Below the pieces are notes generated by a model. That model made no database searches. It worked only from the letters and a program-made list of their open reading frames with translations, and was not told where the DNA came from. 64,000 nucleotides of DNA from an uncultured cyanobacterium (lineage in GTDB: Bacteria; Cyanobacteriota; Cyanobacteriia; Phormidesmidales; Phormidesmidaceae), in NCBI GenBank assembly GCA_963793265.1, contig CAWBZI010000005.1, positions 224,001 through 288,000 on the forward strand, read 5' to 3'. Within the stretch, counting starts at the first letter, position 1; each line of letters opens with the position of its first letter. Positions 1 through 64,000 of this stretch are shown piece after piece. The translations under genes were made by a program, and so were the position numbers.

Positions 1-520
1 TCCCCTCATAAGCCTCTACCCGCTTCAGCGCCTTCGGGCTCACCAAAATCACACGCGCCGCAGCCATCGATATCTGAAAAAACAAACAGATAAAGAAGAA
101 TGAAACCGCCGCATTCACTAGCCCAACTGTCGGCGTCATCGTCGGCAATATTCGCGGCGACTCTGCATAAAGCCAGGTCAGTATCCAGAGTAGAACCCCC
201 GCCGTTACGCCTGCGAGAGCCTTGATTTGCCAGGACTTAAACGCTGTCAAGCAGCGCCTTTGATCTTCAGTGAGCACTGCGGGTTTAAGGGCGACGGGTG
301 GGATGCTGAATATATAGAAGGGTTTGGCGAGCTGCATCCATAGGCTAGGGGCGATGCCAAGAAGTGCGATCGCCCAAAACTGCACCCCAAACGCATTTGG
401 ATAGTCAAAAGCAGGGCCAGCCGAAGCCAACCCTGCTAAGCAGATATCGAGCAGCAGAGGCACCAGCGCCAGTCCGGCGAAGTGTATCCACAAATAGCGG
501 TTCTGCTGCAACTCAATCAC
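1..520 (-). CDS. Cyanobacterial 'low-complexity tail' membrane protein (3' end runs off the window)
   Basis: Not in the ORF track. Manual translation from GTG at 520 (AGAGGA RBS upstream) gives MIELQQNRYLWIHFAGLALVPLLLDICLAGLA...WMQLAKPFYIFS..., open to base 1. This family typically follows infB in cyanobacteria. Confidence 0.75.
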   Translation of the reverse strand, partial: MIELQQNRYLWIHFAGLALVPLLLDICLAGLASAGPAFDYPNAFGVQFWAIALLGIAPSLWMQLAKPFYIFSIPPVALKPAVLTEDQRRCLTAFKSWQIKALAGVTAGVLLWILTWLYAESPRILPTMTPTVGLVNAAVSFFFICLFFQISMAAARVILVSPKALKRVEAYEG

Positions 521-550
521 GATCTTGTCCTCTGGGGGCCCTGAAGCGAG

Positions 551-3500
551 CTACGCCGGAGCCAACGTACGACGCTGCGAGATCATCTTGAAGGCGTTAA
601 TAATGTCGCCCTCTTTCCAATCATTGAAGCCGCCGACGGCGATACCACACTCAAAGCCAGCATTGACTTCTTTAGCATCGTCCTTCATCCGCTTGAGCGA
701 ATCGAGGTTGCCTTCATACACAGCTTGCTCGCCGCGCATGACTCGCACCCGACAGTTGCGCGTCACCTTGCCCGAAAGCACATAGCAACCAGCAACCGTA
801 CCCTTGCGAACCGGGAACACCGCTCGAACTTCGACCTTGCCCAAAGACTCTTCGACCAGTTCTGGCTCCAAGAGTCCTTCCATCGCGCCTTCGATATCTT
901 CGAGCAGCTTGTAGATGATGTCGTAATCGCGCACATCTACGCCCAAGTTATCAGCAGACAGACGAGCCTCAGAAGAAAGCGACGTGTTAAAGGCAATAAT
1001 CACCGCGCCACTGGCCGCAGCTAAATCAACATCCGTTTCGCTAATTTCGCCCGGTGCAGCCATCAGCACTCGAATCTGAACTTCATTTTGAGGAAGCTGC
1101 TGCAAGGAGCCTAGAATCGCTTCTAGCGAACCCTGTACATCGGCCTTCAAAATCAAGTTGAGTTCCTTCAGGTCGCCTTCTTTCGCCTGTTCAGAGAGCG
1201 AGTTCAGCGTAACCCGGCGAGACGCCATGGTCTGCTGCAAGCGTGACTGACGCTGCTCAATAGCCTTCTCATCAGCCGCCGCGCGCGCATCTCGCTCATC
1301 TGCAAACACCTCAAACTCTTCACCAGCCGGGGGCACGTCATTAAGACCCAACACCTCTACAGCAAACGAAGGTCGCGCTTCGGTAGAGCGATTGCCCCGG
1401 TCATCGACCATCGCTTTCACTCGGCCAAACACAGGCCCAGCGGAGAAGGCATCGCCAATTTTCAAGGTACCGTTCTGAACTAGCAGCGTCGCGACAGGGC
1501 CACGTGCCTTGTCCAAATGCGCCTCAATTACAGTGCCTTTAGCGAGTCTGTCAGGGTTGGCCTGCAAGTCTTCAACTTCAGAAACCAACAGCAGCATTTC
1601 TAGAATGGTGTCTACGTTTTCGCCGGTAATGGCACTAACAGGCACCATAATCGTGTCGCCGCCGTACTCTTCAGGTACTAGCTCGTATTCCATCAGCTCT
1701 TGCTTTACGCGATCAGGGTTGGCCGCTTCTTTGTCGATTTTATTAATCGCAACCACAATCGGCACGCCCGCTGCTTTTGCGTGGCTGATCGCCTCAATGG
1801 TCTGAGGGCGCACGCCGTCATCAGCCGCAACCACCAGAATGGCAATGTCTGTCACCCTGGTGCCCCGCGCTCGCATAGCGGTAAACGCTTCGTGCCCTGG
1901 CGTGTCTAAAAACACAATCTGACCGGACTTGCGATCGCTATTCGGGTTCGACTTCAAATCAACGTGATAGGCACCGATGTGCTGGGTAATACCCCCCGCT
2001 TCACCTTCAGTCACCTTGGCCTGCCTGATGTAGTCAAGCAAGCTGGTTTTACCGTGGTCAACGTGACCCATGATGGTAACCACAGGCGGACGAGACTGGA
2101 GGCTATCGCTATCCTCTTCACCAACCATTTCAGTAACTTTACGAGCCTCGGGCGCTTCTTCTGCGGTCACCGCTTCCACGTCAAACTCCTGGGCCACCAT
2201 TTCAGCGGTCGGCATGTCTAGCGTTTGGTTGACGTTAGTCGCAATGCCCTTAAAGAACAGCAGCTTAATAATTTCAGTCTGTGGGACTGCAAGCTGATCG
2301 GCCAGGTCGTGGACGCTAATCCCCCCTGTGAGCACGATCATTTCTGGCCGCTCTGGCGCAACTTCCTGCCTACGTTCGCGGCGTTCGCGGCGTGAGGGCG
2401 ATCGCGTCTTAGTCTTCTTCGTCGTCGGTGCAGGCCGAGACTGACGCTGACCTTTAGGCTTGGGCGGACGCATCAGCGACAGATTCATCTGCGCAGGCGT
2501 CACGTCGCTGCTGCTAGGCTCATCATCAAAATCATCGTCGTCGTCAATAATGACGCGCTGACGCTTGGTTTTGCTAGTCTTCTTAGGCCGCATTTCCTGC
2601 TCGTCGTCTTCACCTTCGCCAGCGCCCCTTTCACGACGCTTAGGTGGACGAGGTGCGGTTGGACGACGCAACTCTAAAGTCGGATCGGAGAAAGTATCGT
2701 CATCGCTATCGTCAGAATCTGTGCTGGTGCTCTCAAGCGCCTCTTCTCTCGAAGGCGGCTTGCGCAGCTCTGTGACTGGCTTTGGCGGTGCTGGCGGCGC
2801 AACGGTGCTTCCGCCCGGCGAGGGACGACTAGGCCGTTCACCCCGTTCGTCTCCGGCAGAGCGATCACGCTTCAATACGGGTCTAGCTACGCGGCTAGCC
2901 TCCTCTGAAGGGCTTTCACTTCTGCCCGCAGCAGGCTTAGAAGGCCGTGAAGGCGGCTCTACCAGTCTAGGCTTTAGCTGGTCGGGGCTAGTTGCACCTG
3001 AAGTCGTCACGATCTTTTCAGGCTGACGGGCAGCGGCAGGTCTAGCGGGTGGCCGGATGGGCACAGGTGCCTGCTCAGGCTTTGGTGCAACGGGTGCTGG
3101 TTGACCGGGTTCAGCGCTGCTAGCGTCCTCACCACTACGAGCTGCCGGGCGACCTGCGGCGGGCCGACTCGGCGGGCCTGCCAAACTTGGGGCGTCTGCA
3201 CTACTACTGTCCGGTCTGCGGCTAGGGCTACTGGGGCTACTAGGAGCAGTCGGCTTTTGCGGACTAGAGACGCTGGCACCGTTAGACTCACCGCTATTCG
3301 CAGGCGAAACGGGCGGCTCAACGGGTGGCTGAGCCGCTTCAGGCGACGTGGCCGGGCGAGGATGTCGGAGAATACCTAAAATTTGCTGCTGTCGAGGACG
3401 AACGGGCTTGGCCAAAGGGGTTTTTGCGCTTGCGGCACTACGAGGCGGCCTGGCTTTGGGTGCTGTCGCTTTTTTGCTTACGGGCTTATAGCCGTCAGCG

Positions 3501-3658
3501 TTCGCGACGCCCCGAATTTTATCGGCCTCTTCGTCTGAAATCGTGCTGCTGTGGCTTTTTACAGCAATATCTAGCTGCTCGCAAATGTTTAGAATGTCTT
3601 TGTTTTCTAGCTCCAACTCCTTAGATAGCTCGTAAATCCTTACTTTGCCCTTGTTCAT
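551..3658 (-). CDS. infB: Translation initiation factor IF-2
   Basis: N-terminal [20 protein letters not shown]-loop, [12 protein letters not shown]; long Pro/Ser-rich N-terminal linker; operon context. Confidence 0.99.
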
Positions 3659-3845
3659 CCTTTTCCTCTTAAACCTGACTAACAGATGTGTTTTACATAA
3701 GACTGAATTGCCCTTATCGAATCAACACGCTTGACCCTAACGCTTAGCTTTAGATCGTATAAAGCCTTTCTAGGGCCTTGTAATCTTAAAGCATAGAGTA
3801 AAGCGGCGTTTATTTTCTAACGTTGAGACAGATCTATATTATTGG

Positions 3846-4202
3846 CTAATTTTGATGGGTTGTGTGCTCCTTTGGGGTAGGTTTGTGGGCGGTTTTTTCG
3901 ACTGGTTGGCCTGATAGGCTCTCTGGTGGACTCTCTGGCAGGCTGTTCGGAGGGTTGTGTAAGCGGTTTTCTAGGGTTTGAAAAATTTGAGCGGGGATGG
4001 GCGATCGCAACACCCGTCCCAACCTATTTTTCTTTTTCGCCGCCTGCAAACAGGTCATCTGCGGGCAAAGATAGGCAGATCGCCCCATCCCCTCATCCAG
4101 CTGAATGTCATAGTTTGGAAACGTCCGAACAATCCGCCACAGCTCATCTTTATGGGCCGTTTTGCGACAGCTTACACACAGGCGATGGTTTTTCTCTGCC
4201 AT
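3846..4202 (-). CDS. ylxR: YlxR/DUF448 family RNA-binding protein
   Basis: R-x-CVSCR and GRSAYLC motifs; lies between nusA and infB; ATG at 4202 with GAGGAGG RBS. Confidence 0.93.
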   Translation of the reverse strand: MAEKNHRLCVSCRKTAHKDELWRIVRTFPNYDIQLDEGMGRSAYLCPQMTCLQAAKKKNRLGRVLRSPIPAQIFQTLENRLHNPPNSLPESPPESLSGQPVEKTAHKPTPKEHTTHQN

Positions 4203-4212
4203 TGCCCTCCTC

Positions 4213-5715
4213 TTATCCCTTAGCCTTCTTCGCTGCAGCTTTAGCCTCAGCCGCCGCACGCGCCTTTGCCTTCCACTCTTCAGCTTCAGCAATCTCCTCA
4301 GCCGTTGGCTCGTCGTCCTCCTTTTCTTCTACATCAGGCGCTTCACCTCTAGCAGCCTTTGCCGCCGCTTTCGCATCAGCTTCAGCCAGTTCAGCCGCCG
4401 CCCGCTCTTCTTCAGCTTCAGCCTCAGCAGCAGCTCTAGCCTCAGCCTCAGCGCGCGCTTTTGCTCTCCACTCTTCAGCCTCAGCAATCTCAGCGGCTTC
4501 TTCCGCCGCCGCCGCCGCTCTCGCCTCTTCAGCTAGCCGCCTGGTTTCAGCAATCTCAGCCGCTTTCTGGTTTTCAGCGTCGTAGTCGTACTTAGCCGAG
4601 TCCTTGATATCTATCTTCCAACCCGTCAGCCGAGCGCCCAACCGCACGTTTTGTCCTTCTTTGCCAATCGCTAGGCTGAGCTGATCTTCAGGCACCAAAA
4701 CGTGCGCCTGCCGCCCCTCAGGATCCATCAGCCGCACCTCATCAACGCGCGCCGGGCTTAGCGCATTAGAGATATAAGTGGAGGGATCGGGCGACCAGCG
4801 AATCACGTCAATTTTCTCGCCCCGTAGCTCGTTCACCACAACCTGAATCCGCGATCCCCGCGCACCGATACAAGCGCCTACTGGATCAACATCGCTTTCG
4901 AGCGTGTCTACAGCAATCTTCGTCCTTGGCCCAACCGAGCGCGAAGGGGGATTTGCCTCGCGCGCGACCGCAACGATCCGCACTACTTCGTCTTCAATTT
5001 CGGGCACTTCATTAGAAAATAGCTCAACCACTAAGCTGGCGTCAGATCTCGACACTAAGAGCTGTGGCCCGCGATGAGAGCCTTCCGAAACGCGCTTAAG
5101 GGCTACGCGAAATGTGGCGTTAGCGCGGTAGTTGTCGTTCGGTAGCTGGTCGCGCTTCAACAGTTCAGCCTCAGTATCAGGCTGTCCTAAGCCGCTGCTC
5201 ACCGCCATAATCACCGACTGCCGCTCAAAGCGCAGCACTCGCGCGTTCAAGATAGAGCCTTCTAATTCCTGGAACTCTTCTTGAATCAGTCGCCTTTGCT
5301 GATCACGGAGCTTTTGGGCCAATACCTGCTTGGTCTGAATCGCAGCCATCCGACCAAAGTCGCTTTGCTCAGGCGTTACGTCTAATACCACCGTATCGCC
5401 AGCAAGCGCTTCAGGGGCAACCTCTTGCACGGCAGCAAGCCCGATTTGGTGATCGGAGTTTTCTACCTCTTCCACAATGGTTTTGTTCGCGAGCACGCGA
5501 AAGCCCTCGTCTTCGGTGTCTAGCTCGACGTAAAAGTTGTCGAAATATTCTTCATCAAACTGGCTGCTGTCGATGCGCTGGGTGCGACGGTAGCGTTCGT
5601 AGCCTTTGAGGAGCGCTTCTTGCAGCGCCATCTCAACAGCGCTCTTGGGCAAATTTCGCTCCAAGCTAATGCTGTCGATCATCGTTTGTAAACCGGACAA
5701 GCTCACCATTGACAT
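4213..5715 (-). CDS. nusA: Transcription termination/antitermination factor NusA with an Ala/Glu/Lys-rich C-terminal tail
   Basis: FGRMAAIQTKQ, DPVGACIGARGSRI, LSLAIGKEGQNVRL motifs. Confidence 0.98.
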   Translation of the reverse strand: MSMVSLSGLQTMIDSISLERNLPKSAVEMALQEALLKGYERYRRTQRIDSSQFDEEYFDNFYVELDTEDEGFRVLANKTIVEEVENSDHQIGLAAVQEVAPEALAGDTVVLDVTPEQSDFGRMAAIQTKQVLAQKLRDQQRRLIQEEFQELEGSILNARVLRFERQSVIMAVSSGLGQPDTEAELLKRDQLPNDNYRANATFRVALKRVSEGSHRGPQLLVSRSDASLVVELFSNEVPEIEDEVVRIVAVAREANPPSRSVGPRTKIAVDTLESDVDPVGACIGARGSRIQVVVNELRGEKIDVIRWSPDPSTYISNALSPARVDEVRLMDPEGRQAHVLVPEDQLSLAIGKEGQNVRLGARLTGWKIDIKDSAKYDYDAENQKAAEIAETRRLAEEARAAAAAEEAAEIAEAEEWRAKARAEAEARAAAEAEAEEERAAAELAEADAKAAAKAARGEAPDVEEKEDDEPTAEEIAEAEEWKAKARAAAEAKAAAKKAKG

Positions 5716-5777
5716 AGGCACGACCTCTCAAAATAAATGAACGAATAAAAAACTATACAAGGTGACAGACGAACGGC

Positions 5778-6248
5778 TTATTCTGTCTCTTCATTACTGA
5801 GCTGCACTGACTGCACAAGCTCTCTGGGGATAGACAAGGGACGGCCCTTGAGATTAAGCGACACCTTATCTTCTGTGCGACCAACTAAGCTGCCTTTCCA
5901 AATCTGCTTTTTCTTGTAGACCTCGCTAAGCTGCACTTCGACCGGAAATCCTTTAAAGACGGTGAAATCGCGATCGCGCGTCAACACATCAGAAACACCA
6001 GGACTTGACACCTCTAACACGTAGGCATCCGGGATCAGATCCGACTCATCTAACGCCTCAGTCAGCGCCTCGCTTAACTTCGCGCAGTCGTCGAGCCCGG
6101 TGTCCTCCTGGTTCACATTGCGCACATCTACACGCAGCACAGGCGGACTTTGGTTGGTCTGAAACACGGCTTCGACAATTTCTAAACCAAGGCTGCTCGC
6201 CAGCGGCGTTGCTAGCTCAATGACCGGAGGGACTAAAGGATGTGCCAT
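5778..6248 (-). CDS. rimP: Ribosome maturation factor RimP
   Basis: YVLEVSSPG motif; first gene of the rimP-nusA-infB operon; ATG at 6248. Confidence 0.96.
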   Translation of the reverse strand: MAHPLVPPVIELATPLASSLGLEIVEAVFQTNQSPPVLRVDVRNVNQEDTGLDDCAKLSEALTEALDESDLIPDAYVLEVSSPGVSDVLTRDRDFTVFKGFPVEVQLSEVYKKKQIWKGSLVGRTEDKVSLNLKGRPLSIPRELVQSVQLSNEETE

Positions 6249-6322
6249 AGCGATTAACTGCTGATTAACGACTCCAACGACAGAAGGTCTGTAGAAAGTA
6301 GTCACGAAAATAGAAAAACGCC

Positions 6323-6360
6323 CAATAAAAAAAGCGGGCTCTTTCAAAGCTCCCACTTTC
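6323..6360 (-). promoter_or_regulatory. rimP leader terminator/attenuator hairpin
   Basis: Minus strand reads GAAAGTGGGAGCTTTGAAAGAGCCCGCTTTTTTTATTG, a hairpin plus U-tract about 75 nt upstream of rimP, as in the known rimP leader. Confidence 0.8.
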
Positions 6361-6570
6361 CGATCTCAGCCCGAATGAGCCAGACGAATTAGGCCAAATA
6401 GCATTCTAGAAATGTATCTAAAAAACGCGCTTTGGAGCAACTGCTGCTTAGGGACTCATTTAAAGGCTGAATCTTATGAATTCAAATCATAAGTTCGCTT
6501 CTAAAGAGCACTAATCATCTGCTGCGCTAATCAGTTTAGCGCATGACCTCCGAAATCGACAGTTTGCTCA

Positions 6571-7983
6571 TCAGCGAGCCCGCCGACTATCGCTATATAG
6601 CTGGTAGCGCGTAGCTTGCATATATTCGGCATCTTCAGAGGCAATTCCTTCGACATAGTTGATTTTTATCTCCTCTAGCAAATCGATAATTAGCCTCCTC
6701 ACTTCACTAGAGGTTTCTGCACTGCTCATTTCATCGCGCAAATGATTGCCAAAGCTCGCAACCAGTTTGCTGGTCAGCGCTGCGCCTTTCTCGTCAGCAA
6801 AAACATTCTGCAATATTTCGGTCAGGGACTTAGAAAGCTCGGTGACGACTTGCCGCGAAATTTGAGCCGAGATGCCATCGAATCCAGGCATAAACTTCAG
6901 CCCTTGATAGGCCGGAGCCTGATGCAGTGCGCCGACGACGCTGTGCTGTAGCAAATTGTCTAGCTCTGGCTTCACCTTGGGCAAAACCTGATACACCACC
7001 ACATCTGAGAGGCGTTTGGCAATCGTTTGCACCTCATCGACGCCGTTAATATCTATGTATTGATTGCGATCGCCCACCGCTAGCAACCAGCGACTAATCT
7101 CCCCTTGCCTCACGAGTTGCTGTGCCTGATTAATCACCCTCAGCATCACAATCTCGGTTAGCTCAACGGCAAACTGACTAACAATCGCCCGGCTCACCCG
7201 ATTGCGCATAGGTTCTAAATTCAACCATTGCGCCTGATGCAGCCTCAGCGTCACGGGAATGATCCTCAGCCAGCGCCAGTACCCAATAAACAGCGGCACA
7301 TCATAGATTCGCCACAGCATTGCGTCTACCCAGCTAGCGTGACGATGACGGCGACTCAATACAAAGGTTCGCAATAAAAACTCAGTGGCAAACAGCGCCA
7401 TAAACCAAATATCAATCCGCCAAAACTGATCGAGCGGGCGACCGTTTTCACCGATGGCACGAAAGTAGTTTGTCTCCATTAGGGGCCGAATCTGCCGGTC
7501 GAAAAAGGCTAGCTCCTGGTCAATACCAGAAGTGCTTAAATACGATTCGCTCCAAAATTCTTGAAAGGCATCTTTGGATGACTCAGTGCCGAGGCGATCG
7601 CGCATAGCATTCTTAATTCGCGCCAGCGTCCCCGACTTACCCGCCACCGCAAACGGATCTTCGTCCACAATACTGACGCTTTGCGCTCTCAACTGAGCCA
7701 AGAGCCGCTCAGCTTCAGCATCTCCTCTATCAGCTTTAGCCTTGAAGTCGTCTACTAGCTCCAGATAGGCTTCTGTCGCCCTTTCGGGTTCTATGCCCTT
7801 GAAGTTTTCGCCGTACCAAGCTGTCGGTTCAGGAAGTATTTGTAGATACTGATCGCGAAAGCGGATGTAGCTGAGATCTAGCAGGACTAGGATGAGATTG
7901 GTGAGTGCGATCGCTGCCATCACCCGCTCAAACCAAGTCGTTCTTACGCTGCGAGTGCGCTGCCTAATCTGAGATAACGCCAT
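6571..7983 (-). CDS. Conserved cyanobacterial membrane protein with ion-transport-like TM segments
   Basis: Long ORF with hydrophobic segments (FMALFATEFLLR, WRWLRIIPV) and a helical C-terminus. Confidence 0.7.
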   Translation of the reverse strand: MALSQIRQRTRSVRTTWFERVMAAIALTNLILVLLDLSYIRFRDQYLQILPEPTAWYGENFKGIEPERATEAYLELVDDFKAKADRGDAEAERLLAQLRAQSVSIVDEDPFAVAGKSGTLARIKNAMRDRLGTESSKDAFQEFWSESYLSTSGIDQELAFFDRQIRPLMETNYFRAIGENGRPLDQFWRIDIWFMALFATEFLLRTFVLSRRHRHASWVDAMLWRIYDVPLFIGYWRWLRIIPVTLRLHQAQWLNLEPMRNRVSRAIVSQFAVELTEIVMLRVINQAQQLVRQGEISRWLLAVGDRNQYIDINGVDEVQTIAKRLSDVVVYQVLPKVKPELDNLLQHSVVGALHQAPAYQGLKFMPGFDGISAQISRQVVTELSKSLTEILQNVFADEKGAALTSKLVASFGNHLRDEMSSAETSSEVRRLIIDLLEEIKINYVEGIASEDAEYMQATRYQLYSDSRRAR

Positions 7984-8092
7984 CGCCAAACCTTTCTATG
8001 TGTTGCCAATTCAGTCTATTGAAAGTAACCGACCAATAGACCCCACGATAGACTTAATAAATACCCCTTTACTTTTCTTTACGCTGACAATT

Positions 8093-9049
8093 ATGGTCGC
8101 CACTGCTACTACCGCCCCCGCCCCCGTCTTCTCGCCTGCTCAAAACGGAGCCTACTGGCCGTGGCGCGGCTATCAGGTGCACTACACCAAAGCAGGCGAT
8201 GCCAGTGCCCACCCCGAAAGACCGCCCTTAGTTCTCATTCACGGCTTCGGCGCTTCGACTGACCACTGGCGAAAAAACGTGGCCGAACTTCAGAGTGACT
8301 TTGAGGTGTATGCCCTTGACCTTATCGGCTTTGGCCGATCTTCTAAACCCAGCAGCGGCTACAGCCCTGATTTGTGGCGCGACCAGATTGCCGAGTTTAT
8401 CACCACTATTATCGGTCGCCCTGCCGTCGTTGCAGGCAACTCTATCGGCGGCTACAGCAGTCTATATACGGGTGCCACCCGCCCCGATGCCGTCGTTGGT
8501 GTTTGTATGCTCAACGGCGTTGGCTCCTTTAGCGAACAGCAGTCTACCGACGAAGAGGCTAATCCGTTCCAAAAAGCAATCGGTGAGCTAGTAAAAACGG
8601 TCATCCTTTCGCCTTTTCCAAGCTGGATCATTTTCCAATTCGTCCGCAACCGCTCCTACATTCGCAAAACCCTAGAGCAGGTATACGTCAATAAGTCCGA
8701 AGTCACCGAACAGCTTATCGAAGACGTCTATCGCCCCGCCACCGATCCCGATGCGCCTGCGGCCTTTGCGGCTCTATTTAAAGCTGAACGCGGAGAATAT
8801 GTTGACACGCTGCTCGCAAAAATGACCTGTCCGCTACTGCTCATTTGGGGTGACGAAGACCCCTGGATGGACACCTACTCAAGAGGCGTGCTTTTTCAAA
8901 AGTATTACAGCACGCTAGAAGAACACCACATTAATGCAGGTCACTGCCCTCACGACGACGCGCCAGCAGAGGTCGATGCGCTGCTGCGTAATTGGGTGCT
9001 TAAGACGGTCGTAGGTGAACCGGCAAGTCAGTGGGTGGCGTTGGGTTAG
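8093..9049 (+). CDS. Alpha/beta fold hydrolase
   Basis: HGFGAS, GNSIGG nucleophile elbow, AGHCPHDD. Confidence 0.92.
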   Translation: MVATATTAPAPVFSPAQNGAYWPWRGYQVHYTKAGDASAHPERPPLVLIHGFGASTDHWRKNVAELQSDFEVYALDLIGFGRSSKPSSGYSPDLWRDQIAEFITTIIGRPAVVAGNSIGGYSSLYTGATRPDAVVGVCMLNGVGSFSEQQSTDEEANPFQKAIGELVKTVILSPFPSWIIFQFVRNRSYIRKTLEQVYVNKSEVTEQLIEDVYRPATDPDAPAAFAALFKAERGEYVDTLLAKMTCPLLLIWGDEDPWMDTYSRGVLFQKYYSTLEEHHINAGHCPHDDAPAEVDALLRNWVLKTVVGEPASQWVALG

Positions 9050-9557
9050 TAACGTGGCGGTATTGCTGTAAAGGCGTGTCCCTTTTGATGTAGAGCGGAT
9101 GGCGGGGATGGCCGGAGCGGTTGAGCTGAAGGTAGCTGAGCTTTTGGCTGTGGTGCTTGAGCAAAGATAGGATGGCGCGATCGCGTCCCCCAAATCCACC
9201 CCAATTCCCCCAGGCCAACACCACTTGCTCAGCCTGCTCAACGGCCTTAATCACATACCCATCGTTCTCAGGGCCAATCGGATCGCTCGCGGCCTTTAGC
9301 TCAGTTGGGTGCGGCGTACAGTAGCCAAACAGATTGACGACAGTCAGCGAACTATATTGCCAGCGTTGCGCAAACTGAATACACGCTCTCAGGGTTGGGT
9401 CGTCAGCCAAAGCGTTCGCTCGGCTGGGGTTGAGCATGATAAAAGTGACCTGACCACCGGATGACTGCCAGCGTCGTCCTAGTCGGTAGCGATAACGACC
9501 CGTTGCATCAAATAAAGCCGTTCTTTCTATCGAATCGCCCACGCTGCTACTTCGCAA
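9000..9557 (-). CDS. DUF1643 family protein
   Basis: YRYRLGRRW, FIMLNPS, DDPT, VNLF, AWG, PRHPLY motifs. Confidence 0.88.
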   Translation of the reverse strand: MRSSSVGDSIERTALFDATGRYRYRLGRRWQSSGGQVTFIMLNPSRANALADDPTLRACIQFAQRWQYSSLTVVNLFGYCTPHPTELKAASDPIGPENDGYVIKAVEQAEQVVLAWGNWGGFGGRDRAILSLLKHHSQKLSYLQLNRSGHPRHPLYIKRDTPLQQYRHVTNPTPPTDLPVHLRPS

Positions 9558-9615
9558 TTGTTAGCTTTATATCTAATCTTCAATCCGCCCTCAACACGAC
9601 CCTATAGAATCCCCT

Positions 9616-10920
9616 TTGAAAATATTTCTCAACTTTGAACCGGCTTTACAGCGTAACTTGGCCATCTTCTTTGGCGCTTCCCTCTGCTTCTGGGGCGGCC
9701 TCTCAGGAATGCTGCCGAACCTCTCGCTCTACATCGAAACGTTCGGTGCCAACAATCAAGAAATCGGCTGGGTGATGGCCTCTTTTGCCCTGGGTCTTTT
9801 AGGTCTACGCCCCAAGATGTCTAGATTTACCGATCGTAAAGGACGAAAGCCTGCTCTGCTGATTGGGATTACAGTGATTGCATTAGCACCACTGCTTTAC
9901 CTATCGGTTCAGCTGGTGCCTGCGACTATCTTGACGGTACCGATCTTAGGCTGGCAGATCAAGTCGGCTGTGCTGCTTTTAGGGATGGTGAGGGCTTTTC
10001 ACGGAATTAGTATTGCGGCGTTTGCAACCGCTTATAACGCGGCGATCGCTGATATGGCCCCCATCGCCCATCGCGGCGAACTCATCGGCTACATGAGCCT
10101 GGCAAGCCCTTTGGGTATGGCCCTTGGCCCAGCGCTTGGCGGATTCTTAGAGGGCAGTTTCATAACCGCCTTCTTGGTCATGACAGGCTTAGGCATCATC
10201 GGCACGATCTGCGTACTCATCAGCAAAGAACCCCATCAGCCTGTCATTGATTTAGCGCCTTCAAGGGGGCAGCTAGTCGATAAGCATCCGCTGCCAAAGC
10301 CCGCCTTTTGGAGCCTGCTGCTAATGCCGACCGTACGCACACCCGCAATCATTTTGTTCATGGTGGGCATTGCCTTTGGCTCAATGGTGGCTTTTGTGCC
10401 GCTGCACATTCGCACAGAAGGCATTTTGCTCAATATTGGACTGGTTTATACGGTGAGTGCGATCGCCTCCTTCTCCATCCGAATGCTAGCCGGTAGAGCC
10501 AGCGATCAGCTCGGTCGGGGCCGCTTCATCAGCATGGGCCTTACCTGCTATACCCTGTCTATGTTCACCCTAGCCCTCTCAACTAATGCGCCAATGCTCC
10601 TACTCGCTGGAGCTTTTCAAGGCGCAGGCAGCGGCACCCTCATTCCCATCATTGCCGCTCTCATGACCGACCGCTCACGTCCCGGTGAACGCGGCCTTAC
10701 CTTTGGCCTTTGCCTCACTGGCTTCGACTTAGGCATTGCCTTAGCAGGCCCCATCATGGGCAGAGTTGCCGATCTCAGCAGCTACAGTGCAGTCTTTGCG
10801 CTCTCAGGGCTGATGACGCTCTTCGGCCTTGTCATCTTTATCACCACGTCTAGCAAAGACCTTGCTCACTCAGTTCAGTTTGCGCTTAAAGGTGGACGCG
10901 ACGTTTACGCGGTTAAGTAG
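9616..10920 (+). CDS. MFS transporter
   Basis: About 12 TM segments; motif A in DRKGRK and DQLGRGR. Confidence 0.92.
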   Translation: MKIFLNFEPALQRNLAIFFGASLCFWGGLSGMLPNLSLYIETFGANNQEIGWVMASFALGLLGLRPKMSRFTDRKGRKPALLIGITVIALAPLLYLSVQLVPATILTVPILGWQIKSAVLLLGMVRAFHGISIAAFATAYNAAIADMAPIAHRGELIGYMSLASPLGMALGPALGGFLEGSFITAFLVMTGLGIIGTICVLISKEPHQPVIDLAPSRGQLVDKHPLPKPAFWSLLLMPTVRTPAIILFMVGIAFGSMVAFVPLHIRTEGILLNIGLVYTVSAIASFSIRMLAGRASDQLGRGRFISMGLTCYTLSMFTLALSTNAPMLLLAGAFQGAGSGTLIPIIAALMTDRSRPGERGLTFGLCLTGFDLGIALAGPIMGRVADLSSYSAVFALSGLMTLFGLVIFITTSSKDLAHSVQFALKGGRDVYAVK

Positions 10921-10958
10921 CGCTATTAGTCGCCATTAGCTGCCATTAGCTGCCATTG
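10921..10958. repeat. Short imperfect 10-bp tandem repeat (tgccattagc-like, about 4 units)
   Basis: cgctattagt cgccattagc tgccattagc tgccattg. Confidence 0.7.
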
Positions 10959-10995
10959 AAAAAGGCGCTAGGTATAAAAAACCTAGCGCCTTTTT
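10959..10995. terminator. Bidirectional intrinsic terminator between the MFS gene and the tRNA
   Basis: AAAAAGGCGCTAGGT-ataaaaa-ACCTAGCGCCTTTTT. Confidence 0.9.
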
Positions 10996-10998
10996 AAG

Positions 10999-11072
10999 CG
11001 AGCCTGGAGAGATTCGAACTCCCGACACCGTAGTCCGTAGCCACGTGCTCTAGTCCACTGAGCTACAGGCCC
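10999..11072 (-). tRNA. trnR-ACG: tRNA-Arg(ACG)
   Basis: Minus strand GGGCCTGTAGCTCAGTGGACTAGAGCACGTGGCT-ACG-GACTACGGTGTCGGGAGTTCGAATCTCTCCAGGCTCG folds as a cloverleaf; CCA is not encoded. Confidence 0.97.
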
Positions 11073-11170
11073 ACAAGGGGTTTAGAGGGTACTCAACACA
11101 AGGATTTTCCCTCAACGGGTTTTAATATTAACACATCAGTCGCGCAGACAACTCAACCGAAATACTTTTT

Positions 11171-11677
11171 ATGAGCCCTTCTCATTCAGTGCCCAATTCA
11201 ACGGCCAGTCTCACCCATTTAGACGCTCAAGGCCAGGCTCAGATGGTAGATGTGTCGGCCAAAGATATGACCGTAAGGCAGGCGATCGCATCAGGCACCA
11301 TCACCATGCAGTACGCCACCCTAGAGGCCATTCAAGCGGGCAACGCGCCCAAGGGAGATGTCATCGGCACTGCCAGGCTCGCAGGCATTATGGCCGCAAA
11401 GCAAACCGCATCACTCATTCCGCTATGCCATCCGCTACCGCTCAAAAAAATTGAGGTCACCATTGAGCCAGATGCAGCGATTCCCGGCTATCGAATTTGG
11501 GCAACTGTCAAAACCAAGTCTGAAACTGGGGTAGAAATGGAAGCGCTCACCGCCGTCTCAGTCGCTGCGCTCACCCTGTACGACATGGCAAAAGCCCTAG
11601 AAAAATCGATGCGAATTGGTGACATTCAGCTCGTCGAAAAAATCGGTGGCAAATCAGGTCATTGGCAAAAGCCCTAA
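11171..11677 (+). CDS. moaC: Cyclic pyranopterin monophosphate synthase MoaC
   Basis: [40 protein letters not shown]. Confidence 0.97.
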
Positions 11678-11743
11678 ATGCCTTTAAGGAGGATTCGGCC
11701 ATTCCCCTACAATAAAGAAGGTAATCACTTCCCAAAGAGCTTT

Positions 11744-12007
11744 ATGCCTCCACGTTGGCCCCGCAAACCCGATCCCGCAAACGATCCTGCACTCAGGAAG
11801 CTAGAGGATCGTATTAACTTCGCGGTGCATGTCGCTGGGTTTGCCCTAGTAAATTCTAGTGTTTGGTTTTTCAATACGCTTAATCCAGGATCTTTGCCAC
11901 AGGCGAAAATAGTGACGCTTGTGACGCTAACGATTTTGCTGACGAACGCGGTTTGTATTTTTGTGATCGCTGACTACTCACCCAAAAAAGTAGACACTGG
12001 CCCATAG
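11744..12007 (+). CDS. 2TM domain membrane protein (cyanobacterial MPPRWPRKPD family)
   Basis: Conserved N-terminus, RINFAVHVA, two TM helices; ATG at 11744. Confidence 0.8.
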   Translation: MPPRWPRKPDPANDPALRKLEDRINFAVHVAGFALVNSSVWFFNTLNPGSLPQAKIVTLVTLTILLTNAVCIFVIADYSPKKVDTGP

Positions 12008-12129
12008 CGAAACTATTGATCCTTTAGGTAGTTTCCGTACCTCCTGCGCTCTTTTACACTAAAAGTTGACTAGCTTTGACCGATTATTGCAAAGCATCTT
12101 TAGATAAGAACGTATAGAAGGAGCGCACT

Positions 12130-12438
12130 ATGGCCAATGCAAACTCGACAGAACTTTTAGAATCGCTGGCCGCTGAAATTGGCGAGAACATTTACATGGA
12201 CATTGCTAAGTGGCATTTGTATTTAGGCGTTGCCAAGCTACATACGCCGCTAGCCGAGAAGCTACTGCCTTTAGTAACTGCTGGCAACGTATCAGAAGAC
12301 GGCGTAACTAAAGTCTTACAAGACATTCCAATTAAGGTAGGCGGCGGTCGCAAAACCCTTTCCTTGGCCGAGCTGATGCCAATGCAATGCCACGTTAATT
12401 TGATTGATTTACTCGAAGACTTTCAGAGGCAGATGTAG
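12130..12438 (+). CDS. DUF3181 family protein
   Basis: LAAEIGENIYMDIAKWHLYL and VGGG motifs; AAGGAG RBS. Confidence 0.88.
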   Translation: MANANSTELLESLAAEIGENIYMDIAKWHLYLGVAKLHTPLAEKLLPLVTAGNVSEDGVTKVLQDIPIKVGGGRKTLSLAELMPMQCHVNLIDLLEDFQRQM

Positions 12439-12570
12439 CAAGATCTAACAGATCTCATCGTTCCTTTACTGGTTTCTTCAAAATTTCTATCCAAAATACC
12501 TTTCTAATAAAGAAGATAAAAGTTAACCTAAGTATATATATGGTTCATTCAACTTCTAGTTAGGAAAACG

Positions 12571-13005
12571 ATGGGTATTTTCGAATTTGTGTTTGGTAAG
12601 GGCGCGCCTAAAGACGACACTCAGGGCAAGCAGGCGTTTTATCTAAGCGACGATGAAGCTAAGAGCTTTGGCGACATCGACTACATGCGCTCGGTCAAGA
12701 CGGTAAAGCGTACTTTCGCCAAGAAGAAAGGCGAAGAGAAGCATATGGAGAGCGTTCGCCAAATCTCTGCCACTAAGATGACTGACTTGGACGGCAACCA
12801 GAGCAGCGCTTCTGTAGCAGCACCGACTACGTTTGGAAACACTGATTTCTTAGGCGCTAGCAAGTCTGCTAACGATGAAGCTGTAAAATCTACACCTGCG
12901 CCAACAACGTCTGCGCCGACGGCTCAGTCTACGCAGCCTCGCCGTAAGCCAAGTTCTAACGATATGGACTTGTTCCGCAATATGGCTAAGGACATCCGTA
13001 AATAA
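12571..13005 (+). CDS. Conserved cyanobacterial hypothetical protein
   Basis: FYLSDDEAKSFGDIDYMR and C-terminal MDLFRNMAKDI; RBS and its own terminator. Confidence 0.8.
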   Translation: MGIFEFVFGKGAPKDDTQGKQAFYLSDDEAKSFGDIDYMRSVKTVKRTFAKKKGEEKHMESVRQISATKMTDLDGNQSSASVAAPTTFGNTDFLGASKSANDEAVKSTPAPTTSAPTAQSTQPRRKPSSNDMDLFRNMAKDIRK

Positions 13006-13070
13006 GGCGGTAGGCAGGGCGAACAAAACGCTTTTGAAGGTCGCATAAAGCGAGTCCCTTAAAAACATTT

Positions 13071-13105
13071 AACGATGATTGGTAGTTGCCGGTCATCGTT
13101 TTTTT
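13071..13105 (+). terminator. Intrinsic terminator
   Basis: AACGATGATTGGTA-gt-TGCCGGTCATCGTT followed by a T-tract. Confidence 0.8.
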
Positions 13106-13124
13106 GTGCGTGGCTGATTTAAGA

Positions 13125-14489
13125 TCAACTGCTGAATGTGAGCGTTGGTGCAACTTTACGGGCCAAGGTGACGACTCTGGTGGCCATAAGTCCGCTGAGG
13201 GCTAGCCAAAGCAAGTGTGGGCTTTGTAGATAGTTGGCTACTAAGGCAAGGGGTAAGAAGCCGAGAAAGGCGGCGATCAAAGTGGCATTGCGTAGGGTGC
13301 GACTAGCGGTAAGGCCGAGAAAGTAGCCGTCTAGGGTAAAGGCGATCGCGCCAAAGCCCAGCACGGGCAGCAGCCAAACAGCATACGTCGAAACTTGACT
13401 AAGCAAAATAGTGTGGCTCGTAAGCAGGCTAAAAAGCGGCGTGGGCCAAGTGATGATAAGCAGAGCGATCGCTAATCCTAAAAACAAGCTTCCCACCACA
13501 CCCAGCAACAGCAGCCAGTACAAATCGCCAGCAGCTTTTCGCCCATAAAAATTGCCTGCATAGCTCTCGACCGCCAGCGCCACCCCATCCATAAAGTGAG
13601 CCGCCATCAGCACAATCTGAATCAGCAGCGTGTTAACGCCTAGAACCGTATTGCCCATGCCCGAGCTGAAGTTGGTAAATAGCGACATCGATATCACCAG
13701 CGCAAACGTGCGAATCAGGATATCTAAATTGAGTCCGAACAAACTCTTTAGCGCCGCTGCCTGCCAAAGGCGAGGTTTGATACGAGCCCACAAATGCCAC
13801 GGGATGCGGCTGGTAAGAATTAAAATTGACCCTGCTGCTAGCATCAAATACTGACTCAGCGCAGTCGCCAGGCCCGCGCCATAGCTACCCCAGCCCAACA
13901 GCCGAATAAACCAGTAGTCCATGAAAATATTGCTGGCATTACCCACAACTGCGAGTATCACCACCTGCTTTCCTTGAGCGCGACCCAGCATCCAGCCCAG
14001 CAGCACAAAATTCACCAAAACCGCAGGTGCCCCTAAAATCCGCCCGTTATAAAAGTCTGTAGCAGCGGCTCTCACGTCTAGGTCAGCTTGTAACAACGAA
14101 AGCCCAGCAGCAGCAATCGGCACTCTCAACAGCCAGACCGTAATACCTACCCCTAGAGCCAGCAGTGAGTTTCGCACCAAAATTAACCATACGTCGGTCG
14201 CATCACCGCTCTGTTGCGCTCTACCTACCGCTTGAGCAGTTGGCCCGGTTGTGCCCATCCGAAAAAAATTAAAGCTCCAGTAAATCACGTTGAAAATAAT
14301 TGAGGCTAGGGCCACACCATTCAAATAGCGGATGTCTTCTAAATGGCCCAAAAAAGCGGTATCGATGAGGCCAGCAAGCGGCACCATCAGGTTTGAGGCA
14401 GTATTTGCCGCAGCTAGTCGGCAAAACGGCAAAACCCATCCTTTCGTTCTAGATAATTTAGGCAGCAGATGAGTCAGTAAATCGTTCAT
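13125..14489 (-). CDS. MATE family efflux transporter (DinF-like)
   Basis: PLAGLIDTAFLGHL, FFRMGTTG, DILIRT motifs; start chosen at ATG 14489. Confidence 0.9.
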   Translation of the reverse strand: MNDLLTHLLPKLSRTKGWVLPFCRLAAANTASNLMVPLAGLIDTAFLGHLEDIRYLNGVALASIIFNVIYWSFNFFRMGTTGPTAQAVGRAQQSGDATDVWLILVRNSLLALGVGITVWLLRVPIAAAGLSLLQADLDVRAAATDFYNGRILGAPAVLVNFVLLGWMLGRAQGKQVVILAVVGNASNIFMDYWFIRLLGWGSYGAGLATALSQYLMLAAGSILILTSRIPWHLWARIKPRLWQAAALKSLFGLNLDILIRTFALVISMSLFTNFSSGMGNTVLGVNTLLIQIVLMAAHFMDGVALAVESYAGNFYGRKAAGDLYWLLLLGVVGSLFLGLAIALLIITWPTPLFSLLTSHTILLSQVSTYAVWLLPVLGFGAIAFTLDGYFLGLTASRTLRNATLIAAFLGFLPLALVANYLQSPHLLWLALSGLMATRVVTLARKVAPTLTFSS

Positions 14490-14709
14490 CGAACAAAGAT
14501 AATCCGTTTTGTCAATACCTTCTGTCACCACATTGGGCAATCTACAACTATAGCGCTGAAGACCTTTCATGCTGAAGACATTACGGACACACCAGCGGCT
14601 TCACATAAAAAATAAGTGATTCTCGGCACGCCAATATTGACTGCGCCATCCACACTCTGTAATTGATAGCGCCTCCAGCTTTAAGAAAACGTTCGGGTAA
14701 AGACATCTC

Positions 14710-16290
14710 ATGAATCGCAGTGGCCTTACAGTTTTAAGTATCACCACACTTTTGAGCAGCTTTGTAGCAGGTAGCCTGCTAGCGCCTTCGGCGGCTCAAG
14801 CTAATGACGTGTCGCCTCTCAGCGTGGAGGAGACTTTTGACACCGTTATCCTGCCTGTTTTTAACGTAGATACGACAGAATATACCGAAGCACCTCTAGA
14901 TGAAATTTACGAGATGGATGCTTCTACAGAGTTTGAGATGGAGCCCCAGGTTCTACCTGAAGTCTTACCCAACTTAGAGGCAGAGGTGGAGCTGACACCC
15001 ACGGTTTCGCCTTCGGTGACCGCTTACAACCAAGGGGTACGTGACTATAAGGATAGTGAGTATGCAATGGCAGTTGCTAGCTTTAATATGGCGATCGCAT
15101 CCAACCCCAACTACGCTGAAGCCTACGTCTTTAGAGCTGCCGCTCAGCGCAAACTCAACGATCCCACAGCGGCTATGGCCGACTACGTATCAGCCATTTC
15201 AGTTCGCCCAGACTACGCACTCGCCTACTTTTCTAAAGGCGCACTCTTCTATGAAATGGGTGAACTCGCCGCCGCCTTAGAAGACTTTCAGCAGGCCATC
15301 ACGCTCAATCCTAGCTACGTAGAAGCCTACGACTACTTGGGCCTGACCGAAGCAGCTACCGGCAACCATACAGGCGCTCTGGTCAGCTACGACAGCGCTT
15401 TGAGCTTAGATCCTCTATACGCCCCGGCTCACGCACACAAGGGCGCAACTCTCATTGAGCTAGGCGAATACGACAGCGCGATTTCTCACCTCACAACCGC
15501 CATCGAAAACAGTGACGACTACGCAGCAGCCTTTCTCAACCGAGGCGTTGCCTACTACCATCTCGGCACTTTCACCGCTGCTCTCAAAGATATTAATGAG
15601 TCGCTCGATATCTATTCCGATGGAACTGAAGCCTTTTTCAATCGCAGCTACGTCTACTCTGCACTAGGCCGTCCTCGCGATGCGCTAGCCGATATCAACA
15701 CAGTGCTAACCCGCCAGCCTAACTCGGTAGAAGCCTATATGGCCCGAGGGAGTTTGTATAACGCTCAGGGCGAGAACGATAAGGCGATCGCTGACTTCAA
15801 CCGCGTGATTGAGCTAGACGCTTACTCTAGCGCGGCCTATCAGCAGCGAGCCCGAGCCCGCGTAGACAACAATAATGTACCAGAGGCGATCGCTGACTAC
15901 GACAGCGCGCTGAGCCTAAACCCCATTGACGAAGGTATCTATAAAGGCCGCGCCGACGCCTACGCCATTTACGGCAACCTGCCTGCTGCCATCGCTGACT
16001 ACACCTACGCCATCGAGCTAAACAACAACAATGCTGGTGCCTATGCCGCTCGCGGTCGGGCGCTGTACGAGTCAGGTGATGCGCACAATGCCTATCAAGA
16101 CTTCTCTCACATTATTCGCCAAAACCCTTCTGCAAGCGCTGACGTTTACTACTATCGCGGCCTTTCATTGATTGCAATTGGCGATAGCTACGCGGCCCAA
16201 GGCGATTTGCAAACGGCTGCTGAACGCTATTTGGCTGACGGCAGAGCTGACGGCTACCGCGCTGTGCTAGACCGCATGAGAAGGCTATAA
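14710..16290 (+). CDS. Exported TPR repeat protein
   Basis: Signal peptide (AAQA), acidic linker, about 12 TPR units. Confidence 0.9.
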   Translation: MNRSGLTVLSITTLLSSFVAGSLLAPSAAQANDVSPLSVEETFDTVILPVFNVDTTEYTEAPLDEIYEMDASTEFEMEPQVLPEVLPNLEAEVELTPTVSPSVTAYNQGVRDYKDSEYAMAVASFNMAIASNPNYAEAYVFRAAAQRKLNDPTAAMADYVSAISVRPDYALAYFSKGALFYEMGELAAALEDFQQAITLNPSYVEAYDYLGLTEAATGNHTGALVSYDSALSLDPLYAPAHAHKGATLIELGEYDSAISHLTTAIENSDDYAAAFLNRGVAYYHLGTFTAALKDINESLDIYSDGTEAFFNRSYVYSALGRPRDALADINTVLTRQPNSVEAYMARGSLYNAQGENDKAIADFNRVIELDAYSSAAYQQRARARVDNNNVPEAIADYDSALSLNPIDEGIYKGRADAYAIYGNLPAAIADYTYAIELNNNNAGAYAARGRALYESGDAHNAYQDFSHIIRQNPSASADVYYYRGLSLIAIGDSYAAQGDLQTAAERYLADGRADGYRAVLDRMRRL

Positions 16291-16335
16291 CCTCCACTGT
16301 CTGAAGACGGCGGCTTAGGAAAAAACTATTCTGGT

Positions 16336-16366
16336 AAGGGGCTGTACACTAAGTACGGCCCTTTTT
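16336..16366 (+). terminator. Intrinsic terminator
   Basis: AAGGGGCTGTAC-actaa-GTACGGCCCTTTTT. Confidence 0.75.
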
Positions 16367-16377
16367 ATTGTTGATTG

Positions 16378-16953
16378 ATGACTCAGCGCAGGTCTTTTTG
16401 GCTTCGGCTTAATTCTCTTCTTAAGCGGTACAGCTCAGCTTTTATCTCCACTTGTTTGCTGTTAGCGATTGTCTTTTCTCTATTAGCTTTTGCCAGCGCA
16501 CCTGCGATCGCCTCCATCCACACTTACAACGAAAGACCAGGGCAAACGACTTTTCGCTCTAAACAAAGTCTGCGTGATAGAAGCGACAGATCCTGGCAAG
16601 TTATTCTCTTCAAGCGCTATCAAGCTGATGACTTACAAGGTCTATACCTCCGCCTCATCGGCTTTCCTGGTATGGTTTCTCTTGACCCGCAAAAGTCTCT
16701 TAAAATTGCCACAGGTGCTAGCGCTCAATGGCAGGCAATACCAGCGTTAGATCCGCAAACACAATCACTGCCTGAGAACGCTGCTCAATATGATGTAGCT
16801 GTTGCGATCACCGATCTATCCGGCGATATTCCCCTTCAAGTAGACATTCCTTTAGCTGACGGCAGCATCGCGCAGCTTGTGGTTCCGCCCTTCGCAGTTC
16901 ACGAATGGCGTGACCTCAATGCCCAATCGCCTCAAGCTTCCTCCCCAGCATGA
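16378..16953 (+). CDS. DUF3122 family exported protein
   Basis: RSKQSLRD...WQVILFKR...LRLIGFPG...QYD...EW motifs. Confidence 0.85.
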
Positions 16954-17849
16954 TAAGAACTTCGCACTAGAGGCCCAGAGCGCACGTGTGCAAACCCCAT
17001 GTCTTTTGCGATCGCCCCTAGCTCATCAAATTCTGCAGGCGTCCAATACTTTTGCACGGCCAAATGCTCTAAGGAAGGGCGCATGTACTGTCCGATTGTG
17101 AAGCGATCGCAATCCACCCGCCTCAAATCTTCCATAGCCTCTATCAGCTCATCCTTCGTTTCACCATGGCCCACCATCAGCCCAGACTTTGTAGGCACTG
17201 ACGGATCAGTGGCTTTTACGTAGCGGAGGACATCGAGCGATCGCTCATACTTAGCCCCTCGTCTTACTGGCCCCTGTAACCGCTTCACCGTCTCTACGTT
17301 GTGATTGAAGCAGGCTGGTTTTGCCTGCACTACGGTTTCTACGCGCGATCGCTGCTGCACCTCAGAATCCTTCCCGCTCCAAAAATCAGGCGTCAGCACC
17401 TCAATCTTCGTCTCAGGATTACTCATCCGAATCGCATCCATCGTCTTCACAAACCACCCTGCCCCGCCATCAGCCAAATCATCTCGCGCCACCGCCGTCA
17501 GCACCACATACCGCAATCCCAGTAGCGCCACAGACTCCGCCACCTTCTGCGGCTCCGCCTCGTCCAACGGCATCGGCGAGTGCCCCTTATCTACCTGACA
17601 AAACGCACAGCTCCGCGTACAGGTCGGCCCCATCAGCAAAAAAGTCGCCGTTTGGTTGGCGTAGCACTCCCCCCGATTCGGACAGCGCCCCTCCTCACAA
17701 ATAGTATGAATCTGCCGCTGCTTAATCACCTTTTGCACAGCCGATAGCTCGCTTGCCTTACCAATGGGCCTGCGCAGCCAGTCGGGCATAGCGATAATTT
17801 CAGGTCTGGGCCGGGTCATTTTAGCTGGCTGATTAGGAGCAGTAGACAT
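16932..17849 (-). CDS. lipA: Lipoyl synthase
   Basis: [12 protein letters not shown] and CTRSCAFC cluster motifs; C-terminal VRSSYHA. Confidence 0.98.
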
Positions 17850-18021
17850 AGTGAAGCAAAGCCAGGATTAAAGTTTCTTTATTTTACAGTTTGCTCATCC
17901 TTGTGATCTGGGCAACTTTAAAGCAAGCGTCTACTAGAAACAAGCGTTTGCCCAAAAGGTTTACTCAAAAAAGCTATAGGGCGTAAATCTTTCTTCATTT
18001 TGCCAGTCAAAGGAGTCCGTC

Positions 18022-18570
18022 GTGGCCAACAAAATTTTAGTGATCGACGACAGCCGAGTCATTCGCGCCCGTGTAAGAGACATGCTGCCTCAGGGCAACT
18101 TTGAGGTGATTGAGGCCAAAGATGGCGTCGAAGGCATTGATGCGATTCGCGCCCAAAAGCCCAACCTGATTATGCTGGACTTTTTGCTACCTCGCATGAG
18201 CGGCTACGAAGTCTTTCAAGAAATTCAAGCTCAGCCCGAGTTTCAAAAGATCCCACTGGTAATGATGTCGGGTCGCCGCGAAGAACTCACCGAAAAAATT
18301 CAAGAGCCCTTCGAGTTTTTCGAGTTTATTGAAAAACCCTTCGAGCAAAAAGAACTCATCGGTGCCATCAAAGGCGCAATGGCCAAAGCTCGTAAAGCCC
18401 GCCCACAAGCCGCTGTCCCGGCTGCTGCAACTAGCACCGCCACAGGCATCAATTCCTCCGCTGAAATCGCAGCTCTGCAAGCGCAAATCGACACGCTGAC
18501 AAAAGATGTCGCTGCCCTTAAGGCTCAAAATAATAAGATTCTGGCCTTTATCAAAAAGAAGCTGGCATAG
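18022..18570 (+). CDS. Response regulator (receiver domain plus C-terminal coiled coil)
   Basis: VIDDS, MLDFLLP, EKPF; AAGGAG RBS before GTG. Confidence 0.9.
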   Translation: MANKILVIDDSRVIRARVRDMLPQGNFEVIEAKDGVEGIDAIRAQKPNLIMLDFLLPRMSGYEVFQEIQAQPEFQKIPLVMMSGRREELTEKIQEPFEFFEFIEKPFEQKELIGAIKGAMAKARKARPQAAVPAAATSTATGINSSAEIAALQAQIDTLTKDVAALKAQNNKILAFIKKKLA

Positions 18571-18752
18571 GTTGGAGTACATCCCTCAGCATTCGACAAT
18601 TGTTTTTTCACGATTCAAGCCTGTTTACGCAGGCTTTTTTGATCTATATTTTCAAGTGTACTGATTCGCATACGTGTCTACACGCGACAGGAGGAAGAGA
18701 GCGCTGCTATTGTATGGTTACAAGCAAATCATTCATCGTCGGATCTCGACTC

Positions 18753-19307
18753 ATGACTTCAGAACAGATGCTTTTGGACAAATGGCATAGTCTTCCCGAA
18801 CTACAGCAAAAGATGGTACTGGATTTTGTGTCGATGCTCTATAACCGAAAGCCGCCGCTTGCTGAGAGTTCACAACCTACGTCCATATCCAAGCAAATTG
18901 CAGATAGCAATCTACCACCGCTAGAAATTCCTGAGTCTGAGCGACAGCGTGTATTAAAACGTATCAAGCAGGCGCAGCGTGAAAGACCTGAGATGCTGAA
19001 GCGGATGAAGCGGCGACAGCAGAAGGGATGGGAAGCAGCTCGCAGGATTGCAAAAATGCTAAAGCAAGATTATGGCGCAGAGCGCGTCGTTTTGTTCGGC
19101 TCACTGTTGAATCACGAATACATGCATGATTGTTCAGATATTGATATTGCTGTTTGGGGTCTTGATAACCGTTTGGATGACAGAGCATGGATAGCAGCCA
19201 ATTATATTCTTAGCCCTTATGAATTTCCGCCGCTAGATTTAGTGCCAATTGAGAAAGCTTATCCAGAGATTAGAGAAGTCATCGAAACGCAGGGCGTAGA
19301 ACTGTGA
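18753..19307 (+). CDS. Minimal nucleotidyltransferase (MntA-type antitoxin) with an N-terminal DUF2281-like helix
   Basis: LFGS-x10-DIDIAV motif; its stop overlaps the start of the downstream HEPN gene (GTGA). Confidence 0.85.
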   Translation: MTSEQMLLDKWHSLPELQQKMVLDFVSMLYNRKPPLAESSQPTSISKQIADSNLPPLEIPESERQRVLKRIKQAQRERPEMLKRMKRRQQKGWEAARRIAKMLKQDYGAERVVLFGSLLNHEYMHDCSDIDIAVWGLDNRLDDRAWIAANYILSPYEFPPLDLVPIEKAYPEIREVIETQGVEL

Positions 19308-19641
19308 ACCATGAGCAGCTTTTTCATCGGATACAAGTTGAGCTATGCAAGATGGAACGGGCTGTGCAAGAGACTGATGAGGCGATCGCAGCCCTAAGTA
19401 TTGTTACAACACCGGGCGCATACAACACCATTGTAGGTGGCATCTCTTTGAACATACACGGCTTCTACACGGGAGTTGAGCGGATTCTGCGTGCTTAGCA
19501 TTCCGTCATGTTGTGCGGAATAACTACACCCATGCTCTAGATGTCGATAAGGTGCTACAAAACGCCTCGCAATTACCTGATTGCTTCTATCGATTCACGG
19601 CAGATTGTTTGGCGTTTCAACAAGCGCTTACTAAGAAGTGA
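19304..19641 (+). pseudogene. HepT-like HEPN ribonuclease toxin with internal deletion and frameshift
   Basis: N-terminal part ...LNIHGFYTGVERILRA* stops at 19498. A different frame from about 19495 reads LAFRHVVRNNYTHALDVDKV...ALTKK* (stop 19641). The usual middle segment is missing. Confidence 0.82.
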
Positions 19642-19710
19642 ATGAAGTTTCTGGCGCACAACGCTATACGCCATCATAGAAAACGTTAGTGAGAAATAGA
19701 AGTTTTTTAT

Positions 19711-20109
19711 ATGAATGACGAGAATATGACTGGTGGAAATACGCTTTGGGTTGTTGCTGAAACAACAGAGGTAGTTGAGGAAGAGGTTGAGGTTGAGGGG
19801 CGTAGGGGAGGGGTCGATCGCGGGGGCGGATTCAATATTCCAGGACGTGTATTTGAAGCAGCGCAGGTTGTGGTTACTCGTAAGCGTGTGCCGCTAGATG
19901 CCAAAGCGCTAAAGGCACAAATGCAAGGAATGTTAGCTGTCGTGAATGAGCTGTTCGATCAGGCCACAACACAGACGGGACTACAGTTAAACGAGGTAGA
20001 GCTATCGGTAGAGATAAATGCGGAGGGGCAGCTTAGCCTAGTGGGCAATGGTGGCAAGCTCGGGAATAAGGGCGGCATTAAGCTAAAGTTTGTTCGTCCG
20101 ACTCAATAA
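19711..20109 (+). CDS. Pepco/Trypco-like (peptidase co-occurring) small domain protein
   Basis: LQLNEVELSVEINAEGQLSLVGNGGKLGNKGGIKLKF signature. Confidence 0.7.
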   Translation: MNDENMTGGNTLWVVAETTEVVEEEVEVEGRRGGVDRGGGFNIPGRVFEAAQVVVTRKRVPLDAKALKAQMQGMLAVVNELFDQATTQTGLQLNEVELSVEINAEGQLSLVGNGGKLGNKGGIKLKFVRPTQ

Positions 20110-20286
20110 GCAATATTACAAGAGTGTCATTCTCGCTGCTGCAAAAGGGCAATGGATAGCCGTGATGATATGTCTATCGGGTTTCAGTTTTTGAAACCCG
20201 GCAATTGTTTGTTGCATAGATTGCCACACTGGCAATGATAAGCAACAAATTAATATCACACAGCTATTCACTCACTAAGGCACGTT

Positions 20287-21219
20287 ATGAAACGCTTGCA
20301 GCTCGCCCTTTTGACAGGTTCCATCATTGCCCTTAGCGGACTCACTAGCTGCGCCGGGCCGCTCGATGATAGTCAAACGGAATCTGCTGTGGCAGAGCCT
20401 TCTATTGAAATAGGCACGGCGGCAGATAGCGCGATCGCTCCAGATACCGTCGCTCGAGCACCAGAATCTACCGTTCAAGAAACAGTAGATTCTAGCAATC
20501 CGACTGCTAAAGCGCAGGTCAGCCGACGCCCGCAGCTTATCAAAAAGGCCAATCTCTCACTTGACGTAGACTCTGTTGAGGAGAGCTTTAATAAAGTAAG
20601 AGAGATTGTGAACATGCAACAGGGCGACGTGCTGTCTCTAAACGACCGTGGCAGCTCTCAAGCGGACGATTTGAAGAAAGATCGACGGCGAATAGAGTTT
20701 GAAATGCGGGTGCCGCGGCAGAATTTGGATGCGACGCTGGATGCGCTAACTGAATTGGGGACTGTGCGCGGTCGTACTATTACCACAGAAGACGTTTCCG
20801 CCCAGCTTGTCGATGTGCAGGCAAGAATAAACAACTCACGCAAGTCAGAAGCCGCGTTACAAGAAATTATGTCTCGCTCAGGAGAAATCGATGATGTGCT
20901 AGAAGTCTCTCGTGAGCTAGGCGAAGTAAGACAGGATATTGAGCGAATGTCTGCGCAGCAAAAAAGCTGGCAAACTCAGGTGCGCTACTCCACTATCAGT
21001 CTTACCTTAGAAAGCATCGTGGCTGTTTCCGCCACGCAGGAAGAACCCACCTTTTCTAGCCAAATTAGTGGCTCTTGGAAATCGGCAACTAGCTCTGTAG
21101 GTGGCTTTACCACTGATCTTTTACAGCTCGGTATTTGGCTGCTGGCCTACAGCCCTTACCTTGCCGCCATACTCTGTGGCGCGGCGATCGCCCGCCAGGC
21201 TACCCGCCCTTCTTCATAG
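20287..21219 (+). CDS. DUF4349 domain lipoprotein
   Basis: Lipobox LTSC, LIKKANLSL, EDVSAQLVDVQARI, C-terminal TM helix. Confidence 0.9.
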   Translation: MKRLQLALLTGSIIALSGLTSCAGPLDDSQTESAVAEPSIEIGTAADSAIAPDTVARAPESTVQETVDSSNPTAKAQVSRRPQLIKKANLSLDVDSVEESFNKVREIVNMQQGDVLSLNDRGSSQADDLKKDRRRIEFEMRVPRQNLDATLDALTELGTVRGRTITTEDVSAQLVDVQARINNSRKSEAALQEIMSRSGEIDDVLEVSRELGEVRQDIERMSAQQKSWQTQVRYSTISLTLESIVAVSATQEEPTFSSQISGSWKSATSSVGGFTTDLLQLGIWLLAYSPYLAAILCGAAIARQATRPSS

Positions 21220-21246
21220 CGCAAAGCGATCGAACCCGACAGCTAT

Positions 21247-22419
21247 CTAGCCTACGGGAACTGTTTCAGGAACAGCTGCAAGCATAGCTTGGGTCTGCGC
21301 GCCTCTGAGCACAGGATCGTTCATGGCGCGCTGCGTGTACACTTCTGGGCTAAGTGCGATCGCCCGCCTCAAATGCTCCACTGCAAAATGCACATTCTTC
21401 AAAAACGCATAGCAGCGAGCCTGACGATAGAACGCAAAGGGCTGATCGGGCTCAATCGAAAGCGATTTATTGTAGGCGTCCACCGCCTGCTGATAATCGC
21501 CCATTTTTTCTAGCGACCAGCCCAAACTTAGCCAGCTTTTGTAGTCATAAGCCTGAAACTTCAGCGCTGTCTCAAAGCTATTGTGGGCCTCTGGGTAGCG
21601 GCGCATATTCATTAGGGCAAGTCCGCGATGATACCAGGAGCTAGAAACCGTAGGATCTATATCAACTGCCTGATCAAAGCAAGCTAGGGCCTCGTGATAT
21701 CGGCCTAATCGCTTTAGCAAAAATCCTTTATATGTCCAGTTAAGATACTGATCGGGAGCCAGTTTGATTGCCTTTTCAAACTGCCTAATGGCGGCTTCGT
21801 CTTTTTTTTGATACATCAGAGCCTGGCCTAAGCTGCCCCATATTTTAGCGGCGTGTGGATTGAGTGCGATCGCCTTCTCCAGGCTCGCCACCGCCTCATC
21901 TAATCGCTTCAGCTTAATCAATACTTTGCCTCTACCGTACCAAAGCTCGTAAGCATCTTCTTTGGTCGCTAGCGCTTTTTCATAGCTCTCTAATGCTTCT
22001 TTGTAACGCGCAAGGCGATACAAATTTTTGCTTTTACCATACATAGCTTTGAAGTAGAAGGGGGATACTACCAGTGCGCGCTCAAAGTTTTCAACAGCTT
22101 CACTATAGTATCCCAGGCGCTCTAAAACCGTGCCGTAGTTATACCAAATGCGCGGCGCATCAGATTTGATATAAATAGCGCGAACATAAGCCCCCATCGC
22201 CTCAGGATATCTGCCTGCACGCGCTAGGAAATAGCTGATATAGCACCAAGCCATAAAGCTTTCAGGCACTTCATGAAGAACGCGCTCATATGTATGAATT
22301 TTCTGTGTGAAGTTAACGTCTGCGGCAACTGAAAAGACACCGCGAGCGTCTTCGTTGACTGGGGGTGTCTGTGTAGGTGAAATGTCTATGGTGGAAGCAT
22401 CGGCGGAGGCGTAATCCAT
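21247..22419 (-). CDS. TPR repeat protein
   Basis: About 10 TPR units (WYNYG..L, WYGRG..L, WYHRG..L); start at 22419 is uncertain. Confidence 0.88.
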   Translation of the reverse strand: MDYASADASTIDISPTQTPPVNEDARGVFSVAADVNFTQKIHTYERVLHEVPESFMAWCYISYFLARAGRYPEAMGAYVRAIYIKSDAPRIWYNYGTVLERLGYYSEAVENFERALVVSPFYFKAMYGKSKNLYRLARYKEALESYEKALATKEDAYELWYGRGKVLIKLKRLDEAVASLEKAIALNPHAAKIWGSLGQALMYQKKDEAAIRQFEKAIKLAPDQYLNWTYKGFLLKRLGRYHEALACFDQAVDIDPTVSSSWYHRGLALMNMRRYPEAHNSFETALKFQAYDYKSWLSLGWSLEKMGDYQQAVDAYNKSLSIEPDQPFAFYRQARCYAFLKNVHFAVEHLRRAIALSPEVYTQRAMNDPVLRGAQTQAMLAAVPETVPVG

Positions 22420-22751
22420 GACTGAAGCGGAATGGCTATAAGCCGTCAGTAAAGAGTAAGAATATTTAAGTAGAAACACTTAAGCAAGCCAGTACGTTTC
22501 CATACTCAGCTTCTTAATCTATTATCGGCAAAATATCTAAGAATGGCCTTCAAAAGCTCACGGATGAAACAGGTGTTTACTTCATTCATGAATTGACTAC
22601 GAATTGCCTATCTATTGTTCCAAAAGTCGCCGCATTTCATCTTTGTCTAGGCAAGTTAAGGTTGCCCGCCCTAAATTGCCGATCTGCCTTAAGCAGTTTG
22701 TGCCGGTGCGTGCTATTCTGCAAAATCAACATACATTCAGGTTTCTCCTCC

Positions 22752-22950
22752 TGTGGAAAACCCTGTGGAAAACTCTGCGGAAAGGCTGGACAAGAGTTCT
22801 GTTTGGGCCGTGATTGATAAGGCTTTTATAGTTTTAATTCCTGATGAAAAGTCTTACACCGAGAGGCTTACAGTGAATCTAGAGCAGCTCAGTGACAGTC
22901 CTGACTCACACAGGTCAATGCTTTTTCCACAGGTCAGAAAGTTTTCCCCA
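22752..22950. promoter_or_regulatory. Cluster of cyanobacterial-type DnaA boxes (TTTTCCACA)
   Basis: TGTGGAAAA at 22752 and 22764, TGCGGAAAG at 22776; TTTTCCACA at 22923 and TTTTCCCCA at 22942; AT-rich stretch between the two groups. Confidence 0.7.
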
Positions 22951-23033
22951 GTTTTTAGCCGAGGCAGTGATTCCACCAGTTCAGAAAGCTGTCAGTCAGT
23001 GACCTGAGACACAGCCAAGTGTCTTCTGTCTGG

Positions 23034-26000
23034 CTACAGCGCGAATATCTGTTTTAGTAGGCCGCCTTTGCCTGCTTTTCCGGTCACTAGCTGGTGCATC
23101 AGCTCATATTGCCACTGATACAAAGCGCTTTGTGAATGGGTAGCAAGGCTGCGAAGCTTACTAATTTGGTCGAGGCTAGAGGCTGCCTGACGACCTTTTC
23201 GGCTGAAGCATTTACTCATAGAATGCTCCCATTGGTCAAAAAACTGAGTTAGCAAGGCCCGATCCGCTTCTGAAACTTGCCCATTCGCCTTCACTTTCAC
23301 AACACTCACGCTTGAGTTGGCGAGCGTTGGCGTCGCGTCTGATGATGAAAACTGCTTTGCTAGCTGTTCGGATGAGAAGGAGCGCCACTGGTCGGCTAGT
23401 AGCGGTGGCAGCATGTCTAAGCTGTACGGCTGATGGTCGATTAAGGGTATGCCGCCGATAGTCGTGATGCCTCGACCGCGCAAAAAGACGCTGAGATCTT
23501 TTATGAAGGGTGTGAGGGCTTCGCGCACGATGACTGAGCTGAGGCGATCGCCCGCTTCCGAATAATCCACGATATGAGCATCTGGCCCACTTGTATGGCT
23601 CGTTCGATAGTGGTTATAAGCAGCTTGCAAATCTTTTTGACTATCGGGCTGTAGGCAAGACCAAACGCCATCGCCTACGTCAGCTCGGACTGCGGCTTTT
23701 AGTGCCACATCATCAGAAACAGCCTTTGTCTGCACCTGCATTTGCTCTATATGGGCTTCTTTGCCCTGAATTGTATCTTCTTGAGCCGCTAGCTCAGTTT
23801 TTAAGGTGGCAAACGCCTGCTGCTTTTCGACAGAAAGCTGCGCAATCTTTTCTTCTAGCAGCTCAATTTGCGCCTTCATCATGACGATCTGCGCGTCCTT
23901 TTCTTCTAGCAGCTCATCTTTTTTAATCAATAGCTGCGTTTTTTGCTTTACTTCCAAGGCGCTCAGTCCAGCGCGAATGAGATTGAAGTATTTTGCATTG
24001 GTAATATCTACTGGCGTAGGCGGTTGCTCTGGTAAGTACAAAAAGCCCTGGCGATCGCTCATCTGCACCAATAGCAAATGGCCTTCATTATTTTGAATAC
24101 TCAGCCGTTGCTCGCCGCTTTCTCTTTCTAGCATTCCTTCGTAGCGCCGACTGCTGTGATAAAACTCTACGCGCAATGAATCTTCTTCAATAAGATACGG
24201 AGGAATAGGCGTTGCTACGTCAGCGCGATCTGTTGGAGAACGTTTGAGAGAAGACTTCGCTTGCAATGAAGAAGATTCATCGAGAGATGCTTTGTTCTCT
24301 AACTCTTTTTGAAGATTAAGCGCGATTTCTTTGGCGACTTTCGCGGGCGTGCTGATAGTCTCCGTAGCCGTCTTTTGAGCTAGATCGGCTGTTTTCTCTT
24401 TAGCTATCTTCGCGATATCTAAAGTGTCTACTGCGTTTGCCGACCAGGGACGAATGCCATCATCTGGTTGCTCATTGACTTGCGCCGCGCGAACGCCAAC
24501 TAGCTCCAGCTCTACATTGCTTTGGCCGCGCCACTCGTTGAGTCGGAGCTTATAGGCAATGTCAAGATCTCTGGGGAGCGGATAGTATTGCCCCCATCGC
24601 CAGGCGATCGCCTTCATCACCACCGGCTCTGCTTCTCCCTCAGCCAAATGCTTTAGCGTCAGCTTCAAGTGACTGTTGGTTTTACCAATCACTTTTTGCT
24701 CAACCACTGTCGCATTTGCCGTCCAAAACACCGGGTCAGGGTTTTCGATACCACAGGGATGAATGCGATCAATTTGCGAATATAGCTCTAGATTGGCATC
24801 AGCAAGTTCAGCTTCAACATCAGCAGTCACCAGTGGCTTAAGATGTTCAGGCTGAAGATGCTTGCAGGCAAAGTTTTTAAGCCGCGCTTTTACCTGTCGC
24901 AGCTTATTTACATCAAAAGAAAAGCCACCTGCCGCCCGATGTCCGCCATATCTATCTAGCAAATCGTCGCAAAACTGCAGCGCTTCAAACACATTGAATT
25001 CAGGAATGCTGCGAGCCGATCCTCGAATTTCCTTTTGAGCTTTATCTTCGTAGGTGCCAATAAAAACCGGCACGCCATACCGCTCTACCAGGCGAGAAGC
25101 CACAATGCCAATCACGCCATGGTGCCACTCCGGCTGAACCACCACCAGCACTCGCTCTTGGCTCAGCTCAAGCAAGCCTTGCGCCTGCTGATCTTCAACC
25201 CAGTCCACAGCCTGCGCTTCAATAACTTCGCACATTTGGCGACGCAGCTTATTAGCTTCTTCGCACTGCATTGCCCGCTGCAAGGCCACGCCAATATCGT
25301 CCGTTGTCAGCAGATCAATCACAATTTGCGGATCGGCAATCCGGCCTACAGCGTTAATCCGAGGCCCTAGTCGAAACCCAATCGCCTCAGGCTTTAGCGC
25401 ACTATCTTCGCTCAGGCCCGCGACTTCAATCAGCGCCTGCACACCCGGAATCTGAGATTTGGGCAGCAGCTTCAGGCCGCGCTTTACCCAGCGCCGATTC
25501 ACGCCTGTAAGCGGAGCCAAATCGGCAATGGTGCCCAGCGTGAAGAGGGCGAGCAAAGTTGCCGTCAGGTCTTGCATTTTGTCTAGGCGCTGAGCCAGAC
25601 ACACGGCCAAAATGTAAGCGACGCCGACACCTGCAACCCCTCTGTAGGGAGAGTCTTCTCGAATGAGCTTGGGGTTGAGAATGGCGTTGGCGGGCGGGAT
25701 TCTTTGAGGGACTTCGTGGTGGTCGGTGAGGATGACGGTGAGGCCGAGTTCGCGGGCACGGGCGACGGGATCGTAGGCGGCGATGCCGTTGTCAACGGTG
25801 AGGATGATGGAGCCGCCGCTGGCGTGGAATTCTTCGACGATGCGTGTGTTGATGCCATAGCCTTCGTCCATTCTGCTGGGGATGGCGTAGTCTACCTGGC
25901 CTTTGAGGTAGCGTAGGCTGCGCATGAGCAAAGCTGTGCTGGTCATGCCGTCGGCGTCGTAGTCGCCGCAGATGAGTATTTTTCTTTGGGCTGCGATCGC

Positions 26001-26270
26001 CTCCACCAGCAAATCCAGAGTTTTGTGGAGATCTGGGAACTCGTCTAGTGGGGAAGGCAACAGCAGCGTTTCAGGGTCTAGAAATTCCCAGGCTTGTTCA
26101 GGGGTGTAGATACCTCGGTTGATCAAGACCTGGGAGAGTAGCGGAGAAAGGGCGGTGGCCTGAGAAATTTGCTGGGCCTGGGCCTTTTGCGCAGGAAAAA
26201 TTTGCCACCGTTGAGGCGGGATCTGTCGTTTGGTGGGCCGTTCAGTTTTGGGGACGGGCTTGTCGGGCAC
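23034..26270 (-). CDS. recJ: ssDNA exonuclease RecJ with a long C-terminal extension (coiled coil plus HEPN-like domain)
   Basis: GDYDADG, TVDNG, TDHH, GTIAD, PRINAVGR, GGHRAAGG and OB fold in the first ~595 aa, then ~480 extra aa. Confidence 0.95.
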   Translation of the reverse strand: MPDKPVPKTERPTKRQIPPQRWQIFPAQKAQAQQISQATALSPLLSQVLINRGIYTPEQAWEFLDPETLLLPSPLDEFPDLHKTLDLLVEAIAAQRKILICGDYDADGMTSTALLMRSLRYLKGQVDYAIPSRMDEGYGINTRIVEEFHASGGSIILTVDNGIAAYDPVARARELGLTVILTDHHEVPQRIPPANAILNPKLIREDSPYRGVAGVGVAYILAVCLAQRLDKMQDLTATLLALFTLGTIADLAPLTGVNRRWVKRGLKLLPKSQIPGVQALIEVAGLSEDSALKPEAIGFRLGPRINAVGRIADPQIVIDLLTTDDIGVALQRAMQCEEANKLRRQMCEVIEAQAVDWVEDQQAQGLLELSQERVLVVVQPEWHHGVIGIVASRLVERYGVPVFIGTYEDKAQKEIRGSARSIPEFNVFEALQFCDDLLDRYGGHRAAGGFSFDVNKLRQVKARLKNFACKHLQPEHLKPLVTADVEAELADANLELYSQIDRIHPCGIENPDPVFWTANATVVEQKVIGKTNSHLKLTLKHLAEGEAEPVVMKAIAWRWGQYYPLPRDLDIAYKLRLNEWRGQSNVELELVGVRAAQVNEQPDDGIRPWSANAVDTLDIAKIAKEKTADLAQKTATETISTPAKVAKEIALNLQKELENKASLDESSSLQAKSSLKRSPTDRADVATPIPPYLIEEDSLRVEFYHSSRRYEGMLERESGEQRLSIQNNEGHLLLVQMSDRQGFLYLPEQPPTPVDITNAKYFNLIRAGLSALEVKQKTQLLIKKDELLEEKDAQIVMMKAQIELLEEKIAQLSVEKQQAFATLKTELAAQEDTIQGKEAHIEQMQVQTKAVSDDVALKAAVRADVGDGVWSCLQPDSQKDLQAAYNHYRTSHTSGPDAHIVDYSEAGDRLSSVIVREALTPFIKDLSVFLRGRGITTIGGIPLIDHQPYSLDMLPPLLADQWRSFSSEQLAKQFSSSDATPTLANSSVSVVKVKANGQVSEADRALLTQFFDQWEHSMSKCFSRKGRQAASSLDQISKLRSLATHSQSALYQWQYELMHQLVTGKAGKGGLLKQIFAL

Positions 26271-26442
26271 GGCGGATTAATCGCTAGCTCAAAGCACTAT
26301 AGCGCTGACCCAAGCTTTTAGAACATCCGGCAGACCCTACTTTCGTTTACACAAAAGAGTTAGGGACTGCTGCTGATGTTCTACCAAGCTTCAAGTCAGC
26401 GCTAGTAGTTCGTTTGACCTAATGATAGTAGATGTCGCCCGA

Positions 26443-26913
26443 TTAATACACCAGTACTCGTCCATCGTTTGAAACATGTACAGCCCGGTCGCTATCAAAG
26501 CCGCTTGGCAGTAGCTCAACCTGCAATGTCTCTGCATCAGGACGATGAAGCACCGCGTTCACAGACCTATTGTTCTCATCCCAGAACACCATGGACATAT
26601 CGTCATCAGCACCTACTAGCGTGCTGATCGTAAAGTCACTATCGGGGCGCAGCCAGTGCATGTCAATATCAAGCACCCGCTCTAGATTGACTAAACCGTT
26701 GGTGTTGTTGATGAATTTAATATTGATGGGCTGACCAGGGACGAATCGGATTTGGTTGGATTCGCACTGGTAGGTGCAGGGCTCAGCTTCGGCAGTATTA
26801 GCGGTGCCTAATGTAAGCGTAAGGGGAAGGACAGTAAAGGCGATCGCTCTGACGTACTGAGACAGCTTTTCTCGCGAAAACCAACCGAAAAACTGTTGAG
26901 AGGCGTTAGTCAT
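26443..26913 (-). CDS. Exported hypothetical protein
   Basis: Signal-like N-terminus ending AEA, CxxxC, IRFVPGQPI, C-terminal DGRVLVY. Confidence 0.75.
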   Translation of the reverse strand: MTNASQQFFGWFSREKLSQYVRAIAFTVLPLTLTLGTANTAEAEPCTYQCESNQIRFVPGQPINIKFINNTNGLVNLERVLDIDMHWLRPDSDFTISTLVGADDDMSMVFWDENNRSVNAVLHRPDAETLQVELLPSGFDSDRAVHVSNDGRVLVY

Positions 26914-26997
26914 GAAGGAGTTTCCTTGGCCTTAGCGGCTGGCTCATCTGCTTACAGTTTGCCCGTCGTATAAGCAGATGGCCGTCCGTTAATGTGC

Positions 26998-29799
26998 CTA
27001 TATTCTCGACGTTTTGCGGGTAGGGCGTTTGCGCTTGAGGAAGATGAGAGCGATCGCACCTACTGCAATACTCAACACCTGACCCGGCTCAGGCACAGAC
27101 GCCGCCAGTGGATTACCCGGATTAGTCAAGTCGTCTTGACCGTCTTCAACTTCTCGATTGAATCTATCCTCACCAGCTTCAGCCGCTTTTAACAGCTCTC
27201 TTTGTCGTTCGTCTACGAGCACCAGCATAGAGGAGTAAGGCGTGACAATGCCTGTCCGTTTGGCGATAGCATGCACCGCATCTAGAGCAGAAACTTGAGT
27301 CGTATCGAGCGTGCGGCTTTGTTGGTAGATGAGCTGACGAGCAGCAATCGCTTCCAAAGGCTTCTGTTCCTCATTCTTCCGAGGTTCCGTAGTCTGTTCT
27401 TCTTTTGTATCAGACTTAATCTTCCAGGTATAGCCATCCAATGCAATTTCATCTTTCGAGGCGATCGCAATTCTCTGTAAAGTCGAAGTCACCGATGTAT
27501 CTACACCACCCTGACTCGCCTGCAACTTTTGCAGCAGTCCATCCTCATACGCTGACGGCACTTGCCCGCCAACGTGCACCATCCACAGCGGCGCACCTAT
27601 GTCGGGCAGCTCCGCTTCACTTTTAGCCAGCTCATAAGAGCCTTCATCTGTGAGTAGTAAAATCGCATCATAGGATTTGTTCTCTCGCAGCGTCGCAAAC
27701 TGTTGCAGCATTTCTGCTGGCTGCAAGCTACCGTAAAATGAAATATCCTGTATGTCTATTATCTGAGTCGCTAGGGCTGCGGGTTGATTGAAGGCTGTGA
27801 GGTAGAAGTCCAGCGTGTTTTTGTTTGCGATCGCACCCAGTTCATCAACAGCCTGCTTCAGCCCCTCTGAATGCTCGCCCATGCTATAGGAGCTATCGAT
27901 AATGACCGCTAGTTTTTGGTCGGTAAGCAGTGTCTTGTCTTGTTTTGTAATTGGCTCTGCTGTGACGTTATAGCCCTCAGCTAGCTTAACCGTATGCGCT
28001 TTTGGCTGAGCCTTTTTAGCAGGTAAAGCTGCTTCAAACCATTCTACTTCAGTCAGAGAAACCCTCTTTTTTCCTCTAGTATGAGCCGTCTCATCCGTCC
28101 AAAAGATATTGCGTTTTTCAGTAAGCTGAGGCAGCGGCCACCCACCGTTTTGCTGCATCACTTGATAGGTCATTACTAAATGCAGTTTGCCGGGCGTACG
28201 TCTGGTTGTTCTATCAGGTGCATCTGCAGACAGTGCTGCCGCTGGAATCGGAAACACGCGCAGGCGATACTGTCTTGGCCCCACTTGCTCTAGCAGCGCC
28301 GGGTCAGTCGCCGCCTGAAACTTGGCGCGCTCCACTTCACCGTTGTACACCTGCTGCGCTGCGCCCCGAGGCGATACCACAAAAGGAAACAGGTTTATGT
28401 TGTCATCATCACCTAGCCACAGCCCTGTAATAGCTGCGCTTTCAGGCAGTGAAAAGGAATAAAAGATCTCCTGGTCTTCAGTCGTGGGATTCTCGTACTC
28501 TTCATGAATTTCTACTGTCGCCCAGTCGCCTCGTTCAGTCACCGAGACATTTTGACTAGCTAAACGAACAACCTTTTGATCTAGATTCAGCAGTCCTGCT
28601 TTAGTTTCGTCGCGGTTGGCTGTCGCTCGCAGCGCCTCACGAATAGCCGGGCGCTCTGCCTTTTGGATGGGCACATCAAAAAACTGTGCGTAGAGTTCGG
28701 CAGATCTTTCTACGTCGCGGTCTGCACCTTTGTACAAAAAGGGTGAGAGCAGTCCGTTATGGATGTTTTGAAAGAACCATGCGCTGCTTGCGGGCATGTT
28801 GAAAGCGTTGTCGTAAAGCTCTACGAGCGCGGCGCTTCGTGACCATGGGCTCAAGTAGCGATAGCGGTGTAAGTAGGCGTTTGTGAGTCCGGCTTTGATC
28901 ACGTCTGCATTTTGTAGCTGCTGCTGGCGATCACCTGTCAATGCTACCGGCTCATTTCCCGCTACAAATTCAACGCTGCCCGCCTCAGTCAACATCCTAA
29001 AAGCGTCTACCTGAGGCTGCTGGTTCTGCAAGCTGATAAACAACAACGTGCTGATAGCAACTGTAGAACCCGTCACTATCCAGCTCTTTGACTGGCTGTA
29101 TTGGCTACCAAAGGCCGTGCGAATTCTAGCCCAGGCTCGCACATAAAAGTTGACTAGCATGTAAGGCATAGACACGAAAACCAACAGGGTTATACCCGAT
29201 AAAAACCCCATTATCCATACAAGTGGATGCACTATCATCAAGATATTACTGATCCATCTAAAGCTAAAGAGTTCAGCCGCTAGCGCCCGCCCAGAAATGA
29301 ATACAACCGGTAGCGTGTAGAGCAGTAAGAGTGACCCAGCATACAGACCCGCTAGCAATATGATGCTGTGGCCGAGCATTTGCGCCATTGCCAGGCGCGG
29401 GCGATAGGCTGAGTAGCCTGTAAGAAGCTCGATGGCAAAAATTGCGATCGCGACCACCCCCAGTCCCAACGTAAAACCGCTAGCCACCGTCAGCTCACGA
29501 ATCAGAAACATCCGCAGCAAGCACAGTGTAAACAGCGGTGCTTCTACGCCATAGAACAGTCGCATCAGCAGAATAGGATACCTGCGCAATCGCAAAGCAC
29601 CGCCCAGCGTGCACACCAATGGCACAATCATCAATGCCATAAAGCTCACGGTAAAAGTGGGATCTATGTCCCCACTGCGCGCCGCTTGCCATAAGTCAGA
29701 TCCAAACTCTGGCAAGAACCAAAGATACATCAGACCGATAAAGGTCAAATTCCAAACCCAGAACACTAGATGAGAGCAGATGTGAAGAAGTTTCTTCAT
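26998..29799 (-). CDS. TIGR02921-type PEP-CTERM integral membrane protein (TM region + VIT + vWA-like)
   Basis: N-terminal TM bundle (FWVWNLTF, LFYGVEAP); VIT motifs (YSFSLPESAAITGLWLG, DPALLEQVGPRQYRLRVFPIP); MIDAS-like DSSYS; C-terminal VPEP-TM-KRKR. Confidence 0.88.
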   Translation of the reverse strand: MKKLLHICSHLVFWVWNLTFIGLMYLWFLPEFGSDLWQAARSGDIDPTFTVSFMALMIVPLVCTLGGALRLRRYPILLMRLFYGVEAPLFTLCLLRMFLIRELTVASGFTLGLGVVAIAIFAIELLTGYSAYRPRLAMAQMLGHSIILLAGLYAGSLLLLYTLPVVFISGRALAAELFSFRWISNILMIVHPLVWIMGFLSGITLLVFVSMPYMLVNFYVRAWARIRTAFGSQYSQSKSWIVTGSTVAISTLLFISLQNQQPQVDAFRMLTEAGSVEFVAGNEPVALTGDRQQQLQNADVIKAGLTNAYLHRYRYLSPWSRSAALVELYDNAFNMPASSAWFFQNIHNGLLSPFLYKGADRDVERSAELYAQFFDVPIQKAERPAIREALRATANRDETKAGLLNLDQKVVRLASQNVSVTERGDWATVEIHEEYENPTTEDQEIFYSFSLPESAAITGLWLGDDDNINLFPFVVSPRGAAQQVYNGEVERAKFQAATDPALLEQVGPRQYRLRVFPIPAAALSADAPDRTTRRTPGKLHLVMTYQVMQQNGGWPLPQLTEKRNIFWTDETAHTRGKKRVSLTEVEWFEAALPAKKAQPKAHTVKLAEGYNVTAEPITKQDKTLLTDQKLAVIIDSSYSMGEHSEGLKQAVDELGAIANKNTLDFYLTAFNQPAALATQIIDIQDISFYGSLQPAEMLQQFATLRENKSYDAILLLTDEGSYELAKSEAELPDIGAPLWMVHVGGQVPSAYEDGLLQKLQASQGGVDTSVTSTLQRIAIASKDEIALDGYTWKIKSDTKEEQTTEPRKNEEQKPLEAIAARQLIYQQSRTLDTTQVSALDAVHAIAKRTGIVTPYSSMLVLVDERQRELLKAAEAGEDRFNREVEDGQDDLTNPGNPLAASVPEPGQVLSIAVGAIALIFLKRKRPTRKTSRI

Positions 29800-30225
29800 A
29801 AGAGTTATAAGATAGGACTCAATGAAATAGAGAGCGGTTTGCGCGTAGATACGGTCACAGGCTAAGCATTAAGCCGTAGATTGTATAAGCTGAATGTGAC
29901 AACACAAAGAGAGTTAGGTTTTCCAGAAAAGGCTTTCGCTCTGTGTATCAATACGAACGTTAAGCATCAACGAGGGTGCGCTTCTTCACGTAGATAAAAG
30001 TTACGTAAAACGACTCAATTTACAGGCTCTTACTGTGAAGAAGTCTTGCGAAAAGGCTGTGGTCTAAACGATTCCTTTAAATTCCTGTCTTAATACGATG
30101 AACCTACCCACTACTAATAGTGATTTGGTAACTCGAACAGTGAACAATGATAGGGAGCTGTGTTCGACGTTAGAAGCGTCAGCGCTGAGCCTCCTATCAT
30201 AAAAACTATTAGAGTCACTGGTTCT

Positions 30226-31296
30226 ATGGCAGATGGTGTATATATCCTGGCTAACGATGTTGTCCTCGATCAACTAATTGCGTTAATTAACAGTATTGAA
30301 CGAAACATCAATAGCAACCTGCCGATTTGTGTCGTGCCTTACGACGACAATACGCAGCTCGCCAGAACCGCAACTCAACGCTACGAGCAGGTTCAGTGGT
30401 TTGATGACGAGGCACTTCTTAATAAGTGGGAAACGTTTGCAGCTCAAATTTGGCAGGCTCACCCCACCGCTTTTGACGTATGGGCTCAGCGGGGAGTTCA
30501 AGGCGTCAACCGAATGGGAATGCATCGGCGCTTTTGCTGCTTTGATGGCCCCTTTGATCGGTTCATCTATTTAGATGCTGATATTTTAGTGATGGATTCG
30601 CTCGACTTACTCTTCAATAGTTTAGGCGACAGCGATTTTGTTACCTACGACTTTCAGTACAAAGACCTCAGTCATGTCTTTGATGTGAATGCGTTTGGCC
30701 TAGCCGATGTGTTTGAGCGCGATCGCCTCGAAACCGAAATCTTTTGCGCCGGTCTGTATGCCTCTAAAAAAGGCATTTTTACAGACCAAATGCTGGCTGA
30801 ACTGCTGAGCCAACTACAGGCAGGCGATGCCGACATTCTGTACGCCAACGGCCCTGACCAGTCCATTTTGAACTACATGGTGATGAAATCAGGTATCAAG
30901 GCGACTAACCTCGCAAGAACCTTGCCCACCGAAAGTCGCACAGGCTGCTGCGTGACTTCGCCACACTTTGAAGAGCGCGATCGCGTTTTATTCGACAACC
31001 AAACGCGACTCATTTATCTTCACTACATCGGCGTCGGCTCACGATTCTTTAGCCGTCTGTGCGCGGGCGAGAATATTCTCTTTCCCTATCGAGACTTGTT
31101 TTTGCACTACCGCTACTTAAGCGAGCAATCTCAGCCTCAGCTTACAGGCCCTGCTATAGACTACATGCAGCCTGTGCTAACAACCCGTCAAAAAGTAGGC
31201 CGTAAGGTTCGTAGCGTCATGGCTGCTTTCAAAAAGCCAGCGGCGATTCCAGAGGTGCTAGCGCCTGAAGCATCGACAGTCCCTAAAAACGTCTAA
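30226..31296 (+). CDS. Npun_R2821/R2822-family GT-A glycosyltransferase-like protein
   Basis: GVYILAND...LIALINSIE, YLDAD (DxD), DQSILNY, YLHYIG. Confidence 0.82.
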   Translation: MADGVYILANDVVLDQLIALINSIERNINSNLPICVVPYDDNTQLARTATQRYEQVQWFDDEALLNKWETFAAQIWQAHPTAFDVWAQRGVQGVNRMGMHRRFCCFDGPFDRFIYLDADILVMDSLDLLFNSLGDSDFVTYDFQYKDLSHVFDVNAFGLADVFERDRLETEIFCAGLYASKKGIFTDQMLAELLSQLQAGDADILYANGPDQSILNYMVMKSGIKATNLARTLPTESRTGCCVTSPHFEERDRVLFDNQTRLIYLHYIGVGSRFFSRLCAGENILFPYRDLFLHYRYLSEQSQPQLTGPAIDYMQPVLTTRQKVGRKVRSVMAAFKKPAAIPEVLAPEASTVPKNV

Positions 31297-31318
31297 AGGT
31301 TCGCCACAGCCAGACAGG

Positions 31319-32089
31319 TTACCAGGGCAGACGACTGCCATCCCAAGAGAAAAACTCGCCGCTCTCTTGCGGAGTCACTTGCTCAAGCACCTCAATAAGC
31401 TGTGAGACTGTACGCTCGGTTGAGAATAGCTTTTCAGGCGGAACACCTCGCTGAAAGGGCTTAGAGAGCTGCGTATCAGTAGTGCCTGGATGCAGTGCGA
31501 CAACTGCAGTGGTTGGATTGCGGCGGCTATATTCAATTGCGGCTGTTTTTAAGAACATATTAAGGGCGGCCTTAGAGGCTCGGTAGCCGTACCAGCCGCC
31601 TAATCGGTTGTCTTCGATGCTGCCCACTTTTGCAGAGATTGTGGCAAAAATAGCTTGCTCCTTGTGCTTAAACAAGGGTTGGAGATGTTTGGCAAGCAGG
31701 GCCGGGCCAATGCTATTGACCTTGAAGTAGTTGAGCAAATTGTCGGTATTGAGCTGGCGCAGGGCTTTTTCGGGCTGCTGCTGCTCGTTGTGCAAGAGCC
31801 CTACGCAGTTGATAGCTAAGTGAAGCTGAGGGGCAGTTTGCTTAATTTCAACCAGGCCACTAGCGATCTGCGTCTCTTCTGTAATGTCCATGGCGATGCA
31901 GTGTAATCGCTGTGGATGCTGGGCGCTTAGCTCGAATAGCGCAGCGGCCGTTTGTTTTGAGCGGTAGGTGGCGAAAAGATGGGCGATCGCCTCGTTTTGT
32001 AAAAGCTGTTCAACAAAGGCTAGCCCAATGCCTTGAGTTGCGCCTACAACCAAGGCATTAATGGCAGGCACAGTCGGGAGTAGGGTCAT
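31319..32089 (-). CDS. SDR oxidoreductase (C-factor/CsgA-like)
   Basis: GATQGIG, SAKVGSIEDNRLGGWYGYRASKAALN, LHPGTTDT. Confidence 0.93.
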   Translation of the reverse strand: MTLLPTVPAINALVVGATQGIGLAFVEQLLQNEAIAHLFATYRSKQTAAALFELSAQHPQRLHCIAMDITEETQIASGLVEIKQTAPQLHLAINCVGLLHNEQQQPEKALRQLNTDNLLNYFKVNSIGPALLAKHLQPLFKHKEQAIFATISAKVGSIEDNRLGGWYGYRASKAALNMFLKTAAIEYSRRNPTTAVVALHPGTTDTQLSKPFQRGVPPEKLFSTERTVSQLIEVLEQVTPQESGEFFSWDGSRLPW

Positions 32090-32121
32090 GAAAACATCTC
32101 AAAAGAGGAGTATTCACGAGC

Positions 32122-32658
32122 CTAGCACTTTAGCTGCTGGCATTTCTCTTCAGCAGCTTGCCGCGCTCGAATAGCGACTTCGAGCTGCTGCTGTTGAGAC
32201 TGAATAATAGCCTGCTGCGCCTGAAGCTGTAAGCCCTGTTGCCGCATCCTGAGCTGATTTTTAACGCGCGCGAGCACTTCAGCGGGGTGGAAGGGCTTGT
32301 GGATAAAGTCAGCAGCGCCCACCTCAAAGGCTTTGATTTTATCGAAGGTGAGATCGAGGGCGCTTAAGAAAATAACAGGAATATCCTGCGTCTCTGGATT
32401 AGCTTTAATTTGTGAGCACACTTCATAGCCATCGAGATCTGGCATCATGATATCGAGCAAAACCAGATCGGGTTTGAATCGAGGGATATTACGCAGGCCC
32501 ATCGCTCCATCCGGTGCTCTTCTGACTTCGTAGCCTTCTTCCATCAATAGGCTAGAGAGCAATCTTAGATTTTCTAGTAGATCGTCAACAACCAATATCT
32601 TAAAGCTGTCTCGTTTGATGGTTTCTTTGGACGATTTCTGATGCAAACTGCTCTCCAT
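32122..32658 (-). CDS. Response regulator (receiver plus short Gln-rich coiled coil)
   Basis: VVDD, LLDIMMP, IHKPF. Confidence 0.9.
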   Translation of the reverse strand: MESSLHQKSSKETIKRDSFKILVVDDLLENLRLLSSLLMEEGYEVRRAPDGAMGLRNIPRFKPDLVLLDIMMPDLDGYEVCSQIKANPETQDIPVIFLSALDLTFDKIKAFEVGAADFIHKPFHPAEVLARVKNQLRMRQQGLQLQAQQAIIQSQQQQLEVAIRARQAAEEKCQQLKC

Positions 32659-33067
32659 AACCCTCTAGCGTACCTGTAACAAAGGTGACATGATCTTACC
32701 TAGCACCTTCCTACTACCTGATTAAAAAGAGGCATACGAGGCGTAAGGATGTTTGCCTATATTATTCCCAATTCGAGTTTTCTTGATACATAGGATTACG
32801 ACGGTAGAAGTTAACAGGCTGCGAATGGGAAACCTGCTGGCATACATTAATTAATTAATATTGATTGAAAGCTAACCATATAAAAACAGGTAAAGTCTGG
32901 ATGGAAAGCCGATAGAAACAATGAATGAGGTGCTACATGAGAATGAAGCCTATAAGAGAAAGAATCAACTTCTACTTAATTGTTATTAGAGAACATTGTT
33001 GATAGGTGAAAACCTTCTATTGATTGCTGGCTTATTGAGATTGACTTTTGAGTAAGAGTGAGGAACG

Positions 33068-33499
33068 TTGCGCGTGAATATTTTATTAGTTGAAGACGAT
33101 TATTTGCTCGGACGAGGCACGGCTCGGCTGTTAGAAAAACTAGGTGGGCACCGAGTACGGCTGACTCACAAGGCGGCGGACGTGTTTAAGCACGCTCAGT
33201 CTGGATTAATAGACTTAGTGATTATGGATGTTAATTTACCAGGGACGTTTTGGCAGGGGGAGGAAGTAACAGGGGTCGATCTTTCTCGGCTGCTGAAGGC
33301 TCACCCGACAACGGCCTATCTACCGATTGTGCTGCTTACGGCTCATGCCATGGAGGCAGATCGTACGCGTTTGATCAACGATGCGCAGGCAGATTGCCTG
33401 TGCACTAAGCCGATTGCTGACTATGGCGCTTTTTTATCACTGCTAGAGCAGGTGAAAGCGGGCAACCGGGTTCATAACCTAACTGCTTCGGCTTCTTGA
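33068..33499 (+). CDS. Single-domain response regulator (DivK-like)
   Basis: LLVEDD, IMDVNLPG, LTAHAM, TKP. Confidence 0.88.
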   Translation: MRVNILLVEDDYLLGRGTARLLEKLGGHRVRLTHKAADVFKHAQSGLIDLVIMDVNLPGTFWQGEEVTGVDLSRLLKAHPTTAYLPIVLLTAHAMEADRTRLINDAQADCLCTKPIADYGAFLSLLEQVKAGNRVHNLTASAS

Positions 33500-36159
33500 A
33501 GGGCGTTAAGAATTTGTTTGTAGGCTAGGTTTTTGACGCACTTAGCTACTGCCTGAGCAAGCACATCCTGCTCAGGCGGTAGCTCTGCTGACAGCTCAAG
33601 GATGGCATCATCGTCCAAGTCAAGCGTGGCTTGAGTGAGGGCATATTGCCAGGCGGCGGGCGTTTGCGCAATCAGAGCCGAAGTCAGCGGTTGAGTGGCA
33701 GGCTTTAATATCTGCCCGTCGCCCTTATAGCGAGTTTCATATTGGTAGCGTACACCTAAGTGCTGCGCCATCTTCTCAAATACTTCGGCGGCTTGTACGG
33801 GCTTACTCACAAAATCGTCGCAGCCGCTGTCGAGCGCATCGGCTTTGTTTTCACTAAAGGCGCTGGCTGTCAGGGCAATTAAGACTGTACGCTTTTTGCC
33901 ATCGGCTGTTCTCTCGGCTGATTTTTCTAAAGATCTAATGCGCCGGGTAGCCTCTTCGCCATCTATCACCGGCATCCGCATGTCTATCCAAACCAAATCA
34001 GGCTGCCAGGATTGCCACTGAGCGATCGCCTCTTGCCCATCTACGGCTTCTCTAACATCAAAACCAACGCCTGCTAGCAAATGAGTTAGCAGCTTGCGAT
34101 TGACTGCTACATCATCAACCACTAAAACCTTATAGTTTTGATTCGGCGCAAGCCCAACAATGCGCCCGTTAGGTTCTTGCATCGGCGGGATCAGAAAGGC
34201 TTCTAATGTCGTTAGGGCAATGCTAAACGTAAAGCACGAGCCTTGGCCTAGCGTGGACTGTACGGTGAGTTCGCCGCCGAGTAGCTGCACATATTCGCGT
34301 GAGATCGCCAGTCCTAGCCCTGTGCCTTCGCGAGCAGTCAATCCCGAGTGGGTTTGAACGAAAGCTTCAAATAAACGGGCCTGATCGGAAAAGGAAATGC
34401 CAGCGCCCGTATCGGTGACGGAGAATGTAAGGGTCTGCCTAACGCCTTTCGAGCGTTGGACAGGCTGATCTGCCGGTTTGACGCTTAGGGTAATCGTGCC
34501 GGTGGTGGTAAATTTGATGGCGTTGCTGAGTAAGTTAATCAAAACTTGTCGAAGCTTGAGGCGATCGCTACACACAATTCGAGGCAAATGAGGCGATCGC
34601 TCGACCATTAGCCGGAGCCCTTTCTCAGTCGCTACGTTATGAAACATCTGCCCAAGTTCGTCAATCAGCGTATAAAGGTCAAACTCACCTTCAGCTAAAA
34701 CAACGTGTCCGGCTTCTATTTTTGAAATATCCAGCACATCGTTAATGAGCGCAAGTAAGTGCTCGCCGCTGTTGTAGATAATATCGAGATGTTCTTTTTG
34801 TTCTATAGTTGGCTGAGCGTCTCTAAGAATGTGGGTGAATCCTAGAATGGCATTGAGGGGCGATCGCAACTCATGGCTCATATTTGCTAAAAACTCGCTT
34901 TTCGCCTTGTTCGCAGCTTCTGCCGCCTCAGTCGCATGAGCGAGCTTTTGCACCGCCTGCTTACGCTCAGTAATGTCTTCAAAAACGTACAGGTAGGCGA
35001 AGGTAGAATTCTCTTCTTGAATAGGCCCATAAATTCGCCTGAGCGTCCGTCCATCTAAAAGCGGAACTTCATCTTCAACAATTCTGTTGCCATCGGTAAA
35101 GTCTTCAGCAGTTGAGGTGGCTACAAACGCACTGAGATTGACGCTACTCAGGCATTCGCTTAGTAATTGTTCTCCATTGATTTGGCCGCGCATTACAGAT
35201 TCTTGTAGATGTTCTAGCTGCCAAATGCGATAGAACTCCGAGTTTACAAACAGGGCCTCGTCAGTATCGCAAGCCATCACAAAAATGCCAGTAGGCGGCA
35301 GGTTATTGATCGCTCGCAGCAAAGCCTCGCTGCGCCGGAGCCTACCTTCTGCCTTTTTGCGCTCAGTGACATCTACCAAAACGCCCATAGAGCTACCGTC
35401 ACAGTCATCGCCGTTACAATCTGCAATAGTTGAGAGCAAGACATCCATTAAGTCGCCATTCTTTTTGATGAACTGACAGGAAATGTCTCTATGAACGCTG
35501 CTAACATAAGCATCTTTGACGCTACTCTGAAACAGCGTAGGCGCAACTCTAGCTTGAGAACTCTCGGTTAAAAATACCGATAGCGGCTGTCCAATTACCT
35601 CACTACGCTGGTAGCCTAGCTTCTCTAACCAATAGTGACTGACGCTAACAACCTGCCCTTTGCGGTCGATAGAGTGCAGCATAGCAGGCGTTTCTTCGTA
35701 GAGATACCGATAGCGAGATTCGCTTTCTTGCAGCGCTTTAAAGGTATCTAGGTAATGAGAAATATCAATCTGAGTACCGACATAGTGGGTGATCCTGCCG
35801 GTAGCGTCTGTAAGTGGCGAAAGCGTGATTTCATTCCAGAAAGCCCGTCCACTTTTGTGATAATTGCGCAGCAGTACTTTACAGCCAGTGCCTGCTGCTA
35901 ACGCGTGGCGGATATCGACTGCGCCGAGCTGCTGCGTTTCATCTCCCTGCAAAAAACGACAGTTCTTGCCAATGACTTCTTCAGCGCTGTAGCCAGTGAG
36001 GGCTTCAAAACTAGGGCTCGCGTACACAATTGGAAAATCGGGCTGCTGTGCGTCACAGATGATCAGGCCGTTTGCTGCATGGGCAATGACCTGCCTAAGC
36101 AGCTCCATTGGTAGGGTTTGCGGCACCTTTGAAGCAGCACCCGTGCGGTCAGTTTCCAT
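33472..36159 (-). CDS. LOV-PAS-PAS hybrid sensor histidine kinase with a receiver domain
   Basis: GKNCRFLQG LOV motif, FLANMSHELRSPLN H-box, NLLSNAIKFT, GTGLGL, receiver WIDMRMP. Confidence 0.95.
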   Translation of the reverse strand: METDRTGAASKVPQTLPMELLRQVIAHAANGLIICDAQQPDFPIVYASPSFEALTGYSAEEVIGKNCRFLQGDETQQLGAVDIRHALAAGTGCKVLLRNYHKSGRAFWNEITLSPLTDATGRITHYVGTQIDISHYLDTFKALQESESRYRYLYEETPAMLHSIDRKGQVVSVSHYWLEKLGYQRSEVIGQPLSVFLTESSQARVAPTLFQSSVKDAYVSSVHRDISCQFIKKNGDLMDVLLSTIADCNGDDCDGSSMGVLVDVTERKKAEGRLRRSEALLRAINNLPPTGIFVMACDTDEALFVNSEFYRIWQLEHLQESVMRGQINGEQLLSECLSSVNLSAFVATSTAEDFTDGNRIVEDEVPLLDGRTLRRIYGPIQEENSTFAYLYVFEDITERKQAVQKLAHATEAAEAANKAKSEFLANMSHELRSPLNAILGFTHILRDAQPTIEQKEHLDIIYNSGEHLLALINDVLDISKIEAGHVVLAEGEFDLYTLIDELGQMFHNVATEKGLRLMVERSPHLPRIVCSDRLKLRQVLINLLSNAIKFTTTGTITLSVKPADQPVQRSKGVRQTLTFSVTDTGAGISFSDQARLFEAFVQTHSGLTAREGTGLGLAISREYVQLLGGELTVQSTLGQGSCFTFSIALTTLEAFLIPPMQEPNGRIVGLAPNQNYKVLVVDDVAVNRKLLTHLLAGVGFDVREAVDGQEAIAQWQSWQPDLVWIDMRMPVIDGEEATRRIRSLEKSAERTADGKKRTVLIALTASAFSENKADALDSGCDDFVSKPVQAAEVFEKMAQHLGVRYQYETRYKGDGQILKPATQPLTSALIAQTPAAWQYALTQATLDLDDDAILELSAELPPEQDVLAQAVAKCVKNLAYKQILNALQEAEAVRL

Positions 36160-36239
36160 CGTTGATATTTCAAGCAGAGTTTATATATGTCTACCCAAAA
36201 CACTATCTACCCAAGACAGTGCTTACGATTTCTTTTGCA

Positions 36240-36923
36240 CTATTTCTTTTGCACGATGGAATTAATCAGGGTGGCAATCAGGCGATCGCTCTCCATGGGC
36301 ATCAGCGTTTTTCCGTGGAGCACTCGCTGCAGCATGACAAAATAGATCAGCGTACCGACAAACATGCGAGCGGTCGCCTCTGGATCGTCTAGCGCCAGCT
36401 CTTGGCGCGAAATTAGATAGCGAGTAATGCCGTCCAGCAGAGGCTTAGCGACATTTTGAATATAGGGTTCAGCAAGTTCTGGAAAGCGCCCTGACTCCCC
36501 AACAATCAACCGCATAAACTCACAGAATTCTGAGTTACAAGCCGCTTCATCCAAGATACTGGTAGCGATCGCTCTCAGCACGTCTTCAGGATCACCTTGC
36601 AGGGGTGCTTTATTACAGGGATCGAATACACTGCGAAACTTATCTTCGGCAAGCTGCTGCACAATCGCCGCAAATAGCCTGGCTTTATCCTGAAAGTGAC
36701 TATAGACCGTCGCTTTAGAAACGCCAGCGGCGGCAGCGACTCTATCCATACTGGTCGCCGCATAGCCATTAGCCAAAAATTCTTGCATAGCACCGTCTAA
36801 GATTGCCGCTGTTTTAGCGACAGACTTCTGTCGGCTTTTAGGAGAAGAGGCAATGCCATCAGGGCGATTAATAAGGGTCACCAAAGGACGGGGGCTATGG
36901 GAAGGCTGAAGTATCAGGGACAA
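36240..36923 (-). CDS. TetR/AcrR family transcriptional regulator
   Basis: GYAATSMDRVAAAAGVSKATVYSHFQDK helix-turn-helix; start codon uncertain. Confidence 0.93.
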   Translation of the reverse strand: MSLILQPSHSPRPLVTLINRPDGIASSPKSRQKSVAKTAAILDGAMQEFLANGYAATSMDRVAAAAGVSKATVYSHFQDKARLFAAIVQQLAEDKFRSVFDPCNKAPLQGDPEDVLRAIATSILDEAACNSEFCEFMRLIVGESGRFPELAEPYIQNVAKPLLDGITRYLISRQELALDDPEATARMFVGTLIYFVMLQRVLHGKTLMPMESDRLIATLINSIVQKK

Positions 36924-37057
36924 GCTGTATCAGCTTAGTACATTCCCCTGCGCTGTACAGCCTGCTATGGACTCATTAGTTGACGAGCTGTCTAGCTCCA
37001 AAGAAGTAAGTCGCCAGAGGTGACTTTGAGCTAGGTAGGTTGTCGTTTTTGATTAAT

Positions 37058-37094
37058 TATGAAACAATTATGAAAAGTGAAACGATTATGAAAT
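37058..37094 (+). promoter_or_regulatory. ManR-type direct-repeat operator upstream of mntC
   Basis: TATGAAAC-aat-TATGAAAA and AGTGAAAC-gat-TATGAAAT, two pairs of half sites with 3-bp spacers. Confidence 0.72.
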
Positions 37095-37113
37095 CCTCTG
37101 ACTTGAAATTTAT

Positions 37114-38052
37114 ATGGGCCGCTTTCTTTCTACGTTAGGTATCATTTCGCTGGCTTTGGCTTTGGCTGTAAGTGGCTGTGCTACGGCTGACTCGGCTGGG
37201 AGCGGGAATGGCGCGGCTGAGGGCGATCGCAAAAAAGTCCTCACTACGTTCACAATCCTGGCCGATATGGCCCAAAACGTAGCAGGCGATGCCCTTGAGG
37301 TAGAATCGATCACCCGCATTGGCGCAGAGATTCACGGCTACGAGCCCGTCCCGAGCGACATTGCCAAGGCTCAAAATGCCGATTTAATTTTGTATAACGG
37401 CATGGATTTGGAGCGCTGGTTTGAGCAGTTCTTAGGCAGCGTAGACGGCGTACCTTCAGCCACGCTCACCGAAGGCATTGAAGCGATCCCGATTGCCGCA
37501 GGCCCCTACAGCGACAAGCCTAATCCCCATGCCTGGATGTCGCCTCAAAATGCTTTGACATACGTAGAAAATATCCGCAAAGCATTCGTTGAGCTTGATC
37601 CTGAAAATGCAGAGACTTATAACGCCAACGCCGCAGCCTATAGCGAGCAGATCAAAGCAATTGACTCAACGCTTCAAGCAGAACTAGAAACGGTGCCTGA
37701 CGACCAGCGGTATTTGGTGACCTGCGAAGGGGCGTTCTCTTATCTTGCTCGCGATTACGACCTACAGGAAATCTACATTTGGCCCATCAACGCCGAGCAG
37801 CAGTCTACGCCCAAGCAGATCAAGTCGGTGATTGATCAGGTGTCGGACAACGATGTGCCGACTGTGTTTTGTGAGAGCACTATTAGCGATGAGGCCCAAA
37901 AGGAAATTGCTAAAGCAACCGGAGCGACCTTTGGCGGCAATCTGTATGTAGATTCGCTTTCGACTGAATCAGGGCCAGTGCCGACGTTTTTAGATTTGCT
38001 GCAGTATGACGCAGATGCGATCACTGATGGACTCACAGGAGGAGCTTCGTGA
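37114..38052 (+). CDS. mntC: Mn ABC transporter substrate-binding lipoprotein
   Basis: Lipobox VSGC, GAEIHGYEP, NPHAWMSP, CEGAFSYLA, YVDSLS. Confidence 0.92.
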   Translation: MGRFLSTLGIISLALALAVSGCATADSAGSGNGAAEGDRKKVLTTFTILADMAQNVAGDALEVESITRIGAEIHGYEPVPSDIAKAQNADLILYNGMDLERWFEQFLGSVDGVPSATLTEGIEAIPIAAGPYSDKPNPHAWMSPQNALTYVENIRKAFVELDPENAETYNANAAAYSEQIKAIDSTLQAELETVPDDQRYLVTCEGAFSYLARDYDLQEIYIWPINAEQQSTPKQIKSVIDQVSDNDVPTVFCESTISDEAQKEIAKATGATFGGNLYVDSLSTESGPVPTFLDLLQYDADAITDGLTGGAS

Positions 38053-38165
38053 TGGTTTGTTGAACTTAATATCTGCGCAAGGGTACAAGCCCGCCTACTC
38101 CTCCTATGAGAGGTTGCCTGCCCACTCTGTTCTCTACCTTGTTGTTAGCTGATACTTTTTGTCAT

Positions 38166-39047
38166 ATGACTTTTGCAACGACTCAATCCACGAATGCTAA
38201 TGCCTATGGTATCGCCATAGACAATATCAGCGTGACTTACAGCAACTCTCGCCTCGCTCTATACAACGCTAGCTGCTACGTGCAGCCCGGCACAATCACG
38301 GGATTGGTCGGGCCAAACGGCGGCGGCAAGTCAACGTTGTTTAAGTCGATTATGGGCTTTTTATCACCTAGTCAGGGCCGAGTGCACATTGATGATTTAT
38401 CAGTAGAGAAGGCGCAAAAGCAACAGCTTATGGCGTATGTGCCGCAGGCGGACGAAGTGGACTGGAACTTTCCGATTAGCGTGTATGATGTGGTGATGAT
38501 GGGCCGCTATGGATACATGAACATGTTTCGCATTCCTAGCCGCAAAGATCGGCGGATTGTGATGGAGAGTTTGGAACGGGTTGGCTTAAGTGACTTTAAG
38601 AATCGTCAGATTGGTGAGCTGTCGGGTGGGCAAAAGAAGAGAGCATTTTTGGCGCGAGCACTCGCCCAAGAAGGTCGGGTGATTTTGTTAGATGAGCCTT
38701 TTACTGGCGTGGATGTGAAAACTGAAAAGAGCATCATTAATTTGCTGTTGCAGTTGCGAGACGAAGGGCATACGGTGCTGGTGTCTACACACGATTTGGC
38801 TTCGATTTCTACGTTCTGCGATCGCGTCATCCTACTCAATCAAACCATCCTTGCCGCAGGGACTACCGAAGAAACCTTCACCGAAGAAAACCTATCAATG
38901 ACCTTTGGTGGCTTGCCCATCAGCAGTCTTCCTGCTGCAAAAGCCAATCGTTCGCCCGAACACCGCTCCGCTCATCAACCCGGCCACCCGACTACTCAAC
39001 CCGTGAAGGTCAAAGCGCCCGTTGACGCTCGCGGAACCGATACATGA
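38166..39047 (+). CDS. mntA: Mn ABC transporter ATP-binding protein
   Basis: GPNGGGKST, LSGGQKKR, LLDEPF; ATG at 38166. Confidence 0.9.
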   Translation: MTFATTQSTNANAYGIAIDNISVTYSNSRLALYNASCYVQPGTITGLVGPNGGGKSTLFKSIMGFLSPSQGRVHIDDLSVEKAQKQQLMAYVPQADEVDWNFPISVYDVVMMGRYGYMNMFRIPSRKDRRIVMESLERVGLSDFKNRQIGELSGGQKKRAFLARALAQEGRVILLDEPFTGVDVKTEKSIINLLLQLRDEGHTVLVSTHDLASISTFCDRVILLNQTILAAGTTEETFTEENLSMTFGGLPISSLPAAKANRSPEHRSAHQPGHPTTQPVKVKAPVDARGTDT

Positions 39048-39922
39048 TAGCCGTTTGGGACTGGCTAGTTGAGCCCTTTCAGCTAGGCTTTATGATTCAG
39101 GCGCTATGGGTTAGCGCCTTTGTTGGCACGGTTTGCGCGGTGCTCTCCTGCTATATCACCTTGAAAGGGTGGTCGCTAATGGGCGACGCGGTTTCTCACG
39201 CGGTTGTGCCAGGTGTGGTAGTCGCTTATGCGCTAGGGCTTCCATTCTCTTTGGGGGCATTTGTCTTTGGCTTTGGCGCGACGGTAGCTATTGGCTATGT
39301 GAAGTCTAAAACACGTCTAAAAGAAGACGCAGTGATTGGCGTTATCTTCACGGGTTTCTTTGCGTTTGGGCTGGTGCTAGCGACTAAGATTCCAAGCAAC
39401 ATCGACCTCTTTCACATTCTCTTTGGTAATGTGCTGGGCATCTCGACACAAGACATTATCCAAACGCTGATCGCAGGCTTTCTAACGCTGGCGATCATTT
39501 TATTTCGGCGTAAAGATTTACTATTGTTTTGCTTCGATCCAAACCACGCTAAGGCGATCGGGCTTAACACTCAGTTGATGTATTACACCTTACTCTCTGT
39601 GCTGGCACTGACAATTGTTACAGCCTTGCAGACAGCAGGCATTGTGCTAGTTGTAGCGATGTTGATTACGCCTGGGGCTACGGCTTATTTGTTGAGCGAT
39701 CGCTTCGACCATATGCTGATGATTTCTGTGGCTAGCAGCGTTTTATCTTGCCTGTTAGGCACCTATACCAGCTATCATCTTGATGCCTCTACAGGCGGCT
39801 GTATTGTTGTTTTGATGACAACGCTCTTTATTGCAGCAATGGTATTTGGGCCTAAATACGGCATGTTAGCCCAGCAGCTTCAGCGCAAAGCGAACAAAAA
39901 GCGGTTAAATGAGATGTCCTAA
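39044..39922 (+). CDS. mntB: Mn ABC transporter permease
   Basis: WSLMGDAVSHAVVPG and LFGNVLGI; ATGA overlap with mntA. Confidence 0.9.
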   Translation: MIAVWDWLVEPFQLGFMIQALWVSAFVGTVCAVLSCYITLKGWSLMGDAVSHAVVPGVVVAYALGLPFSLGAFVFGFGATVAIGYVKSKTRLKEDAVIGVIFTGFFAFGLVLATKIPSNIDLFHILFGNVLGISTQDIIQTLIAGFLTLAIILFRRKDLLLFCFDPNHAKAIGLNTQLMYYTLLSVLALTIVTALQTAGIVLVVAMLITPGATAYLLSDRFDHMLMISVASSVLSCLLGTYTSYHLDASTGGCIVVLMTTLFIAAMVFGPKYGMLAQQLQRKANKKRLNEMS

Positions 39923-39942
39923 CCGCTTTTTGTCCACTTTTT

Positions 39943-41223
39943 ATGAACTCAGATCAGCTCATCGCTCTAGACCGTCAGCACGTATGGCATCCTTACGCAG
40001 CAATGCCAAATCCGCTACCTGTGTTCCCGGTACGTGCTGCTAAAGGGGTGCGAATTGAGTTGGAAGATGGGCGATCGCTCATAGACGGCATTTCTTCTTG
40101 GTGGACATGCATTCACGGTTATAGTCACCCACGTCTAAACGCCGCTGCCCAGCGTCAAATAGAGCGAATGTCTCATGTGATGTTCGGCGGGCTCACGCAC
40201 AGACCTGCAATAGAGTTAGCCACAAAGCTCATAGACATAACGCCTGAGCCGCTACAGCACGTCTTCTTTTCAGACTCGGGCTCAGTAGCAGTAGAAATCG
40301 CTATGAAAATGGCGGTACAGTACTGGCATAACAGAGGTCAGCCTGGTAAAGATCGCTTCCTCACCATTCGCAATGGCTATCATGGTGACACCTTCGCCGC
40401 CATGTCTGCCTGCGATCCGGTGAATGGAATGCACCATCTGTTTAGCGGATTGTTGACACAGCAATATTTTGCAGACGCGCCGCAGGTTTGCTTTGGTCAG
40501 GCGTGGCGAGAGGAGGATATTGAGAGTTTTGCAAGATTGTTGGAGGATAAGGGTGATCGCATTGCCGCTGCTATCTTCGAGCCCATTGTGCAAAACGCGG
40601 GCGGCGTTCGCTTCTATCATCCTGACTATTTGCGTAGAGCCCACGAGCTATGCAAACAGCACAACGTTCTGCTTATCCTAGATGAGATCGCAACTGGATT
40701 TGGCCGCACCGGAAAGCTATTCGCCTGCGAATATGCACAGATCTCTCCAGACATTATGTGCGTAGGCAAAGCGCTCTCAGGCGGCTTTATGTCATTGGCC
40801 GCAACGCTAGCAACAACTCATATCAGTGAGACTTTCTCTGCGGGTGAAGCGGGCGTATTCATGCATGGCCCAACATTTATGGGGAATCCGTTGGCCTGTG
40901 CGGTTGCCCTAGAAAACTTAGAACTATTAGAAAGCTATGACTGGCGGGCTAGGGTTGCCGAGATTGAGGCTCAGCTTAAGGAAGAACTAGAGCCCTGTCG
41001 TCGTTTGAAGGCGGTGAAGGATGTGAGGGTTTTAGGGGCGATCGCAGCCGTAGAACTGCACGATCCTGTAGATATGGCTATCGTGCAGCCGCAGTTTGTG
41101 AAAAAAGGCGTGTGGCTCAGACCGTTTGGGCAACTGCTATACACAATGCCGCCGTATATCATTACGCCTGATGAACTGCGAGCGGTTACGACGGCCATCT
41201 ATGAGGTGGCCACTACTTGCTGA
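39943..41223 (+). CDS. bioA: Adenosylmethionine-8-amino-7-oxononanoate aminotransferase
   Basis: WHPY, DGISSWW, SHVMFGG, DSGSVAVE, YHGDT, DEIATGFGRTG, GKALSGG, HGPTFMGNPLAC. Confidence 0.96.
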   Translation: MNSDQLIALDRQHVWHPYAAMPNPLPVFPVRAAKGVRIELEDGRSLIDGISSWWTCIHGYSHPRLNAAAQRQIERMSHVMFGGLTHRPAIELATKLIDITPEPLQHVFFSDSGSVAVEIAMKMAVQYWHNRGQPGKDRFLTIRNGYHGDTFAAMSACDPVNGMHHLFSGLLTQQYFADAPQVCFGQAWREEDIESFARLLEDKGDRIAAAIFEPIVQNAGGVRFYHPDYLRRAHELCKQHNVLLILDEIATGFGRTGKLFACEYAQISPDIMCVGKALSGGFMSLAATLATTHISETFSAGEAGVFMHGPTFMGNPLACAVALENLELLESYDWRARVAEIEAQLKEELEPCRRLKAVKDVRVLGAIAAVELHDPVDMAIVQPQFVKKGVWLRPFGQLLYTMPPYIITPDELRAVTTAIYEVATTC

Positions 41224-41290
41224 TATGCCTGCGCATTCGGTTAAGCCTTTAACTGAGTGAATAGCCGACTGTAGGGTATCAGCCCTCATC

Positions 41291-41318
41291 ATTGATAGAT
41301 GATATTCATATTCAATAG
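41291..41318. promoter_or_regulatory. Fur-box-like site upstream of the GCS2 ligase gene
   Basis: ATTGATAGATGATATTCATATTCAATAG resembles the TGATAATnATTATCA 7-1-7 repeat. Confidence 0.5.
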
Positions 41319-41431
41319 TGTAATATTGTCAGGTTGAGTTAATAGCGGTTTTGCTATGAAAAACCTGCAAATTCGATTAATAACCTGCTCTATATAGCTT
41401 GAGAAGAAGAGTATTAACAGGAATAATTCTT

Positions 41432-42601
41432 ATGAAATTTAAGTTTGGAATAGAGCACGAGGTCGCTTTCCTACGAGCAGATGGACGATTCGCGGACTTT
41501 GAAAATACGTGCTTCGCTGATTTTGAAGATATCGTAGCTGAGCTGCCTCGGTGCGAGCAAGACTATACTCAACTGCGAATCGGTGATGCTGGCATTAAGC
41601 TAAAGCGGTGGTATGTAGAAGGCTTTGAGCGATTCTCTCAGACTGGCGAGATGATTGACTGTCCACCGAAAGGAATTGAGATTAGGACAACTGTGCATGA
41701 TGGGATTGATGAGGCGATCACACAGCTAAAAGAGAGTTTTCATCTACTGCGCACTCAAGCTGCTAAATCAGGATTTACCCCTGCGCTGACCAGTTTCAAC
41801 CCCTATCAAACCGAATTTATTCCTAATCCACCGCTCAATCTTTATGAACAAAAGCGTCGCCGCGAGTCGCCAGAAATGCTAACAGCGCATATCCCGATGC
41901 TTACGCAAGGGCCAGATCTCAACCTTTCAGCAGAAGAACTCACTACCGAAGAACTAATCGATATTGGCCGCAAGCTGACCTATTACAGCCCATTTATTAT
42001 TCCATTTAGCTACAGTTCTCCTTTTTACGAAGGGGAAGTTTGGTCAGGTCTATCTGTACGCACGTTTTATCGTACGGGCGCTAGACCAGCGGCGATGGTG
42101 TTTGTTGAGAATGAGCGTGATTTGATTGACACCGCACCTTCTCTCACGCAAATAGCACGACTGCCTGCTGAAGTAGGTCGAATTGAGTTCAAAGCCTTTG
42201 ATAGCTGTGGCGACTTTAGTCTATACGCTAGCCTATGTGCACTGCTTAAAGGGCTGGTTTTGGACACCACTTTAAAGGAGAGAAGAACGCTACCGGATGC
42301 AACACTTCATCAGCGGTCAGCGCAATTGGGATTTACTGATGAAGAGATTTATCAGCAGGCTATGGAAGTGGTGAAAGCAGCTTATGTTGCATTAGCAGGC
42401 GATCGCGATCAACAGCGATTAATCAGATTAAAAGAATCTCTTCTCGCTCGGCATAGTCCTGCAAAAGATATGCTAGCGGCATACAAATCAGGACACACCA
42501 TTGAACAAATCCTGCGTCAAGGATACGCTACTGTGGGCTCAGCAAATCGCTTCTCAAGAAGCTTTGAAACAGTGAACTTTCTAGAGATCCCTAACGTGTG
42601 A
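41432..42601 (+). CDS. Glutamate-cysteine ligase family 2 (GCS2/YbdK-like) carboxylate-amine ligase
   Basis: FGIEHE, GIEIRT, SSPFYEG, RIEFKAFD. Confidence 0.8.
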   Translation: MKFKFGIEHEVAFLRADGRFADFENTCFADFEDIVAELPRCEQDYTQLRIGDAGIKLKRWYVEGFERFSQTGEMIDCPPKGIEIRTTVHDGIDEAITQLKESFHLLRTQAAKSGFTPALTSFNPYQTEFIPNPPLNLYEQKRRRESPEMLTAHIPMLTQGPDLNLSAEELTTEELIDIGRKLTYYSPFIIPFSYSSPFYEGEVWSGLSVRTFYRTGARPAAMVFVENERDLIDTAPSLTQIARLPAEVGRIEFKAFDSCGDFSLYASLCALLKGLVLDTTLKERRTLPDATLHQRSAQLGFTDEEIYQQAMEVVKAAYVALAGDRDQQRLIRLKESLLARHSPAKDMLAAYKSGHTIEQILRQGYATVGSANRFSRSFETVNFLEIPNV

Positions 42602-42847
42602 TTTAAGCTGCCAGCTCCGATTGAGGATTGAGGCGATCGCCTGACGCGGCATACATACCTGCCTGGTGACGCTCCAAAGCTGAATCGCCTCCGTAGGCGT
42701 ATTAATCATGACCTGTAAGGGTTCAAAGCTTTTGCACTGGGCCTCAATGCCTAGCGACTGTAAACGATGGTAAACTTGCCAGCGGTCTTCGCAGTCAACG
42801 GTTAGCGCAGTGGGCAACTCTGAATTTGTAGCGTGAGATAAAGACAT
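42581..42847 (-). CDS. Asr1405/Asl0597 family protein
   Basis: DRWQVYHRLQSLGI...AIQLWSV...LNRSW motif. Confidence 0.82.
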   Translation of the reverse strand: MSLSHATNSELPTALTVDCEDRWQVYHRLQSLGIEAQCKSFEPLQVMINTPTEAIQLWSVTRQVCMPRQAIASILNRSWQLKSHVRDL

Positions 42848-43286
42848 ATAAGAGAAGTCGCTTGTGCTGACTGTGTGGTGGACTACGGTGAAAAAATAAA
42901 CTGTTTCAAACAATAATGAGAAAAGCTTCTGTTAGCTAAACATAAGTAAATCGTATGACTATAAAAGAATTGTTATCAGTTCCCGATATTAATCACGTCA
43001 TAACTAGAAGATAGTTTCAATAACTAATTTCAATGGATATAAGTTGAAAACGCTTTGAAGTCTTCTTATCAAACCGGTTTGAGCACAAAACTCGCGACTT
43101 TTAATGAGAGTTTGTGTCAATCAGACATCTTATGATCCCTTATTCATCAGTGGTTTCAGACATCTGCAAGCAAGCTATACTGACGCTATGAGGCATCTGA
43201 TATCTATACTGCTGAACGCCTTTGTTGTCTGACATCTCTACTGTTGAGAAATTTCACCCGACGCTAACGATAAGGAACGCTATAAC

Positions 43287-43841
43287 ATGCCTATTTCATC
43301 CGCTGTCATTACACCTTTTGGTCAGGTTGCTGACAACGCTATCTTGCTTGAGAAGACGGTAACCGAGCCGGTTACTGAAGGGTTAAATGTTGCGTTGGCA
43401 AGCCTGCAAGGTCTTTATATTCAATATCAAAAACACCATTTTGTTGTTGAAGGCGCTGAGTTTTACTCACTGCACCAGTTTTTTGAAGAGGGCTACGATG
43501 CAACTAAAGGTCACGTGCACGACATTGGAGAGCGCTTAGATGGCTTGGGCGGCGTACCGGTCGCTAGCTTTTCAAAACTAGCTGAGCTGTGTGCTTTTGA
43601 GCAAGAGCCTGACGGCGTTTTTAGCTGCCGTACCATGGTAGAAAACGACCTAAAAGCCGAGCAGTCTATCATTAAGGTGCTGCGCCGCAATGCGTCTCAA
43701 GCTGAGAGCTTGGGTGATAGAGCCACTCGTTACCTATACGAAGGCATTTTGTTAAAAACAGAAGAGCGCGCCTATCACTTAGATCATTTTCTCGCCTCCG
43801 ATACATTGGTTACCTCCCAGTCGATAGTCAACTTAAACTAG
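43287..43841 (+). CDS. dpsA: Dps family DNA-protection/ferritin-like protein
   Basis: [35 protein letters not shown]. Confidence 0.93.
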
Positions 43842-43856
43842 AGAATGCGTCCCTTA

Positions 43857-43897
43857 CACTAAAGACAGAACACTAAAGACAGAACGCTAAAGATAGG
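43857..43897. repeat. 14-bp tandem repeat (cactaaagacagaa, about 3 units) in the dps 3' UTR
   Basis: cactaaagacagaa cactaaagacagaa cgctaaagatagg. Confidence 0.8.
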
Positions 43898-43960
43898 ATG
43901 GAGCATTACAGGCGCTCTTCATCTGCCTTGTCCAATCTCTACTATTTTGAGTTCCGTATA

Positions 43961-43992
43961 GAGCAGAAGCAATCCGAAGGTTTCTGCTTTTT
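43961..43992 (+). terminator. Intrinsic terminator after dps
   Basis: AGCAGAAGC-aatccgaag-GTTTCTGCT followed by TTTT. Confidence 0.7.
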
Positions 43993-44220
43993 CATTGGCT
44001 GCTCTTCGCTTTTTTCTCTACTTTTCCTAGATAGGAATTGATATCATCAGTCTATTTATAAATCTAGTTGATAACCAATGTCAAGAAGATTTTACGACTT
44101 TGTAAGAAAAAATTTAAGCCGCGCGGTACATGCTAAACCCTTGCTTAAGGAGGATGATAAAGGGATAGGCTTTTTGGCCTGTTAGTTTAGCTGTGTCGGC
44201 TGCGTCGGCATTTTCCGTCC

Positions 44221-44874
44221 ATGACAAAATCTAGTTCCAACCGCTTCAACTGCTCAGGTCGCTTTTTATCCTTTGCTCCGGGTAAAAAGTCTCCTTATCA
44301 GTACGTCGTTTTGGAGGTGGCTTTTGCTAGCAGTGCGCTCAAAAAGCAGGATGCCGATACTCAAAAGTTTCAAGTCAAGCTCGGCAAGTCGCTCAGGCAA
44401 ATGATATTTACCTACCTTGAACCGCACGATTGGGTGAGCGTGGAAGGTAAGTACAAGCTAGATTCGAGCAGTGGTGAGGTGACTTGGAAGGCGAGTGACA
44501 TTATTAAGCTGTCGCCTAAGCAAATAGAAAAGGTGAAGGCCAAAGCGGCCAAGCAGAAATTGAAGGGCGATCGCGCAACGAAAGACCTAGAAAAACAGGA
44601 GAAGAGAGGAAAGTCAAAGCAGAAGTCTGCAAAGCCTGCACGCGTTTTAATCTGTCAGAAGTCTAGCTGTCGCAAGCGCGGGAGTATGGCGGTGAGCCAG
44701 GCGGTTGAGGATGCGCTAGCTGAGATGGGCTGCGAAGATAAGGTGACGGTTAAGCACACGGGATGTATGAGCCACTGTAAGGCGGGGCCCAATGTGGTGG
44801 TGTTGCCGAAGGGGGGAAGCTACAAGCGGGTGAAGCCTAAAGATGCGCGATCGCTCCTCGAAAACGTCGTATAG
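44221..44874 (+). CDS. Thioredoxin-like [2Fe-2S] ferredoxin domain protein (IdiC-like)
   Basis: C-terminal CQKSSC...TGCMSHCKAGPNV; located with dps and a Crp regulator; Fur-like boxes at about 44036 and 44068. Confidence 0.82.
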   Translation: MTKSSSNRFNCSGRFLSFAPGKKSPYQYVVLEVAFASSALKKQDADTQKFQVKLGKSLRQMIFTYLEPHDWVSVEGKYKLDSSSGEVTWKASDIIKLSPKQIEKVKAKAAKQKLKGDRATKDLEKQEKRGKSKQKSAKPARVLICQKSSCRKRGSMAVSQAVEDALAEMGCEDKVTVKHTGCMSHCKAGPNVVVLPKGGSYKRVKPKDARSLLENVV

Positions 44875-44890
44875 CACTCGCGTGTATTTC

Positions 44891-45505
44891 TCACGCTTGA
44901 AATGCACGCCTGTACACAATTTTTTCGCGCTTGCCCCATTTGATTTTATGCTCCTGCTCTAGCGCTTTAAGCAGTCGAGTAACGGTTACGCGCGTTATGC
45001 CAATTGATTCTGAAATCTCTTGATGGGTGAGCTTGATTTGGCTCATATAGTCTCCTTTCTCTAAAGGGCGACCAAATCGTTTTGCAATCCAACAGATAAA
45101 AAGCCGTAGTCGTTGCTCTGCGTTACTGCAATGAGAGATCTGTAGCAGTTCATTAGACTGTCGAATCTGAGAAAGGAGCATGTTGCGAGAGAACGGAGAG
45201 GTAGCGCCTAAGTATTCTGCGGTGACAGCCGAGAGGCACTGCGCTTTGTAGGGGTCGGTTTGTGCGATCGCATACCCCACAACGTCCTTCTCTTGCCAAA
45301 ATCCTAACGGCACAAACTCGCCTTCTGAATCCCAAGTGAGCGTACGCACATAGCCGCTGTGGATCCGCCATAAGCCGTGATTAGGCAAGGCTAAAGACTC
45401 ATGACGCTTAAACTTAAAGATCTTTGGTTGTTGATGAATCTCTGACACCGTAGAGCCAAACATATTAGTGGTAGCAGGTGCAGAGACTGTATTTAGATAG
45501 GTCAT
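44891..45505 (-). CDS. Crp/Fnr family regulator (IdiB-like)
   Basis: LWRIHSGYVRTLTW...LGFW; HTH LTHQEISESIGITRVTVTRLL. Confidence 0.88.
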   Translation of the reverse strand: MTYLNTVSAPATTNMFGSTVSEIHQQPKIFKFKRHESLALPNHGLWRIHSGYVRTLTWDSEGEFVPLGFWQEKDVVGYAIAQTDPYKAQCLSAVTAEYLGATSPFSRNMLLSQIRQSNELLQISHCSNAEQRLRLFICWIAKRFGRPLEKGDYMSQIKLTHQEISESIGITRVTVTRLLKALEQEHKIKWGKREKIVYRRAFQA

Positions 45506-45529
45506 AATCGTGGGTTGAATACGGTGTAC

Positions 45530-46363
45530 TTAATACAGCGGGCTCACTTGAGTGATTAGACGGTTGTTTGAACTTTGATGAGTGATATTGTTTGCTGCGC
45601 TACTGTTTGGATCTATCACATTCTTCCAGTGCTCACGAATTACACTCGCGACAGTTGCAGCATGGTAAAAGTGGAAGAAATGGTTGCCCTGAGGACAATT
45701 CCAACGGCGAAATGATGACGAAGCAGCTTGATCTGAAAGCATCCAGCTATTCCACATTTCTTTGTTTTGAGTGCTGGTGATGGCATCGTGATCGCCATTG
45801 CAAACCAGTACTGGAACGTTCAGGCTGCTAGCAGGAATGCGGGCGTGATGGGCCAAAGAATGAAGCGTAAGGTTGCTGTCTAAGTCTTTTGCGAGCAGTT
45901 GAGAGAGGGCTTTGGCAAATCGAGCGGGCTGCTCTCCAAACAACAGCCGGGTCATTTGGGCCAATACCATCTCTCGGCTACAGGGCAAGAGTTGCCTGAG
46001 CGCGTAGTAGTGAGCCTGCCAGTTAATAGCTGGGCGAGCGGCTACCGATAGCATTGTCAGCGAGGCCACTCGCTCAGGATAGCGACGCGCGTACATCATT
46101 CCTACAATGCCACTGACGCCGTGACCGACTAAGTGAACTTTGTACTGGCTACTACCTGAAGTTCTCTCTAGCTCGCTGCGGCTGTCTAGATAGCCATGTA
46201 GCGCATCTACAACCGCTTCAATAGAGCAGGGTTCATCTATGGTTTGGCAGTATTCCCATCTTCTAATGGGCTCTGTTTTGACAAGCTGCGAGAGCAGCCT
46301 TTGGTCAAAGCCTTTCAGGTAAGGACTTACTGACAGCCAAAGGACATTAGGGTCAGAGGTCAT
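45530..46363 (-). CDS. Alpha/beta hydrolase-fold protein lacking the nucleophile Ser
   Basis: VHLVGHGVSG, YARRYPERV, NGDHD, GNHFFH. Confidence 0.8.
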   Translation of the reverse strand: MTSDPNVLWLSVSPYLKGFDQRLLSQLVKTEPIRRWEYCQTIDEPCSIEAVVDALHGYLDSRSELERTSGSSQYKVHLVGHGVSGIVGMMYARRYPERVASLTMLSVAARPAINWQAHYYALRQLLPCSREMVLAQMTRLLFGEQPARFAKALSQLLAKDLDSNLTLHSLAHHARIPASSLNVPVLVCNGDHDAITSTQNKEMWNSWMLSDQAASSSFRRWNCPQGNHFFHFYHAATVASVIREHWKNVIDPNSSAANNITHQSSNNRLITQVSPLY

Positions 46364-46512
46364 GAATAAAGTTCCGTTGTTTTCTTATTGAATATAAATC
46401 TCGATAGCCGATTGATGCGAGTATACCGTAGATTCCGTTAATAGGAAATACTTTCAATAAAAATTGCAAACCGTTAGCAGATGGATTAGCCAATGAACCC
46501 TATATATCCTTC

Positions 46513-46543
46513 AAAAAAAGCGGCTCCCACAACGGAAGCCGCA
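46513..46543 (-). terminator. Intrinsic terminator of futA
   Basis: Minus strand GCGGCTTCC-gttgt-GGGAGCCGC followed by TTTTTTT. Confidence 0.85.
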
Positions 46544-46585
46544 CTCTTTGGTACAAGATTTTTAATCGTTGTTGCTCTTTAAAAT

Positions 46586-47650
46586 TTATTCCCAGCCCAC
46601 TCTGTCCATGAGCTTAACGGCCTCAGCCTGATTCTCTCCATAGACAGAAACGTTTACAGCATCGTCTTCAAAGGTACCAAACCCTTCAACGACAGGTGCT
46701 AGCGCTACCCCAGGCACCACAGGATATTCGTTGTTGCCCTTTGCAAAGAATTCTTGAGCTTCGGTACCTGACAAGTACTCTAAAAACTGTTGGGCGGCAT
46801 TGGCATTAGGCGCTGAGGCAACCACGCCTGCGCCGCTGATGTTGACGTGCGTTCCTCGGCCCGCTTGGTTAGGAAAGAAGACGCCTATCTTGTCAAAAAC
46901 AGATTGTTTGGCCGCGTCACCTGTGTTGTCGTAGCGGGGTAGATAGTAGGTGTTGGCGATCGCAAGTTCCCCGAGCCCTGCGGCAACAGCTTCGATTTGT
47001 GCGCGGTCATTTCCTTCGGGCGATCGCGCAAAATTACGCACAAGCCCACGCGCCCATGCTTCCGTTTCGGCCAGCCCATTTGTCTCGATCAAAGCAGCCA
47101 CAAGCGACTGATTGTAGATATTATCTGAAGAACGAACAAGAATTTTGTTACGCCATTTTGGATCGGCCAAATCCTCGTAAGTAGATAGATCCGCAGGATC
47201 GACCTTTGTTTTGTCATACATAATCACGCGAGCCCGCTTGGAAAACCCAAACCACTTACCATCAGGGTGGCGCAGGTTTTCAGGGATAGTTTGAGTCAGC
47301 ACAGTAGACGAAACTGGCGCGAATATACCCGCTTGATCAGCTCGCCACAACATGCCAGCATCCACGGTCATAAACACATCGGCCGGACTATTAGCACCTT
47401 CGTTTTTGATCCTTTCAAGCAGCTCATCGGCCTTGCCCTCTAGCAAGTTGACTCGAATTCCAGTGAGATCAGTAAACGTCTCGTATAGCTCGTCGTCGGT
47501 ATTGTAATGACGAGAAGAATAGAGATTGACTTCACCCGTTTGGGCTCCGGGCTGGGCTTTAATCGCACGTGGGCGCAAAACTTGAGTGGCGGCAAAAGCT
47601 GCAGTTGCTGTAGCGCCACGAACTATTAGGGATCGTCGTGAAAGCTTCAT
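46586..47650 (-). CDS. futA: Fe(III) ABC transporter substrate-binding protein, Tat-exported (FutA/IdiA)
   Basis: SRRSLI twin-arginine signal, [34 protein letters not shown]. Confidence 0.95.
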
Positions 47651-47758
47651 AGCGAATCTGTCCTTGTAAATATCGATAAAGTTGAGGGTAATAGCACTCT
47701 ATCACTAATGACATCAATTCTCTTTTAAATATTTTTTTAGCACGGCTGCATAGCAGCT

Positions 47759-47774
47759 TGTATCTGAAGATACA
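47759..47774. promoter_or_regulatory. TGTA-N8-TACA palindrome (NtcA/Crp-family site) upstream of futA
   Basis: TGTATCTGAAGATACA, a near-perfect palindrome about 110 bp upstream of the futA start. Confidence 0.6.
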
Positions 47775-47917
47775 CAGACTCAGGGCGAGAAAATTATTGA
47801 CAAATCCCTTTATTCACAAGCTATCTGCAGTATTTTTTCAGGTGGATAAGTAAGACAGCAGGATCTTTCTTATAAATAACTATTGTCATTAACTAAAACC
47901 TAACATAAGGTTAGACC

Positions 47918-48041
47918 AAGCACAGACAACCTCGCAGACAAAACAGTAGACGCTATCTCACCGAAACTGCACCTACTGTTTGTTTAACAGATGTCCTCTC
48001 AGACAGTGGCCCGTTGCATACTTTTGCAATGGGCTTTTCTT
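47918..48041 (+). ncRNA. Putative Fur-regulated small RNA
   Basis: TTGTCA-17bp-TAAGGT promoter (47883-47911) overlapped by a Fur-like box; internal hairpin; CU-rich segment; plus-strand terminator 48009-48041. Confidence 0.5.
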
Positions 48042-48075
48042 CCGCTTCTCTTCTTTTCTTCTACTTCTTCTTCTT

Positions 48076-48528
48076 CTATATGCGCTGTTGCCTCTCGCTA
48101 CAGTCTTTGCAAATCCCGTATAGCGTTAGCTGACAGTCGAGCACGTGATAGCCTGCCGTCTTCGCTGTTCTCTCTCCAATCTTTGCAACAGAACTTTCTG
48201 CGAACTCTAACGTCGTATTGCAATATACGCACACAATATGGTGATGATCTCGTAGCGGACGATTGAGTTCGTAATGCTTATGGCCTTCGGCTAGCTCTAG
48301 CTCTCGCAACAGTCCCATATAAACCATCAGGTGCAGTGTTCTATAAACAGTCGATAGGCTGATGCGTTCGCCGTCTTGCTCTAAAATATTATGCAAATCT
48401 TCGGCGCTCAGGTGTTCGCCCTGAGTGAGTTCCATGAAGATGCTCAGAACCTTCTTACGCTGAGGCGTCGAACGATATCCGCGAGTATTAAGTTCGGCCT
48501 TGAGGGCTTGATCCGACAGGAAGGGCAT
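48076..48528 (-). CDS. fur: Fur family regulator (second FurA-like paralogue)
   Basis: TPQR, HLSAEDL, LSTVYRTL, HHHIVCVYC, C-terminal CKDC. Confidence 0.92.
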   Translation of the reverse strand: MPFLSDQALKAELNTRGYRSTPQRKKVLSIFMELTQGEHLSAEDLHNILEQDGERISLSTVYRTLHLMVYMGLLRELELAEGHKHYELNRPLRDHHHIVCVYCNTTLEFAESSVAKIGERTAKTAGYHVLDCQLTLYGICKDCSERQQRI

Positions 48529-48852
48529 GATGCATTTCGCATGAACTTAGTAATCATTCTTATTTAGGAGGCCAAAAAGGTCAAGTGATTAAGCCTTATT
48601 TCGACAAAATAAATAGATCCCATTCCTCATAGTGCCTGATTTCAGAATGACTTTCAGCGTATATAAAATCGTTAGAAACTGTGTGGCGAGAGGATTATGA
48701 TTGTCATAGGCTCTGAAAACACTAGCAACTTTTGAAAAAATAATTCGATAGGCTATAGATATTTACTACTGTCTATAGTAGATAATCGATATCAACCCAT
48801 CTATCTATTAAATTGGAATACTTCTCAATCAGATTGTGCGCACTATAAGAAA

Positions 48853-48888
48853 TGCCTTGGACTTTAGCGATCGCTAAAGTCCAAGGCA
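48853..48888. terminator. Perfect 36-bp palindrome centred on HIP1, probably the furA terminator
   Basis: TGCCTTGGACTTTAGCGA|TCGCTAAAGTCCAAGGCA; followed on the minus strand by TTTCTT. Confidence 0.7.
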
Positions 48889-48926
48889 ATAATCAAAACA
48901 CAAATTAATCGCCGAACCCTGAAGCC

Positions 48927-49382
48927 CTAAATCGGCAGAATAGAACGCTGACAGGAAGGACAAACCGCGTGAATAGAAAGCTGGCAGTCAAGTAGCTGAT
49001 ATCCAGATTTCTCAGCGGTTTTTGCCCCGACCTTGAGCACCGAATCGTTTTTGAACTCAATCGTCTTATTACAGCGCACGCAAATAAGGTGGTGATGATG
49101 GTGCGGAGAAGGCTGATTAATTTCGTATCGCTTTTGATCTTCAGCTAGCTCTAGCTCGCGCAAAATACCCATCCGCGCCATCAGCTTAAGATTGCGATAG
49201 ATCGTAGAAAGACCAATCGGTTCGCCCTCGTCTTTGAGCATTCCGCAAAGATCTTCAGCGCTAAGGTGCATACCTTCGGGCAAATTTTGAAACGTCTTCA
49301 AGATAGTTTCGCGCTGGGGAGTCATTCGCCAGCCGCGTTCGTGTAGCTCTGCTTTTAAGGCGGCGGGTGTGTAGGCAACCAT
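48927..49382 (-). CDS. fur: Ferric uptake regulator FurA
   Basis: MVAYTPAALKAELHERGWRMTPQRE, HLSAEDL, HHHHHLICVRC, CPSC; ATG at 49382. Confidence 0.95.
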   Translation of the reverse strand: MVAYTPAALKAELHERGWRMTPQRETILKTFQNLPEGMHLSAEDLCGMLKDEGEPIGLSTIYRNLKLMARMGILRELELAEDQKRYEINQPSPHHHHHLICVRCNKTIEFKNDSVLKVGAKTAEKSGYQLLDCQLSIHAVCPSCQRSILPI

Positions 49383-49397
49383 GAATCGCATCCCCTG

Positions 49398-49490
49398 CGA
49401 AATAATCAATAACGTTATGCTATTGAGAATGATAGCGAATTCACTGACTATTTGCAACAGTCGTTTCTTATTGAGAATAATATCTAAAAA
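49398..49490. promoter_or_regulatory. Tandem Fur-box-like sites upstream of furA (autoregulation)
   Basis: TATTGAGAATGATAGCGAAT near 49421 and TATTGAGAATAATATCTAAA near 49469. Confidence 0.6.
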
Positions 49491-49854
49491 AGATCGGTTC
49501 GCAATAGCTCATACGCTAGCTGAATCCCAGGCAGCTAAAGGGAAAGGTCGATTCGAGGCTAAGGCAAAATGAGTGTTCCAAAATGTTTACACAGGCATTC
49601 CGATACGGCAATATAGTGTGTGAAATCCGCTGATGGGAGTGTGTTTCAACTGCTTTGCCGATAGAGCATCGTAAATAGCAATGTATAGGTTTGTCTGAAA
49701 ACGCTCAGAAGCTTTGAAAGCCTGAAATCATGGCGATTGATGATTGATTTTTTGAGACATTCGCAGTACTATTAGCGGGAGCAAATCCCAATTAGGCTTA
49801 TCGCTTTATTTGAATTTGCTGTAACTTCGTGTTTTGAGAGCCAGGCAACGTTTT

Positions 49855-50133
49855 ATGGACAATGCAGGTTTTGAGAGTGCTCGTTGGGATCATTGGCTGC
49901 TGGTGGCGTGCTTTTTGGCGATAGCAACCTCTGGCCTCTGGCTCTCGTGGCAATGGACTCAGGCTGAGCGGCAGCAGCGTAAAAAGTCGAGGCTAGCGCG
50001 TCGCCTGGCGATGGAGGTGCATCCTTTGGAGTCGCGATCGCACTCAGGCCGCTATTCGTCTGGGTATTCGTCTCAAAGAAGCCTGGCTTCGGCGCAATCA
50101 CATTCCCGACAGGGTGGTTCGCATCGTCAGTAA
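49855..50133 (+). CDS. Small single-TM hypothetical protein
   Basis: One Trp-rich TM helix followed by a basic/Ser-rich tail; co-oriented with the TonB-like gene and futB. Confidence 0.5.
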   Translation: MDNAGFESARWDHWLLVACFLAIATSGLWLSWQWTQAERQQRKKSRLARRLAMEVHPLESRSHSGRYSSGYSSQRSLASAQSHSRQGGSHRQ

Positions 50134-50168
50134 ACAGTAGGCATTCAAAAAAATCAGCAGAAAGCAAC

Positions 50169-50966
50169 GTGCAAATTCAAAAGCCAAAGCATTTGTTTTG
50201 GAAGATAGTCTTAGTGTCTTTGGCAGCGCATAGTTTGTTGCTTCTATTGCCGTGGTACAAACCGTCTGTAGATAGTGAGGTGTCAGACAGCGCCCAGGAT
50301 GCGGTAGAAACGGTTGCGGAAGAGAGTGCGATCGCTATCAGCACCCTCCCAACTTCTTCACAGTCAGGTACTCCGCCATCAAAGCCTCAATCTCAACCTG
50401 CTGCTCCGCCATCACCCACCACTGCACCACCTGTACCATCGGTTGCCGAACCGTTGCCGCAGCCTATACCGCAATCCATCCAGCCGCCAGTTCAGCCACA
50501 GCCAGTTCAACCACAGCCAGTTCAGCCACAGCCAGTTCAAGAGCTACCTATTCAGCCAACCCCCGTTGAGCAGCAAGTGATTGAGCGGCCTACTGAATCG
50601 ATAGCTTCAACACCAGATGACAGCATGGTTGTACAGCTGGGCGAGAATTTTCCTCATCTTTTAGGCGCGCAGTCCGGGTGCTACAACCTGGAAAGCTGTC
50701 ACCGGATCACAGGCGAAGGCACCCATCGGCAGGCAGCGAAAAAACTGATTGAGCAGATGCGACAGCAAAACTATCAGGTAGTTGAACGCGATGACATTGA
50801 GAGCCAGGGGCATCAGGTGTTTGCCGTTACGCCACCGCAAGAGCCTGATAAAACCTACTATCTCAACGTTTTTTCGGACAGCTTGAATAGTGCAGTCTAC
50901 GCAATCACGCTAGAGATTGTAAGCCTTGCAGAACTCAAGCAGCTCAGCGGCCAAGCGGCGCTATAA
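50169..50966 (+). CDS. Membrane-anchored proline-rich protein (TonB-like architecture)
   Basis: N-terminal TM with SxxxH (VSLAAHSLLL), Pro/Gln-rich linker, globular C-terminal domain. Confidence 0.7.
   Translation: MQIQKPKHLFWKIVLVSLAAHSLLLLLPWYKPSVDSEVSDSAQDAVETVAEESAIAISTLPTSSQSGTPPSKPQSQPAAPPSPTTAPPVPSVAEPLPQPIPQSIQPPVQPQPVQPQPVQPQPVQELPIQPTPVEQQVIERPTESIASTPDDSMVVQLGENFPHLLGAQSGCYNLESCHRITGEGTHRQAAKKLIEQMRQQNYQVVERDDIESQGHQVFAVTPPQEPDKTYYLNVFSDSLNSAVYAITLEIVSLAELKQLSGQAAL
50481..50540 (+). repeat. 15-bp coding tandem repeat (QPQPV-like, 4 units)
   Basis: cagccgccagtt cagccacagccagtt caaccacagccagtt cagccacagccagtt. Confidence 0.85.
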
Positions 50967-51031
50967 CAGTGCTTCTACTATTGCTTTAGACTATTAGGAA
51001 CGATTATCAAACGATTCCATCGCGTTAGTAT

Positions 51032-52759
51032 ATGCCTCGCCTCAGCTCTCTTACCCCTGCTCAAAAAGACGCTAAGTATGGAGCTGAACGAAGCCAGAAA
51101 TCTCGCGTTTGGGATCGACTGAGCGCTTTGCCGAATGGCTGGGCGATCGCAACCTGGATCACCGCCGCCCTAGTCTTCCTCCCAGTATTAGTCGTTGTCG
51201 GCAGCGTGTTTGCCGATGCCGGAGAAATATGGGCACATCTAGCCGATACCGTGCTGACTACGTATGTGACAAACTCGCTTCTATTAATGGTGGGCGTGGG
51301 CATAGGCGTATTAGTCATTGGCGTAGGCACTGCATGGCTGGTGACCATGTGTCAGTTTCCAGGGGCGCGCATTTTTGAGTGGGCTTTGCTGCTGCCATTA
51401 GCTGCGCCTGCTTATTTGCTGGCCTATACCTATACAGACTGGCTGGAATATTTTGGCCCGGTGCAGACGGGACTGCGATCGCTCTTCGGCTGGGAAAGCG
51501 CCACCGACTACTGGTTTCCGAACGTGCGATCTATCGGCGGGGCGATTGCGATGTTTTCGCTCACCCTCTATCCCTACGTCTACATGCTGGCCCGAGTTGC
51601 TTTTTTAGAACAGTCTGTATGTACGCTCGAAGCCAGTCGCTCATTAGGCTGCGGCCCGTGGCGAAGCTTTATAAAGGTGGCTGTTCCCCTAGCGAGGCCC
51701 GCTATTGCTGCCGGGCTTTCCTTGGCCCTCATGGAAACGCTGAACGACTTTGGCACGGTGCAGTATTTCAGCGTAGCGACCTTTACCACAGGGATTTATC
51801 GAACGTGGTTTGGTATGGGTGAGCGGGTGGCGGCAGCTCAGCTATCGGCCATGCTGATGCTATTTATTTTTGTGCTGATTCTATTAGAGCGCTGGTCGCG
51901 GCGGCAGGCCAAGTATTATCAGGCGAACAATAGCTTGCAAACGCCAACAGCTTATCGGCTCGGCTTTTTTCGCGGCTGGCTCGCGACGTTTGCCTGCGCG
52001 CTGCCGATTAGTTTAGGTCTACTTGTGCCTGGCTTGCTGCTAGGGCTTATGGTCAAAGCTAATTTAGACGATGCGTTGGATAATCGATTTGGGGAGCTAG
52101 CCAGCAATAGCCTGATCTTGGCTGGGATGACCGCAGCGATCGCCCTGGTCATTTCCCTCATCCTCGCTTACGGACAGCGGCTAGACGGCTCTGGCCCAAT
52201 TCGTTTAGGCGTACGGCTCTCAGCGATGGGCTACGGCATTCCGGGCGCGGTAATTGCGGTGGGTATTTTAATTCCGGTGACGCGGTTGGATAATGCGATC
52301 GCCAATGGTGTCAAAGCTATCTCCGGCAGTTCACCCGGTCTACTAATCAGCGGCACCATCACAGCGCTAGTGTTTGCCTACCTCGTCAGATTTCTCGCAG
52401 TCGCACTGGGCTCCGTCGAATCTGGCCTGTCAAAGATTAGGCCGAACTTGGATGATGCGGCTCGCAGCTTAGGCTATACGCCGACCAAAACGCTGATCAA
52501 GATCCACACGCCGCTAATGACGAGCAGCTTACTGACGGCAGTGATGCTGGTATTTGTAGACGTGATGAAGGAGCTGCCCGCGACCCTCGTTATGCGACCC
52601 TTTAACTTCGATACGCTGGCAGTTCGGGTTTATCAATATGCTTCAGACGAACGCTTAATTGAAGCAGCAGCCCCAGCCCTGACCATTTTGCTTGTGGGGT
52701 TGTTGCCTGTGATTGTCCTAAGCTGGCAGATTACACAAAGCCGCCGAACCAGTCGATAG
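51032..52759 (+). CDS. futB: Fe(III) ABC transporter permease
   Basis: LLLPLAAPAY, EASRSLG, METLNDFGTV, MKELPAT; two EAA-type halves; Fur-like box near 50991. Confidence 0.93.
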   Translation: MPRLSSLTPAQKDAKYGAERSQKSRVWDRLSALPNGWAIATWITAALVFLPVLVVVGSVFADAGEIWAHLADTVLTTYVTNSLLLMVGVGIGVLVIGVGTAWLVTMCQFPGARIFEWALLLPLAAPAYLLAYTYTDWLEYFGPVQTGLRSLFGWESATDYWFPNVRSIGGAIAMFSLTLYPYVYMLARVAFLEQSVCTLEASRSLGCGPWRSFIKVAVPLARPAIAAGLSLALMETLNDFGTVQYFSVATFTTGIYRTWFGMGERVAAAQLSAMLMLFIFVLILLERWSRRQAKYYQANNSLQTPTAYRLGFFRGWLATFACALPISLGLLVPGLLLGLMVKANLDDALDNRFGELASNSLILAGMTAAIALVISLILAYGQRLDGSGPIRLGVRLSAMGYGIPGAVIAVGILIPVTRLDNAIANGVKAISGSSPGLLISGTITALVFAYLVRFLAVALGSVESGLSKIRPNLDDAARSLGYTPTKTLIKIHTPLMTSSLLTAVMLVFVDVMKELPATLVMRPFNFDTLAVRVYQYASDERLIEAAAPALTILLVGLLPVIVLSWQITQSRRTSR

Positions 52760-52868
52760 CGAGCATTTAGCGATCCGCCTACGGATAGAATTTAAGCCAA
52801 GTAACAGAATATAAATAGAAGCTGATCGGCTTATGCATACGCCGATATGACCGTGTAAGTTTTTAGAT

Positions 52869-53873
52869 ATGACTAAAACTTCTCCTGCTTCCCAACAGCT
52901 TCGGCAACCGCTGCATCCGTTCAAACAGCCGCTGGCGTGGCTGCGAGCATTTTGGAAATTTTCGCGGCCTCATACAATTATTGGCACCAGCTTGAGCGCA
53001 GCGGCACTGCTTGCGATCGCCCTAGCTGAAGCCACCCAGGGCCTGACTTATCAAGGGCAAATCAGTTTTCCACTTGTCATTAGCTCGTGGCTCATCGCCT
53101 GGATAGCTTGCCTGTGTGGCAACGTCTATATCGTGGGCCTTAACCAAGTAGAAGATATTGCCATTGATCGCATTAACAAGCCTGAGCTACCGATTGCGTC
53201 AGGTGAGTTTACCAAAGATCATGCGCAACGGTTGGTATGGCTGATGGGTGGGATTGCGATCGCACTAGCGCTCATTTCTCAAAACATCTACCTCATCCTC
53301 ACCGTGGGCCTGAGCCTGATTATCGGCACGGCCTACTCACTGCCACCTGTACGGCTCAAGCGTTTTCCCTTTTGGGCGTCGGTCTGCATTTTGACCGTGA
53401 GAGGGGCGATCGTAAACTTGGGGTTGTATCTATACTTTGCAACTCAGTTTGGACTATCTGCAGGTGTGCCTGCTCGGGTGTGGGCGCTGACATTGTTTGT
53501 GTTGGTGTTTAGTTTCGCGATCGCTATATTCAAAGACATTCCAGATCTAGAAGGCGATCGCCAGTTCAACATCTCTACCTATACGCTCAAATTAGGCCGC
53601 AAAAAAGTGTTCAGCCTAGCGCGCTGGGTGCTCACCGCCTGCTATGTCGGCCTGATGGTAGCTGCGCCCTTTCTACCCGGCGTTCAGCCACTCTTTTTAA
53701 TCATTGCACAAGGTCTTGGCATTCTATCTTTTTGGTGGCTTAGCCGCCGCGTCGATCTCGATTCTTCTTCCGGCAAAAAAGATATCTCCTATCCCGATTT
53801 CTATCAGTTTATTTGGAAGCTGTTCTTTGTGGAATACTTCATTTTTCCGTTAGCTTGCTGGCTTGCAACCTAG
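52869..53873 (+). CDS. hpt: Homogentisate phytyltransferase (tocopherol biosynthesis)
   Basis: FSRPHTIIGT, NVYIVGLNQVEDIAIDRINKP, KDIPDLEGD, FYQFIWKLFF. Confidence 0.95.
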   Translation: MTKTSPASQQLRQPLHPFKQPLAWLRAFWKFSRPHTIIGTSLSAAALLAIALAEATQGLTYQGQISFPLVISSWLIAWIACLCGNVYIVGLNQVEDIAIDRINKPELPIASGEFTKDHAQRLVWLMGGIAIALALISQNIYLILTVGLSLIIGTAYSLPPVRLKRFPFWASVCILTVRGAIVNLGLYLYFATQFGLSAGVPARVWALTLFVLVFSFAIAIFKDIPDLEGDRQFNISTYTLKLGRKKVFSLARWVLTACYVGLMVAAPFLPGVQPLFLIIAQGLGILSFWWLSRRVDLDSSSGKKDISYPDFYQFIWKLFFVEYFIFPLACWLAT

Positions 53874-54053
53874 CGTCAAAAGCCAGGATAAAAAATCGGC
53901 ACAATTGAATAGTAGAAAGGCTTCGTAGCGACTATTGTTGATGTGAATAGACACGGGATTCTTGATATGAGGCCGGGCAATCTGGAATTATGTCCCCGTG
54001 CAATGTTGGTACAGGGTGACTCTACCGTTGATTTTACTTAGCTAGCGCTACTT

Positions 54054-54365
54054 ATGGATCCTATTGAAGAGATGGAAGAAAAGCTTCGCCGCCGCGAGCA
54101 AGACCTAGAGGCCCGTGAGCTTAAGGCCCGGCTGAAAGAGATTGAGCAGGACTTAGACGAAATACCCGTCACGCCTACAGCCAAAGAAGCGACGGGTGGT
54201 AAAAAGCCGCGCGGCCTCTCACAAAAGGCAAGCGACGTAGCCAAGTTTGTTCTAATGGTTTTTAGCGTCATAGTTGCTATTAGGATTGCTCACTGGGTTG
54301 GTATGGCGATTATCATCACAGGCGTCGTTTGGGTGGCCTACAAAATATTCTTAGAAGACAAGTAA
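54054..54365 (+). CDS. Small coiled-coil plus TM-hairpin membrane protein
   Basis: Charged heptads followed by a hydrophobic C-terminus; 46 bp upstream of the first dynamin gene. Confidence 0.75.
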   Translation: MDPIEEMEEKLRRREQDLEARELKARLKEIEQDLDEIPVTPTAKEATGGKKPRGLSQKASDVAKFVLMVFSVIVAIRIAHWVGMAIIITGVVWVAYKIFLEDK

Positions 54366-54411
54366 ACGCAACTGACCTAACGTTCAATCACTTTTATTAT
54401 TTTCTCTCTTT

Positions 54412-56499
54412 ATGTCTTCTCCTCAGCCAACCAACTTCTTCAATGACCTAGATCGCGTTGCCAAGGTGCGTCATCAAATGGCAGACGATCTAGCCACCAT
54501 GGTAGAAATCGTCACCGATTCAGAGGCAGTAGGCGCTGAGCAGTCAGGTCAAATGGGGCTCACGCAAACCATTGAAGACATGGAGAGCGCGAGTAGAAAC
54601 TTGCGGCAGGGCGTGTTTCGGCTGCTGGTGCTAGGCGACATGAAACGCGGTAAAAGTACTTTCCTTAATGCGCTAGTAGGAGAGAACTTATTGCCTAGTG
54701 ACGTTAATCCCTGCACGGCACTGCTGACTATTTTGCGGTACGGCCCTGAGAAGAAGATTACTGTTCATTTTCTAGACAATAAAGCGCCTGAGACACTGGA
54801 CTTTGTGACCTTCAAGCAGCGCTATACTATCGATCCCGCAGAGGCAAAGCGGTTAGAAGAGAAAGAAGAGCTGGCGTTTCCAAATGTGAGCCATGCGGTC
54901 GCTGAGTATCCGCTACCGCTATTAGAGAAAGGCGTGGAGATTGTTGATAGTCCTGGGCTAAACGATACAGAAGCTCGGAATGCGCTTTCTTTAGGCTATA
55001 TCAATAGCTGTCACGCTATTTTGTTTGTACTTAGGGCAACGCAGCCTTGCACACTTGCCGAGCGGCGCTATCTAGAGACTTATATTAAAGGGCGTGGCCT
55101 GTCGGTATTCTTTTTGATCAACGCTTGGGATCAGGTGAAAGAGAGTTTGCTTGATCCAGAGGATGAGGCTGAGGTGGCTGAGGCTGAGGCGAAGCTGCAT
55201 AAGCTGTTTCGGACGCATTTGGAAGAGTATTGTCGGATAGATGGTGTAGATTGCTATCCCGAAAGAGTGTTTGCGATTTCGGCTTTGCAGGCTTTGAGGC
55301 AGCGGATGAAGTCGCCGGATGCGAGTTTGGAAGAGAGCTTAGCGGGTACGGGGCTGGGGCCGTTTGTGCAGTCGCTTAATCTGTTTTTGACACAGGAGCG
55401 GGCGATCGCTGAACTGCGACAGGCCAGAACGTTAGGCCGAGAAACACGTGATCGCTTTCAAGAGGCAGTCGCTCGCCGTGTGCCTTTGCTCAATCAGGGC
55501 GTGGATGAGCTGAAGCAGCGGATTGAGTCGGTTGCCCCTGAGTTTGAGCAGTTAGGGAGTATTCGCGATCGCTTCCGGGATGACATTAGAGAAATGCGCG
55601 ATCGCAAAGCTCACACGATTGCAACCTCACTTAAAACCTATCTCTACAAGCTAGAAGACACGTTTGAAGAAGACTTTTTGCGCTATCAGCCCGAGCTGGG
55701 ATTAAGCGACTTCATTTCTAGTCAGGGCAGAGAGGCATTTGCAAGCAAGCTCAAAAAAGCCTTTGAACAGTATGCAAACGTGATGTTTTTTCGCTGGGTG
55801 AAAACAGCCGAAGCGGAAATGAAAGAATCCTTTGTAGAGCTTTCTAAAGAAGCAGAACAGTACGGCGCATCCTACCAAAAGATTACGGAGCGCATGACTG
55901 AAAAGCTGACTGGGAATATGCGTATAGACATGCCTAAGCTCAGCGGTGATGATGAGTCTTCGCCTAGCTGGGTGAAGTGGGCGATGGGCCTGATGTTTTT
56001 ATCAACCGGCAACGTGGCGGGCGTAGCAATGACGGCTGTCGGATTTGACTGGCAGAGTATTTTTATCAATATTTTAGCGGTAAGCAGCCTGACGATTGCG
56101 GCCTCTACACTTTTGGGCATCGCGTTAGGGCCAATCGTGCTGATTATTGCGAGCTTTGGCTTTGGCGCTTTGCAGATAGATCGCGCTCGTAAGGAGCTGA
56201 CAAAGGCGATGAAGAAAGAGCTGGTGAAGCACTTGCCTAAGCTGGCCGAGCAGCAACAGCAGCCTGTGTATGAAGGGGTGCAGGGGTGCTTTGATAGGTA
56301 TGAGCAGCAGGTGATGGAGCGGATTGAACAGGATATTAGCGATCGCAAAGCTGAGCTAGACAATCTGCTGGCTCAAAAAGAATCTCGTGAAATTGATCGC
56401 GATGCTGAAGTGGCTCGATTGCAAAGCGCTGATGCTGGCATTAAAGCGGCTAGCGATCGCATAGACTCCGCTTATCAACAGGCGCTCAGCATTTCATAG
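54412..56499 (+). CDS. Bacterial dynamin-like protein (BDLP1-type)
   Basis: GDMKRGKST (G1), DSPG (G3), NAWD (G4), hydrophobic paddle, helical stalk. Confidence 0.95.
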   Translation: MSSPQPTNFFNDLDRVAKVRHQMADDLATMVEIVTDSEAVGAEQSGQMGLTQTIEDMESASRNLRQGVFRLLVLGDMKRGKSTFLNALVGENLLPSDVNPCTALLTILRYGPEKKITVHFLDNKAPETLDFVTFKQRYTIDPAEAKRLEEKEELAFPNVSHAVAEYPLPLLEKGVEIVDSPGLNDTEARNALSLGYINSCHAILFVLRATQPCTLAERRYLETYIKGRGLSVFFLINAWDQVKESLLDPEDEAEVAEAEAKLHKLFRTHLEEYCRIDGVDCYPERVFAISALQALRQRMKSPDASLEESLAGTGLGPFVQSLNLFLTQERAIAELRQARTLGRETRDRFQEAVARRVPLLNQGVDELKQRIESVAPEFEQLGSIRDRFRDDIREMRDRKAHTIATSLKTYLYKLEDTFEEDFLRYQPELGLSDFISSQGREAFASKLKKAFEQYANVMFFRWVKTAEAEMKESFVELSKEAEQYGASYQKITERMTEKLTGNMRIDMPKLSGDDESSPSWVKWAMGLMFLSTGNVAGVAMTAVGFDWQSIFINILAVSSLTIAASTLLGIALGPIVLIIASFGFGALQIDRARKELTKAMKKELVKHLPKLAEQQQQPVYEGVQGCFDRYEQQVMERIEQDISDRKAELDNLLAQKESREIDRDAEVARLQSADAGIKAASDRIDSAYQQALSIS

Positions 56500-56505
56500 A
56501 AGCAG

Positions 56506-58155
56506 ATGAATTCTTTACAAGATCGGTTACTACTGGCTTTACAGCGCTCAGTCGGACTATTAGATGAGTCTCATGCTGCCCTGCGAACTGAAACAATTGA
56601 GTACTGCGATCGCCTCCAAAACCCCACTTACCGAATCGCCGTCTTCGGCCCCTTCAACTACGGTAAATCCACCCTGCTAAACGCCTTGCTTGGTGAGAAA
56701 ACCCTGCCGATGGATTTGGTGCCGACAACCGGGGCCGCGATTACCGTGAAATATGGTGCTGAGCACCGAACTTGTGTCACGTATGTAGATGGCTCTGTGC
56801 AACAAGAAGACGGCGTTGAAGCGCTACAGCAGTTTGCAGTGCTAGATGAACAGCGGCAAATGCGAGCAGATGTGACGGAGGTTGTGGTGCATTGCCCTCA
56901 TCCCTTGCTGAAGATGGGGTTGGAGCTGGTGGACTTGCCGGGCACTGATGACCAGCAAGCGCAGAATGATTTGGTGCAAGCGCAGTTACTTAGTACTGAT
57001 CTGGTGATTCAGGTGCTAGACGGGCGCAAGCTGATGACTTTGGCGGAAAGAGAGAATTTGCGCGATTGGCTGCTAGATCGCGGCATTAATACGGTTATTT
57101 TTGTGGTGAACTTTTTGAACCTGATGGAGGCGGGCGATCGCCAACAAGTCTCCTCGCGCTTAAGGTTCCTCAGTGAGAGCTTTCGAGCCAGTTTGCCTTC
57201 TGGGGTGAGCAATCTCTATCAGGTAGATGCGCTACCTGCCCTACGCGCTAGGCTGAAAGGAGACATGGCAGCAGCTACGCAAACTGGACTGCCCGCGCTA
57301 GAATCTGCGCTGCAAACGATTGGTCAACAGGTGGATAAAGGACGCCCGCCTGAGCAGACTTTGCCACGAATGAAGGCACTTGCGGTTCGTTTGAGGCCAG
57401 CGTTGCAGCAACAGATTGAGAAGCTGAGCGTAGTAGAGGCTGATTCGGCAGATGTACAGCGGATTGCGATTAAAGAGAAAGCGCGATCGCTCATACAACA
57501 AGGTTTTGATCGAGACGTTGCAAAGCTACAAAGCTGGCTCGCTCCCAAGAACTTACAGGCTCACTATCGGCTCGATCTGGCTCAGGCGCTAAAAACAAAA
57601 ACAACTCAGGACTGGCTGGTGCAAGCCTTGAAGCCTGCCTGGTATGAGCGCCAAAGGCCGATTGTAAACTGGGTGCATCAAGCTTGTGACTTTTTTGAGC
57701 GCGATCGTCCACCCGAACTCTGGATGGCTTTTTCAGCAGGGCCTGAAGTCGCTGAGCCGGTAGCGGCTGAGGTCGTAGAAAACAGGCGCGATCCAGATAT
57801 GGCTCCGGTAGCGATCGCCACCGGCTTAGGCTGGGTGCTTGGTGGCCCTTTAGGCGCAGCCGTGTTTGGTAGTACTAGCCATCTAATTAATAAAGGCGGT
57901 CGTAAAAAGCAAACGGTTTTGACGCCTGAACCGATTGACTTTCAAGCCCAGGCAGATGTTTATCTCGATAGGTTCAGTGTGGAGGCTTTGGAGGCGATCG
58001 CTACTTACAAACAAACAGCACAACCCACCATTCAAACAAAACTATCACCGCCTATCACAACACCCTCGCCCGCTAAGATAGCGCAGATAAATCTGTTAAA
58101 AACAACCGCCGAAGAACTCTCACAGCTTATTGAAGAGAGTCCTTCCTTTGACTAG
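56506..58155 (+). CDS. Second dynamin-like GTPase
   Basis: GPFNYGKST, PTT, DLPG, Gly-rich hydrophobic hairpin ATGLGWVLGGPLGAAVFG. Confidence 0.9.
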   Translation: MNSLQDRLLLALQRSVGLLDESHAALRTETIEYCDRLQNPTYRIAVFGPFNYGKSTLLNALLGEKTLPMDLVPTTGAAITVKYGAEHRTCVTYVDGSVQQEDGVEALQQFAVLDEQRQMRADVTEVVVHCPHPLLKMGLELVDLPGTDDQQAQNDLVQAQLLSTDLVIQVLDGRKLMTLAERENLRDWLLDRGINTVIFVVNFLNLMEAGDRQQVSSRLRFLSESFRASLPSGVSNLYQVDALPALRARLKGDMAAATQTGLPALESALQTIGQQVDKGRPPEQTLPRMKALAVRLRPALQQQIEKLSVVEADSADVQRIAIKEKARSLIQQGFDRDVAKLQSWLAPKNLQAHYRLDLAQALKTKTTQDWLVQALKPAWYERQRPIVNWVHQACDFFERDRPPELWMAFSAGPEVAEPVAAEVVENRRDPDMAPVAIATGLGWVLGGPLGAAVFGSTSHLINKGGRKKQTVLTPEPIDFQAQADVYLDRFSVEALEAIATYKQTAQPTIQTKLSPPITTPSPAKIAQINLLKTTAEELSQLIEESPSFD

Positions 58156-59062
58156 CGCTCCCACCACTTAGAACTGTTCTCAACCCGACTAAAATCAGCC
58201 CCATACTCACAATCATCCAGGGCGTAACCGGCTCTTGAAAAAATAGCCAGGCTAGCAGTGCGACCCACACTGGCACACCGCCATAAACAATACTGGTCGA
58301 TTTTGTCGGCCCGATTCGCTGAGTGCTAATAGTGAACAACAGATAGCCAATGCCCGATGCGCCGATGCCCATATAAAGTACGCCTAAAATAGATTCCCAT
58401 GATAGGCTAGGCCATCCAGCTTGCAATAGTTCGGGAATGACTAACAAAGAGAGCTGTATGACGCCTGCGATCGCACCATAGTAGCTCATCGCTATGCCGC
58501 TATATCGTTTGCCTAAGTGCCGTAGCAAAATGGAATAGCAGGCCCAGCACAGCACAGCGCATAGCATGAGAATGTCGCCTGCATTGAACTGGAGCTGTAG
58601 CAGGGTAGATAGGTTGCCGTCAGTGAGGAGTACGAGGACGCCGAGGATGGCAATCGCACCCCCTAAATAATTTCTCAGCGCCAAAGTCTCTTTAAGTATC
58701 ACCGTTGCCAAAAAGCCGGTAACCACTGGATTGAAAGCATTGATAATCGCGGAATTCGCGACCGCCGTGTAGCGCAAGCTAGAGAAGAAAAAGAAGTGGT
58801 AGCCGACTACGCCGAAGGTGCCCAACAGAAACAAACATACTTTGTCGAAAGCAGAGGCTTTGTCAATACGCGAGCCGATGTCGCCCCTTTGCCAAACTAA
58901 GCACTGTAGAAAAACGGTCGCAATCACGTAGCGCAGTAGCGTAATTAATAACGGCCCCATTTCGCCAGTCGTGTATTTTCCTGCAACGAAGCTGCCCGCA
59001 AATAGTAAGCTAGTCAGCACAGCGAGTAGGCTTTGTCGCCAGATATTACTTTGAGCGGTCAT
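58127..59062 (-). CDS. DMT/EamA family transporter
   Basis: About 10 TM helices in two EamA repeats. Confidence 0.92.
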   Translation of the reverse strand: MTAQSNIWRQSLLAVLTSLLFAGSFVAGKYTTGEMGPLLITLLRYVIATVFLQCLVWQRGDIGSRIDKASAFDKVCLFLLGTFGVVGYHFFFFSSLRYTAVANSAIINAFNPVVTGFLATVILKETLALRNYLGGAIAILGVLVLLTDGNLSTLLQLQFNAGDILMLCAVLCWACYSILLRHLGKRYSGIAMSYYGAIAGVIQLSLLVIPELLQAGWPSLSWESILGVLYMGIGASGIGYLLFTISTQRIGPTKSTSIVYGGVPVWVALLAWLFFQEPVTPWMIVSMGLILVGLRTVLSGGSASQRKDSLQ

Positions 59063-59122
59063 GCTTGATCCTGTCTGTGCGTTAAGGGCTCAGTCCATCA
59101 TACGTTTGCGGCCTCACACACC

Positions 59123-59932
59123 ATGAATCCAATTGCGATCGCGATATTTGATATTGATGGCGTCGTCCGAGACGTGGGCGGCTCATACCGTCGGGCCATT
59201 TCCGATACGGTAGAGCACTACACCAGCGGTCAATATCGCCCGAGCGTTGAGGATATTGATCGGCTCAAAAGTGAGGGCATCTGGAATAACGACTGGCGAG
59301 CCTCAGAAGTGATGATTCAGCGATATTGCGAGCAGCAGGGCCAGCCCAAACCCGACACAAGCTACGAAGAGATTGTTGATTACTTTCAAAAGCAATATCG
59401 CGGCCCTGATACAGAAGACCCTGAGCAGTGGACGGGCTATATTGCCAGCGAGCCTTTGCTGCTTGACGAATCGTATTTGCGATCGCTCTCCGATTCCGGG
59501 CTACCCTACGCATTCTTCAGCGGTGCCACACAAGGATCGGCTAATTTCGTGCTTCAGCGGCGGGTAGGATTAACCGCGCCAATTTTGATTGCGATGGAAG
59601 ATGCGCCGAGTAAGCCCGATCCGACAGGGTTGATAATGGCGGTGCGGCTAGTAGAAGCACAGCTAGAGGAGCAGCTAGAAAAGCAGCCTAATACTGAGCG
59701 GTTATCCGTGGTGTACGCAGGCGATACGGCGGCTGATATGAAAACGATTGTTGCCGCAAAAGCGCAGTTTCCTGAACGTAAATGGTTAGCGATTGGGGTT
59801 TTGCCGCCTCATGCTCAGCAAACTGAGGCATATAAGCAGGCATACGCTGAGAAGCTGAAAGTGGCTGGGGCGATCGCAGTATTAGATAGCGTTCAGCAGC
59901 TAACGGCTGAGCTGATTGCACCTTATATTTAG
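59123..59932 (+). CDS. HAD hydrolase, TIGR01548 family
   Basis: FDIDGVVRDV, WNNDW, KPDPTG, GDT..D. Confidence 0.9.
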   Translation: MNPIAIAIFDIDGVVRDVGGSYRRAISDTVEHYTSGQYRPSVEDIDRLKSEGIWNNDWRASEVMIQRYCEQQGQPKPDTSYEEIVDYFQKQYRGPDTEDPEQWTGYIASEPLLLDESYLRSLSDSGLPYAFFSGATQGSANFVLQRRVGLTAPILIAMEDAPSKPDPTGLIMAVRLVEAQLEEQLEKQPNTERLSVVYAGDTAADMKTIVAAKAQFPERKWLAIGVLPPHAQQTEAYKQAYAEKLKVAGAIAVLDSVQQLTAELIAPYI

Positions 59933-60042
59933 ACCTTTTGTAGTTCCTCAGTCCATCAGCTTAAGTGAATATGTACGCTGCGTATGGGCATTCTGGAGCG
60001 AAGGATTAGGACACGCGCTTTGTGGGTGCGGAGTAGTTTTAG

Positions 60043-61539
60043 ATGAGTGCGATCGCTCTAACAACCGCGCTATGCTTACCCACGCTCGATCTCGAAGCGC
60101 TCTTACAAGGTCGCACCATTGCGGCCATTTCTAACAGCTTTCGCAATCCATCCCAATTTCTACTGTGTCCCGTAGATACCTCTCTAGAGACATCACGGCT
60201 CGAAAATCGCTATCATCCCGACTTTCTCAAGAGTATCAACCTTAATCAAAGTCTCTACAATATCGACAGCGTTACTATTCAAGCCTGGGCTAGGTGCAAA
60301 ACCTGTCGCATTTTTGGCGAAAAAGACAATCTAGCGGCTCTCTCATCACTCACGGCCTGGTCTGTCGAATATCTTCATGAGCTAGTGCAAGAGAGGCACA
60401 AAATATTTGTTCTCTTCTTACAAATCCATCGCTTTGCCCAGCCTATCGATCTGGCAATGAGCCGACTAAGCGAAGATAATATTGGCAGCTATATTGACGT
60501 GCCAGGCTCTTGGTCAGATCAGGGGGCACTCGCGCTTTTACCAGATGAAGACTTTGCCAAGCGTCAAAAGCAACTGATCAAACTATCGCCGCCAATACAT
60601 CCCGAATTACATAGCCTACAAACGGCATTGGTTGCGCTAAGACAAAACAGTTTAGGCGCGATGGCCCTAGATAGAGACTTACGCTATCTTTTGGGCTGGT
60701 CGCGGGCAGAAGAGACGCAACTGTATGACTCTGATCTTTCGTGGATTCAACGAATAGCGCAGTCGGGCGATACGGATACCGCAGCAGAGTTCAAACGCTT
60801 AGTGTTCAAAAGCTGGATCAAGCTAGGCTTTAGTAATGCTGACGGAGCCTTGAGCATAGAAGATAGTAAGGCAGAAGATAGCGACTTGGATGTATGCTGT
60901 GATGTTCCTTTTGCACTCATCGGGAAGTGTCAGGCTGACCGCCGGGGCGTCGTCGCAAAGTCAGTAATTGAACAGATAATGAAATCGGGCGAGCTGTCTT
61001 TTAGACCTGACGCATTTGAGCAGTCAATTAAAGTGATTTTTACAGCAGGCCCTTTAACCGAGCTTGCTCAGCACTCTGCTAGGGAAAATAAAGTGAACGT
61101 GATGCATCCTGAAACTTTGCAACGACTGACCGAGATGAAGGCACGCTATCCGGGCTCAATTGATTTGCTCAAGCTTAAAGCTTGCTTGCAAAGAGCGCCT
61201 TATGGAGAGGCGGCTGATGAGAAAATAGGTCAATTTATTGAAGAAACTTTTATTCAGCTAAAGATTCGCTCAGCCGTGATTGAGGCGGTGAAACTCTCCT
61301 TAGAAAATGCGGATCAAGAGAGCGTTGGCATAGATTCTGTTTGCGCCGCCTACGCAGCGTTGGCCTCGTTTGGGTTGCCTAGTCTATCGATGGGCGACGT
61401 GCAGGACGTTCTGATTGAGCTGTCTTCACCCGTTGCGGGCTACTTAGGTAAGACTCATGCTGCTGATGGCAGAGAGTTATTTTATTTTCTGAGGGAGCTG
61501 TACGTTGAAGACAATAGCCCCAGCATGGTGATTGGCTGA
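60043..61539 (+). CDS. DUF1802-family protein with a C-terminal restriction-endonuclease-like domain (degenerate active site)
   Basis: N-terminal TALCLP..DLEALLQGRTIAA and IQAWARC; C-terminal LIELSSPVAGYLG...FYFLR. Confidence 0.7.
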   Translation: MSAIALTTALCLPTLDLEALLQGRTIAAISNSFRNPSQFLLCPVDTSLETSRLENRYHPDFLKSINLNQSLYNIDSVTIQAWARCKTCRIFGEKDNLAALSSLTAWSVEYLHELVQERHKIFVLFLQIHRFAQPIDLAMSRLSEDNIGSYIDVPGSWSDQGALALLPDEDFAKRQKQLIKLSPPIHPELHSLQTALVALRQNSLGAMALDRDLRYLLGWSRAEETQLYDSDLSWIQRIAQSGDTDTAAEFKRLVFKSWIKLGFSNADGALSIEDSKAEDSDLDVCCDVPFALIGKCQADRRGVVAKSVIEQIMKSGELSFRPDAFEQSIKVIFTAGPLTELAQHSARENKVNVMHPETLQRLTEMKARYPGSIDLLKLKACLQRAPYGEAADEKIGQFIEETFIQLKIRSAVIEAVKLSLENADQESVGIDSVCAAYAALASFGLPSLSMGDVQDVLIELSSPVAGYLGKTHAADGRELFYFLRELYVEDNSPSMVIG

Positions 61540-61627
61540 CTCTCAAATTAATCTCAACCTGTAGACAGAAGTTAGCGCGACTAAGCGATCGCTATGTTTT
61601 GGGTGAGCGTAGGTTAGGAGAAGCATC

Positions 61628-61935
61628 ATGAAAGTGGCTTTAGTCACAGGTGGCTCAAAAGGTATTGGGCGGGCGATCGCATCCCGATTCGCCCAAGAGA
61701 ACTATAAGGAAAAGATTTAGCCGATCAGAAAGCTCGCTATCAGCAGTTAGATCAAACGCTATCGATGCCTTTTATTGAAAAGCCTGAAGATGTTGCTAAC
61801 GCAGTGTGGAGCGCCATAGAAAACAATGAGGGCGAGCACATTTTAGGAAGTGCAAAGCTGATGAGTGGGCTACACGCTATAGTCCCTAGTTTGACTCAGC
61901 GAATGGTGCGAATGATCTTTAAAAACAAGGATTAG
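61628..61935 (+). pseudogene. SDR oxidoreductase with a large internal deletion
   Basis: AGGAG RBS plus MKVALVTGGSKGIGRAIASRFAQEDY, stop at 61720. A different frame then gives the SDR C-terminus GKDLADQKAR...EKPEDVANAVWSAI...FKNKD* (61935). The catalytic YxxxK region is absent. Confidence 0.85.
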
Positions 61936-62020
61936 AAGAGAATCACCATACACTAGAAAAGAGAATGTACAAGTAGATCGTTGTCTATAGGAGACAACAG
62001 TCTCTTTATTAAGGTGACTG

Positions 62021-62200
62021 CTAAGGTGACTGCTCGCGTAGCCTTTCAACTCGGCTCAGCCGCCGCTGAATATCTTCATCGAGAGACGTTTGATGATCCC
62101 AGTAGTAGGCTAGCGCTGAGTAGATTTTACCTAGAGCGATGTGAGGATATTGGAAGTGAAGTTCTTCAGTGTGAGCTGCTGCAGTGACTATTAAGCGAAT
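62021..62200 (-). pseudogene. DUF433 antitoxin remnant (C-terminal half only)
   Basis: EELHFQYPHIALGKIYSALAYYWDHQ..LDEDI matches the DUF433 C-terminus; the N-terminal part is missing. Confidence 0.75.
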
Positions 62201-62226
62201 ATAGAGGCTGCAAGACAAGGAACAAA

Positions 62227-63186
62227 ATGGCTAAATCTCATAAGCTCGAAGCAACGATAGATCAGCTAAAAGAGTTTCAGCGATTAGAAATGCTAAGCGA
62301 AGAGAATGTATTCACGCTGCAAAAGATCGTGCGAGGAAAACAATCGATTGCGATCGCACTAGCAACAGAACTTATCATCCATCACAATCTCTCACAGCTC
62401 ATACCAGATCTAATAGAAACATTTGAGAGATTACTAGAGAACGGTAGCTCAACCGATCCAAGCTGTAAGGCAAAGTGGGCGATCGCTAACACCCTCTACA
62501 CTCTAGAAAGGCCAGACGCAGACCTGTTCCTTTCTGGCATTCATCATATTCAGCAAGAACCCGTTTGGGGCGGCTCACAAGATACCGCGCCATCGTTACG
62601 CAGCCTATGTGCTTTGGGCCTAGTGCAGGCAAACTATCCTGACGTGCTTAACGAACTTGCAGATTTGCTTGCAGATGATGAGTACGACGCGAGAGCAGGA
62701 GCCGCTAGGGCAATTGGCTATAGTCAAAATCCGGCAGGCATTCCGCTATTGAGACTAAAAGTGCACATAGGTGACCCAGAACCTGTTGTTTTATCAGAGT
62801 GCTTTGTTGCGCTGTTACAGCTTTCGAGCAAGCAGACTCCGATGGTAATTAGTGCGCTGAGTAGCGGGAGTGAGACTGTGCAGGAGTTGGCGGCGATCGC
62901 CTTGGCAGAAGCCAGGGTGCCTGAAGCGTTTACCGCAATTAAACAACAGTGGCAGCGAACGCGCGATCAGAACTTGAGACAGAGCTTTTTATTAGCGATC
63001 GCAACTCTAAGAACCGACGAGGCGATCACCTTCCTCACCTCACTCATAGAGCGTGGCAACCTCCAAGAAGCCAAAGACGCCATCATCGCATTAGACATTT
63101 ACCGCCACACCCCAAACGTGTGGCAACGTGTCACTAAAACAGCTCAATTACGCGGCGATACTGATCTTATTACCCTGCTGGGCTAA
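62227..63186 (+). CDS. HEAT repeat protein
   Basis: LADLLADDEYDARAGAARAIG and VQELAAIALAE repeats; AAGGA RBS. Confidence 0.82.
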   Translation: MAKSHKLEATIDQLKEFQRLEMLSEENVFTLQKIVRGKQSIAIALATELIIHHNLSQLIPDLIETFERLLENGSSTDPSCKAKWAIANTLYTLERPDADLFLSGIHHIQQEPVWGGSQDTAPSLRSLCALGLVQANYPDVLNELADLLADDEYDARAGAARAIGYSQNPAGIPLLRLKVHIGDPEPVVLSECFVALLQLSSKQTPMVISALSSGSETVQELAAIALAEARVPEAFTAIKQQWQRTRDQNLRQSFLLAIATLRTDEAITFLTSLIERGNLQEAKDAIIALDIYRHTPNVWQRVTKTAQLRGDTDLITLLG

Positions 63187-63366
63187 ACCCTTCACCGGCT
63201 CCAAACTCCGTATATGCTTCGGTTCTCTTCATGCCAAAAGCTATAGAGAGCAGTGATTTCGCCCATAAGCGCGCATCGGCTTCTCTAAGTCAGGTGGGAA
63301 ATCTTGTATAAAAGGTGACATACAAACCTTTCTTGATACCTAATCTACCGATACTTAGAGACACTT

Positions 63367-63780
63367 ATGAAAGGCTTCAAGCTCTCCGCTTTGATAGGTG
63401 CCATTGCCTGCGTATTCCCAACCGCAGCGATCGCCCAAACCACCCCTTCCGATAGCGCCTACCTCAACGACCTGTACAGCTACCTAGAAGGCGCAGACTC
63501 CATCACCTACACCATGGCCACTCAGGCAATGACGCCCGAAGACAGCGTGTGGGCCGCTCAAATGTTCTGCCAAACCTTCGACTCCGGCGTAGCCCCCGCA
63601 GATGCTTACTCTGTATATACGAACGCTGCTGTGGGCCAGGCTTCTACCTACGGCTCCAACTTTACTGAAGAAGTTGCTTACGCAGTCGGTCTATACGGCG
63701 AAGCTGTGATGAACATGGGCGCAACTCATTACTGCCCCCAGTACAAGGCTCAGGTAGAGCGAGCTTTAAGCGCTCTGTAG
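63367..63780 (+). CDS. Exported DUF732-like protein
   Basis: Signal peptide (AIA/Q), D..YL..L, AQMFC, C-terminal ATHYCPQY. Confidence 0.7.
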   Translation: MKGFKLSALIGAIACVFPTAAIAQTTPSDSAYLNDLYSYLEGADSITYTMATQAMTPEDSVWAAQMFCQTFDSGVAPADAYSVYTNAAVGQASTYGSNFTEEVAYAVGLYGEAVMNMGATHYCPQYKAQVERALSAL

Positions 63781-63861
63781 TCAGAATAATAAGAAGTCAG
63801 AGCAACGACAAGTCAAGATAATAAGAGACGCTTACAGCCTCAAAAGATAGCTGAGTAGAAC

Positions 63862-63914
63862 AACAGGTTATTGTCCCCACGTACTGAGCAACCAGGACAA
63901 TAGCCTGTTTTTTT
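63862..63914 (+). terminator. Intrinsic terminator
   Basis: AACAGGTTATTGTCC...GGACAATAGCCTGTT followed by TTTTT. Confidence 0.75.
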
Positions 63915-64000
63915 GTCTTTTAAACAGCAGTCTTTAGCCGAGCGTTTTGGAGAGTGCTGTTTTCTTTACGGACGCTAAACTGCCAGGCACTAGAGAACAT

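Follow-up and report, generated by a model that had tools for sequence, protein, structure and literature searches.

The closest described counterparts of the RecJ-linked domain reported here are the HEPN toxins RnlA and LsoA (RNase LS, PF19034). In RnlA, the residues R255, E258, R318 and H323 are each essential (PMC8266594). The polar residue that follows the HEPN Arg is "mostly N, D or H" (PMC3710099, section 6), and according to the same census, HEPN domains that lack the motif might work by nucleic acid binding or through a different His. A coiled coil adjoining a HEPN effector has been described for the CnuE-type effectors of CoCoNuT systems (PMC11090510). As for RecJ itself, the Deinococcus radiodurans enzyme has an extra C-terminal domain that binds the SSB tail (PMC4846377), and RecJcy has been linked to plasmid restriction (PMC10653904).

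The cyanobacterial locus resembles each of these systems in part. RnlA and LsoA are the best structural matches across the whole domain, and RnlA shares with the RecJ-HEPN family a DY motif, a Glu 13 residues later and a C-terminal R-x4-H. RnlA and LsoA have two TBP-like domains, whereas the RecJ-HEPN protein appears to have a polo-box-like domain and a coiled coil instead. Unlike RnlA/LsoA, it was seen without an rnlB-like gene, is joined to a DNA exonuclease and has often lost the motif. The adjoining coiled coil is shared with the CnuE-type effectors, but no McrBC or helicase context was seen at the fusion. An additional C-terminal domain is also found on Deinococcus/Thermus RecJ, but there three helices form the binding site and a HEPN domain is absent; the searches made here detected no homology. 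The original prediction had supposed the fusion to be undescribed, and it was indeed not found in the open literature searched. The main text of the HEPN census (PMC3710099) has no occurrence of RecJ or DHH, though its supplements could list such a fusion, and the accessible part of the CoCoNuT paper (PMC11090510) has none of RecJ. An undescribed HEPN family is identified here.

Architecture of the recJ fusion gene

The window, i.e., the whole stretch of 64,000 nucleotides that was analysed, contains a recJ gene whose features are as follows.

23034..26270, minus strand: recJ fusion gene, 1078-aa ORF (RecJ core, linker, beta domain, coiled coil, HEPN)
24501..26270, minus strand: RecJ core (DHH, DHHA1, OB), residues 1-590, with catalytic motifs in place
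24183..24500, minus strand: low-complexity linker, poorly conserved; its length across 128 fused homologues is 18-291 aa, with a median of 112
23946..24182, minus strand: beta domain of polo-box-like fold, about residues 697-775, from predicted structure and homologue comparison
23727..23945, minus strand: coiled coil, about residues 776-848 (~73 aa), from sequence and profile matches to coiled-coil proteins
23037..23717, minus strand: RnlA/LsoA-like HEPN-fold domain, residues 852-1078 (~225 aa), from model and structure search
23520..23567, minus strand: DYS...xRE segment DYSEAGDRLSSVIVRE, residues 902-917, with the codon of Val915 (Glu in the family) at 23526-23528
23220..23231, minus strand: W-x-H-P motif, near-invariant in the family, with Pro1017 changed to Ser in the window copy
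23136..23153, minus strand: R-x4-H motif, R1040-H1045, with Ser1041 where the family has Asn

The original prediction had a complete RecJ core followed by a linker, a small beta-rich domain, a coiled-coil segment and, last, a helical domain; every part was borne out. The core scores 469.3 bits against TIGR00644 (curated cut-off 396.9) and contains the Pfam domains DHH (97-247), DHHA1 (373-467) and OB (484-590). All five RecJ catalytic motifs (DxDxDG, VDNG, DHH, GTIAD and GGH) were located. The gene product belongs to the RecJ family and would act as the cell's ordinary RecJ 5'-3' ssDNA exonuclease. The peptides singled out earlier were likewise found where they had been placed: DYSEAGDRLSSVIVRE in the helical domain, KKDELLEEKDAQI in the coiled coil (23886-23924) and LRSLATH as residues 1039-1045 (23136-23156, minus strand).

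The entire fusion stretch is contained in one contig of run X1. Since contigs of two studies show identical codons for Val915 and Ser1041, these residues are not assembly errors, with the proviso that the window itself may derive from the best-matching run. The RecJ tail is present once in the source genome, and promoter and terminator scans gave chance-level results only.

The neighbourhood of the window gene is of a housekeeping kind and syntenic in relatives, and no conserved antitoxin gene was found adjacent to it or to the free genes examined. A nearby MNT gene was considered as an antitoxin but discarded, since a decayed partner of its own accompanies it and it does not lie beside recJ in the four relatives checked. 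The MNT nucleotidyltransferase (18600-19641, plus strand; Polbeta match below cut-off) is followed within this span by the apparently decayed, frame-broken partner at 19274-19641, presumably HepT-like. A Pepco domain gene (PF24393; 19711-20109, plus strand) lies between the MNT pair and a DUF4349 gene. Upstream of recJ, at 26998-29799 on the minus strand, is a gene for a membrane protein with a VIT domain and what we take to be a PEP-CTERM-like end.

The C-terminal HEPN-fold domain

Residues 852-1078 were modelled with AlphaFold2 from a 112-row alignment (pLDDT 93.7, pTM 0.91). When 48,161 chains were searched with this model, LsoA (Z 9.2, rmsd 3.7, 144 aligned) and two entries of RnlA (Z 9.2, rmsd 3.5, 141 aligned; Z 9.1, rmsd 3.8, 144 aligned) came first, matching across the whole model, ahead of further HEPN entries. 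As the search tool itself warns, a common arrangement of helices can be enough to give helical bundles a Z of about 9. The titles in rows 1, 2, 3, 5, 8 and 10 of the search name HEPN, RnlA or LsoA. Sub-cut-off Pfam matches among 39 members fell on HEPN_Swt1 (7), DUF4145 (4), Abi_2 (2) and HEPN_RiboL-PSP (2), all four HEPN families. Because this run of titles, the sub-cut-off Pfam matches and the R-N-x3-H consensus of the family combine, the predicted all-helical HEPN fold, which had been claimed originally, can be regarded as secure.

The RecJ tail had nothing above cut-off in Pfam, NCBIfam or PADLOC, Foldseek gave no match at E <= 0.001 against the PDB and viral models, PDB sequence searches with the tail returned nothing or coiled coils only, and the ESM Atlas search yielded no usable lead. 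RnlA was not recovered by sequence (hhalign probability 0.1, no HMM match, PF19034 absent from the Pfam matches), and because a sequence-level match is absent, the domain is said to resemble the RnlA-type HEPN but is not placed in the RnlA family. The position equivalent to RnlA R255 (912) is F, A, S or L rather than Arg. Homodimer prediction of the HEPN domain scored 0.00 in both runs, which is evidence neither way.

The polo-box-like domain

The model of residues 697-787 shows six strands followed by a helix (pLDDT 93.9), and polo-box domains account for eight of the ten top structural rows. Both PLK4 PB3 (Z 8.7, rmsd 2.9, 76 aligned), which has the same six-stranded sheet and helix, and PLK2 (Z 8.8, rmsd 4.2, 86 aligned) are among them. 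The beta domain differs from polo boxes in being bacterial and single-copy with 5-12% identity; this is a likeness of fold only and may be analogy. No polo-box match was found in Pfam or by PDB sequence search, and the domain has no Pfam name. Its identification with the TBP domain of RnlA was considered and found unsupported, RnlA being absent from the 50 structural rows listed; one sub-cut-off TBP-TOTE match occurred in 89 members.

This unannotated domain is widespread. Of 401 cyanobacterial genomes searched, 239 contain it, in most cases where a RecJ-sized frame ends. Cyanobacterial RecJ usually has it as C-terminal tail, and free beta-coil-HEPN proteins begin with it. At 659 aa, the RecJ of S. 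elongatus (Synpcc7942_1886) has the length of the beta-only type, whereas the window RecJ is longer by about 300 residues, which make up the coil and HEPN parts. The domain is probably a partner-binding module, and by analogy with the Deinococcus enzyme it may bind SSB or another partner.

The domain also occurs in other company. It starts the beta-coil-acidic proteins of Microcoleus, whose genes follow a DUF488 gene at L008, L009, L014 and L083 and are possibly remnants of the DUF488/DuOB/beta-coil-HEPN run at L163 described below. In three genomes (L139, L140 and L141) it forms part of proteins of about 470 aa with a dynamin/LeoA-like GTPase; one of these three beta-GTPases was scanned and matches PADLOC LeoA, and the gene at L140 adjoins a Rep_1 gene. 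In P0187, the beta domain and the first part of the coil come after a TIR domain. Three f30 RecJs (L129, L130, L132) have a different C-terminal extension of ~180-190 aa that replaces the beta domain.

Distribution and states of the tail

The tail is matched by 120 fusion-length proteins, from sources that include Phormidesmis, Leptothoe, Halomicronema, Sphaerothrix and Drouetiella. Fusion of this tail to RecJ thus extends over a large group of filamentous cyanobacteria. With the tail profile, 115 of 401 genomes match, although some of these matches, including 6/6 in family f3, consist of beta domain and coil only. By family, the counts are 45/46 in the window's own family, 36/40 in f6, 5/5 in f43 and 20/46 in f30. 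A second order was searched as well and gave matches in 14 of 401 genomes. Most cyanobacterial RecJs are without the coil-HEPN part. The free protein P0131, whose motif is intact, was not matched by any phage, plasmid or viral contig, in a search whose viral scan detects close relatives only.

A tree of 96 RecJ cores places the 57 fused rows together in one clade of 74 (SH-aLRT 99), whose other 17 members are split, truncated or beta-only. In a careful tree made from 47 selected rows, the fused clade has support of 100/99, and the fused P0147 lies outside it. On these RecJ phylogenies, the fusion is old and vertically inherited.

The tail is found in several states. In the second order, a free beta-coil-HEPN gene lies directly behind recJ-beta at L166 and L167, and at L177 a fused gene has the same downstream neighbour as these tandem loci. 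The recJ locus thus changes between a tandem and a fused state, the direction of change being a matter of interpretation. One free gene of this order (L163) ends a DUF488/DUF488/DuOB run that matches the PADLOC candidates PDC-M45B, PDC-M45C and PDC-M45A; the other free genes lie among housekeeping genes and have no conserved small neighbour. Genomes of f30 and f55 that were examined and have a free gene have a RecJ without the beta tail. Reduced forms occur as well. The RecJ nearest to the window RecJ in the core tree (L076) stops after the coil and has no trace of HEPN within 6 kb downstream, and the same truncation is seen through L079 (L076-L079). Elsewhere, recJ is split right after the beta domain and coil-HEPN lies in an overlapping second frame (L060/L074, L069, L070-L072, L073); three genomes that belong to one genus are split alike.

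Active-site residues and selection

Conservation of R and H among homologues, on which the RNase claim had been made to depend, did not hold for the fused proteins. Among 114 rows of close homologues, R1040 is kept in 64, N1041 in 54 and H1045 in 77, while D902, R916, E917, W1014 and H1016 are almost invariant among 120 close homologues. A wider set comprised 228 distinct near-complete domains, i.e., 175 fused, 21 free and 32 of unclear architecture that were left uncounted. Both R and H are kept in 75/175 fused copies vs. 19/21 free beta-coil-HEPN copies. The fused copies divide into 63 with R-N-x3-H, 12 with R-x4-H but no N and 100 in which R or H is missing. R-N-x3-H is present in 19/21 free copies, or in 17/18 without three free rows that are nested inside fused clades and may be cut fragments; it is also present in all 12 further non-fused frames with a readable motif, which are partly the same genes. 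A FastTree tree of 203 HEPN rows, built with the motif columns dropped, calls for at least 22 changes between intact and lost, counts that do not give the direction.

E258 of RnlA lies 13 residues past the D of DY, and the same register leads to position 915 in the RecJ-HEPN family. This equivalence would hold by register from DY rather than by structural alignment. Glu915 is present in 61/63 fused copies with R-N-x3-H, in 21/21 free copies and in 67/100 motif-less copies; of the free copies, only about half retain Glu905. The window copy has R1040 and H1045, but it has Val915, Ser1041 and Ser for Pro1017, and the upstream catalytic acidic residue is probably lacking. Its R1040-H1045 agrees with an R-x4-6-H motif at the end of the penultimate helix. 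By composition, an R-x4-H is expected 0.34 times in the domain, so that the motif is weak evidence by itself; it counts because it aligns to the R-N-x3-H of the family. The residue after the Arg is Ser in the window copy, which is polar, and Asn in intact relatives. Glu905 and Glu917 are also present, and E905-x3-R909 is intact and fits the Ex3[KR] motif. In the HEPN clade of the window copy (15 rows, support 96), the Arg is absent in 13/15 rows and R-N is present in none.

Selection was estimated from 46 within-genus pairs with HEPN dS of 0.05-1.6, which are not independent and none of which includes the window copy. The HEPN dN/dS is 0.033-0.103 in the nine pairs with the full motif on both sides, 0.118-0.210 in the seven mixed pairs and 0.036-0.475 in the 30 pairs that are motif-less on both sides. 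The motif-less HEPN domains of relatives remain under purifying selection, and the comparison of motif-less with full-motif pairs indicates a domain that is relaxed yet constrained after motif loss; a dN/dS below 1 can result from selection for folding alone.

Origin and possible function of the fusion

The reading that we favour, with confidence a little above even, is that a free RnlA-like toxin sharing the tail domain of RecJ was fused to RecJ and repeatedly disarmed, leaving a non-catalytic appendage. The free beta-coil-HEPN protein, with its intact R-N-x3-H, is scattered in cyanobacteria and would be a dimer-activated RNase toxin. The fusion would date from an ancestor shared by at least two families, and the simplest route to it would be recombination of the two beta-domain copies with each other. 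A dimer-activated RNase on a housekeeping enzyme would be risky, and this may be the cause of the repeated change at the catalytic residues. The HEPN fold stayed under selection after the loss in the relatives studied, and the coil-HEPN tail would now most likely be non-catalytic and either dimerise RecJ or hold nucleic acid near it. The window copy, with Val915 and Ser1041, would be a weak or dead RNase. An active RNase attached to RecJ, as originally predicted, suits the ancestor and a part of the relatives but probably not the window protein, because R and H are often lost among fused copies and Val915 stands in the window copy. The free form, behind recJ or in the DUF488 operon, is the better candidate defence RNase.

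If the window copy were instead an active guard RNase, triggered via its coiled coil once RecJ encounters an inhibitor or DNA of a phage, the presence of R and H, the fold shared with anti-phage toxins, the full motif in 63 of 175 fused relatives and the one free form in an operon of PADLOC candidates would be accounted for. We consider this quite unlikely, given the Val915 and Ser1041 of the window copy, the rarity of the Arg and absence of R-N in its clade, a syntenic housekeeping neighbourhood without an antitoxin gene, the absence of a PADLOC match for the domain and an inheritance that is vertical rather than patchy. In another proposal, all fused copies would be active through an alternative site made of D902, R916, E917 and H1016, which are kept in 94-98% of the 100 motif-less copies, and would serve RecJ by trimming RNA or RNA:DNA hybrids. 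An alternative His site has been described for some HEPN families, and RNase LS relatives have been linked to RNA:DNA duplexes (PMC3710099). Nearby Trp, Gly and Pro residues are kept equally well, though, which points to structure, the same four residues are less kept in free copies (81-90%), and dN/dS is higher in most motif-less pairs; we consider this proposal quite unlikely as well.

A further possibility is that the motif-less tail is a functionless passenger, kept only since a misfolded tail would harm RecJ, and in the course of being shed. The truncated genes, the split genes and the absence of the tail from most cyanobacterial RecJs are what such a process would leave behind. A stop codon would, however, be an easy exit, yet whole genera keep the full motif-less domain over dS >1, and the split motif-less pair L070/L072, where the domain is in a separate frame, has a dN/dS of 0.036. 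We regard a passenger as unlikely and retain the disarmed, non-catalytic appendage as the preferred reading. The free intact, tandem, fused intact, fused disarmed, split and truncated forms make a natural series for the domestication of a toxin on a core repair enzyme.

A broader and more speculative proposal, which we hold to be rather unlikely, is that a cyanobacterial defence RNase guards RecJ by means of a copy of RecJ's own polo-box-like tail. The RecJ tail would inhibit the free beta-coil-HEPN protein or compete for its partner, and loss or inhibition of RecJ would lead to active HEPN dimers. Fused copies with the full motif would be one-piece guards, and the disarmed copies would record the cost of autoimmunity. 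The presence of the tail on a LeoA-like GTPase and with a TIR domain is as expected of an integrated decoy. Systems that guard RecBCD follow a comparable logic. Were this proposal true, a housekeeping enzyme would act as an antitoxin, and if the shared tail is the sensor, it would make a bacterial integrated-decoy guard on the RecF pathway.

A second RecJ

Judging from its tail and a core identity of 31% to the second RecJ of the genome, the window RecJ would not be of the RecJcy type, and RecJcy would be a paralogue. The second RecJ (L031; G000:C6:54766-57256, minus strand) is of the RecJcy type by similarity to L131. It lies in two frames with a break near 55878, as in a pseudogene or an assembly error.

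Follow-up and report, generated by a model that had tools for sequence, protein, structure and literature searches.

The window analysed here, a stretch of 64,000 nucleotides of DNA from an uncultured cyanobacterium, carries between two iron-related genes a short region with the marks of a small transcription unit, and the question is whether this region specifies a regulatory RNA of iron starvation and, if it does, to what that RNA is related. The earlier note had proposed a Fur-controlled RNA of about 125 nt, either a divergent form of the cyanobacterial RNA IsaR1 or a new family. IsaR1 of Synechocystis sp. PCC 6803 was reportedly described by Georg et al. in 2017.

The locus and its coding content

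The immediate neighbours of the element (Table 1) are the divergent ABC binding-protein gene, which we take to be futA/idiA, and two Fur-family genes; idiB and isiC are likewise names that we presume for neighbours. The divergent gene has a Fur-like box of its own near 47705 (score 13.4). The surroundings form an iron-stress cluster (42581-52759) with an Asr1405-family gene, dpsA (over cut-off), a 2Fe-2S protein, a Crp-type regulator, an alpha/beta hydrolase, a binding protein, the two fur genes and an ABC permease, and besides the box near 47705 further Fur-like boxes lie near 47794, 48798 and 49442. Between the terminator and the stop codon of the fur paralogue there is a pyrimidine run of TCT/TTC units (48036-48080).

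The view that no credible protein gene lies on the plus strand holds. A 91-codon ORF from 47991 was rejected as a gene, its matches (32-55% identity) running mostly through the stretch antisense to fur; among the 20 matches listed, three were the window locus itself and most of the other 17 fell in the fur-antisense part.

Table 1. Features of the element and its neighbours (window coordinates).
Feature	Position	Strand	Remarks
Divergent ABC substrate-binding gene	46586..47650	-	ORF; sub-cut-off ABC binding-protein matches only
Predicted Fur-like box over -35	47870..47892 (19-mer 47873-47891)		Orthologous to the box of relatives' isiA-family promoters
Putative sigma70-type promoter	47883..47911	+	-35 TTGTCA 47883-88, 17-nt spacer, -10 TAAGGT 47906-11
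Likely first bases of former isiA 5' UTR	47914..47929	+	14/16 identical to start of L120 leader
Predicted RNA, about 124 nt	47918..48041	+	Deduced from promoter and terminator; start 7 nt after -10
Hairpin	47941..47981 (arms 47941-49, 47973-81)		Not conserved; may act as terminator of minus-strand fur paralogue
Conserved motif TCCTCTCAGACA	47994..48005	+	First 7 nt equal 3' half of IsaR1 seed
Intrinsic terminator	48009..48041 (arms 48009-18, 48025-34; U tract to 48041)	+	Orthologous to relatives' isiA terminator
Convergent Fur-family paralogue	48076..48528	-	Fur-family matches below cut-off; orthologues present in genus

Promoter and predicted transcript

The Fur-like box that had been read over the -35 hexamer is confirmed at the level of a predicted site, with a score of 11.9 that is equalled or exceeded at 76 of 11.36 million genome positions under a matrix which, built from 20 IsaR1 promoters, includes the -35 hexamer and cannot separate a Fur box from a promoter. 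It resembles the IsaR1 box, placed at -33 in the portion of the PMC8634477 supplement used here; the published IsaR1 Fur box itself, scanned against genome contigs, gave no match. The two promoter hexamers proposed earlier stand at the positions given for them, and their spacing is common to 26 other promoters of the genus. The match to the consensus covers 8 of 12 bases, falls below the threshold of the consensus scan and is absent from its list, and the support for the promoter comes from conservation. The sequence AAGC occurs at the offset of the predicted start in many isiA-linked promoters, and the resemblance of the following bases to the L120 leader has an E value of 2.0, which is not significant alone.

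The plus strand of 47915-48045 folds with a z-score of -3.97, matched by none of 200 shuffles, and the minus strand with one of -2.22, matched by 5 of 200. The G-U pair of the terminator had been said to work on the plus strand only, and the predicted energies agree with a terminator on that strand (-19.2 kcal/mol on the plus strand versus -13.4 on the minus strand, which has no U tract); the terminator scan also lists it on the plus strand, and in the family 8 of its 10 pairs are altered on both sides, a covariation score reached by 0 of 500 shuffles. The long hairpin described upstream has its arms where they were placed, with energies of -14.5 on the plus and -18.1 on the minus strand over slightly different spans, but it is not the conserved part: the best counterpart that blastn found in 22 isiA loci had an E value of 0.56. 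The CU-rich stretch at 47987-48000, said to be unpaired, is in part as claimed, CUCUC being predicted open (0.79-0.96 unpaired) and the preceding UGUC paired. Covariation was sought in the small TGTC/GACA helix around the seed and none was found, and an Rfam search of 47300-48600 returned no match at E up to 10.

A family of related elements

A DNA search of 60 relatives gave short matches only, four of them at the promoter, and behind those relatives' promoters, at variable distance, stood TCCTCTCA(A)GACA and a terminator. Promoter, motif and plus-strand terminator recur in 24 of the 46 genomes of the genus, the window copy of the motif being one A shorter than the family form. From the copies of 22 relatives, with the window copy excluded, a covariance model (R2) was made; it finds 47982-48041 at 44.4 bits (E 2.7e-12) as its sole match in this genome. 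Within the genus it yields 32 matches of at least 44 bits in 25 of 46 genomes, 22 of these being the copies from which the model was built; one match (G064) is without the seed. Matches outside the genus are weak, at 30.5 bits at most. The seed columns of the R2 alignment are invariant and are unpaired in the consensus. At a separate locus (L136:1501-1543) the family terminator occurs without the seed after the end of a different isiA-family paralogue. The element is real and conserved, and it likely works like IsaR1 while not being a member of that family.

Origin from an isiA-family gene

Most copies of the family form the 3' end of a gene for an isiA-family chlorophyll-binding antenna protein (TIGR03041 over cut-off). 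When isiA orthologues were chosen by protein similarity and not by the motif (21 over 620 bits plus one fragment), all 22 had the motif directly before the terminator, 21-117 nt past the stop codon, as exact TCCTCTC after 18 and as a close variant after the other four; the remainder of the 3' UTR cannot be aligned among them. Upstream of 19 of the 22 there is a TATTGYCAWT box, and of the three others one lies at a contig end, one has 325 nt of flank and one has the DNA but no match. The window has no ORF between promoter and seed, and an isiA orthologue of this type was sought in this genome and is absent; the best isiA-type matches there are two psbC-like genes and a paralogue at 55% that follows two phycobiliprotein-like ORFs. 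The orthology of both ends shows the window element to consist of two parts of an isiA-family gene whose ORF is missing here, the promoter and the end with seed and terminator, a relation that the earlier note had not recognised. The spread of the isiA-linked state over the sister genera indicates that it came first in the family.

The isiB-type flavodoxin gene of this genome occurs only in a 5'-truncated form, reduced to its last 75 codons directly after a 1,071-aa ORF (G000:C2:374548-377998), and a strong Fur-like box lies in the same region at C2:379497. In several loci isiB follows the motif and terminator (L049, L062, L079, L081), including two ORF-less ones (L049, L062), in which the copy immediately precedes a flavodoxin gene of the same orientation and the RNA would also be a leader with a terminator before isiB. 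In G370 a second antenna-family gene ends with TCCTCTCAA and a terminator, and a ferredoxin-like ORF follows (L155:1501-1567).

The position beside the fur paralogue invites another reading, in which the main job of the RNA would be cis-antisense control of that gene, whose mRNA would reach the hairpin at 47941-47981 and overlap the RNA by about 100 nt. The fur stop codon lies 35 nt from the predicted 3' end, the 5' hairpin is predicted to be more stable on the minus strand, and other cyanobacteria have an antisense RNA to furA, according to the part of PMC6202907 drawn upon. The convergent arrangement is, however, also found in isiA-linked copies with the ORF present, and the layout is therefore inherited gene order and not evidence of antisense control; many copies, moreover, retain the seed without any fur neighbour, and perfect antisense pairing would not require the seed to be conserved. 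We regard a primarily antisense role as very improbable.

Relation to IsaR1

The suggestion that the element is a divergent IsaR1 is not supported by either a covariance model or the full seed. From the IsaR1 sequence given in the consulted portion of the PMC8634477 supplement, homologues were fetched by seed motif and a second covariance model (R1) was made from 21 of 30 loci, six being left out as chance or atypical matches and three as identical rows. Run against the element, a check that the earlier note had proposed, R1 gives no match at E up to 10. The two models cross-match weakly, R1 with 7 of the 22 family copies at E 0.022-9.9 and R2 with IsaR1 loci at E 0.11-10. The full IsaR1 seed, AGTGTTCTC(C/T)TCTC, is absent from the element, which has only its last 7 nt in common, and a search of this genome with one mismatch allowed found no copy of it. 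The seed motif is present in 112 of 301 genomes of the class and in none of nine of this genus. Canonical IsaR1 was found neither in this genome nor in any of 37 genomes of the genus; under stricter filters R1 finds it in 6 of 150 family genomes, and in the two genera whose 3' seed is clearest it was found in 0/22 and 0/39 of the genomes searched.

In the sister genera the isiA 3' ends carry longer parts of the IsaR1 seed. Among 56 such ends (one of 57 genomes was left out for internal stops, as were three weaker paralogue matches), at least 8 contiguous seed bases occur in 44, at least 9 in 41 and at least 10 in 35, the longest stretch being 11; in two large genera at least 8 seed bases stand right before the isiA terminator in 16/16 and 20/20 cases. 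The background over 5,254 ORF ends of this genome is 1.1% for at least 8 bases and 0.25% for at least 9, and the reverse strand of the same isiA 3' ends gives 0/56. Of 66 more distant isiA loci, 12 have at least 8 seed bases, mostly of the 5' half and in a Pleurocapsa-like group. Among 30 hand-picked distant genomes, none of the 13 with a clear 3' seed gave an IsaR1 match, as against 11 of 16 others, which is a pattern and not a test, since 12 of the 13 come from a single lineage and the completeness of the genomes is not given; L254, L275, G211 and G314 have a 3' seed as well as IsaR1.

Several loci show further arrangements. In the Pleurocapsa-like group (L250, L257, L258, L262, L271, L273, L274, L288, L289, L303, L304 and L308) the 5' half of the IsaR1 seed lies after the isiA stop codon, just before the terminator, and canonical IsaR1 was not found in these genomes. 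Six entries titled Okeania (L284, L285, L292, L297, L300 and L312, about 447-551 on the minus strand) have a diverged IsaR1-like RNA (E 0.05-0.09) that carries a Fur-type promoter of its own and stands about 950 nt upstream of isiA, on the other strand, and the box there contains the same TTGTCATTAA word as the window box. IsaR1 homologues of genus g34 (L162, L163 and L165, 1440-1561) carry about 30-40 extra nucleotides at the 5' end, between promoter and seed, and at L309:1383-1467, in a genome without a canonical IsaR1 match, the TCCTCTCAA word and a hairpin occur in the isiA leader and not behind isiA.

Copies without the reading frame

Eight ORF-less copies, including that of the window, have 58-159 nt between box and seed and retain promoter, seed and terminator, an observation that is partly circular because the copies were found by the motif. 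An intermediate state is seen at L017, where the promoter is followed by an isiA that is frameshifted and has two internal deletions, and then by the motif. Within the genus, four genomes have an ORF-less copy only and five have both kinds, and 21 of 46, several of them near-complete, have neither isiA orthologue nor element. Three ORF-less copies have a common junction, and two fur genes show differences among them at 16-26% of fourfold sites; the copies are identical at 13/13 seed columns (a figure inflated by their discovery through the motif), at 57/70 columns from promoter to seed and at 26/35 terminator columns, and at 43/106 columns of the upstream flank. In terms of aligned columns, the seed of these ORF-less copies is shown to be conserved while the flanks are not.

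In a tree of promoter and terminator, from an alignment of about 135 columns with one row lacking the promoter, the L017 remnant joins one isiA copy (99) and the three copies with the shared junction join that pair (94); the window copy is left unplaced, and a single clade for all eight ORF-less copies is not rejected (p-AU 0.086). Independent origins are suggested by the differing junction lengths and neighbours.

These comparisons bear on whether the element does anything at all. It might be a relic, the isiA ORF having been deleted and its two ends left behind, perhaps still transcribed in low iron but functionless. This would fit the loss of this isiA type from the genome and the truncation of its isiB, the 21 genomes without the element, the unconserved 5' half and the seed that in the window is one base short; yet the three related ORF-less copies have kept seed, promoter boxes and stem pairing despite a diverging flank, and in the window the box, the -10, the core of the seed and the stem are all intact. 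A functionless remnant is, in our view, unlikely.

Predicted targets

Potential targets were sought by scanning the 15-nt seed against 5,254 leaders, with gene starts from a crude ORF caller and three iron genes unmapped; a first scan with a 27-nt query had been dominated by bulged duplexes and was replaced. Of 67 iron-protein genes, 10 lie within the top 5% of predicted sites (Fisher p 0.002), as compared with an average of 4.2 for 45 shuffled seeds, none of which reached 10, with 5 for the anti-SD and with 9 for the IsaR1 seed. Of the ten, the sufB match belongs to an internal start that was mis-called, as may one other, and with eight matches p becomes 0.024; at the true sufB starts a site was sought in four genomes and was absent from all four. 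The iron set as a whole shows no shift in predicted sites (AUC 0.49, p 0.39). High ranks are held by a PetC-like Rieske gene (2), nifD (7), a second petF (49), sufD (70) and acnB (119). The main petF of this genome pairs over 7 bases only and ranks 920 of 5,254, and main petF leaders carry AGAGGAT in 5/5 genomes of the genus. In three of five other genomes one petF leader pairs best with the seed of its own genome, and the Pleurocapsa-like one has no such fit. Across 30 genomes the Rieske site does not track the element, being just as strong in some without it and weak in many with it, and a compensatory one-base indel in that site was sought and not borne out. GAGAGGA is in any case a common ribosome-binding site in this genome, and no PF02777 match was found in it. 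The leaders targeted by IsaR1 are those of petF, sufB, sodB, petJ, petABDC and acnB, as listed in the part of PMC8136909 consulted. The target evidence for the element is modest.

Proposed function

The reading that we prefer, with a probability of about 0.58, is that the element specifies a Fur-repressed RNA of some 124 nt, freed from the isiA 3' UTR and likely doing the iron-sparing job of IsaR1. Iron-loaded Fur would sit over the -35 and be released when iron runs short; the exposed UCCUCUC would then pair with GAGAGGA ribosome-binding sites and block translation of mRNAs for iron proteins, with the leaders of ferredoxin, Rieske protein, nitrogenase and aconitase as candidates. In the relatives the same seed would act from the 3' end of the isiA mRNA, either after processing into a fragment or while still part of the full-length message. 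Once the ORF had been deleted, a stand-alone RNA would have remained, and selection may have kept it in this lineage, in which the searches gave no canonical IsaR1.

The CU-rich motif could instead be a cis element of the isiA mRNA, serving protein binding, processing, stability or control of read-through into isiB, with its likeness to IsaR1 due to a shared RNA-binding partner or to chance and the ORF-less RNA at most a decoy. The motif does stand at the mRNA 3' end of every orthologue, isiB comes next in several loci, R1 and R2 match each other weakly, and the protein Rbp3, in the portion of its report considered (10.1101/2024.07.09.602696), binds 3' ends of photosynthesis mRNAs and enriched an isiA-isiB spacer transcript. 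The Rbp3 motif given in that portion is UUNGN, however, and not CU-rich; sister genera have up to 11 contiguous bases of the IsaR1 seed, and the core of the motif is an exact complement of petF leaders, one of which fits its own genome's seed best in three of five genomes. A purely cis-acting motif seems to us quite unlikely.

Around the preferred reading of a freed, trans-acting RNA a broader history can be drawn, which we offer tentatively and with the odds somewhat against it. The function of IsaR1 would have moved into the 3' end of the isiA mRNA in the whole family and, separately, in the Pleurocapsa-like group, so that one Fur-controlled transcript would both build the iron-stress antenna and silence iron-costly genes; in the genus, deletion of the ORF on more than one occasion would have yielded new free-standing sRNAs, with all three stages extant. 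IsaR1 itself may have begun from an isiA 3' end, or may instead have been captured by one or have converged on the same target site.

If the proposal is true, the missing iron-sparing regulator has been identified for a large cyanobacterial family whose genomes mostly gave no match to canonical IsaR1, and isiA, among the best-studied iron-stress genes, becomes a candidate dual-function transcript. Full gene, half-deleted gene and free RNA would be three stages that can be compared within one genus, and the element suggests, from its sequence relationships, how the end of a messenger RNA can give rise to a regulatory RNA. That bacterial sRNAs may arise from mRNA 3' UTRs is an idea stated in PMC8136909, in the section used.

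Comparison with known systems

The literature covered contains no description of an IsaR1-type seed at an isiA 3' end or of this RNA; some of these isiA 3' copies may be listed as IsaR1 in the supplement of PMC12873609 or in Georg et al. 2017, which fall outside that coverage. The part of PMC12873609 that was used gives 108 IsaR1 matches in 202 genomes, and further literature on the topic, likewise drawn on in part, comprises PMC7154689, PMC7247011 and PMC7760821.

Like IsaR1, the element has a predicted Fur box over the -35, an intrinsic terminator and a CU-rich seed, with TCCTCTC and the following AAG in common, and it likely follows the same iron-sparing logic. Unlike IsaR1, it is without the 5' half of the seed, has a different terminator and derives from the isiA transcription unit. 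The seed is also placed differently, about 76 nt behind the putative start of the 124-nt RNA in the element and at the 5' end of a 62-73 nt RNA in IsaR1; in three ORF-less relatives the predicted RNA is about 70 nt long with the seed about 22 nt in. With RyhB the comparison is functional only, as a Fur-repressed iron-sparing RNA, and no common ancestry is claimed.

The isiA/isiAB operon with its monocistronic isiA transcript, as treated in the parts of PMC3516471 and PMC8634477 consulted, likewise has a Fur-type promoter, and its transcription drops past isiA; those parts describe no seed or sRNA at the isiA 3' end, and the antisense RNA IsrR lies inside isiA. With ApcZ (PMC8136909, in part), CpxQ and DapZ the relatives' seed has in common that it shares a terminator with an mRNA, a trait of the 22 isiA-linked copies that is absent from the window, and the RNA would in the same way couple the making of one protein to the repression of others. 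Unlike RNAs of the ApcZ/CpxQ type, the window element has lost the mRNA part, and its 3' end would be transcribed straight from the promoter of the former gene.
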